DNA of 42,941 nucleotides. It comes from Planctomycetales bacterium. Its GTDB lineage: Bacteria; Planctomycetota; Phycisphaerae; SM23-33. The translations under genes were made by a program, and so were the position numbers. Position 1 is the first letter of the stretch. Each line of letters opens with the position of its first letter. Positions 1 through 42,941 of this stretch are shown here, piece by piece. Location of the stretch: positions 1 through 42,941 of the forward strand of contig JAUVIQ010000003.1 of assembly GCA_030592655.1 (NCBI GenBank), in the 5' to 3' direction. Below the pieces are notes generated by a model. The model had not been told where the DNA came from. It saw only the letters and a list, made by a program, of their open reading frames with translations, and did not search any database.

Positions 1-114
1 GCCGCGAACTGTCTTGTTTTTTAGGAATCAGACATTTTCCCGCACGGGCGAGATGTTTTTGCTGCCGCTGAATCCCTTTGAGCAACAGCCCCGCGCGCAA
101 ACGTGGACGAAAAA

Positions 115-199
115 CGTAAAATTGGGGACACCATACTATTTTTGTCTTTCTGGGATAATCCCAGAAAGACAAAAATAGTATGGTGTCCCCAATTTTACG
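115..199. repeat. Perfect 85-bp palindrome (42-bp arms, 1-nt centre), REP/MITE-like
   Basis: CGTAAAATTGGGGACACCATACTATTTTTGTCTTTCTGGGAT (115-156) is the exact reverse complement of 158-199. Confidence 0.9.
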
Positions 200-200
200 A

Positions 201-228
201 GAACTTTTCGGTCCTTTCTGCGTCTATT
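201..228 (+). promoter_or_regulatory. Putative ECF sigma-factor promoter for the alpha-2-macroglobulin gene
   Basis: GAACTTTT-N12-CGTCTATT fits the ECF GAACT-N16-GTCTA pattern. The same motif recurs at 42071-42098 on the minus strand. Confidence 0.6.
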
Positions 229-292
229 ATATGGAGGGAGTCGGCGGCCAGGGGCCGCTGGGTGAATATCCGCCTTATCCGAAAGGGAAAAA

Positions 293-6465
<6,173 letters not shown>

Positions 6466-6466
<1 letters not shown>

Positions 6467-6482
6467 CCGCGACCACGCCACC
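6466..6482 (+). repeat. ACCGCGACCACGCC-family short repeat, copy 1
   Basis: Same core at 8003-8020 (inverted), 33314-33334 and 42197-42217. Confidence 0.6.
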
Positions 6483-6525
6483 AGGGCCGCCTTTATTGTT
6501 GTAAAGAGAATATTGAATATTGAAT

Positions 6526-7853
6526 CAGTACTGTCCGGTTAAAGATTTTAGAATTTCAGTTAAGACTATTACAAATAAAAGGATATAGCAAATTTTGATC
6601 GCAATCGACTTGAAATCCACCGTAAGTTTTGGCCATGCATCCTTTGTCTTGATGCGGAAAGGACGGGCCAATGTACACGGGGCGAATCGTATTCACCCAA
6701 CTGATGGACTTCATGCCCATCTGGGATTTCAGGCGTTGCGTCAAAAGGTATCGTGGCAACCATCGTGCGAGAACTTTTACCTGTCTCGATCAATTTCTCT
6801 GCATGGCCTTCGCTCAATTGACGTACCGCGAGAGCCTGAGAGACATCGAAACTTGTCTCCGCGCCATGCAGCCCAAACTCTACCATGCGGGAATCCGGGC
6901 AAAGGTATCGCGAAGCACGCTCGCCGACGCAAACGAAAAACGAGACTGGCGCATTTATGCCAACTTCGCGCAGGTTCTTATTCGCATTGCCAGAAGATTG
7001 TATGCCGGAGACGACTTCGGCGTGAACCTGGAGCAAACGGCGTATGCGTTCGATTCGACGACCATCGACCTGTGCCTGACGTTGTTCCCGTGGGCGCAAT
7101 TCCGAAAGCGAAAGAGCGCGGTCAAACTCCACACGCTTATCGACCTGCGAGGGAATATCCCTTGTTTTATCAGCATTACAAGCGGCAAAACGACCGACAA
7201 CATGATCCTGGACGAACTGGTCCTGGAGCCAGGTGCGTTCTACATCATGGACAGGGGATACATCGACTTCGCCCGGCTCCGCAGATTCGATACCAACGCA
7301 GCATATTTTGTGGTTCGCTCCAGGAGCAAACTGACTCATCGCCGACAATCTTCTCGACGCGTGGACAAATCGACCGGTTTGCGAAGCGACCAGACCATCG
7401 TCCTTACCGGCCCGTTGACATCGCAGAGGTATCCTGCTCGGCTTCGCCGAGTCAGTTACTTCGATGTTGGGATGGACAAGCGATTGGTTTTTCTGACGAA
7501 CAACTTCACGCTGCCGGCCCTGACCGTTGCGCAGCTCTACAAATGTCGCTGGCAGGTGGAGCTGTTTTTCAAATGGATCAAGCATTATCTTCGGATCAAG
7601 GCGTTCTATGGCACGTCGCTCAATGCCGTGAAGACACAAATTTGGATTGCGATCAGTGTTTATGTGCTGGTAGCCATCCTGAAGAAGGAGTTGCGAATTG
7701 ATCGTAGTTTGGGCGAAATCCTGCAAATTATCAGCATTACACTTTTTGAGAAAGTCCCTATAGGACAAGTACTTACGAGTTTTGATCTTCAAAACGGAAT
7801 ACATGGTTCTTGTAACCAATTGAAACTATTCAACTTATAACCGGACAGTACTG
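6526..7853 (+). mobile_element. IS4-family insertion sequence, 1328 bp, complete
   Basis: 16-bp perfect terminal inverted repeats CAGTACTGTCCGGTTA (6526-6541 / 7838-7853). 9-bp direct repeat ATATTGAAT at 6517-6525 and 7854-7862. Encloses a DDE transposase. Confidence 0.95.
6671..7840 (+). CDS. IS4-family DDE transposase (N-terminal DUF4372-like region)
   Basis: FDSTTID, MDRGY and the YREK-type signature YKCRWQVELFFKWIK. The stop codon lies inside the right TIR. Confidence 0.95.
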   Translation: MYTGRIVFTQLMDFMPIWDFRRCVKRYRGNHRARTFTCLDQFLCMAFAQLTYRESLRDIETCLRAMQPKLYHAGIRAKVSRSTLADANEKRDWRIYANFAQVLIRIARRLYAGDDFGVNLEQTAYAFDSTTIDLCLTLFPWAQFRKRKSAVKLHTLIDLRGNIPCFISITSGKTTDNMILDELVLEPGAFYIMDRGYIDFARLRRFDTNAAYFVVRSRSKLTHRRQSSRRVDKSTGLRSDQTIVLTGPLTSQRYPARLRRVSYFDVGMDKRLVFLTNNFTLPALTVAQLYKCRWQVELFFKWIKHYLRIKAFYGTSLNAVKTQIWIAISVYVLVAILKKELRIDRSLGEILQIISITLFEKVPIGQVLTSFDLQNGIHGSCNQLKLFNL

Positions 7854-8002
7854 ATATTGAATAGAGAATGTTGAATTTCGAAGTAAAAAGAAAAAAAGAC
7901 TCTGAATCCACGTTTTGGGTGTTATTCATCTTCTTTTTCTTCTTTTTACTTCGAAATTCAAAATTCTTTGTTCAATATTCATTATTCAAAAAAAAGGCAG
8001 GC

Positions 8003-8020
8003 GGCGTGGTCGCGGTGTTT
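8003..8020 (-). repeat. ACCGCGACCACGCC-family short repeat, copy 2 (inverted relative to copy 1)
   Basis: GGCGTGGTCGCGGTGTTT is the reverse complement of AAACACCGCGACCACGCC. Confidence 0.6.
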
Positions 8021-8063
8021 GGGCAACAGGCCCTGATTGGCGGTGGTATAACTCGGATAAAAT

Positions 8064-8966
8064 TCACGCCGGCGGGTACGCCATCGTCTTTCGGCGATCC
8101 TCGTATATCTGCCAGAAGAGAATCCACGGATCGAGCAGGATATCCTCCCCATCGTCCGTATCGGGCTCGCGGACCTTGAACATGAAGTGGCTGTGTTCGT
8201 AACTGCCGATGTGTATTCCTGCGCCCTCGGCATAGTGCGTGCCCGCGGGAAACGGCTGACCCTCAGGCACAAGCAGGCGGATGAGGTGGCTTACCTGGAT
8301 AGTCCAGACAGAACCGTCAGGCCAGCGATGGCGCCCACGCCAGCGATTGTTGTTGTCGCCCGCATTCAGGCTGTTGAACAGATGATGGTCGTCAATGTCG
8401 ATTGGCGACCAAATGGGCGTGCCGGCGGGGTGGTTGATGTCCAGGCCGCCGTGGGCTTCAGCCCCGAAGTAAGGACCCATCCAACAGTCTCCACCATCGT
8501 AACAGTCCTCGATGCGAAGCCGGTGTTCCGGCAACGGGCACCATGCGTGCAACAGTACCGGGCAGATACGGCGCTGCGCGTCCTGCAGTGCGAATCGGGC
8601 TTGTTTGTGGGGTTTGCATTCGCCGTGCACTTCGATCAGGTAATCGAACAGATCAGCCGAAGCGTCAAACCAAATCCGCATACCGAACAGTTCCCATGGC
8701 TGGTAGAAACTGCGCTGGTTTCCGACCCAGCGAGACAATTGTATCCGGTGGCCTTCGATTCGCAGTTGGCAATGGAAGCGGCATACTGTTCTGCCGCCGA
8801 ATTCGGGTACGCCCACCTGCTTCAGAGTCGTTTCGTGCAGCTCCGCCCAGGTCCTCTCCAACACGACGGATCGCTTACTACCATCGGACAGAGTGAACAC
8901 CAGTTCGTCACCGACGTCGAGTTCAACGGCAGTTAGAGTTTCACGAGCGGTCTTTTTGACGATCAT
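8064..8966 (-). CDS. Hypothetical protein with C-terminal M23/LytM-like zinc-peptidase motifs
   Basis: HGGLDI (HxxxD), GTPIWSP and HSH (HxH) in M23 order. RBS GGAG upstream. No evident signal peptide. Confidence 0.55.
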   Translation of the reverse strand: MIVKKTARETLTAVELDVGDELVFTLSDGSKRSVVLERTWAELHETTLKQVGVPEFGGRTVCRFHCQLRIEGHRIQLSRWVGNQRSFYQPWELFGMRIWFDASADLFDYLIEVHGECKPHKQARFALQDAQRRICPVLLHAWCPLPEHRLRIEDCYDGGDCWMGPYFGAEAHGGLDINHPAGTPIWSPIDIDDHHLFNSLNAGDNNNRWRGRHRWPDGSVWTIQVSHLIRLLVPEGQPFPAGTHYAEGAGIHIGSYEHSHFMFKVREPDTDDGEDILLDPWILFWQIYEDRRKTMAYPPA

Positions 8967-9210
8967 AGGTACTCTCCGAAATTACGAAGCATTGGCTCGG
9001 CAGGATACTGCAATAGCAGAATACTCGCAAGGATGACTCTCACAAGCAGTCGGTATTGTCGCAGGGGAAAACTTTCGATCCGTAGGACTATCGGGGAACG
9101 AATGGGAACCAAGCGGGATTACCCGCTATTTTTCTTCCACGATGTCCGGACCTTATTCGGTAAAATACACCGCTCAAACATTATTGCAAGCCGCTTAGTT
9201 ACCGAAATTC

Positions 9211-11064
9211 CTACAAACTCCTGGAAGCCTCCTTTGTGTTTCCATATGCGCCCATGTTCAAACGTCCGCCGTTCGGGGCCGGCTCTTTTGAGAAATCAAC
9301 CTTCGGGTCGCCCGCGTCGATGCAGGGACTGCTTGCAGAATCCTTTACCCATTTCTTTGCCTTTGGATCCCACCGACCGGCCTTGCTTTTCAGGTGGAAA
9401 TTGCCGTTTGCGGGATCGGCAAAGATCGGCCTAACCGATATGTCCCCTGCCCCCGGAGAAACGCTGTTATAATTGCCCTTGGCGTTGTTGAAGACGTTAT
9501 TGTAGTTGGAGGAACCTTTGTCGAAATCCAGCCCGTAACCCTTGTTGTTGGCAATTATGTTGTTCCGCACGTGAAAGGTATAGACTGCCGTCCACTTCTT
9601 GGCTCGCTCAATGGCGATTCCGCCTTTGCCGCAATTGTAGATCACGTTATTGATTATCGTGGCGTCGCCGCGGCGCCATTCTGTCATTCCATATCCATAC
9701 TCAGTGCCGTAAATACCGTAGCCGGGACAATTATAAACAACATTGTTTCTGATCCGGACATTTTTCCAATGCTTCTGCTGCCTGAGGCCGATGCCGTTGA
9801 TCTTTGCCCCCGTTACGATATTGTTTTCTATACGAACGTTGCATGAGCCGCATCCGCGCATCCATATTCCCGACTGGGAGCCTTTGCAGATATTATTGAA
9901 AACATGAGCGCCACTCGACTCGATCTGTATGTTTCCATTCACGCCGGTGTTATCCAGATAGTTGTGGTGGATAGAAACGTTGTTATTTCCTGCTTCGAAG
10001 ATCAGTCCCCAGGACGAACGGTAGCGACCGGTCAGTGTGTTGTAAGCGGCCACCGCGTTCCTGGCGCAAATGGACGTTATACGGGAGTGTTGAATGGTAT
10101 TACCTATTATTCTCATTCCTTCACTCCTGGTCATATATGACCTGGCGCGACTATCCCGGATACCGTTTGTAGTAATAAAATGGCCGGCGAAAGAGAGATC
10201 CTTAAGACCTTCAATTGTCAGGTTGTTCACCTGGCAGGGGTGGAACAGGTTGCCGCGATGTTTCGTGTAGGTGCTGGTGATCTTGAATCCTTTGAAGGTT
10301 ATGTTTTCAAGAGGGGGATGCCCTTCCCACTTCTCGTTCATACTGAACAGGGCAGGAGCACTGAAGTATCTCTGCCCCTTCGGTATCAGGTCGGTGAACT
10401 CGGTTGAATCCAGAAGTCTTATCTCGGAGTCATGCGTGCCCCATAATGTAACGTTGCTCTTGTTGATAAATATCGCTTTTTTGACCTCATGCACGCCCGT
10501 GGCGAGTTCGACAATTCCGCCTTCAGAAGGGACCGCGTCTATCGCCTTCTGAATTGATTCGCCGGGTTTGACCTTTTTGACGAAGGTCGAGACGATCCAT
10601 TCCTTTCGGCATTGCGGCGGATAGTAGCCGTCCTTTATCGTTTCGGGAATTTCTCTGCGATCCTTGTCTGTAATCCATTTTTTCGCCTTCCTGTCCCATC
10701 GGCCCCAGGGAAACTTCCTGAAATCTTCAACCAGTCCGGCGACGTACCGCTCCTGAGACTTATTGGTCGATATGACCTGTATTTTCCACAGCCCCTTCTT
10801 GCCGGGAACGGTCCAGGTGAATGAGGCGCCTCCAGCCTGCGGTTTGGCTTCTCTATTCACCTGCCAGAGGTATTTGGCCGCACCTTCAGCCTTGACGCTG
10901 AAAGTAATCTTTTCTCCCGGCTTGACCTGAAATGCGGTCCCGGAGTCGCCGGTTTTGCTGTTGGACCAGGAGATGATTTTAGGTGGTTCTGCGCCTTTGG
11001 CTAAAGAATTCAAAGACACACAGCAGATCATCGCCATACTTGTCATCATCATTTTTCCAGACAT
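9211..11064 (-). CDS. Secreted right-handed parallel beta-helix (pectin-lyase-like) protein
   Basis: Start moved to MSGKMMM (AGGA upstream). Signal peptide; SIQKAIDAVPSEGGIVEL beta-helix cap; Asn-rich IxNNxIY repeats; C-terminal FHLKS...SPCIDAGDP...MGAYGNT motif. Confidence 0.8.
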   Translation of the reverse strand: MSGKMMMTSMAMICCVSLNSLAKGAEPPKIISWSNSKTGDSGTAFQVKPGEKITFSVKAEGAAKYLWQVNREAKPQAGGASFTWTVPGKKGLWKIQVISTNKSQERYVAGLVEDFRKFPWGRWDRKAKKWITDKDRREIPETIKDGYYPPQCRKEWIVSTFVKKVKPGESIQKAIDAVPSEGGIVELATGVHEVKKAIFINKSNVTLWGTHDSEIRLLDSTEFTDLIPKGQRYFSAPALFSMNEKWEGHPPLENITFKGFKITSTYTKHRGNLFHPCQVNNLTIEGLKDLSFAGHFITTNGIRDSRARSYMTRSEGMRIIGNTIQHSRITSICARNAVAAYNTLTGRYRSSWGLIFEAGNNNVSIHHNYLDNTGVNGNIQIESSGAHVFNNICKGSQSGIWMRGCGSCNVRIENNIVTGAKINGIGLRQQKHWKNVRIRNNVVYNCPGYGIYGTEYGYGMTEWRRGDATIINNVIYNCGKGGIAIERAKKWTAVYTFHVRNNIIANNKGYGLDFDKGSSNYNNVFNNAKGNYNSVSPGAGDISVRPIFADPANGNFHLKSKAGRWDPKAKKWVKDSASSPCIDAGDPKVDFSKEPAPNGGRLNMGAYGNTKEASRSL

Positions 11065-11137
11065 TTCCTGGTTCCTCTTACTTGATTTCCTGCTTATCTG
11101 TTTATCCTGACGACCCATACCATATTCCCATAAGCGT

Positions 11138-14100
11138 TTATTTGCCGAACGCGTACAGATACCCATCCGCCGAGCCGATATAGACAGTTCCGTCTGCACC
11201 AATGGCCGGTGATGATACCACCGAACCGCCCGTCAGGTATTTCCAGAGCAGTTTACCCTTCGGGCTGAGGCAATAGACATAGTAGTCGTGCGAACCGAAG
11301 TATATCTTTCCTTCAGCGTCAATCGCAGCGGAAGAATGGATACAATCGCCGGCCTTGAATTTCCACTTCTCTTTGCCGTCTTTGTCCAAAGCGTAAAAAT
11401 AACCGTCACGCGAGCCGAAATAAACTGTTCCATCCTTCCCAATGGCGGGTGAAGAAGCTACCTCATCTCCGACCTGGAAAGACCATTTCAAGTTCCCGTC
11501 AAAACCGATGGCGAACATGTGTCCGGTTATTCCCTTACTTACAGCGGGATGCCCGCCCTGCTGGCAGCCTATATAGACGGTCTTGTCCTGAACCGATATG
11601 GCTGGGGAAGATAAAGTCCTGCCCTTGGCTTTACAGGTCCACTTTACCGTCCCGTCGGGCTTGATGGCGTGGAGTCCGCTGAAGTTTCCGCTGCCGCCGA
11701 CATAGATAGTCCCGTCGGGAGCAATTGCCGGCGAAGAGACGTGAGCGCCATGCCAGAGCCAGCGGAGTCCCACCTTGATTGGGCACTGCCATTTCACCTT
11801 CCCGTCCGGTAACATCGCGTACATGCGATACTCCGAGCCGCCTTTGCCTTCTTTAGTTTGGCGGCAGGTCGAAACGAAGTAAGTCGTATTATCAGGACCC
11901 GGAATGGTATAACACTGGTTCATGCCGTACGACGGGTACCCGTATTCCCACTTCTGTTTTCCCTCCGGGCTGACGGCCAGAAGGGTTCTGCGCCTGCTTC
12001 TATAAACCACTCCGGCATAGATTGTCCCGTCAAGGCCGACGGACGGGGCAAGCGCATTTTTGTAGAACCATTTACGGGTGCCGTCGGGGTTTATCGCGTG
12101 GATGCCGCTGTCCGGCACACTGGGGGTGATATAGATTGTTCCATCCGGTCCAATCACCGGAGAATATCCTATTATCTGACCACCGGTCTTGTACCGCCAG
12201 AGCACGTGGGGCTTCGAAGGTCCGACGTAGGGGCTTCTGCCTGTATGGGCATAGTCGGGACCGCGAAAACAAGGCCAGGGGCTTTTGTCGGTCTTGACCG
12301 GCGGACGAGCCTTCCTTCCCGGCTCGGCGGGTATGGCAACATGATCTACCGTTACCTTGATTGTCCGGGTCGGTTTGTCGGGGTCTTTGCGATACCAGTC
12401 CGGCCCGGGGTTTATCCCCTTGACCTCGCCATAGCGACCATCGGGTACAGCCACCTGCACTTTGTAGGTGAAATCCTGCCGACCATTCTCGTCCTGAACG
12501 AAATCGGTCAGCACAAGGGTATTGGCCTTGTCGTCGGGCAGGGCCGAGTGGCCGTTGCCGGCCACCGCCAGGTGCGTTCGCATATCGTTAACGTCAAGCC
12601 AGTTCTTGATCCATCCGTTATGAGTAACCATCTCGGATACCCAGTAGCGCTTTTCGAGAAGGTTCTCTGCCGGACGTCTCACATTGTCCACTTCATTGAC
12701 CACCCGCATCCTGCATCCGGACACCGGCTTACCTGCCTTATCGACGACGAGGACGTCCAGGTAATACTTGGGAATGACCCACGCTTTACCGCTTTGGACT
12801 TTCAGTTCCTTGAACTTGCAGTTAACCAGACTGACCGTGCAGCCCAACTGCTCGGACTCGTAGGGATAGATAATCCGCCAGTCCCTGAAGCGGTAGCCTC
12901 GCCTGGCTACGATATTGTCAAGACGGCAGTTCGAGATGGTTACCTTATGCAAATCGTCGCCGCCGATGAAGGTCATGTCTATCGGCTTGTCTTTACCGCC
13001 AATGGTGCAGTCTTCTATTCTGAAATCGACCAGTTCCTTACGGTTGTAGAACCACATGCCTTTTTTGCCTTTTCCCTGCTTTCTTTTCTTGTTGTTGTAG
13101 TAACCGCGTGCGCATTTCCAGTAGTTTCCGGCATCGACTTCCACCATATTCACAAATTTGCACCGTTTCAGGACCAGTTCGCCCGGAGTGTCGGGAAAGA
13201 AGTTCCCGCAATTGGATATGGTTGAATCGGTGGCCAGGAACCTGCCTGAGAACGTGTATGCCTCATATCCGCTCCAGTCCTTGTACATTTCCCACCTGGA
13301 CGCGGACGTAAAGGCCCAGAGATAATAAAACTCGTTGTCCGAAGTGATTGTGGCCTTGTTCAGGCGAATAATCGAGCCGTTCTTGACTCGAATCTGGTGC
13401 TCGCCGTCCTTGTTGCAGTGCATCTTAAGTGTTTCGCCGTCGATGATGAGTTCAGACGCCGGATCGACGACAAGGTCGGTATAGCATGTGGCTGTCCTGG
13501 TGGCCTGGTCATAGCGAAAGACTTTCGGGTCGCCTATGGCTTCGGCGATATCCTTCAAGGTAGCGCCGTGTCCGGTTATGACAATGCCCGTCCTTTTCAC
13601 CTCATGGTCGGGCTTGTTCTTCTCCCCGTCGCCCCAATCATCCCTGTACTGGCCGAGGCGTATTGTCTTTTTCGGCCAGACGGGATAGTCATAAACCTGG
13701 ATACCGTCGAGCAATGGCCCGTAGAGTTGCAGGGAACTGATTTCCTTCAGCGTGTTTTCGTTGGCCACGCTGTCGAACCAGAATTCCACGCCGTTCCAGA
13801 TATAGAACCATCCTTCCTTTGTGCGGATTATCCTTATCTGGCGCCACTTGTCGGTGCGCTCGTTCATATTGGCGCAGCATTCTCCCATTGACCGACATCC
13901 AAAACAGTGCTGCCCGACAGGGCCGTACTTCGAAGGTATTTCCCGAAAGTCAAACCCTTCGTCATTGGCCGTCTTGTGGTAAATGTAATGGGGCTCGCCG
14001 TGCGAGATACGCCAGCCGAACCACCCCCTCTTCCTCCTGCCTTCGGCTTTGGGTCTTAACTTGCGCTGGAATATCCAGGTGCCGTAGGCGTTCTTGGAAG

Positions 14101-14641
14101 GTATTGTAATTCGGCCTACGCCTCGGCTGTAGGCATGGGCTGTACAGTCGGGATGCTCTATCTTCTTTTGCTTCGCATCCTTCTTGTAGTCCCACTTTGG
14201 CAACGGCCTGTCCCAGGGGTCTTTCTGCGACCTGTCGGGATAGAAATAGTCGAAGATGACGGGGGCTTCGGATTTAGCAAGCGTCGAGACGACCCATTCC
14301 TGGTGCGCCTTGCCGTCTTTATTGGAAACCTCCAGGTGAATTTCCCAGATGCCCTTCTCTTGGGGCACAGTCCAGCCGAAGGTGTCGGTCTTTGCATCCT
14401 GGACTATCTTGTCAACCCGCCATTCGTATCCCTGCGAACCTTCAGCCTTTACCTTAAAAACGATCTTGTCGCCCGGTTTTGCCAGGTACATTACGTCCCT
14501 GGCGTTATCTTTATTTCGGGGTTTGCCTCCCTCGGAAGAGAATTCTTTTATCACCGGAGGGGCTGCGTGAACGAGACTGCCCGTAATCAACCACGTCAAT
14601 GTAACCAAGCATGACAGCGTTACTAATCTAACCTTTTTCAT
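11138..14641 (-). CDS. Secreted multidomain protein with C-terminal PQQ/BamB-like beta-propeller, 1167 aa
   Basis: Signal peptide; WPCFRG..HTGRS; repeated SSPAIGxDGTVYxGSxDGYxYA...GxxKW blades. Paralog of 14758-18201. Confidence 0.85.
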   Translation of the reverse strand: MKKVRLVTLSCLVTLTWLITGSLVHAAPPVIKEFSSEGGKPRNKDNARDVMYLAKPGDKIVFKVKAEGSQGYEWRVDKIVQDAKTDTFGWTVPQEKGIWEIHLEVSNKDGKAHQEWVVSTLAKSEAPVIFDYFYPDRSQKDPWDRPLPKWDYKKDAKQKKIEHPDCTAHAYSRGVGRITIPSKNAYGTWIFQRKLRPKAEGRRKRGWFGWRISHGEPHYIYHKTANDEGFDFREIPSKYGPVGQHCFGCRSMGECCANMNERTDKWRQIRIIRTKEGWFYIWNGVEFWFDSVANENTLKEISSLQLYGPLLDGIQVYDYPVWPKKTIRLGQYRDDWGDGEKNKPDHEVKRTGIVITGHGATLKDIAEAIGDPKVFRYDQATRTATCYTDLVVDPASELIIDGETLKMHCNKDGEHQIRVKNGSIIRLNKATITSDNEFYYLWAFTSASRWEMYKDWSGYEAYTFSGRFLATDSTISNCGNFFPDTPGELVLKRCKFVNMVEVDAGNYWKCARGYYNNKKRKQGKGKKGMWFYNRKELVDFRIEDCTIGGKDKPIDMTFIGGDDLHKVTISNCRLDNIVARRGYRFRDWRIIYPYESEQLGCTVSLVNCKFKELKVQSGKAWVIPKYYLDVLVVDKAGKPVSGCRMRVVNEVDNVRRPAENLLEKRYWVSEMVTHNGWIKNWLDVNDMRTHLAVAGNGHSALPDDKANTLVLTDFVQDENGRQDFTYKVQVAVPDGRYGEVKGINPGPDWYRKDPDKPTRTIKVTVDHVAIPAEPGRKARPPVKTDKSPWPCFRGPDYAHTGRSPYVGPSKPHVLWRYKTGGQIIGYSPVIGPDGTIYITPSVPDSGIHAINPDGTRKWFYKNALAPSVGLDGTIYAGVVYRSRRRTLLAVSPEGKQKWEYGYPSYGMNQCYTIPGPDNTTYFVSTCRQTKEGKGGSEYRMYAMLPDGKVKWQCPIKVGLRWLWHGAHVSSPAIAPDGTIYVGGSGNFSGLHAIKPDGTVKWTCKAKGRTLSSPAISVQDKTVYIGCQQGGHPAVSKGITGHMFAIGFDGNLKWSFQVGDEVASSPAIGKDGTVYFGSRDGYFYALDKDGKEKWKFKAGDCIHSSAAIDAEGKIYFGSHDYYVYCLSPKGKLLWKYLTGGSVVSSPAIGADGTVYIGSADGYLYAFGK

Positions 14642-14693
14642 TCTTTTTTCTCCTTGTAAGTTTTTTGAAGTAAAAAGTATTTTTTCTCAATTA

Positions 14694-14760
14694 CCTGTAA
14701 CTCATTCTGACCGCCGAGGTTTCGATTTTGATGCCGACTCCGTATTTCCATAAGCACCTA
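14694..14760 (-). pseudogene. Relic 3' end of a beta-helix gene (GAYGNTESASKSKPRRSE*)
   Basis: 63/67 nt identical to 18213-18279. The four differences are all synonymous in the beta-helix reading frame. Confidence 0.8.
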
Positions 14761-17700
14761 ATTGCCAAACGCATACAGATATCCGTCCGCCGAGCCGACA
14801 TAGACGGTTCCGTCTGCGCCGATTGCCGGTGAGGAGAGCACTGAACCGCCTGTCAGGCATTTCCAGATCAACTTACCCTTGGGGCTCAGGCAGTACAGAT
14901 AGTGATCGTGGGAACCGAAGAATATCTTGCCCTCGGCATCGACTGCCGGAGAAGAAAGGACACGGTCTCCCGTCTTGTATTTCCACTTCTCTTTGCCATT
15001 CTTATCTACGGCGTAGAGATATTCGTCACGGGAACCGAAATAAACCGTACCGTCCGACCCTATAGCGGGTGAACAGGTTACCTGATCTCCGACCTTGTAT
15101 CTCCACTTCAGTGAGCCGTCAAATCCAAGGGCAAGCAGGCATCCTCTTGCTTTACTGGAGGCCACGTAAACCGTCTCGGCCGCCACCGAGACAGCCGGAG
15201 AAGATGTAATCCTGCCTCCGCCTTCAGGCGGCGTGTATGTCCATTTTATTTTCCCTTCAGCATTGACGGCGACGACAGCGCTCATCCCATGACCTGCTGA
15301 CCCAATATAGACAGTCCCATCAGGGCCAAAGGCCGGTGCGGACATATGAAGCTGGCGGTAGTGCTTTCCTTTGTCTTTGACTTTGCATGCCCATTTCAAC
15401 TTCCCATCAGGACGGATCGCATACATCTGAAAATTCCGGCCGGACCTGTTCTGTCCTACCCCATAATAGATCGCCCCGTCAGGTCCCTGGATGGGCCAGA
15501 ACCGCCAATGATGCTTCGGGTCTTCGTATTCCCATTTTGATTTTCCTTCCGGACTGAGGGCGCGAAGCCTCGTTGCCCCATGATCGTAACTTTCCGCCAC
15601 ATAGAGCGTTCCATCACGCCCAATGGCCGGGGCGTACGAGCCGGGACTCCAGAGGTGCCTGATAAAAGTCGCCTTGTACCGCCACTTGCGGGTGCCGTCA
15701 GGGTTCACCGCGTGAAGGGTCGGAAGCATCACATTATCGCTTATATAGATTGTCCCATCTCCGCCGATTACCGGCGAGGAGTTTAATATCTCTCCATCGG
15801 TCTTATACCTCCACAGAGGGCGGCATTTTGATGGGCCGACGTGGGGGCTCCTGCCTGTATGGGCATGGTCCGGCCCCCGGAAACAGGGCCAGGGACTCCT
15901 GGCCGTCTTCACCGGTGGGCGAGTCTTTCTTGCCGGGACGGGTTCGGTGGCCTTGTCCAATACCACCTTTACCGTGTGTGCCGGCTTGTTTGGGTCCTTG
16001 CGATACCAGTCAGGTCCGGGGTCTATACCCTTAATCTCGCCGAAGCGACCGTCGGGAGCGATAACCTGCACAGTATAGGTGAATTCCTGTTGGTCGTCCT
16101 GGCCCCGTATATAGTCAGTCAGCACTAAAGTATTTGCTTTATCGCTCGGTGGGGCTGTGTGTCCGTCTTCGCCTGTGGGAACCGCCGTTTTCAGGTCGTT
16201 AACGTCCAGCCACACCTTAATCCACCTGTTATAGGTGAGGTTCCGGCCCACCCAGTCGCGCTTCTCTGCGAGGTTCTCGGCCGGATACTTCACATCGTCC
16301 ACTTCATTGGTAACCCGCACCCTGCATCCGGACGCAGGCTTACCCTCCTTGTCAACAGCCAGAACATCCAGGTAATACTTAGGCACAACCCACGCCTTGC
16401 TGCTCCGGGCCTTCGGCTTCTTGAACTTGCAGTTGAGAAGACTGACTGTGCAACTCATCTGCGTGGTCTCGTAGAAATAAGGCCTCCGCCAGTCGTTGAA
16501 CCGGTAGCCCTTTTTAGCAGAGATATTATCAAGACGGGAGTTTAGAATTGTTACCCTGTGTAAGTCGTCCCCACCGATGAAGGTGATGTCCAGCGGCTTT
16601 TCCTTGCCGCTGATGGTGCAGTCTTCAATCCTGAAATTGACCAGTTCCTTGCGGTTATAGAACCACAATCCCTTTTTGCCCTTTCCTGCCATTCGCTTCT
16701 TTGAAGAGTCGTAAGTACGTCCTTTCCAGTAGTTTCCGATATCGACTTCCACCAGATCCACCAGTTTGCACCTCCTGAGAATCATCTCACCCGGACTGTC
16801 AATGAAGAGATTCCCGCAGTTGGAAATGGTTGCATCGGTGGCCAGGAATCTGCCTGAGAAACTCATAGCGGGGTATCCGCTCCACTTTTTGTAGTGTTCC
16901 CACTTGCAGGCGGAGGTGAAAGCCCAGAGGTAATAGAAATCGTTGCCGGAAGTGACGGTGGCGTTGTTCAGCCGGACAGTGGAGCAGTTCTCTACACGAA
17001 TCTGATGCTCGCCGTCCTTATTGCAGTGCATCTTGAGGGTCTCGCCGTCAATGACAAGTTCGGCTCCGGGGCTGATGACCAGGTCGGTGTGGCAGGTCGC
17101 GGTTTTTGTGGCCGGGTCGTATCGAAAGATTTTCGGGTCGTTTATCGCCTCGGCGATGTCCTTCAGCCTGACGCCGTGCCCGTCTATGATGATACCTTTC
17201 CTTTTTTCCTGGTGGTCTTTCTTCCAGGAGCAGTCATCTCTGTACTCGTCGAAGCGTATCGACTTTTTCGGCCAGACCGGTCGGTCATAGACCTGCACGC
17301 AGTCAACCCACCTGCCCCAGAATCGCAGTGAGTCAACTTCCTTGAGCGTGTTTTCGTTGGCCAGGCTGTAGAACCACAGCTGCCCGTCGATCCAGACCCA
17401 GAACCACCCGTCCTTTGTTCGGACTATCCTCACCTCAGCCCAGTCATCGGTATCGTCGGCCCATGACGAGCAGCATTCTCCCATGGACGATCGTCCCATG
17501 CAGTGCACCTTGATAGGGCCGTACTTCGAAGGCAGCGTAAAGTCCCATGCCCCGCTGTTCATTGGTTTGGCGATATAATAATAATAACGAGGGTCCTCGC
17601 CGCGAGATATGCGCCACGAAAATGAACCGCGTTTGCCTTTGGGTCCGTACCTGCGCTGCCATATCCAGGTCCCGTAGGCGTTCTTGCAAGGTGTTACTGC

Positions 17701-18201
17701 CACAGTGCGATGAAGTGAGCAGTAGGAAAGGTCGATTTTCTTTTTCGACTCCCACTTCGGCAGAGGTCTGCCCCAGGGGTCCTTCTGCGACCGGTCGGGA
17801 CAGAAATAGTCAAACAGGACCGGCGCTTCTGATTTGGTCAGCGTCGAGACCACCCATTCCTGGTGTGCCGCACCGTCCTTGTTGCTCGCTTCAAGATGAA
17901 TTTCCCAGACGCCTTTTCCATCAGGCACAGTCCAGGCAAAGGTGTCGGCTTTTGCTTCCTGAACGGCCTTGTTGACCTGCCATTCGTATTTTTCCGCCCC
18001 TTCTGCCTTTACCTTGAAGGCGATCTTGTCGCCCGCTTTTACCAGGTACATTACGTCCCCGGCGTTATCTTTATTTTGGGGTTTGCCTCCTTCGGAAGAG
18101 AATTCTTTTATCACCGGCGGGGCTGCGTGAACGAGACTACCCGTAACCAACCACGTCAATGTAATCAAGCAGGACAAGGTTACCAATCTAACCTTTTTCA
18201 T
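14758..18201 (-). CDS. Secreted multidomain protein with C-terminal PQQ/BamB-like beta-propeller (paralog)
   Basis: Start set at MKKVRLVTLSC, matching the paralog, with RBS GGGAG. Same domain order and propeller blades as 11138-14641. Confidence 0.85.
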   Translation of the reverse strand: MKKVRLVTLSCLITLTWLVTGSLVHAAPPVIKEFSSEGGKPQNKDNAGDVMYLVKAGDKIAFKVKAEGAEKYEWQVNKAVQEAKADTFAWTVPDGKGVWEIHLEASNKDGAAHQEWVVSTLTKSEAPVLFDYFCPDRSQKDPWGRPLPKWESKKKIDLSYCSLHRTVAVTPCKNAYGTWIWQRRYGPKGKRGSFSWRISRGEDPRYYYYIAKPMNSGAWDFTLPSKYGPIKVHCMGRSSMGECCSSWADDTDDWAEVRIVRTKDGWFWVWIDGQLWFYSLANENTLKEVDSLRFWGRWVDCVQVYDRPVWPKKSIRFDEYRDDCSWKKDHQEKRKGIIIDGHGVRLKDIAEAINDPKIFRYDPATKTATCHTDLVISPGAELVIDGETLKMHCNKDGEHQIRVENCSTVRLNNATVTSGNDFYYLWAFTSACKWEHYKKWSGYPAMSFSGRFLATDATISNCGNLFIDSPGEMILRRCKLVDLVEVDIGNYWKGRTYDSSKKRMAGKGKKGLWFYNRKELVNFRIEDCTISGKEKPLDITFIGGDDLHRVTILNSRLDNISAKKGYRFNDWRRPYFYETTQMSCTVSLLNCKFKKPKARSSKAWVVPKYYLDVLAVDKEGKPASGCRVRVTNEVDDVKYPAENLAEKRDWVGRNLTYNRWIKVWLDVNDLKTAVPTGEDGHTAPPSDKANTLVLTDYIRGQDDQQEFTYTVQVIAPDGRFGEIKGIDPGPDWYRKDPNKPAHTVKVVLDKATEPVPARKTRPPVKTARSPWPCFRGPDHAHTGRSPHVGPSKCRPLWRYKTDGEILNSSPVIGGDGTIYISDNVMLPTLHAVNPDGTRKWRYKATFIRHLWSPGSYAPAIGRDGTLYVAESYDHGATRLRALSPEGKSKWEYEDPKHHWRFWPIQGPDGAIYYGVGQNRSGRNFQMYAIRPDGKLKWACKVKDKGKHYRQLHMSAPAFGPDGTVYIGSAGHGMSAVVAVNAEGKIKWTYTPPEGGGRITSSPAVSVAAETVYVASSKARGCLLALGFDGSLKWRYKVGDQVTCSPAIGSDGTVYFGSRDEYLYAVDKNGKEKWKYKTGDRVLSSPAVDAEGKIFFGSHDHYLYCLSPKGKLIWKCLTGGSVLSSPAIGADGTVYVGSADGYLYAFGN

Positions 18202-18220
18202 TCTTTTGTCTCCCTGTAAC

Positions 18221-20089
18221 TCATTCTGACCGCCGAGGTTTCGATTTTGACGCCGACTCCGTATTCCCATATGCGCCTATATTTGTCCTTCCGCCGTTCG
18301 GGACCGGTTCCTGCGAAAAAACAGTCTTCGGGTCGCCGGCGTCGATGCAAGGACTATGCACGGCGTCTTTTACCCATTTCCCGGCCTTCGGGTCCCATCG
18401 ACCGGCTTTGCTCTTGAGATGAAAATCCGCTTTGGACGGGTCGGCAAATAACGGGGCAACGGAAATATCGCCGGGCCCGGCGATACATCCATTGTAGTTG
18501 CCCTTCGTATTGTTCCAGACATCGTTATGGCCAAGAGTGATTTTACCCTTGATGGCGTTGATTCCGTAACCTTTGTTATTCGCGATTATATTGTTGGATA
18601 CGTTCAGGAAAGAATAGAACTTACTCTTCAATACAATACCGTCGCCGCTGTTGTTGTAGATTACGTTGTTTATTATGTCCGCATTGCTGCCGGGGCTGAC
18701 ATTATAACCTATGTCCGTCATGTATATTCCGAAACCGTTGCAGTCGAATATGCGATTGTTCACGATGAGTATGTTGTTTATTGGTCCCTGGGGTTTCGCC
18801 ATAATGCCCGCACAAAATTTTCCGTATTGCCTCGCCCCCCTTACAGTGTTATTGATAACTATCGCATCATGTACACTTGCCTCCATGTATATGCCTCTCT
18901 GACTTGCATTTACAACCTCATTGTCGCGCACGTTATAAGGCCCTCCAAGGTCCATGCACAAGGCAGCATTCACGCCACAGTTCTCGACGTAGTTACCCAC
19001 TACGTGTATGTCCCTGTTACCGGTGTCAATGTGCAGACCCCACGTAGTCTGCGGAAAATCCTTGAACGTATTGTTGACCACATAGACGGGGTTGGAGTGA
19101 TAGAGCGACATGGCGCTGTGATGTCCGATACAATTCCTGACAATTACGTTTTTACTGCGTACTTTCGCGTCGCCGTGCGAGAATGAATTTGTAACGACTA
19201 TCCTGCCAAGATAAGAGGAATTTTCTATGCCCTCGACGACCAGGTTGTCAACGTTCCAGGCGAGTATCACGCACCCGCCTCGAATGCGCTTGGTAACCGA
19301 ACCTGTAACCTTGAATCCGCGGAATACAATGTTCTCAACTTTGCCGAACGTGGCCCCGGTATTATCGCCCTTCGGTCTTTCGTTTGGTATTACAAAGACT
19401 CTCCGCACGCCGTCGTGTGCTTTTATTTCCGACTTGCGCGTTCCACAGACAACAACGTTGCTTATCTTGATGTAGATAGTCTTCGGCGCGTCGTGCAGGC
19501 CGGGGGCGAGTTCCACTATCCCGCCTTCGGGCGGAAGTGAATCTATCGCCTTCTGGATTGACTCACCCGGCTTGACTTTTGTCAGGAAGGTGGAAACTAT
19601 CCAGTCCTTGCGCGACTCGAAGGGATAGACGTTCAGGTCGATTACTTGTTGAATGAAGCCGCTGAAATCAATTTTCCGCCCCCTTCTACCGACGCGAGGT
19701 TTGAATCGGTCCTTCCAGACCGCGAAATCCTTCTGTGCCCATTCTTCTCGCGCCTTGTTCGTCGTCTTGAGACATATCTTCCACATCCCCTTCTTCTCAG
19801 GCACAGCCCAGGTGAACGATGCGTCTTTGGCTTTGGCCTGAACCGTTCCATTCACCAGCCAGACGTATTTCTCTGCGCCTTGGGCCTCGCCACGGCGAGT
19901 CTCGCCTGCGGCGGACTTGACGGTAAAGGAAATCTTCTCTCCGGGTTTGGCCTGAAATACGGTCTTTGCGTCTCCGGTTCCGGTGTTGGACCAGGAGGTG
20001 ATTTTGGGAGGTTCAGCCCCTTCAGCCGGTGAACTCAAAGACAGGCAGGAAAGTGCAACTACGATCGCTGTAACCAATCTTGTAGGCAT
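18221..20089 (-). CDS. Secreted right-handed parallel beta-helix protein (paralog of 9211-11064)
   Basis: Signal peptide; SIQKAIDSLPPEGGIVEL; Asn-ladder repeats; SPCIDAGDP...IGAYGNT tail; RBS AAGGAG. Confidence 0.82.
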   Translation of the reverse strand: MPTRLVTAIVVALSCLSLSSPAEGAEPPKITSWSNTGTGDAKTVFQAKPGEKISFTVKSAAGETRRGEAQGAEKYVWLVNGTVQAKAKDASFTWAVPEKKGMWKICLKTTNKAREEWAQKDFAVWKDRFKPRVGRRGRKIDFSGFIQQVIDLNVYPFESRKDWIVSTFLTKVKPGESIQKAIDSLPPEGGIVELAPGLHDAPKTIYIKISNVVVCGTRKSEIKAHDGVRRVFVIPNERPKGDNTGATFGKVENIVFRGFKVTGSVTKRIRGGCVILAWNVDNLVVEGIENSSYLGRIVVTNSFSHGDAKVRSKNVIVRNCIGHHSAMSLYHSNPVYVVNNTFKDFPQTTWGLHIDTGNRDIHVVGNYVENCGVNAALCMDLGGPYNVRDNEVVNASQRGIYMEASVHDAIVINNTVRGARQYGKFCAGIMAKPQGPINNILIVNNRIFDCNGFGIYMTDIGYNVSPGSNADIINNVIYNNSGDGIVLKSKFYSFLNVSNNIIANNKGYGINAIKGKITLGHNDVWNNTKGNYNGCIAGPGDISVAPLFADPSKADFHLKSKAGRWDPKAGKWVKDAVHSPCIDAGDPKTVFSQEPVPNGGRTNIGAYGNTESASKSKPRRSE

Positions 20090-20193
20090 TTTTGTTTCTC
20101 CTTTCGCTCTTTCAGTAAGTTACTCGAACTGACCGATTTAACCTGAATATCTGCCGTAAGTTTTGTTTTTATTTTACAAAATGTCGTAGCAAC

Positions 20194-20271
20194 ACGTACC
20201 ACGGGCGTCTCGCCCGTGAATTCTGTGGCTTTTTCCTGCTTTTTCGCACGGGCGAGACGCCCGTGCTACGT
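20194..20271. repeat. REP doublet (REPIN-like)
   Basis: Two inverted copies of (GTAG/GTAC)CACGGGCGTCTCGCCCGTG at 20194-20218 and 20247-20271, 24/25 match. Each copy is itself palindromic with a GTAG-type foot. Confidence 0.75.
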
Positions 20272-20300
20272 ATTCGGTCAGTTTGAGTAACGTAGTAGTT

Positions 20301-21938
20301 CTATGGACTAATCTCGTAAACGTGCACTCCGTATCCTTTGAATACATCGGTGAAGGAATTCGTAACTACCTTCGGCGCCTTCCTGTTCTCAAAGAGAACA
20401 GAGAGCCTGAATCCCGGCTTCAACCCTGGCAGCGTGAAAGTCGCCTTGATTTCTTTGGTATTCGGATTAGCGACAAAAATGTGTTTTTTACCGCCGTGTT
20501 CCTTCAACAGGTAGTGCAGGCCCGAATCGGCGGGAGTAACGCTTATCTCCTGCTTCGGCGTAGCCGACAAGATGACCGGGGCCAATTGCTTCAGTTCGGC
20601 GGTAAGGCCCTTAAACGAGTTCCACAGCGCCGGTTCGGTCTTGCGTTTCATCTGGGGATAAGAGAAATAGCAGAACCCCTTGACCCCGTGAATCAGTGTC
20701 ATATAGGTCATGCATCGTTCCTGGGCCACGGTTGGAAGGACCCTGCCGTCGCCTTTCCATTCATACGCCTGTATCCACCACCAGACGGGTTTTTTACCCC
20801 CGACCGCCTCGGAGGCCTGGTCCATCCAATCGGTGTCCTGGGTCAGCCTTGCCGAGCGGGTCTTGACCGGATATGCACAGGACATCAGAACGTCCGTCAT
20901 CTTCGCAAGGGCCTGAAAGGTTCGTGGGTTGGCGGCATTTATAATAATAGGTCTGCTGGGGTCGGCCTTCCTTATGATCGCGGCAGCCTTCCGTGCCGGG
21001 GCCAGGGCTTTCCGGCTCGGTTCATCCTTCGGATGCCAGCCAAGGACAGCCGGATTGTCCTTATACCTGGAAACCTGCCTGCGTATCTCGTCCCACTCCC
21101 GCATGTCGGTCAGGAGACTGAAATCAATAAAAGCGAACATCCCGGCATCATACACATCATCGAGCAGATGCACCGAGTCCTGAACCAACCATACAGTATT
21201 GAAGCCTTGTGCTTTAACCGCCTTAACACCGGCCTTGTCTTTGGGATGGGCGATTCCGATGGGAAGGAACGGTTTTGAGTCAAGCAGCAAGGCGTTGCTG
21301 GTTTTATCTATCTTTATCTTCGGCCTCTTTCGATAAACGCGGGGTTTTGTGGTCGTAGTCGGTTTAGATGGCGCTTTGCCCGAAGCATAAAGGCTCACAT
21401 CATCCACCCAAATCCTGTTATTGGGTTTCTTTCCCGGTGCGGGGTTAACATATATCGCCAATACGTCCATATCGGCGGGCATGGAGAAGGTCGCCTCGTG
21501 CCTTTGCCATTCCTTGTTCTTATAGATTTTTCCGAACAGCAACTTCCCCTTTCTTCCAATACCCCACCTCATAGGGTATGGAGCGGCGTGGATTCTTACT
21601 GAACAGCCATCTTCAACACCGTTCCATTTTGTGTAAAGGGAGAACTTATACTGCCTGCCCTTATCCAGGTTGAATACCCACTTGGTACCCCACGGAGTGC
21701 CCTCGTCGGGATCGGAGATAATGCACATGCAGGCATTGCCCGAACGGAACGTGCTTTTATCCACGAACATATTATTCGGCCTGCACTGAAGTCTGTACCA
21801 GCCTCGCGGAAGACTGGCGTCATACTCGTCGGGCCTCTCAAACCCGGGATTCCCGATCAGGTTCGGTTGGGTTGCACAAGCCGACACGGAAATCAGGACA
21901 ACCACCAGGAACGTCAAATATACCGACGTCGTTTTCAT
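20301..21938 (-). CDS. Secreted protein: CBM4/9-like domain plus glycoside-hydrolase-like TIM barrel
   Basis: Signal peptide; NLIGNPGFE...VWVDDVSL-type jelly-roll ends (IWVDDVSL here); PT-rich linker; GFNTV and YKDNPAVLGWHPKDEP resemble clan GH-A enzymes. Confidence 0.65.
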   Translation of the reverse strand: MKTTSVYLTFLVVVLISVSACATQPNLIGNPGFERPDEYDASLPRGWYRLQCRPNNMFVDKSTFRSGNACMCIISDPDEGTPWGTKWVFNLDKGRQYKFSLYTKWNGVEDGCSVRIHAAPYPMRWGIGRKGKLLFGKIYKNKEWQRHEATFSMPADMDVLAIYVNPAPGKKPNNRIWVDDVSLYASGKAPSKPTTTTKPRVYRKRPKIKIDKTSNALLLDSKPFLPIGIAHPKDKAGVKAVKAQGFNTVWLVQDSVHLLDDVYDAGMFAFIDFSLLTDMREWDEIRRQVSRYKDNPAVLGWHPKDEPSRKALAPARKAAAIIRKADPSRPIIINAANPRTFQALAKMTDVLMSCAYPVKTRSARLTQDTDWMDQASEAVGGKKPVWWWIQAYEWKGDGRVLPTVAQERCMTYMTLIHGVKGFCYFSYPQMKRKTEPALWNSFKGLTAELKQLAPVILSATPKQEISVTPADSGLHYLLKEHGGKKHIFVANPNTKEIKATFTLPGLKPGFRLSVLFENRKAPKVVTNSFTDVFKGYGVHVYEISP

Positions 21939-21989
21939 TTCCTGCTCCCTTCGTTCTTACCGTTACTTTCCATCTTACCCTTTTCATCG

Positions 21990-22018
21990 CTTATAGGCTG
22001 TCCGACCAGGTCTGTCAA
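21990..22018 (-). promoter_or_regulatory. Putative sigma70 promoter for the secreted-protein cluster
   Basis: TTGACA-N17-TATAAG on the minus strand, ~50 nt upstream of the 21938 start. Confidence 0.55.
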
Positions 22019-22058
22019 CAATCAGGGAAATAGTAAATAAATAGGGGAAATGATTTAC

Positions 22059-22095
22059 GAAACGCGGCGGGTTGTTGAGCAAACAACCCGCCGCG
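22059..22095 (-). terminator. Probable intrinsic terminator downstream of the PilZ gene
   Basis: 14-bp stem CGCGGCGGGTTGTT / AACAACCCGCCGCG followed by a short T run on the minus strand. Confidence 0.55.
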
Positions 22096-22151
22096 CACAA
22101 AATTTACGCCCCCCACCCTCGTTGTTTCACCTCCGTAACCTGATCCGCCGT

Positions 22152-22502
22152 TTATGCAGCCACGGCTACGGGCGCTTCGTAAGCAGCCAGACCCAGAGCG
22201 GAAGGATCAAACTCCAGACCCGCACGGTACCCCTCCTCGATCTTTCGACAACGAACTACCGTGGCGTTCAGATTCCTTCGCTTATCATCAGGATGTAACG
22301 GAACAGATAAGACAATCCGCTGACCGGGATACAACCACCGTTCACTTACCACACCCATCCCGCCGCGAGAAATATCGACCATATGAAGGGTGTTTCGGAC
22401 GTCTCCACCGTCAGGGTCAAGCCGAACCCCGTGAAGCATCATCTGAAGATGCGTACGAGGATAACGACGACGCTCCGGAGGACTATAGCATAAACTATTC
22501 AT
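22152..22502 (-). CDS. Stand-alone PilZ domain protein (c-di-GMP receptor)
   Basis: ERRRYPR (RxxxR) and DISRGG (DxSxxG) motifs; C-terminal YRAGLEF. Confidence 0.85.
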   Translation of the reverse strand: MNSLCYSPPERRRYPRTHLQMMLHGVRLDPDGGDVRNTLHMVDISRGGMGVVSERWLYPGQRIVLSVPLHPDDKRRNLNATVVRCRKIEEGYRAGLEFDPSALGLAAYEAPVAVAA

Positions 22503-22538
22503 AGCACATGCTCCAAAAGTAACCCAAGTCCTTCCGAT

Positions 22539-22565
22539 GTATCGACTGGTAAAATAGGCGACTTA
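22539..22565 (-). promoter_or_regulatory. Putative sigma28 (FliA/WhiG-type) promoter for the PilZ gene
   Basis: TAAG-N15-GTCGATAC versus the consensus TAAA-N15-GCCGATAA. Confidence 0.5.
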
Positions 22566-22598
22566 AGCAATCTGCGTAAAATATTACGATTGAAACAA

Positions 22599-22790
22599 TA
22601 GCAGGGATACAGGGGATGCAGGGGATGAAAAAAGAATATTGAATATTGAACAGAGAATTTTGAATAACGAAGTAAAAAAAACATTCCTCAAAGCTAACTC
22701 GTTTCTTTTACTTCAGAATTCGACATTCCGTGTTCATTATTCAATATTCATTTTTTCTGTTTATCCCCTGCATCCCCTATATCCCTGCTA
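22599..22790. repeat. Nested hairpin: outer CAGGGGATG 9-mer arms enclosing an inner AATATTG element (22634-22749)
   Basis: Outer arms TAGCAGGGATACAGGGGATGCAGGGGAT / ATCCCCTGCATCCCCTATATCCCTGCTA. The outer element occurs alone at 36036-36103; the inner one recurs at 6508-7987. Confidence 0.85.
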
Positions 22791-22806
22791 ATTTTTTTTT
22801 CGCGGG

Positions 22807-22834
22807 TTGTCAGAATGAAAAGGTGTGGTATAAT
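22807..22834 (+). promoter_or_regulatory. Putative sigma70 promoter (extended -10)
   Basis: TTGTCA-N16-TATAAT with TG one base before the -10 box. Confidence 0.45.
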
Positions 22835-22860
22835 AGATGTTGACGGAAAGGTTTTATGCG

Positions 22861-23406
22861 ATGCCGATAAGACAACAAAAACAACGAGTCTCGCAGCTGC
22901 GGCTGTTACTGTTCAGCAGGCCTGTGCATCCGGAACTGTTCGAGATATATCACGACCACCGTATCGTCAAAGACGGATACGAGGCCCAGATTTGGATTAC
23001 AGGCGTAAGCCACTTGACGGCATTCCATCGCGGTAAAGCGACAGTAACGGAAATAATTGCCGATACCTCGGCGATGATGCCGAGACACGGGAAACTGGCG
23101 TCGCTACGACTCCGGGGCGAAAAAGACCACGAAGTCGATGCCGGTCCGATACGACACATGATGAGTTTCCAGGTCGAGACGATGAGCCAGCGACTCTACG
23201 AGCGCGTCCATGCCGACCTGGTCGAACAGGCCGACCGGGGCGGATTGTTCCTGTCGTTCCCGGAGTGGGTTCCGGCCGATACGCTGGAACCATTCACCTA
23301 CATCGACTACGACGCCAAGCCCGGACATCTGCACGTATTCGCCTACCATGCATTCCCCGATGAGTTGACACTCATAAAAACTCAGTCTATATTCGAGCTG
23401 ATCTAG
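22861..23406 (+). CDS. DUF2617-family protein
   Basis: LFSRPVHPELF near the N-terminus and HAFPDELTLIKTQSIFE at the C-terminus, recognised from memory of the family. ATG start at 22861 preferred over TTG at 22837. Confidence 0.65.
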   Translation: MPIRQQKQRVSQLRLLLFSRPVHPELFEIYHDHRIVKDGYEAQIWITGVSHLTAFHRGKATVTEIIADTSAMMPRHGKLASLRLRGEKDHEVDAGPIRHMMSFQVETMSQRLYERVHADLVEQADRGGLFLSFPEWVPADTLEPFTYIDYDAKPGHLHVFAYHAFPDELTLIKTQSIFELI

Positions 23407-23407
23407 G

Positions 23408-23579
23408 AACCACGAATTGCACGAATAAAAGACGAATTACACAAATTTCAGAAAAAGAAAAAACAGTTCGTGTAATTCGTAAAATTTGTGGTATTCTACG
23501 GGATTCGTGTAATTCGTGAAAATTCGTGGTATTTTGTAGAATTCGTGTAATTCGTCTTTTATTCGTGTAATTCGTGTTA
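23408..23579. repeat. CACGAATT(A)-based 9-mer tandem/inverted hairpin element
   Basis: Left arm CACGAATTGCACGAATAAAAGACGAATTACAC pairs with GTGTAATTCGTCTTTTATTCGTGTAATTCGTG. Extra TTCGTG(T)AA units lie between the arms. Confidence 0.85.
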
Positions 23580-23598
23580 AGAGATTAGTGGAATAGAA

Positions 23599-23733
23599 AT
23601 GGGACATAAACGAAGCAACGGAAAACTCGGGTGGCGTAACAAGAAGGCCAATCACGGTATCAAACCTCACAAGGGTCTTGAAAAGAGCCGCTTTAACCGC
23701 CAATTCCGCAAGAAACGCAACCTCCCGGTGTAA
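23599..23733 (+). CDS. Small basic protein, ribosomal protein bL37-like (44 aa, below ORF-track cutoff)
   Basis: Hand translation MGHKRSNGKLGWRNKKANHGIKPHKGLEKSRFNRQFRKKRNLPV. KKANHGxKP matches the bL37 ANHGKRP signature. GGA upstream. Confidence 0.6.
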   Translation: MGHKRSNGKLGWRNKKANHGIKPHKGLEKSRFNRQFRKKRNLPV

Positions 23734-23814
23734 GCAAAAATACCCAGAGATGAGCGATACGTAGTATCCCTTTGGGAAGCGAATCTCCGGGAATGCACAT
23801 CAAACCCAAAGTTC

Positions 23815-23844
23815 TTGACGACTCGGCATCCGGGTATCTACAAT
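23815..23844 (+). promoter_or_regulatory. Putative sigma70 promoter of hicBA
   Basis: TTGACG-N18-TACAAT followed by RBS GAGG. Confidence 0.5.
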
Positions 23845-23860
23845 CATGGTGAGGTAAGTC

Positions 23861-24067
23861 ATGAAATTAATCGTAACTCTTGAGCGCGACGAGAGCGGCA
23901 TGATCGTTGCGGAGTGCCCTTCCATCCCGGGATGTGTTTCTCAGGGTGCTACTGAAGACGAAGCCATTGCCAACGTCCGCGAGGCAATCCTGGCCTGCCT
24001 CGAAACCCGCGCCGCCAACGGTATGCCATTAACTGTGGCGATACGCGAAGTCGAGGTCGTGGTGTAA
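23861..24067 (+). CDS. hicB: HicB-family antitoxin (short form, no DNA-binding domain)
   Basis: AECPSIPGCVSQGATEDEAIANVREAI is the HicB signature. Its stop overlaps the hicA start (TAATG). Confidence 0.9.
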   Translation: MKLIVTLERDESGMIVAECPSIPGCVSQGATEDEAIANVREAILACLETRAANGMPLTVAIREVEVVV

Positions 24068-24288
24068 TGCCCAAATTGCCCGTGGTTTCCGGCGCTGAGG
24101 CTGTAAAGGTTTTCGAACGGGCCGGCTGGCACAAAAACCGCCAACGAGGCAGCCATGTCGTTATGCTCAAGCCGGGCCATATTGCCAGCCTCTCCGTTCC
24201 CCAGCACCGCGAACTTGCTCCCGGCACATTACGCTCGCTCATCAGAGCCTCCGGAATGACAGTCGGGGAATTCATCGACCTCCGGTAA
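24067..24288 (+). CDS. hicA: HicA-family mRNA interferase toxin
   Basis: RQRGSHVVM (catalytic His), VPQHRELAPGTLRSLIR. Confidence 0.9.
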   Translation: MPKLPVVSGAEAVKVFERAGWHKNRQRGSHVVMLKPGHIASLSVPQHRELAPGTLRSLIRASGMTVGEFIDLR

Positions 24289-24353
24289 CAAGGGATGCCA
24301 TAGGTCGCAGTGGCTTGCCGGACTATAAGGTTTTCATTGTCGTGACGAAGAAA

Positions 24354-24815
24354 ATGAAACCGATTCGAAGCGCACCTAAGGCGATTATTGTTGAGGATGG
24401 GCGTCTGCTGGCGTTGAAGATGCAGGACGCCGAGGGCGTCTGGTACATGCTTCCCGGCGGCGGCCAGCAGGTGGGCGAAACGCTCGACGAGGCGCTGAAA
24501 CGCGAATGCCGCGAAGAACTGGGCGTCGATGTCGAAGTAGGCAAATTGCGATTCGTCCGCGATTACATCGGTAAAAACCACGAATTCGCCGACGAAGACG
24601 GCGACGCTCACCAGGTTGAGTGCATGTTCGAATGTCGCATTATCGACCCCGCAGGCCTCGGCAACGGCGCCAAGCCGGACCCGGGCCAGGTCGGCGTAGA
24701 ATGGTTGCCGGCTGAAACGTTAGAAGAGTATCGCCTGTATCCCAAGGCCTTGCGCCCGCTGATAAAACGCATGGACACCGAGCCGCTGTCGGTCTATATG
24801 GGTGATGTGAATTGA
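24354..24815 (+). CDS. NUDIX hydrolase
   Basis: Nudix box GGGQQVGETLDEALKRECREELG. ATG at 24354 preferred over the upstream TTG. Confidence 0.9.
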   Translation: MKPIRSAPKAIIVEDGRLLALKMQDAEGVWYMLPGGGQQVGETLDEALKRECREELGVDVEVGKLRFVRDYIGKNHEFADEDGDAHQVECMFECRIIDPAGLGNGAKPDPGQVGVEWLPAETLEEYRLYPKALRPLIKRMDTEPLSVYMGDVN

Positions 24816-24898
24816 GACCCTATCTTCTGCGGTACACGTCGCAATGGTGGGCGATCTTCAAGACCGGCGCGACAATAACGCTACACGAGAAGAGGATA

Positions 24899-25228
24899 TC
24901 AGGATTCCAGGAGTTGGCGGATCGCTTCACGAAGGACGGGCAGATGGTTCTCAATGATGTTCCAGACTTCGTTGAGATCGACGCCCATATAATCGTGGAT
25001 CAGGACATCTCGAAATCCCGCCACGTCACGCCAGACAATCTCAGGCCGCTTTTGCTTCGTGGCTTCGCTGATTCGTTTGGTCGCTTCGCCGATGATCTCG
25101 AAGTTGCGGATGATCGCATCCTGCGCCATTGGATTCTGCATGAACTCATCCCGCCCGCCGGCGCTATAGGCGTCCACCTTCTCGATGGCCTCTGCGATAT
25201 GTGTCAGATATACATGGTCGTCTTTCAC
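24899..25228 (-). CDS. HepT/DUF86 HEPN ribonuclease toxin
   Basis: IIGEA motif and RDVLIHDY (Rx4H-Y). Overlaps the upstream MNT gene (GTGA/ATGA-type coupling). Confidence 0.9.
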   Translation of the reverse strand: MKDDHVYLTHIAEAIEKVDAYSAGGRDEFMQNPMAQDAIIRNFEIIGEATKRISEATKQKRPEIVWRDVAGFRDVLIHDYMGVDLNEVWNIIENHLPVLREAIRQLLES

Positions 25229-25749
25229 AGGGGCGCCACCTCCCGGAGAATACGGTCCCGAAGGGTATGATGCAGTGCATTCTCGTTAACGACGTCAACC
25301 TTGCGTCCCAGCAGGTCTTCCAGGTCATGGATCATCCCGATGCGGTCCAGCAGGGAGCGGTCCTGCTCCATTCGCACCAGAAGGTCCAGGTCGCTTTGCT
25401 CCGTCGCATCGCCGCGTACGAACGAGCCAAAGACGCGAACATCCCGTGCGCCGTGCCGCGCGGCAATGTGGAGAATCGCGTCGCGCTTCTTGCGAATGCC
25501 GTCCAGCGAGACCATAACCTGTTCCTTTTTCAGAGGGATATTCCGCCCTCGTTCCTTGCGGGCCTTGCGGGCGTCGGCGAGGTCAATCTCATCTTCCAGA
25601 CGCTGGAGGGCCTCCAAGTCGTCCACCGGCACAACGGCAAAGGCCGGTTTGCCGTTCCGGCTGACAACAACCCGCTCGCCGCGATGCTGAACCCTGCCGG
25701 TAATATCCGACAACTCCCTGCGAAATTCCCGTAGTGCGCACGAATCCAT
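25225..25749 (-). CDS. Phd/YefM-like antitoxin fused in frame to an MNT (MntA-like) nucleotidyltransferase
   Basis: aa 1-75: EFRRELSDI...GERVVVSRNGKPAFAVVP (Phd/YefM). aa 79-174: VFGSFVRG...SDLDLLV (GSx10DxD). Possible internal ATG at 25515 with AAGGA upstream. Confidence 0.75.
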   Translation of the reverse strand: MDSCALREFRRELSDITGRVQHRGERVVVSRNGKPAFAVVPVDDLEALQRLEDEIDLADARKARKERGRNIPLKKEQVMVSLDGIRKKRDAILHIAARHGARDVRVFGSFVRGDATEQSDLDLLVRMEQDRSLLDRIGMIHDLEDLLGRKVDVVNENALHHTLRDRILREVAPL

Positions 25750-25885
25750 TATTCAATCCCCTGTTCCCGGTCAACAAAAGTTCAACTGTTTTCACTGTTT
25801 AATAAGTTACAACAGTTTATCGGACATGTCAAGTGAAAAATTCGTTAAAAAAGAATGGTGCGGGGCATAAAAATCCTGAAATGAT

Positions 25886-27190
25886 TCACATCTTTTCCAT
25901 CGCATCCTTCACTTCGCGTGAGAGTCTTACCGCGCACCAGCGTTTCCCGCACATTGCGCAGTAGTCTTCGTCCGCGGGTAAGTCTCTGTGGTGTATGTCC
26001 TTTGCGGCCTCGCCGTCAAACGCCAGTTCAAACTGTTTCGCCCAGTCGAGTTCTGCCCGCGCGTCGGAGATGGCGTCGTCGCGGTCCCGCGCGCCGGCTC
26101 TGCCGTGGGCAATATCGGCGGCGTGTGCGGCTATCCTGTAAGCGATGCAGCCGGTGCGGACGTCCTCCGGCGTCGGGAGCGTAAGATGTTCTGCCGGCGT
26201 TACATAGCACAAAAACGACGCGCCGTAATAAGCCGCCATAGTTGCGCCTATCGCAGAAGTAATGTGATCGTAGCCGGGGAAAATGTCGGTAACTATGGGG
26301 CCTAGAACGTAGAACGGCGCGCCGTCGCAGAGTTGCTCCTGGCGCTTCATGTTCATTTCTATCTGGTCGAGCGGAATGTGTCCGGGTCCTTCGACCATGC
26401 ACTGCACGCCGGACGCCCGCGCCCGGGCCACCAGTTCGCCAAGCGTCGCCAGTTCGGCGAATTGGGCGTCGTCCGAAGCATCGGCAAGGCAGCCGGGACG
26501 CAGGCCGTCGCCCAGTGAATACGTTACGTCATACTCGCGGCAGATGGCGGAAATTTCGTCGAACATCTCGTAGAGCGGGTTCTGACGGTTGTGGTGCAAC
26601 ATCCACTTTCCCAGCAGACTCCCGCCGCGAGAAACGATGCCCATCTTCCGAGGCTTGACCAAATCCAGATGCTCACGCAGCAGGCCGGCGTGGATCGTAA
26701 AGAAATCGACGCCCTGGGAAGCCTGTTTTTCAATCGTCGCCAGCATCTGCTCATACGTCAGGTCTTCGATGTCTCTTCCGGCGATCATCGAATATATCGG
26801 GACCGTACCGATCGGGACGGCGGCATTGGAGATCAGATGCGTGCGGATTTCGTCCAGGTCCCCGCCGGTGGAGAGGTCCATGACGGCGTCGGCTCCGTAT
26901 CGGACAGCCCACTGCAACTTCGTCAATTCCAACTCCTGGCAGGAACTGTCAGGCGAGGCTCCAATATTGGCGTTAATCTTAACGGTCGCCGCCCTGCCGA
27001 TACCGATCGGGTCGAGTTTGACGCCCGTTTCGGCGTTACCTGTAAGATGCAGTCGATTGGCGGGGATAACAAGTCGGCCTGCGGCGACCTCGGCGCGGAC
27101 TTCTTCGGCATCAAGCCGCTCGCGCCGGGCGACTCGTTCGATTTCCGGCGTGATTTTACCGGCAACAGCCTGTTGGTATTGCGTTGTCAT
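25886..27190 (-). CDS. thiC: Phosphomethylpyrimidine synthase ThiC
   Basis: [39 protein letters not shown] and C-terminal CAMCGKRWC Fe-S motif. TPP riboswitch upstream. Confidence 0.97.
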
Positions 27191-27220
27191 TTTGGGACTC
27201 TATTCTCTTTCCGGCGGCGC

Positions 27221-27253
27221 AAAAGTAAAGCCGCTTCAGGTCGATGAAGCGGC
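27221..27253 (-). terminator. Riboswitch expression-platform terminator
   Basis: Minus strand GCCGCTTCA-TCGACC-TGAAGCGGC followed by TTTACTTTT, located between the aptamer and the thiC start. Confidence 0.7.
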
Positions 27254-27289
27254 CGGTGAGTATCCTGCTTTACTTAAACACGCGCCGAC

Positions 27290-27382
27290 TCGCTTCCCTA
27301 CGCAGTTCACGCTCGCCTGGGCGGGCATTTACCGGTCAGGTTCAAAGGGTCATTCTCAGTCCGTAAGGACGCCCCTAGCAAA
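27290..27382 (-). promoter_or_regulatory. TPP riboswitch (THI element)
   Basis: Minus strand GCTAGGGG...CTGAGAATGACCCTTTGAACCTGA...GCGTAGGGAAGC carries the conserved TPP motifs, directly upstream of thiC. Confidence 0.92.
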
Positions 27383-27409
27383 CCTCATTTTTATAAACAA
27401 CAACAAATC

Positions 27410-27521
27410 TCACCGCAGAGATCGCAGAGAACGCAGAGAACAAATAAAAAAACTTTTTTGTTTCTTTTCTCTGCGGTCTCTGCGTGCTCCCCTTGGGACG
27501 GCGAACAGCCGCCTGCGGTGA
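27410..27521. repeat. CGCAGAG 9-mer hairpin element with a 24-bp insertion in the right arm
   Basis: TCACCGCAGAGATCGCAGAGAACGCAGAGAA ... TTCTCTGCGGTCTCTGCGTGCT[24 bp]CTGCGGTGA. Confidence 0.8.
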
Positions 27522-27546
27522 AATTCTTCTTTTGTATACTCTTACT

Positions 27547-28789
<1,243 letters not shown>

Positions 28790-28793
<4 letters not shown>

Positions 28794-29125
28794 TTACTCC
28801 CGTGTATTTTGTCCAGTTGTCGCTTGAGTTGTTTGATTATCTTCAACTCGGACTGATTGAAATCCGCTCGTTGCCTCTTACCCAATGCCGAAAGAAGGTA
28901 AGTTACACCGGCATCGGGATAATCCGCAAAAAGAACACGAACGCCGCCTCGCTTACCACGACCGGCAGCGCCACAGCGTATCTTTTTTATCCCTCCGCTA
29001 CCCGGCACTATCGCTCCGTAACCTTGCATTACCTGTTTTTCCATCTCACGAACTTGTTCATCCGATACGCCATTGGCCTCAAACACCTGCCTGACCTGAC
29101 CGCTCTCGACGAATTCACGCTTCAT
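28790..29125 (-). CDS. RelE/HigB-family toxin
   Basis: G.IVPGSGGIKKIR...GRGKRGGVRV motif typical of HigB-2-like toxins; toxin-first gene order. Confidence 0.85.
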
Positions 29126-29136
29126 TGTCCAATTCC

Positions 29137-29161
29137 CGCTATACTAATTATTAGTATAGCG
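29137..29161. promoter_or_regulatory. Putative autoregulatory operator of the higBA-like operon
   Basis: Perfect 12-bp-arm palindrome CGCTATACTAAT-T-ATTAGTATAGCG containing a TATACT -10-like box, 11 nt upstream of the toxin ATG. Confidence 0.65.
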
Positions 29162-29404
29162 CACATTCAGGGCACAAGCAAGTAGTAATATAAAAAGTCT
29201 GGAAAATATCCCCGTCATACCGCCGGTTGGAATAGTCGGTCCTGACCGGCGTTTTTGTTATCCGAGTTTCGTCGCGACATTTCAACGGTTTTGTCGATTG
29301 AGGCGTTGACGCCGACAATTAAATCGCTTACAGTCAGCCCGCTGTAAGGGGTCATGTGAATCCCTTTGTAAATTGGTGAAGATAGAACTGGAACTGATAT
29401 TCAA

Positions 29405-30847
29405 ATGACTGAAGAAACCAAAAACGCACCGGAACAGGATACGCCCACAGACGACAGCGTCGCTGTGGACAATAACACCGAAGCCGTCGAGTCCGAAGAG
29501 GCCAAACTGCCCGATAACACGGTAACGACCGAAGACGTCGGAACACTGAAGAAGAAGGTTACCATCCAGGTTCCGCGGAAGACAATCGACGCGAAATTCG
29601 ACGAGATGTTCGGCGAACTCAACAGAACGGCCCAGGTACCGGGCTTCCGCATCGGGCACGCCCCGCGACGACTCATCGAAAAACGCTTCGGTAAAGACGT
29701 AGCCGACGACGTCCGAAACGCCATCGTCGGCGAGGCCGTCGGCGACGCGCTGGAAAATGCCGATTTCAAAACCATCGGCGAACCGGAAATCAAACTCGAC
29801 GAGATAAAACTTCCCGAAAAAGACGATATGACCTTCGACTTCGAAGTGGAAGTCGTGCCGGAATTCGACCTGCCGGAATACAAAGGAATCGAAATCAAAC
29901 GCCCCGCCATCGAAATTACCGATGAGCACGTCGAAAAATTCCTGACCAATTACCAGCAGCGATATGGGCGGCTTAAACCAACCGATACGCCCGCTGAAAA
30001 CGGCGACCTGATTATCGCCGACGTGAAAGTTACCGGCGATGGTATCGACCAGGACCTCCCTGACGCTGAACTACGCGTAGCCCCCGCCCAGATCGAAGGC
30101 ATCATCGTCGAAGACCTCGCCAAGGCGCTCGCCGGTAAAAAGATCGGCGACTCCCCGTCCGTGAAGACCACCGTCCCAGCCGCACATCCGAACGAGGACT
30201 GGCGCGAAAAGGAAGTTACCATCACGTTCGACATCAAAGAAATCAAGCGTCTGGAACTTCCGGAACTGAACGAGGAATTCGCCAAACAGGAAGGGTTCAA
30301 CTCATTGGATGAAATGCGCGAGGCATTCCGCGAGAGATTCCAGGCCCGTGCCCCGTTCGAGCAGCAGCGGGCGATGCAGGATCAGGTTCGAGGCTTCCTG
30401 ATGGAAAACGCCAGTTTCGACCTGCCCGAAGGACTCTCGCAACGTTACGCCAACCAACTGCTGACGAGGCGGTCCGTGGAGTTGATGAACTCCGGCGTAC
30501 CGAAGGACCAAATCGCCCAAAACCTCCAGGAACTCCAGGCCGCCGCTACTGAACAGGCTACCGGTGAACTGAAACTCTCGTTCATTCTGGGAAAACTGGC
30601 TGAAGCCGAGGAAATCGAGGTGGACGAAGGCGAAATCAACGCCCGAGTCGCCCAGGTCGCCGCACAGTATGGCCGACGACCCGAACGCCTCCGACACGAA
30701 ATGGAAAGCGAAGGGAAACTCGACCATCTCGTTACCGCGATAATAGAAGAAAAGGCCATCGCGAAGGTGCTGGAACAAGCCAATATCGTCGATACCGAAC
30801 CGGAAAAAGATAAAGAGAAAACCGACAAGGACAAGAAAAAGAAATAG
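29405..30847 (+). CDS. tig: Trigger factor
   Basis: VPGFRIGHAP ribosome-binding signature; FEVEVVPEF; followed by clpP genes. Confidence 0.93.
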   Translation: MTEETKNAPEQDTPTDDSVAVDNNTEAVESEEAKLPDNTVTTEDVGTLKKKVTIQVPRKTIDAKFDEMFGELNRTAQVPGFRIGHAPRRLIEKRFGKDVADDVRNAIVGEAVGDALENADFKTIGEPEIKLDEIKLPEKDDMTFDFEVEVVPEFDLPEYKGIEIKRPAIEITDEHVEKFLTNYQQRYGRLKPTDTPAENGDLIIADVKVTGDGIDQDLPDAELRVAPAQIEGIIVEDLAKALAGKKIGDSPSVKTTVPAAHPNEDWREKEVTITFDIKEIKRLELPELNEEFAKQEGFNSLDEMREAFRERFQARAPFEQQRAMQDQVRGFLMENASFDLPEGLSQRYANQLLTRRSVELMNSGVPKDQIAQNLQELQAAATEQATGELKLSFILGKLAEAEEIEVDEGEINARVAQVAAQYGRRPERLRHEMESEGKLDHLVTAIIEEKAIAKVLEQANIVDTEPEKDKEKTDKDKKKK

Positions 30848-30848
30848 A

Positions 30849-30945
30849 TAGCAGGATTACAGGGATTTTCTTTTATTTTTGTCCTGTAATCTTAAAATCC
30901 CTACTTGCCACGCCGTAGCTTTGGCGAAGGCGGGTAATCCCGCTA
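30849..30945. repeat. TAGCAGGATTACAGGGATTTT hairpin element with a ~31-bp insertion in the right arm
   Basis: The right arm reads AAAATCCCT[30903-30933]GTAATCCCGCTA; the expected uninterrupted arm is AAAATCCCTGTAATCCTGCTA. Confidence 0.7.
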
Positions 30946-30976
30946 TTCTTCTTCAGAATCAGAGGAATCAAAGAAC

Positions 30977-31567
30977 ATGGCATACACCGAATACGCCCGC
31001 CAGCGTGAGATGACGCTGGAAGAGCGTCTCGCCGAAGAGCGAATCGTCTTTCTCTGGGGTGAGATATCCCCGCCCGTCGCAGGCGCGCTGATAATGAGGC
31101 TGCTGGAACTGCACTCGAAGGCACAGAACCGCGACATCCACCTGTACATCAATTCGCCCGGTGGGTCCGTCGATGATACGCTGGCGATCTACGATACGAT
31201 GCAATTCCTCGAATGCGACGTAGCCACATACTGCGTCGGTCAGGCAGCCAGCGGCGCAGCCATCATTCTCGCATCAGGCACAAAAGGGAAACGCTTCGCC
31301 CTTCCCCACTCGAAGATAATGATCCACCAGCCATGGGGCGGCGTTACAGGACAGGCGTCCGACATACAGATTCAGGCGGAGGAAATCCTCAAGGCCAAGC
31401 GGATGCTCAATGAAATCCTGGCCCAACACACCGAAAAAACCGTTGAGCAGATCGAAAGCGAAACCGAACGCGACCGATACCTCACGCCAACGGAAGCAAA
31501 AGATTACGGAATTGTGGACGAGATCGTAACGGCCACCACACAAACCACAAAAAAGAAGAAAAAATAA
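30977..31567 (+). CDS. clpP: ATP-dependent Clp protease proteolytic subunit (copy 1)
   Basis: LYINSPGG, GQAASG (catalytic Ser), MIHQP, RDRY. Confidence 0.95.
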   Translation: MAYTEYARQREMTLEERLAEERIVFLWGEISPPVAGALIMRLLELHSKAQNRDIHLYINSPGGSVDDTLAIYDTMQFLECDVATYCVGQAASGAAIILASGTKGKRFALPHSKIMIHQPWGGVTGQASDIQIQAEEILKAKRMLNEILAQHTEKTVEQIESETERDRYLTPTEAKDYGIVDEIVTATTQTTKKKKK

Positions 31568-31579
31568 TCAGGTGTAACG

Positions 31580-32206
31580 ATGGAAAACCAACATCTCGTA
31601 CCGATTGTAGTTGAAAAGACAGGCAGGGGAGAGCGGAGTTACGATATCTACTCCCGTCTGCTGCGGGACCGTATCGTATTCATCGGCGGGCAGATTGACG
31701 ACGACCTCGCCAATCTCGTCGTCGCGCAACTGCTGTTCCTCTCAAACGAGGACCCGAAGTCCGACATCAGCATCTACGTCAACTCGCCCGGCGGGAGCAT
31801 ATCGGCAGGCCTGGCGATTTACGACACCATGCAGTTCGTCAGATGCGACGTCTCGACCGTCTGCGTAGGAATGGCCGCCTCGATGGGCGCGCTGCTGATG
31901 GCTGCGGGAACCAGCGGGAAACGGGCCATCCTGCCCAACAGCCGAGTCCTTATCCATCAACCACTCATTCGCGGCGTCCTTACAGGACCGGCCACCGAAC
32001 TGGACATCGAGGCACGCGAAATCATCCGGCTGCGAAAACGCCTCTACGAAGTCATGTCCAAGCACACAGAACAACCCGTCGAGCAGATCGAACGCGATTG
32101 CGACCGGAACAAGTGGCTCAACGCCGAAGAGGCGGTCAAATATGGCTGCGCCGACAGAATACTCCAACACATGCCACAAGCGGCATCAGAGAAAAAAGAA
32201 AAATGA
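31580..32206 (+). CDS. clpP: ATP-dependent Clp protease proteolytic subunit (copy 2)
   Basis: [34 protein letters not shown]. Confidence 0.96.
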
Positions 32207-32868
32207 GACGCACGTCTTCCAGGACGAAGTTACCGGCAACGATATGTCTTTGTCTCGTCGGCGCTCTTACCGCAGGCTGTGCTCTACCATCGCAAACCGA
32301 AGACCCCGTTACCCTGCTCCGCCATTCCCGGCGGGAAAACGAGAAACTCAAAACCAGCCTCCATGATATGCAAATGGAACTGCTGGCCCGGCAGAAGCAA
32401 ATCCAGACCCTTCAGGGCCTCGGCGAGAAGCGGCTGGAGTTGCTGTTCTGCGTTACCGATATAAAACTCGGTAAATACACTGCCGGCGTGGACCTCGACG
32501 ATAAGCCGGGCCACGACGGCGTCCGGGTCTATCTGACGCCGATCGACGCCGACGGACACGCAATCAAAGCCGCCGGTGCGGTGAAAATCCAACTGTTCGA
32601 CCTCGCAGCCAAGGCCGGCGAAAACCTCGTATCCGCCTGCGCTTTCCCCGTCGATAAAATCGCCGAGCGATGGTCTGCCGGCTTTATGACATACCACTAC
32701 CGTTTCAATTGCCGCTGGAAAACCCCGCCCAAACACGACGAAATAACCGTCCGCGTCGAATTCACCGACTACCTCACCGGAAAAACCTTCACAACCCAAA
32801 AAGTCTGCAAAGTAAAACTGCCGATTCCGACACCAGCCACTGCTCCAGCCACTCAGCCCGGAGGCTGA
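32203..32868 (+). CDS. Hypothetical lipoprotein with coiled coil
   Basis: Start overlaps the clpP stop (ATGA). LTAGC lipobox. C-terminal domain resembles 36351-36875. Confidence 0.75.
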
Positions 32869-32871
32869 TCC

Positions 32872-33030
32872 ATGAAGAAGACATTTGACGCAGTTAAGTT
32901 CCAACGCAAAGCTCGCGAGGAGATCAGTGCGCAGTATAATGCCGACCCTAAGGCCTTTTTGGATAAGTTGAAGAAGCAATTCGGCCATCTGCGAAAAGAG
33001 AAGACCAATACCCATACCCGCGCGCTATAA
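32872..33030 (+). CDS. Small hypothetical protein, 52 aa (putative antitoxin-like)
   Basis: Hand translation MKKTFDAVKFQRKAREEISAQYNADPKAFLDKLKKQFGHLRKEKTNTHTRAL; RBS GGAGG. Confidence 0.6.
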   Translation: MKKTFDAVKFQRKAREEISAQYNADPKAFLDKLKKQFGHLRKEKTNTHTRAL

Positions 33031-33045
33031 GGCTATTGCAATTCA

Positions 33046-33297
33046 ATGGGGCATCAAAAGAAAACAATTGCGACTTCAGTGGACATAAAAAGATTCCTGA
33101 ATCTTATACCTGCGGTCAAAGACTCTCCTGATCGCCTCGTGTGGCTGTCTTATGACCTGGAGGCGGACACGCTTTACGTGAACTTTAAAAAGCCGAGTTT
33201 CGCCACCGACAGCGATTTGACCGATGATGATGTAATTGTCCGATACGAAGGAGACGCCATCATCGGCCTGACTATATTGCACGCCAGTAAGAGGTAA
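33046..33297 (+). CDS. DUF2283-family protein
   Basis: YDLEADTLYVNF ... DDVIVRY ... IIGLTIL pattern. Confidence 0.75.
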   Translation: MGHQKKTIATSVDIKRFLNLIPAVKDSPDRLVWLSYDLEADTLYVNFKKPSFATDSDLTDDDVIVRYEGDAIIGLTILHASKR

Positions 33298-33303
33298 GCC
33301 TTG

Positions 33304-33342
33304 CCGTGGCCGCAAACACCGCGACCACGCCACCGGCCACGG
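33304..33342. repeat. ACCGCGACCACGCC-family element in hairpin form
   Basis: CCGTGGCCG-caaacaccgcgaccacgccac-CGGCCACGG; sibling at 42172-42222. Confidence 0.7.
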
Positions 33343-33355
33343 GAGGTGGTAGGTT

Positions 33356-33523
33356 ATGAAGACAAAAACGTTTGATTGCGTTGCCATGAAAAGACGCGGC
33401 GCAGAGAGAATCTACGAGAAGACCAAGGGGATGACGCTTTCTGAACAAGTGGCGTTCTGGAAGGAACGGTCGGACGATCTCAGAAAAGCCCAACGCGAAA
33501 AGACAAAAACGCACAGGAAATAA
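33356..33523 (+). CDS. Small hypothetical protein, 55 aa (putative antitoxin-like)
   Basis: Hand translation MKTKTFDCVAMKRRGAERIYEKTKGMTLSEQVAFWKERSDDLRKAQREKTKTHRK; RBS GGAGG; resembles 32872-33030. Confidence 0.65.
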   Translation: MKTKTFDCVAMKRRGAERIYEKTKGMTLSEQVAFWKERSDDLRKAQREKTKTHRK

Positions 33524-33554
33524 CTCTGTTCCATCCCGCCACCATGATGCCCCG

Positions 33555-33965
33555 TTATTCAAACAGGATCGTTTTCACGCACGCGATCAGGCTCCATATT
33601 ATTATCCCACACGCCACAACGACTAATATCGGCCCCCATTGGCCTCGAATGGCACCGACAATCTGAAATACCGCAATTTCGCCTCCAGCAAGTATTATTA
33701 TCACCGGCAGCAAGATCGTTCCCTCGCTCAGGCCGCAATCTTCGACGAGTTTCCGCCCGACGGTGTAACCGATCGGATACCCCACCGCAGCAGTAATCAG
33801 AAACAGCACAGCCAGTATCGCCCAATGCAATGGAAAGAATTCGCCGATAGGCCAGGCGAAATACATCACCACACTGGCAACGCCGGCTCCCGCCGCAGTG
33901 CGATAGCCAGCCTTGCCCAGGGCAATCATCCATCCACGCGCAGGCGTCCAGTCATTCGGGTCCAT
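33555..33965 (-). CDS. Hypothetical membrane protein (~4 TM)
   Basis: Four hydrophobic stretches; begins 3 nt after the methyltransferase stop with an AAGGAG RBS. Confidence 0.7.
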   Translation of the reverse strand: MDPNDWTPARGWMIALGKAGYRTAAGAGVASVVMYFAWPIGEFFPLHWAILAVLFLITAAVGYPIGYTVGRKLVEDCGLSEGTILLPVIIILAGGEIAVFQIVGAIRGQWGPILVVVACGIIIWSLIACVKTILFE

Positions 33966-33968
33966 AAT

Positions 33969-34826
33969 TCACTCCTTCCACAAGGAAGACTGAGACGCGT
34001 CAGCAGGCGAACGAAGCCCCACACGCCTTTGCGGTCGCAACGCTTCGGGATTCTCGGCGATTTCGGTCCCGGTTCGCAGGCCTGCGAGGGTGTCGGCGAT
34101 GCGTTTTGTGGATTCGGATACGTATTTTTTCGAAATGTCGATGCCGAGATATTTTCGGCCTAGTGTAGCGGCTACCGTGCATGTCGTGCCCGAGCCGCTG
34201 AACGGGTCCAGAACCAAGTCGCTCTCGTTACTCGATACGCTGATTATGCGTTCCAGAACTTTCTCCGGCATCTGGCATGGATGCCACCTGACACGCTCTT
34301 TAAAAGTCCCGCAAACACGCGAAAAACTCCACACGTCGTCGGGAACCTTGCCCTTGGGGTTGGCCCGCTTATCGGCGTAGGTGGTCTGGCGGGCGGATGG
34401 GACGCGGACAGCCATGTCGTTGAAGGTGAACTGCTTCGGGTCCTTGACCCAGTAAAATAAGTGTGCGTGGCTTCGGGCGAATTTGCGTTTAGTGGCCTGG
34501 CCGAAGGTGTAATGCCAGATAATCCAGTTCCGCAGGTGCAGGCCAAGGCTGTTGCCTATGATGCGGACCTCGGCGGCATATTCATCCCCGATGGCGATCC
34601 AGAAAGAACCCGTCGGCTTGAGGGCTTTTTCGACGCAGGCCTGCATCCAGTCATGCGTCCACTGGTAATACTCGTCGTACTCTTTGCGGTCTTTGTAAAT
34701 GTCGTACTTATAGCCGATGTTGAACGGCGGGTCGGCGAAGATGAGATCGGCAATCGGCTCGTCCAAATCCGACAGGATTTTGATGCAATCGCCTGCGATT
34801 ATTCGGTTGGGTGTAATTTTCTTCAT
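33969..34826 (-). CDS. Site-specific DNA methyltransferase (N4C/N6A, beta class), orphan
   Basis: FADPPFN (motif IV) precedes HPCQMP and LDPFSGSGTT (motif I). No adjacent restriction endonuclease. Confidence 0.92.
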   Translation of the reverse strand: MKKITPNRIIAGDCIKILSDLDEPIADLIFADPPFNIGYKYDIYKDRKEYDEYYQWTHDWMQACVEKALKPTGSFWIAIGDEYAAEVRIIGNSLGLHLRNWIIWHYTFGQATKRKFARSHAHLFYWVKDPKQFTFNDMAVRVPSARQTTYADKRANPKGKVPDDVWSFSRVCGTFKERVRWHPCQMPEKVLERIISVSSNESDLVLDPFSGSGTTCTVAATLGRKYLGIDISKKYVSESTKRIADTLAGLRTGTEIAENPEALRPQRRVGLRSPADASQSSLWKE

Positions 34827-34828
34827 GG

Positions 34829-34919
34829 GCCGCAGAGACACAGAGGACGCAGAGAGACAGAGAGTAAAAAAAGAAAAAGATATCGTTTTTTTTCTCTGTG
34901 CTCTCTGCGCCTCTGTGGC
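34829..34919. repeat. CACAGAG/CGCAGAG tandem hairpin element
   Basis: GCCGCAGAGACACAGAGGACGCAGAGA ... TCTCTGTGCTCTCTGCGCCTCTGTGGC with an A/T-rich loop. Confidence 0.8.
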
Positions 34920-34939
34920 AAATTCCTGTATTACTGTAC

Positions 34940-35989
34940 CTATCCGAGTCGCGTTCCGAAGATGGCCATAGCCGCTACGTACGCGATATAAATCGCCACC
35001 AGCGGGACACCCTGCCAGCGGCGGAACGTCTTTCCGCCGGCGAAAATATACATCCGAAGTATAATCAGCACCAGCATCATCACCGGCAGGAGGAAAATGA
35101 AGAATACCGGTTCGACCTTCAGCGGAACAGCCGTCGCCGACGCGCCGATTACGAACAGTACGTTGAGGATGTCGGCCCCGATGACGTTCCCGACCAGCAA
35201 ATCCGGGTGCTTTTTGATGATAGCAGCAATGGCTGTGGCCAGTTCAGGCAGTGATGTTCCGAAGGCGACCACCGTCGCGGCAATGACGGATTCGGGGACG
35301 CCGGACCGCCGGCACAACACCTTTACCGACCCGACCAGCACCTCAGACCCTGCCACCACCAACGCCAGACCAACCAGCATTATCAGCAGATTTCCCACGA
35401 CCCTGGCGGAATGATGATTGGCTTTCATTTCAGCGCCGGCCTCGACGGAAATCATTTCAGGATGCTTACGCGCCCAGCGGACGGAAATGTACAAATATCC
35501 CGCAAGCAACAGCAGGAAGCCGACGCCGATGACTCGCGGAATCACAACATTGTCAATCGAGCCGCTCATAGCCCAGAGGATCAAAGCGGTGGCTGTCAGC
35601 AGCGCCCCTGCTCCGAGTTGCAACCAGCCGTGACGGTTCAGGACGAATCGGTCCTTAGGCAGTCGCGTCAGGCAGCAGCACAGTCCGAAGACCAGGGCCG
35701 TATCGCAGATAATCGACCCGACGCCGTTGCCCAGCGCCAGTCCGCCGTCGCCCTGAAAGGCGGCGTTGACCGAGACGGCTGCCTCCGGCGAGGTCGTCCC
35801 CAAACTCACAATCGTCGCGCCGATGAGGACCTTGCTCATTCCCATCGCAGCGGCGAGTTTGGCGGCAGCGCCGACGAGCCGATCCGCTCCGAAAACCAGC
35901 AACCCCACACCCAACACACCGAGCAGCCACAATATCAGGTCGCCACGGGCCTGGAAGAACACCTCCGGTATTATTTCGGCGAGCATCAT
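34940..35989 (-). CDS. Calcium/sodium antiporter (CaCA, YrbG-like)
   Basis: Two alpha repeats, GATIVSLGTTSPE and VAFGTSLPE...GNVIGADI; ~10 TM segments. Confidence 0.92.
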   Translation of the reverse strand: MMLAEIIPEVFFQARGDLILWLLGVLGVGLLVFGADRLVGAAAKLAAAMGMSKVLIGATIVSLGTTSPEAAVSVNAAFQGDGGLALGNGVGSIICDTALVFGLCCCLTRLPKDRFVLNRHGWLQLGAGALLTATALILWAMSGSIDNVVIPRVIGVGFLLLLAGYLYISVRWARKHPEMISVEAGAEMKANHHSARVVGNLLIMLVGLALVVAGSEVLVGSVKVLCRRSGVPESVIAATVVAFGTSLPELATAIAAIIKKHPDLLVGNVIGADILNVLFVIGASATAVPLKVEPVFFIFLLPVMMLVLIILRMYIFAGGKTFRRWQGVPLVAIYIAYVAAMAIFGTRLG

Positions 35990-36035
35990 TGACGGATGAT
36001 TATTCCGGTTTGACGGACCAAAGGCAAGGAAAGAC

Positions 36036-36103
36036 TAGCAGGGATGCAGGGGATATGATTTTTTCTTTCTTCAATTAAATTTTTATCCCCTGCATCCCTG
36101 CTA
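36036..36103. repeat. CAGGGGATG hairpin element (empty form)
   Basis: Perfect 20-bp arms TAGCAGGGATGCAGGGGATA / TATCCCCTGCATCCCTGCTA. Confidence 0.85.
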
Positions 36104-36135
36104 ATGTTTCGTTTCGCAGCACGGAGCAAAATTTC

Positions 36136-36163
36136 TTGACTGTTCGCCCTGTTCGGTTATCAT
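36136..36163 (+). promoter_or_regulatory. Putative sigma70 promoter of tRNA-Gly
   Basis: TTGACT-N16-TATCAT, 12 nt upstream of the tRNA. Confidence 0.45.
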
Positions 36164-36175
36164 TCTCTTGAGTTC

Positions 36176-36247
<72 letters not shown>

Positions 36248-36251
36248 GTGT

Positions 36252-36346
36252 TAGTAGCCAGTAGTCAGTAGCCTGTAGCCGGGAATGCGTAGCATTGCTA
36301 CGTGAAAACTGACTACTGACTACTGACTACCGACTACCGGCTACTA
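36252..36346. repeat. GTAGTCA 7-mer tandem hairpin element
   Basis: (AGTAGCC/AGTAGTC)n ... (GACTACT)n. The loop contains the 15-bp palindrome CGTAGCATTGCTACG. Confidence 0.85.
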
Positions 36347-36350
36347 CGTT

Positions 36351-36875
36351 ATGAACATCAGAAGCGTCTTATCTGTTTTCGCGTTGACCCTTTCATCCGT
36401 TCTGATTGGCGGGTGCGAGATGATCTTTTCCAAACCCGGAGCGCAACCTCCTGCCGCTGAAGTCGTTCCCGAACCAATCAACACGCTGCTACCGACGCAG
36501 ATTCGTATTCATCCGTTCACCGGAATGAGGGTCCTCTCTGAAAAAGGCAACATCAAGGGCATAGACGTCCGCATCGAGGCCATTGACGCCTTCGGCGACA
36601 CGAACAAGGCCTTCGGGCAGTTCCGCTTCGAGTTGTATCAATTCAAGCCCAACAGCCCCGACCCCAAGGGCGCCCGTCTGGCCGTCTGGAATGAGAACGT
36701 GGAAGACTTCGAGAGCAACCGCCGGCACTGGAGCAGTATCGCACGAACATACCAGTTCAAACTCGCCTGGAACCACCCGATACCCGTCGGGCAGAAATTC
36801 GTCCTGGTAACAGTCTTCCAGAGCCGATTCACCGAAAGACTCTTCGCCGAGCGAATGTTCGTGTCAGAACGGTAA
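36351..36875 (+). CDS. Hypothetical lipoprotein
   Basis: LIGGC lipobox; shares the IDAxGxxxKAxG motif with 32203-32868. Confidence 0.75.
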   Translation: MNIRSVLSVFALTLSSVLIGGCEMIFSKPGAQPPAAEVVPEPINTLLPTQIRIHPFTGMRVLSEKGNIKGIDVRIEAIDAFGDTNKAFGQFRFELYQFKPNSPDPKGARLAVWNENVEDFESNRRHWSSIARTYQFKLAWNHPIPVGQKFVLVTVFQSRFTERLFAERMFVSER

Positions 36876-36988
36876 CAATTGCCAATTGCCGATTTTCAAC
36901 CTGTCCCTTTGGGATTGCCAATTGAGAGAAACCTCGTCGCCTCTTTCTGTTTAATTTGTTCAATTGGCAATTGAAAATTGGAAATCAG
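36876..36988. repeat. AATTGCC 7-mer hairpin element with a 15-bp insertion (36900-36914)
   Basis: TTGCCAA-TTGCCGA-TTTTCAA-[CCTGTCCCTTTGGGA]-TTGCCAA ... CAATTGGCAATTGAAAATTGGAAATC, between convergent genes. Confidence 0.85.
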
Positions 36989-37521
36989 TTAGAGCGTTCG
37001 ATAGTCTCCATGACAATCTCGTGCACCTCATCCGGCTTGGCGACGACGTTCCAGACAACGGCCGGCGTGTTTTGCGAATCTGTCATGCAGTAGATGCTTG
37101 CGACTCCGACGAGTCGTTCTGCCACGCTCGCCGCCGGCACTGCCCGGCTTACGTCGGAAATCGCAGCGGCGGTTACACGGACGTGAATAAGCCCGCGAAC
37201 AGTTACGATTCGACGATTCGTCAGGACATAAGTCCTCCCCATCCACTGCCAGCACGCAACTGTTACGCGTCCCAACGCCCCAGCGGCGCAAATGCACCCG
37301 ATAGTCTCAACGGGCGTCCCGCTACGATAGATGTCCGCGATAAATGCGATGGCCCCGACAATAATCGCAGTAACCAGCCACGGCAGCGATGCCAGCAGAA
37401 CGAACCACCCGCTCGGCTTGATTGCAAGAATGATAATCTCACCGCCGCTCAACAGGTCGGCAGGAACGAGCAGGGCTGCAATGTCCGCTCGTTGCGATGT
37501 CGGTTCGGCAGAAGGTGTCAT
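36985..37521 (-). CDS. Membrane protein with bacterial PH (bPH_2-like) domain
   Basis: LLSGGEIII...KPS, two TM helices, then YVLTNRRI...RGLI and RLVGVASI...VAKP. Confidence 0.75.
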   Translation of the reverse strand: MTPSAEPTSQRADIAALLVPADLLSGGEIIILAIKPSGWFVLLASLPWLVTAIIVGAIAFIADIYRSGTPVETIGCICAAGALGRVTVACWQWMGRTYVLTNRRIVTVRGLIHVRVTAAAISDVSRAVPAASVAERLVGVASIYCMTDSQNTPAVVWNVVAKPDEVHEIVMETIERSN

Positions 37522-37606
37522 AGCAATAACTCTCGGCCACCAATGCCCAATGCCTAATACTACAACGAAACTTTACTTCTCACTGGTGGCGGTAACTGCT
37601 TGTTTT

Positions 37607-37697
37607 GTAATCAGTAATTGGTAATTAGTAATTGGTAATTGGTCAAAAAATGTTCTGATGCCCAGTTACGAATTACGAATTACTAATTACTGATTAC
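37607..37697. repeat. GTAATTG 7-mer tandem hairpin element
   Basis: GTAATCAGTAATTGGTAATTAGTAATTGGTAATTGG ... CCAGTTACGAATTACGAATTACTAATTACTGATTAC. Confidence 0.85.
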
Positions 37698-37865
37698 TCA
37701 TACGCGAAACGGTTTATCTGCGACGACCGAAGTTTCGTAGCAATACTAATGCCCAATGTCGCCGGATATGCTAACCTCTCACAACGAACGTTGCAACATA
37801 ACGAAAGCCGACTGGCGAACAGATTTTACAGGAGATACAATAGTTTCAGGATCAGGGATACTCTA

Positions 37866-38954
37866 ATGCACATAGTTCAATGCCCACATTGTCGGAGTAA
37901 CTTCAAGATTCCGGGGCCCGTAACGGACGCACGGATGAAGTGCAGCCGGTGCGGCTCGACCTTCGTCGGAACCAGTACGGAAAAAGCCGACGCGCCCGTC
38001 CCCCCTGTCCCGAGCAACGTCGAGGGCCCTGTCCCGAGCAACGTCGAAGGGCCTGCACCGAAACCACACCAGGCTGAACACGCGACAGCGCCGGGGCGCA
38101 CACGACGGAAAACTTCCACAAAATCCATAATCCTGTTAATCGTCGGCATCTTCGGGGTGCTCGGTATTGCCGTCATGCTTGCTATGGCGTATTACAGGCA
38201 GACCCATCCGATCTCTATCGAGCGTGACGCAAAAACGGGTAAAGTTATCGAGCGGGGAAGGGTTACGCAGGCAGAGGCGGAACGCAGGATAAAAAAACTT
38301 CGCACTTCGGCCGGCGACGAACGTGCCACACCGGGGACGAATGAGGGAGACAACCATCCCGACTCGCCGACGCAGGCAACTGAAGGCGACCCGAAACTCA
38401 AGGTCAATTGGAAAATCGTCAGGACCGGAGCCATCGAAACGACATATGTCTGCGGCAGCGTGCTTAATACATACGCCGCCCCGCAAAAACAGGTTACAGT
38501 TACCGCCTATATCAACGGCGTGCGCGGGCCCGGTAAAACCTACCGGTTCGTCCCGTCGGAAAAGGCGATCCGTTACAGCATTTGCCTGCGGGGACTACGC
38601 GCCACCGAAGATAACGTCAAGGTAGCGGCTACGGGTGAACCGGCGGATAGAGATACGATTGTCCTGTCCATCGAATCCGACCAGATGAACTACAGCGAAC
38701 AGAATGATAAAGCCGTCCGGACCGGAACCGTGCGCAACCGCTCGTCGGTACCGATAAAAGACGTCAAAATCTATTGTGATTTCTTCGATAGCGACGGTGT
38801 TCAGGGAAACGAGCAGGACGTGATCGGAAAACTGGTCTCGGTCAGGACGATCGGCGCTGGAAAAACAGCCCCCTTCCGCGTGGAATTTGACGCACTCGGC
38901 GCAACCGATTTATACAATACCGTCGTCGCCCGTGCGGTCGGGCTAAAATACTGA
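37866..38954 (+). CDS. Zinc-ribbon / single-TM protein with extracytoplasmic FxLYD-like Ig domains
   Basis: CPHC...CSRC zinc finger at the N-terminus (ATG 37866); Pro-rich linker; TM helix; GTVRNRS...VKIYCDFFDSDG...GKTAPF. Confidence 0.7.
   Translation: MHIVQCPHCRSNFKIPGPVTDARMKCSRCGSTFVGTSTEKADAPVPPVPSNVEGPVPSNVEGPAPKPHQAEHATAPGRTRRKTSTKSIILLIVGIFGVLGIAVMLAMAYYRQTHPISIERDAKTGKVIERGRVTQAEAERRIKKLRTSAGDERATPGTNEGDNHPDSPTQATEGDPKLKVNWKIVRTGAIETTYVCGSVLNTYAAPQKQVTVTAYINGVRGPGKTYRFVPSEKAIRYSICLRGLRATEDNVKVAATGEPADRDTIVLSIESDQMNYSEQNDKAVRTGTVRNRSSVPIKDVKIYCDFFDSDGVQGNEQDVIGKLVSVRTIGAGKTAPFRVEFDALGATDLYNTVVARAVGLKY
38004..38051 (+). repeat. In-frame 24-bp tandem duplication (PVPSNVEG x2)
   Basis: CCTGTCCCGAGCAACGTCGAGGGC followed by CCTGTCCCGAGCAACGTCGAAGGG. 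Confidence 0.85.
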
Positions 38955-38959
38955 TAAAT

Positions 38960-39012
38960 AGCGATCAGCAATCAGCGATCAGCAATCAGTAAAAAACTGA
39001 ATGCTGATTGCT
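38960..39012. repeat. AGC(G/A)ATC 7-mer tandem hairpin element (short right arm)
   Basis: AGCGATCAGCAATCAGCGATCAGCAATCAG ... CTGAATGCTGATTGCT. Confidence 0.75.
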
Positions 39013-39029
39013 TTTTAGAAAGAAACGGA

Positions 39030-40208
39030 ATGATTCCAATCGGAACTGACAGGCGGCTCAAGCATAGGCCTTGGATTAATTACGCACTTGTGGCTGCCAA
39101 CATATTCGTTTTTATCGTCCTCCAGCAGACGCGGTCGGACACGCCGGGGGTAAGGGCTTACCTCCTCTGGCCCGACCAACCAGAGGTCTATCAATTCTTC
39201 TCAAGCATGTTCATGCACGCCGGGTGGATGCACCTCATCGGAAACATGATTTTCCTGTGGGTTTTCGGTAACGCGGTCAACGACTCCCTCGGAAACGTCG
39301 GATACCTGGCGTTTTACCTTGCCGGCGGGGTCATCGCGGGCGTCGGGTACGTCCTGCTGGCGGGCACAGCCCCGGTGCTGGGAGCGTCGGGCGCCATCTC
39401 GGCAGTTACAGGAGCGTTCCTGGTCCTCTTTCCTCGCGTACGCGTAACCGTGCTGCTCATTTTCTACATAATCATGCCGATCGAAATCTCCAGCCTGTTC
39501 TTTCTACTGATGCAATTCGGATGGAACCTGTACGCTACACTTAGCCAGGCTGGCGGAGGCGTCGCGTACGTGGCGCATTCCAGCGGATACGCATTCGGCA
39601 TCATCGTTGCTGCCGGTTTCCTGGCCATTAAAGTCCTTCCGAGAGAACCATACGATTTACTCAGCCTGTTCCAGTCATGGCATCGCAAACACGGTTATAA
39701 CCAGACAGTCTCCGACGGATACGACCCGTTCAGCCGGACTCGCCCCGGGCGACACAGTGGAGGGCGAAGGTGGGTCAACGCCAGGCCAGTCTCGGCCGGA
39801 ACGCCCGAAGGACCGCCGGCTGAAGAACTGGAATTGCGGAAACAAATTTCCAGCGACCACGCCAGGCACGACTTCGCAGCCGCTGCGGACGGATATGTCA
39901 AACTACTCAAAGTCGCCGACGACGCACTCCTTCCGATGAACCAGCAACTGGACGTTTCCAACCACTTCATGTCCGCACAACAGTACCCCCAAGCCGCTGA
40001 CGCCTACGAACTTTTCATCAAACATTACGGAAATTACGAATACATAGGCGACATCAGGCTGATGCTGGGACTGATCTATAGCCGATATTTACACCAGGAC
40101 GAAAAGGCCCAAACGTATCTCTCTTCAGCCGTTGCGGACCTGTTCGACAAGAACAAAATTGAACTGGCCCGTAACGAATTGGCCGAGGTGCGCAAGCGGC
40201 TCGGATAA
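39030..40208 (+). CDS. Rhomboid-family intramembrane serine protease with C-terminal TPR-like domain
   Basis: SMFMHAGWMHLIGNM, GASG (catalytic Ser), AYVAH (catalytic His); helical TPR-like tail. Confidence 0.92.
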   Translation: MIPIGTDRRLKHRPWINYALVAANIFVFIVLQQTRSDTPGVRAYLLWPDQPEVYQFFSSMFMHAGWMHLIGNMIFLWVFGNAVNDSLGNVGYLAFYLAGGVIAGVGYVLLAGTAPVLGASGAISAVTGAFLVLFPRVRVTVLLIFYIIMPIEISSLFFLLMQFGWNLYATLSQAGGGVAYVAHSSGYAFGIIVAAGFLAIKVLPREPYDLLSLFQSWHRKHGYNQTVSDGYDPFSRTRPGRHSGGRRWVNARPVSAGTPEGPPAEELELRKQISSDHARHDFAAAADGYVKLLKVADDALLPMNQQLDVSNHFMSAQQYPQAADAYELFIKHYGNYEYIGDIRLMLGLIYSRYLHQDEKAQTYLSSAVADLFDKNKIELARNELAEVRKRLG

Positions 40209-40232
40209 GACGGATCGAAGAACGGTGCACGG

Positions 40233-40982
40233 ATGACACTTGCCCAGACCACACACGCCGAACAGGCCGGTAAAGGATTGATGTCGTTATTCGACGGGCT
40301 GTTGCATCTGAACTTCCCCACCCGCGAAGAGTTCGTCGTCTTTCTGGAATCCCTGACCACGCTCCAGGCCGCCGCCGTCGTCGCCATCGGGATATGGTAC
40401 ATATTTTACGGGCATAAATACTTCAAGGCTATGGTCGTTATCAACGGTATCGGTTTCGGCGCACTGATTGGGTTCTACATCGGGCAAACTTTTATGTCAG
40501 GCTCGCCGAAGACGCCGCTGCTGATGACGCTGGGAGGTGCGGCATTACTCGGCGCGGTGGCCTGGCCCATGATTAAATACGCCGTCGGAATTATGGGAGC
40601 GCTGGCCGGCGGACTAATCGGATATGCCGGATGGCACCTCATCACCACAGCCATCGGTAACGACGCGATGCAGCAACACGCATGGACCGGCGGGGTCATC
40701 GGAATGGTCGTCTTCGGAATGATCGCGTTCGTGGTCTTCCGCGTGTCGGTAATGGCCTTTACTTCCCTCCAGGGCGCGATTATGACAACCGGGGGAATAA
40801 TTTCACTACTCCTGTCCAATGCTTCAATGAGCGAATCCATCAGACCTGATCTGGTCGGAAATAAATTGCTGCTGATCATCCTCCTCGGCGTCCCCGCAGC
40901 CATCGGATTCGCCGTCCAGTACGCCACGGACGCAGCCGCGACCAGCAAAAAACGCAAAGCCACCGAAAAACCTCCTGTCTGA
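40233..40982 (+). CDS. Multi-pass membrane protein (DUF4203 / TM7S3-like)
   Basis: ~7 Gly-rich TM helices; FYGHKYFK and TSLQGA motifs. Confidence 0.6.
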   Translation: MTLAQTTHAEQAGKGLMSLFDGLLHLNFPTREEFVVFLESLTTLQAAAVVAIGIWYIFYGHKYFKAMVVINGIGFGALIGFYIGQTFMSGSPKTPLLMTLGGAALLGAVAWPMIKYAVGIMGALAGGLIGYAGWHLITTAIGNDAMQQHAWTGGVIGMVVFGMIAFVVFRVSVMAFTSLQGAIMTTGGIISLLLSNASMSESIRPDLVGNKLLLIILLGVPAAIGFAVQYATDAAATSKKRKATEKPPV

Positions 40983-41111
40983 ATTGCCAATCCCAAGGGG
41001 ACAGGTTGCCAATTGCCGATTTCCAATTGAAACAACGGAAACAAAAATATGGCAAATGGCCGTGAACATGGTCTCCGTCACCATATTTACCATATTTCCC
41101 ACCATATTTCC
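40982..41111. repeat. AATTGCC 7-mer tract with a 15-bp insertion (40991-41005), followed by an ATATGG/CCATAT hairpin tract
   Basis: TTGCCAA-[TCCCAAGGGGACAGG]-TTGCCAA-TTGCCGA-TTTCCAA, then AAATATGG... / (CCATATTT)x3. Confidence 0.75.
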
Positions 41112-41119
41112 GCGGCTTC

Positions 41120-42037
41120 CTACGGTGCCCGTTCTGTTCCTAAATCCGCAGGATCAACCGTGCCGTAGTGAAATACGACTGCAAGATAAGAGCCTTCGTC
41201 GTCATTGCGCTGAAAAGAGCAGATCGTGCCGGGACGCTCATTTCCAGGAATCACAGGTTGAACGGTAACAGCTTCCCGCCGAAGGCGCCCGTCTTCATCC
41301 TTCATCCCAGAAAGGACAGCCTCCGCGTTGACCCAGGCGTTACCATCTCGGCTGGTAATACGCGCTAGGATGTTACCGCTGTTCAATGTCTTACCGAGCG
41401 ACTTGGGGTCCGGACCCAGTTCGATCCATCTGCCGGTGCCCAAATCCTCACAGCCCACAGCGTGGAAGCCGGCCAACCATTTGACCGCCCAGTCGGGCAG
41501 GTCGGTCGGCCAGCCTTGACGAGTGCTGGATCTTCCATGCACCAGAACCGCGCGGGCGAAGATCGGGGGAGGTGCCCGATCCTCCCATCCCAAGCGAACG
41601 GCAATGGCGTCTCTTCCAGATAGGTGAATGAACCTCCTCTGGTTGACGCCTGGCCCCAGCGTGATGATTTTGCTGGAGCAGGAAACGCGCGAAGACGCTT
41701 CCACGACGACCTGACCGTCCTTACGCCTTTCGAGGACTCGGCAGGATACAATCTCCCTGACTGTAACCAGCAACCAGTACTCGTCAACTGTCGGAAGTTC
41801 CTGCCAAACGCCGACAGCATGAACTACGAGCCCCAGCGAGCCCGCCTCGTCCGATACCCACTTTGGCGAATCAACTCGCGCCGCGTTTGAACTGGTTTCG
41901 CCGACCCATACATACGCAGCCGTAACGAGCAACGACTCCGCGTTTGCCTCACGCTCGCCAACCGAAGCATTTCCCGAGCAGCCTGCGGACAAGGCTATCA
42001 AAACGACAGCAAGAACGATCTGTATTCTTTGGACCAT
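41120..42037 (-). CDS. Hypothetical lipoprotein
   Basis: MVQRIQIVLAVVLIALSAGC lipobox; no family recognised. Confidence 0.65.
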   Translation of the reverse strand: MVQRIQIVLAVVLIALSAGCSGNASVGEREANAESLLVTAAYVWVGETSSNAARVDSPKWVSDEAGSLGLVVHAVGVWQELPTVDEYWLLVTVREIVSCRVLERRKDGQVVVEASSRVSCSSKIITLGPGVNQRRFIHLSGRDAIAVRLGWEDRAPPPIFARAVLVHGRSSTRQGWPTDLPDWAVKWLAGFHAVGCEDLGTGRWIELGPDPKSLGKTLNSGNILARITSRDGNAWVNAEAVLSGMKDEDGRLRREAVTVQPVIPGNERPGTICSFQRNDDEGSYLAVVFHYGTVDPADLGTERAP

Positions 42038-42070
42038 TTGCGTTTTCTTTGTTATCGCTCCACTACAATA

Positions 42071-42098
42071 AATAGACGTCTATCGGCCTTAAAAGTTC
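42071..42098 (-). promoter_or_regulatory. Putative ECF sigma-factor promoter
   Basis: (G)GAACTTTT-N12-CGTCTATT, with boxes and spacing identical to 201-228. Confidence 0.6.
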
Positions 42099-42171
42099 CT
42101 ACGATTGCGAAAAATAACTCACGCGCTGCTTTATAGCAGTTCACGAATAACTATACACCATGCGCCGGGTA

Positions 42172-42222
42172 CCGTGGCCGCCCCAAAGGGGCAGGCAAAC
42201 ACCGCGACCACGCCACCAGCCA
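42172..42222. repeat. ACCGCGACCACGCC-family element carrying a 15-bp insertion (42181-42195)
   Basis: CCGTGGCCG[CCCCAAAGGGGCAGG]CAAACACCGCGACCACGCCACC versus the empty copy at 33304. Confidence 0.8.
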
Positions 42223-42453
42223 TTATTCGGTCCGTCTTGACCGGACTTCGCGGACCGCCGACAGGATGTCTGATGTTGCCGCTTTGGTCTTTACGCCGGC
42301 GACATCAAAGGGCGATCCGGTCCGGCGCTGAGGCACCACTGCGAACACCTCCCCGCCGCGTCTGCGGATCACAACCCGTTCGGCCTTGGCGCGATTCAGG
42401 ACCTGCGACAGATTCTGCCTTGCTTGTGAGTACGTATAGACTTTCATGTTCAC
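42223..42453 (-). CDS. Phd/YefM-family antitoxin
   Basis: YTYSQARQNLSQVLNRA...VVIRRRGGEVFAVVP. Confidence 0.85.
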   Translation of the reverse strand: MNMKVYTYSQARQNLSQVLNRAKAERVVIRRRGGEVFAVVPQRRTGSPFDVAGVKTKAATSDILSAVREVRSRRTE

Positions 42454-42839
42454 TCCACAAGTCTGATGTCCAGTTGCTTCGCCACGCCCTTCATAGCATT
42501 ATCGAGCGTCAGCAACGAACATCGTGCTTCCAGGGCACACTGTAAGAAATAGGCGTCGTAGGCATATATCCCGTAGCGTCCAGCCAGAACAAGAGCGGCT
42601 CGAACGTCGATCTCCACCAGTTCAACAGAAACACAGGCGACCGCATCCCACACGTCCGGTAGTTGCTCGGCAAGAACGACTTTTCTCTTGACCAGCGCCG
42701 ACAGAGCATTTCCGACTTCGTACGGCAGGACCGCCGGGGCCGCCAATTCGTGCTCCTCGGTTACCTGAACGAGCCAGGGTTTTTCCGGTTCATTCAGCGC
42801 CACCGCCAAGAACGTATTTGTGTCAGCCACATACTTCAT
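42450..42839 (-). CDS. PIN-domain (VapC-like) toxin
   Basis: VADTNTFLA, YEVGNAL, IYAYDAYFL, LLTLD acidic PIN residues. Start set at MKYVAD. Confidence 0.88.
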   Translation of the reverse strand: MKYVADTNTFLAVALNEPEKPWLVQVTEEHELAAPAVLPYEVGNALSALVKRKVVLAEQLPDVWDAVACVSVELVEIDVRAALVLAGRYGIYAYDAYFLQCALEARCSLLTLDNAMKGVAKQLDIRLVE

Positions 42840-42846
42840 GCGCACA

Positions 42847-42875
42847 ATTGTACACGTCAGAAGGCTTTTTGTCAA
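42847..42875 (-). promoter_or_regulatory. Sigma70 promoter, probably giving a leaderless vapC-phd transcript
   Basis: TTGACA-N17-TACAAT with only 7 nt between the -10 box and the ATG; no SD sequence. Confidence 0.7.
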
Positions 42876-42941
42876 TCCCCCAAGACGGATCAATTCCAAG
42901 GCGCCGTTGGCTTCGCCGCCCAATACGCCACAGGCGCAGCC

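Follow-up and report, generated by a model that had tools for sequence, protein, structure and literature searches.

A 15-nucleotide hairpin module recurrently inserted into repeats and genes of a Phycisphaerae genome

Three copies of the module and their hosts

The window analysed here, a 42,941-nt stretch of DNA, belongs to a 2.86-Mb Phycisphaerae MAG (Planctomycetota). It contains three copies of a 15-nt module on the strands and at the positions given for them in a preliminary description (Table 1); two sit in tandem heptamer arrays and the third in a palindromic repeat, termed repeat A. The source organism is a sediment bacterium. No fourth match was found in the window, even at two mismatches, and one of 100 window shuffles also gave three matches, so that the window by itself is suggestive at most.

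Table 1. Positions of module copies, host repeats and related features in the window.
Feature	Position	Strand	Remarks
Repeat A, left half, degenerate	8003..8021	+	no module or recognisable right arm
Repeat B, empty, inverted pair	20200..20269	.	CACGGGCG-AGA-CGCCCGTG then CTAC
Repeat A, empty paralog	33305..33334	-	arms and loop as in the filled repeat, without the 15 nt
Heptamer array, 5', host of copy 1	36876..36924	+	AATTGCC type
Module copy 1	36900..36914	+	CCTG foot, TCCC/GGGA stem, TTT loop
Inverted partner array of copy 1's host	36961..36986	+	
24-nt variant, tandem pair	38004..38051	+	CCTG-TCCC-12-nt loop-GGGC; inside ORF 37749-38954
Heptamer array, host of copy 2	40983..41029	.	adjoins stop codon of gene 40233-40982
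Module copy 2	40991..41005	-	TCCC/GGGA stem, CTT loop
Repeat A, filled, host of copy 3	42173..42217	-	GGTGGC-GTGGTCG-CGGTGTTTG-(15 nt)-CGGCCACG
Module copy 3	42181..42195	-	CCCC/GGGG stem, TTT loop

Copy 1 breaks its array at the CAA^TTG step, 10 nt short of the array end. This array and its inverted partner pair into a long hairpin between convergent genes, with the module as a side hairpin; the 113-nt DNA fold at this site (-20.2 kcal/mol, z -3.88) leaves the CCTG unpaired at a three-way junction. Copy 2 has the opposite orientation relative to the + strand and also lies at CAA^TTG of an AATTGCC-type array. Because CAATTG is a palindrome, the module sees identical 5'-CAA / TTG-3' flanks at both copies. 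The claim that the two share an AA^TT step in opposite orientations with no target duplication was borne out, apart from a 1-nt ambiguity. Likewise, copy 3 was said to be missing from a matching repeat near 33304, and the sole difference between the filled repeat A and its paralog at 33305-33334 is exactly the 15 nt of copy 3. The empty paralog folds as a clean hairpin (z -3.28). The repeat B pair in the window is a GTAG-tagged REP doublet whose family hosts the module elsewhere.

Abundance, architecture and variants

Genome-wide, the exact pattern occurs 12 times and the pattern CCTGYCCCNNNGGGR 45 times. Markov models of order 1, 3 and 5 predict 1.84, 1.52 and 1.72 matches to the latter, an excess of 45 over 1.5-1.8 expected, and the reversed pattern, used as a control in the same MAG, gave 2 matches. 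Of these 45 matches, at least one (C183) falls by chance in a conserved gene. A distant Planctomycetota genome, G258, contains 81 module copies against 7 control matches, and in ~300 other Planctomycetota genomes the module is at background level. Copy number was also raised in part by the multiplication of host repeats that were already filled; C38 and C92, for example, share flank beyond repeat A.

The consensus, CCTG-YCCC-NNN-GGGR, comprises a 4-nt foot, a 4-bp stem and a 3-nt loop. Among 18 copies defined by their hosts (see below), 71 of 72 foot positions and 106 of 108 stem positions are conserved (the foot is CCTG in 17 and CTTG in one), and the loop positions vary. These counts support the proposed architecture and, with it, a very small insertion family set by sequence and structure. 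The closing pair of the stem covaries between T-A and C-G, and the covariation is read from this pair, the other three being invariant and hence uninformative. In this MAG (G000, n=45) the closing pair is TA in 22 copies, CG in 15, TG in 8 and CA in 0; in G258 the corresponding row counts are 57, 12, 6 and 6. The compensatory T-A to C-G change noted at copy 3 is thus genuine and general. The strand-specific G-T bias of G000 (TG 8 : CA 0) has no counterpart in G003, G006 or G258, where TG:CA row counts are 3:2, 1:4 and 6:6, respectively. By itself the mini-hairpin is barely stable as DNA (z -0.19).

Related inserts of 24 and about 30 bp had also been described. The 24-nt form, which keeps the foot and stem of the module, is real and occurs at three further loci besides the tandem pair; the longer relative was not found in the window. 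At the gathering score, Rfam 15 matched two tRNAs in the window and nothing else, both away from the module sites, and a permissive Rfam scan of 36700-42400 gave no match at the three copies.

Many separate additions of the module, each of exactly 15 nucleotides

In five unrelated palindromic families, the gap between the arms was 0 nt in 80 matches, 15 nt in 18 and another length in 6, and all 18 of the 15-nt gaps consist of the module with at most one mismatch. Heptamer arrays account for 13 of the 45 genomic copies, each at CAA^TTG and with unique flanks, and repeat families A, B, C, D and G for 17; further hosts include a palindrome resembling a terminator, which follows a tRNA gene, and a hairpin immediately upstream of start codons. 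An unbiased scan with 12+12-mer flanks recovered 29 non-periodic 15-bp indels, 12 of which contain the module. The insert is enclosed by an outer stem of 8 bp or more in 11 of 45 module copies, compared with 34 of 5000 random sites. In asymmetric hosts the module always has one orientation, and on a crude ORF map it points either way with respect to the genes around it.

Genes are entered without frameshift, as had been anticipated. The uvrA gene carries an in-frame insert of +30 nt that contains the module, which lengthens UvrA by five residues in a linker; the insert is missing in G002, G003 and G005. A net +12-nt insert containing the module in a GHMP-kinase gene is missing in 5/5 orthologs. 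Proteins can therefore be lengthened in frame by such units.

Orthologous loci were compared on assembled contigs. The array at 36900 is empty in G001 and G005, that at 40991 in G001 and the C177 array in G005. At the C95 terminator, G002 lacks the module and G003 has a different hairpin, likewise without it. Same-genus genomes were empty at the orthologous site in every informative case. One orthologous copy has decayed in G003, as expected from a parasite and not from a selected site. In the sister genus, G006, a REP of its own gave 35 matches, 22 of them empty and 10 filled by exactly 15 nt, and its GATTGCG arrays also contain the module. Paralogous repeats and orthologous loci alike thus show clean presence and absence of the 15 nt. 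The sequencing data, in the form of assembled contigs, showed neither a new insertion nor an empty allele, so that any present-day mobility is putative.

Taken together, these comparisons demonstrate that the module was added on many separate occasions, each time as exactly 15 nt, and that it entered the exposed tips of DNA hairpins already in place and, at times, coding sequence in frame. It is a genuine recurrent insertion module, discrete and non-coding, and among the smallest insertion elements seen. Three observations had been named that would speak against such a family, namely no excess, no clean indels or a longer catalogued element; we found an excess and clean indels, and no longer element.

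It is highly improbable that the module is a variant tip of REP families, or the footprint or end of a larger mobile element formerly present at these sites. Such an origin would agree with the shared outer flanks of several filled repeat A copies, which indicate that filled REPs multiply as units, and with repeat G being the cognate REP of a RAYT (a REPtron at C232). However, the same 15 nt are found in at least five unrelated families of G000, at 13 heptamer-array loci and in two genes, the hosts differ in G006 and G258, and gaps are 0 or 15 nt with no spectrum. No longer insert opening with the module was found next to any host half within 8 kb. The independence of the module from any longer REP or IS end is supported.

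Selection rather than parasitic mobility could account for the spread if the module were retained for its usefulness, for instance as an RNA or DNA site that a host protein binds or processes, or as a cap stabilising terminator and UTR hairpins. The near-invariant foot and stem beside a free loop, the core shared with distant genomes, and hosts that are likely functional (the terminator-like palindrome behind the tRNA gene, the hairpin by start codons) would suit such a role. We nevertheless consider it quite unlikely, since 80 host matches are empty and 18 filled, so that most copies of each family work without the module, and close relatives lack it at orthologous sites, one G003 copy being in decay. 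Moreover, its orientation relative to genes is mixed on the crude ORF map, it also lands in coding sequence, and an insertion mechanism would be needed all the same.

Junctions, candidate enzymes and related elements

In 38 of 45 copies the module ends in the same base as its 5' flank, and this flank base is a purine in 42 of 45: copies ending in A lie at A^ sites and those ending in G at G^ sites. The 5' flanks otherwise differ (TTTG, GAGA, GAAG, CGAA, TCAA, AAAC), and positions -2 to -6 vary. In the G006 REP, only 1 of 10 filled copies obeys the 1-nt rule.

The junctions bear on whether the module could spread without dedicated machinery, through template switching in replication or through gene conversion from one extruded hairpin to another, which we regard as unlikely. 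In the template-switch route, similarly doubtful, a nascent strand would leave the hairpin tip, copy a filled hairpin and return via 1-2 nt of microhomology. Such leave-and-return copying predicts the identity of last base and 5' flank observed in G000; the hosts are all hairpins or palindromes, identical loops in 4/4 close inverted module pairs of G003 suggest local symmetrisation, and no enzyme is linked to the module. On the other hand, 1 nt of homology offers very little guidance for repeated precise events in at least eight unrelated hosts and two genes, the junction rule fails in the G006 REP, and a patchy, burst-like distribution is unexpected for a general replication error. Foot and stem also persist from genus to genus, and in a further family of the phylum, with a changing loop between them, which suggests that something recognises foot and stem.

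Overall, we lean towards the reading that the 15-mer is a 'nano' repeat, a single-stranded CCTG foot plus a YCCC/GGGR hairpin, inserted at hairpin tips. A trans-acting factor would recognise the foot and mini-hairpin, and insertion would take place on folded single-stranded DNA, during replication or repair, relying in G000 on a single-nucleotide match (R^YG) of the module's last base to the one on the 5' side of the target. Loop variants run in lineages, which suggests that existing copies serve as templates for new ones, and foot and stem alone would matter for propagation. A bolder version, to which we give little credence, holds that this is the smallest self-defined mobile DNA so far and that a novel Planctomycetota protein, reading CCTG plus a 4-bp stem, cuts and pastes or copies the 15-nt unit into single-stranded hairpin tips. 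If true, it would represent a new strand-transfer system, neither RAYT/IS200-like nor reverse-transcriptase-based, that remodels proteins in frame.

The module may be mobilised in trans. HUH/RAYT enzymes and a reverse transcriptase had been put forward as candidates, and neither gained support. None of the five Y1 genes in this genome has the module within 1.2 kb, and their flanks hold other repeats or TIRs. Pfam Y1_Tnp is present in 30 of 31 genomes, and Y1 counts do not track module load. In the per-type RAYT comparison, which covered L004, this type has a suggestive end sequence, but its nearest homologs come from motif-poor genomes. The clade yielded no RVT_1 reverse transcriptase. By position, total Y1 counts and the relatives of L004 for Y1/RAYT genes, and by presence for RVT_1, no mobilising enzyme was linked to the module.

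Several known elements resemble the module in part. The ends of IS200/IS605 elements combine a hairpin with a 5' guide tetranucleotide and are processed by single-strand 'peel and paste'. The module likewise has a 4-nt single-stranded foot 5' of a hairpin, no target duplication, a fixed orientation in asymmetric hosts and a preference for sites able to become single-stranded. However, IS200/IS605 elements target a single conserved tetra- or pentanucleotide, inserting on its 3' side, and have two different ends plus a transposase gene, whereas the module is one hairpin with no gene, and its 5' flanks are constrained at -1 alone. The module does not fit a MITE, with TIRs of 15-30 bp, a target-site duplication and a length of 70-300 bp: it is 15 nt long, has no TIRs beyond the 4-bp stem and shows a junction repeat of at most 1 nt. 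Rickettsia palindromic elements, about 100-150 bp long, are also palindromic repeats in frame inside genes, but they are much longer and belong to an obligate intracellular lineage. They are described as CGTC-tagged and the genes as probably still functional (PMC3733652).

REPs are imperfect palindromes of 20-40 nt tagged with GTAG or CGTC (Di Nocera et al. 2013, PMC3733652; Bertels & Rainey 2011, PMC3116915), and the former also reports REPs sitting in other small palindromes and in repair genes, uvrA among them. The module shares with REPs and REPINs a tetranucleotide tag by a small GC-rich stem-loop, high copy number, several families per genome and insertion within palindromes and uvrA. 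It differs in its CCTG tag, 4-bp stem and 15-nt length; it flanks no RAYT, forms no REPIN doublets and rides within REPs as a passenger. True REPs of the GTAG type and RayT-like genes are both present in this genome.

Elhai et al. in 2008 reportedly described SDR1-8 of about 20-27 nt, said to form hairpins with compensatory changes and nested or tandem copies in a subgroup of genomes, and are said to have proposed an RNA intermediate; we know of no enzyme for them. The module resembles these repeats in its placement in heptamer arrays (13/45) and other repeats (17/45) and in a hairpin with a compensatory closing pair. It differs in size (15 nt, although a 24-nt variant exists), in its host (Phycisphaerae rather than Nostocaceae), in that no RVT_1 gene was found in its clade, as against the RNA intermediate reportedly proposed for SDRs, and in its in-frame gene insertions; no sequence relation between the two is known. 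Papers citing Elhai et al. describe SDRs of Nostoc and relatives as very small dispersed repeats, presumed mobile (PMC5861425, PMC2884548, PMC3116915), given as 'some 20 bp' (PMC2884548), that sit in tandem heptamer arrays, in other repeats and at the centre of short palindromes, SDR5 in HIP1 being an example (PMC5861425).

By this analogy, Nostocaceae SDRs appear to be the closest precedent, and we propose that the module may act in kind like them and like REPs. The claim of an undescribed system thus needs qualifying, given hairpin SDRs in heptamer arrays and palindromes and REPs in palindromes and uvrA (PMC3733652); the module is probably not a wholly new class. How REPs and SDRs enter new places is an old unsolved question, and most short-repeat families are too long, degenerate or uniform to reveal single events. 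The module is a minimal unit with exact borders, with empty and filled copies side by side in each host family, and the same core recurs across separate lineages with different hosts. Its clean 0-or-15-nt readout is usable for population sequencing, phyletic gene profiling and oligonucleotide assays. The pairing of heptamer array and nano-insert, known from Nostoc, now has an example in another phylum, and a shared cause may lie behind both.

A 15-nt unit in excess across the genome

The preliminary description had placed three copies of a 15-nt module (a CCTG foot, a 4-bp YCCC/GGGR stem and a free 3-nt loop) in the window, and its positions proved exact (table). Taken alone, these three copies are only suggestive, because 1 of 100 shuffles of the window also reached 3 matches. 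The whole assembly of the source genome, G000 (2.86 Mb, 275 contigs, 55.7% G+C, with the window as contig C70), held 12 occurrences of the exact pattern and 45 of the free-loop pattern CCTGYCCCNNNGGGR; Markov expectations for the latter were 1.84 (order 1), 1.52 (order 3) and 1.72 (order 5), and a reversed-pattern control occurred twice. Among the tetranucleotides found 5' of NCCCNNNGGGN in this genome (1894 sites, both strands), CCTG ranked first with 53. Since GACG (40) and TTCG (37) follow closely, the foot by itself is only a moderate signal; the full combination is a strong one.

The 45 copies were sorted by hand from a listing of their flanks. AATTGCC/AATTTCC-type heptamer arrays held 13 of them, without exception at a CAA^TTN step and mostly 10 or 17 nt upstream of the array's terminal CAATTG. 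Five palindromic repeat families (A, B, C, D and G) accounted for 17 more. GCGAAAC^CGCAAAC sites held 3, one in uvrA and two as a tandem double copy on contig C234; 2 lay in other short-period arrays and 10 elsewhere.

Tandem heptamer arrays are abundant in this genome (AATTGCC, AATTACG/AATTACC, GATTGCG, TAGGGAC, CGGTATT and others), often as an inverted pair around a short unique intergenic spacer, giving long hairpins. The AATTACC-type pair in the window gave 51 BLAST rows in G000 (49 without the two inside the window), dozens of matches in each same-genus genome, and sub-threshold miRNA-like Rfam matches. The ORF listed beside it (weak zinc-ribbon match) contains a 24-nt tandem pair; in G001 and G003 the interval between the conserved neighbours lacks an equivalent of this ORF, except for its first ~100 nt.

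Location of the features in G000 (unless stated) and state of orthologous sites in the same-genus genomes G001-G005
Feature	Location	Strand	Orthologous sites or remark
Module copy 1	36900-36914	+	G001, G005: array without module; G003: collapsed array; G002, G004: no array
Module copy 2	40991-41005	-	G001: array, empty; G003: other small hairpin inserts at CAA^TTT steps
Module copy 3	42181-42195	-	
Filled family-A repeat	42173-42217	-	
Empty family-A repeat	33305-33334	-	
Array with module	C177		empty in G005
Terminator-like palindrome after tRNA gene, with module	C95		G002: empty; G003: different hairpin without module
Family C with module	C149		G002: related hairpin at same point, other foot (GAAAG-CCCC-GTT-GGGG)
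Module on C24	C24		synteny broken in all relatives; uninformative
Heptamer arrays (examples)	36876-36986, 37604-37700, 40983-41029; C111, C116, C171, C180, C184, C236		37604-37700: AATTACC-type pair
ORF, weak zinc-ribbon match	37749-38954		
Run X1 contig	36808-37210		
27-nt insert	C26:644, C193:77		
18-nt insert family	C126:8098, C184:26989, C227:3976, C268:12254, C56:200, C75:6040, C266:8839		
Family C	C6:5435, C53:787/823, C149:9589, C185:1850/1914, C266:7572/7647		
G003 inverted pairs	G003 C8:69027/69076, C11:19462/19511, C45:41800/41849, C47:30619/30674		
Y1 genes L002, L003, L004	C174, C272, C119		
Y1 gene L005	C232:20756-23980		

Precise insertion at hairpin tips and palindrome centres

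Inspection of the flanks placed the module at the tip of longer palindromes, which belong to several unrelated types. Host families were accordingly searched in G000 by their two arms with a variable gap. Over the five families the gap was 0 nt in 80 cases, 15 nt in 18 and of another length in 6, and all 18 of the 15-nt gaps were the module with at most one mismatch.

Host families in G000 and the gaps between their arms (^, gap point)
Family	Arms	0-nt gaps	15-nt gaps	Other	Remark
A	GTGGTCGCGGTGTTTG^CGRCCACG	17	5	1 (16 nt)	
B	CACGGGCGAGA^CGCCCGTG then CTAC	36	6	4	GTAG-type REP, inverted pairs frequent
C	GCCTCGCTGAAG^CGAGCAC	5	4	1	
D	CCAGCCATTCGAA^TGGCTGG	14	2	0	perfect palindrome, matches counted on both strands
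G	GGCCAATCTTCCGCTK^CGCTCCAGATTGACC	8	1	0	

This host-defined set was selected without presupposing the module. Within it the CCTG foot was conserved at 71 of 72 positions and the three invariant stem pairs at 106 of 108, and the loop positions varied (C6/T9/G3, T11/A7, G15/T2/A1); the closing pair was TA in 8 copies, CG in 5, TG in 4 and CA in 1. The module is a discrete 15-nt unit with a conserved foot and stem. The empty allele reported for the third copy is real: the empty family-A repeat of the window equals the filled one minus exactly 15 nt. A motif-blind scan of G000 for 12+12-mers that are uninterrupted at one locus but have 5-60 nt between their halves at another returned 29 non-periodic 15-bp events, 12 of them with the module; the remainder look mostly like simple tandem duplications, and one, on C98, is a similar hairpin with a different foot. 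No longer insert beginning with the motif was found within 8 kb after any host-family arm.

Two further kinds of small insert were seen in G000. One, 27 nt long, starts with CGTTCGCC, ends in GGGA and is found in the loop of family-B REPs at precisely the position used by the 15-mer. The other is a family of 18-nt mini-inserts with a plan like that of the 15-mer (foot CCACG, 5-bp stem GGACC/GGTCC, 3-nt loop); it has 18-21 copies, is hosted by GATTGCG and CGGTATT heptamer arrays and shows 2-3 nt of junction identity. Family C itself, in its nine clear copies with the exact GCCTCGCT core, is preceded by CAT and hence sits immediately upstream of an ATG on the opposite strand. GAGG is present in its 3' arm, and the repeat has the look of a recurring hairpin that covers the ribosome-binding site.

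An outer stem of at least 8 bp surrounded the insert in 11 of 45 copies, compared with 34 of 5000 random positions. The 113-nt stretch at copy 1 folds as a long hairpin of two inverted arrays (z -3.88), with the module as a side hairpin and its CCTG unpaired as the linker; the mini-hairpin alone is hardly stable (z -0.19). Rfam gave nothing at the three window sites. At the junctions in G000, the nucleotide immediately 5' of the insert was a purine in 42 of 45 copies and was identical to the insert's final nucleotide in 38 of 45; the 3' flank mostly began with YG. The reported lack of target duplication therefore holds, with nothing beyond this 1-nt ambiguity. The same one-nucleotide rule favours the main rival explanation, template switching between hairpins with no dedicated enzyme. 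Two other lines were discarded. Orientation relative to neighbouring genes was too noisy, the ORF map being crude, and a strand-specific G-T wobble, considered as proof of a folded single strand, was 8:0 in G000 and was not reproduced elsewhere (3:2 in G003, 1:4 in the sister-genus genome G006, 6:6 in the distant Planctomycetota genome G258).

Orthologous sites and copies inside genes

Flanking DNA was searched against the five same-genus genomes and aligned; the outcome for each site is given in the table. Beside the locus of copy 2, a filled family-A repeat is common to G001 and G003; the G003 copy has decayed in both foot and stem (CCCGTCTCTTGGGGG), which argues against strong selection in place. 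A purely functional role of the module is weakened by this decaying copy and by the many empty paralogs and orthologs. In run X1, one assembled contig spans copy 1 with 0 differences and hence carries it; alleles lacking the 15 nt at the three window sites were absent from the assembled Logan contigs of four runs, contigs that drop rare variants.

The proposal that the module can enter genes in frame is borne out by two cases, because the inserts in uvrA and a GHMP-kinase gene are absent from orthologs. The C229 copy lies in uvrA, between the Pfam domains UvrA_inter and UvrA_DNA-bind, and encodes LSRGG as part of an in-frame insertion of 30 nt absent from G002, G003 and G005. The closest named relative of this UvrA, at 73% identity, comes from a Phycisphaerae MAG, which places the organism in that class of Planctomycetota. 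At the exact point of the G000 module, the uvrA of G004 (L056) carries 15 nt of its own, in frame and of different sequence, CTCGCCCGACGAGGA; inserts land recurrently in this UvrA linker. Insertion of REPs into uvrA has been reported for other phyla (PMC3733652). The GHMP-kinase copy, on C227, belongs to a net gain of 12 nt in G000 including the module, absent in 5 of 5 orthologs. The C174 copy lies in a Type ISP restriction-modification gene for which no ortholog in the genus covers the site. The C183 copy was rejected as an insertion: it sits in conserved coding sequence with no indel and is a chance match.

Distribution, possible mechanism and candidate enzymes

Motif counts were taken in 30 relatives and then in 300 further genomes of the phylum (reversed-pattern control in brackets). 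Within the genus, G001 had 25 (1), G002 23 (1) and G003 40 (1), with much lower counts in G005, 10 (1), and G004, 4 (0). G006 had 77 (2) and G026, an outlier in the same class, 13 (2); the other relatives were near their controls. The hosts in G006 are GATTGCG arrays and that genome's own CTAC-tagged REP, of whose 35 matches 22 were empty (loop TTAC or TCAC), 10 were filled with exactly 15 nt in mid-loop and 3 were unrelated. Two module loop variants, GTT and CAA, dominate in G006, so loops are inherited, as expected if copies are templated. Nearly all of the 300 further genomes were at background. G258, from another family, had 81 copies (7) with the same foot and TCCC/GGGA stem, an almost random loop and a covarying closing pair (TA 57, CG 12, TG 6, CA 6 by manual count), within a slightly longer two-tier hairpin that is often clustered. 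The module has been inserted repeatedly and with precision in three or more separate lineages, its targets being the tips of hairpins, the centres of palindromes and two genes.

In G003, where filled repeats form close inverted pairs, both members had the same loop in 4 of 4 pairs, and loops differed from pair to pair. This is suggestive of symmetrisation or of inverted duplication acting locally; the loops of such pairs mostly differ in G006.

Conservation of foot and stem over a long range and the burst-like distribution among genomes both speak against template switching. We favour a non-autonomous element whose new copies would be made from older ones while the DNA is single-stranded and folded, with some factor probably recognising foot and stem; the one-nucleotide junction match may contribute in G000 (38/45) and not in the REP of G006, where 1 of 10 filled copies shows it.

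Among known elements, the small dispersed repeats (SDRs) of Nostocaceae come closest in kind. The ends of IS200/IS605 elements share the foot-plus-hairpin plan and require one conserved target word, whereas the module sites have no single such word. REPs likewise combine a tag with a stem-loop and are located in palindromes and in uvrA (PMC3733652). The module nevertheless differs from REPs in tag and size, and it flanks none of the RayT-like genes of G000. The literature searched described neither a CCTG-tagged 15-nt element nor any SDR-like element from Planctomycetota; the additional files of PMC3733652 list REP families of Planctomycetes and may already catalogue the host repeats. We would file the module as a new form of a known kind whose mechanism is unsolved, from a new phylum and apparently smaller than any member described so far.

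What moves the module is the weak part of the case. The suggested link to a reverse transcriptase found no support, as Pfam RVT_1, the sole such family searched, had no match in G000-G007 (completeness 69-96%). Y1_Tnp genes are present in 30 of 31 genomes, and their abundance, also proposed as a correlate, bears no relation to motif load (5 genes and 0 copies in G010; 8 genes and 4 copies in G004). G000 has five, L001-L005, which by sequence motifs we take to be four RayT-like genes and one IS200-like gene; no module lies within 1.2 kb of any of them. Long terminal inverted repeats (TAGGGACAGNCACCTATTTTT, or ATTTAATTGGGGGACACC...) border L002-L004 and also occur elsewhere without the gene, an arrangement of RayT-like genes named 'TIRYT' in PMC3733652. 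The repeats of L003 and L004 start with TAGGGACAG, which has 8 nt in common with the complement of the module's foot and half-stem. A RAYT of this type was dropped as mobiliser because the closest L004 homologs (60-66% identity, in G013, G016, G019, G023 and G024) sit in motif-poor genomes; homologs in the motif-rich G001-G003 and G006 reach at most 55%. L005 has family-G repeats on both sides and is a classical REPtron.
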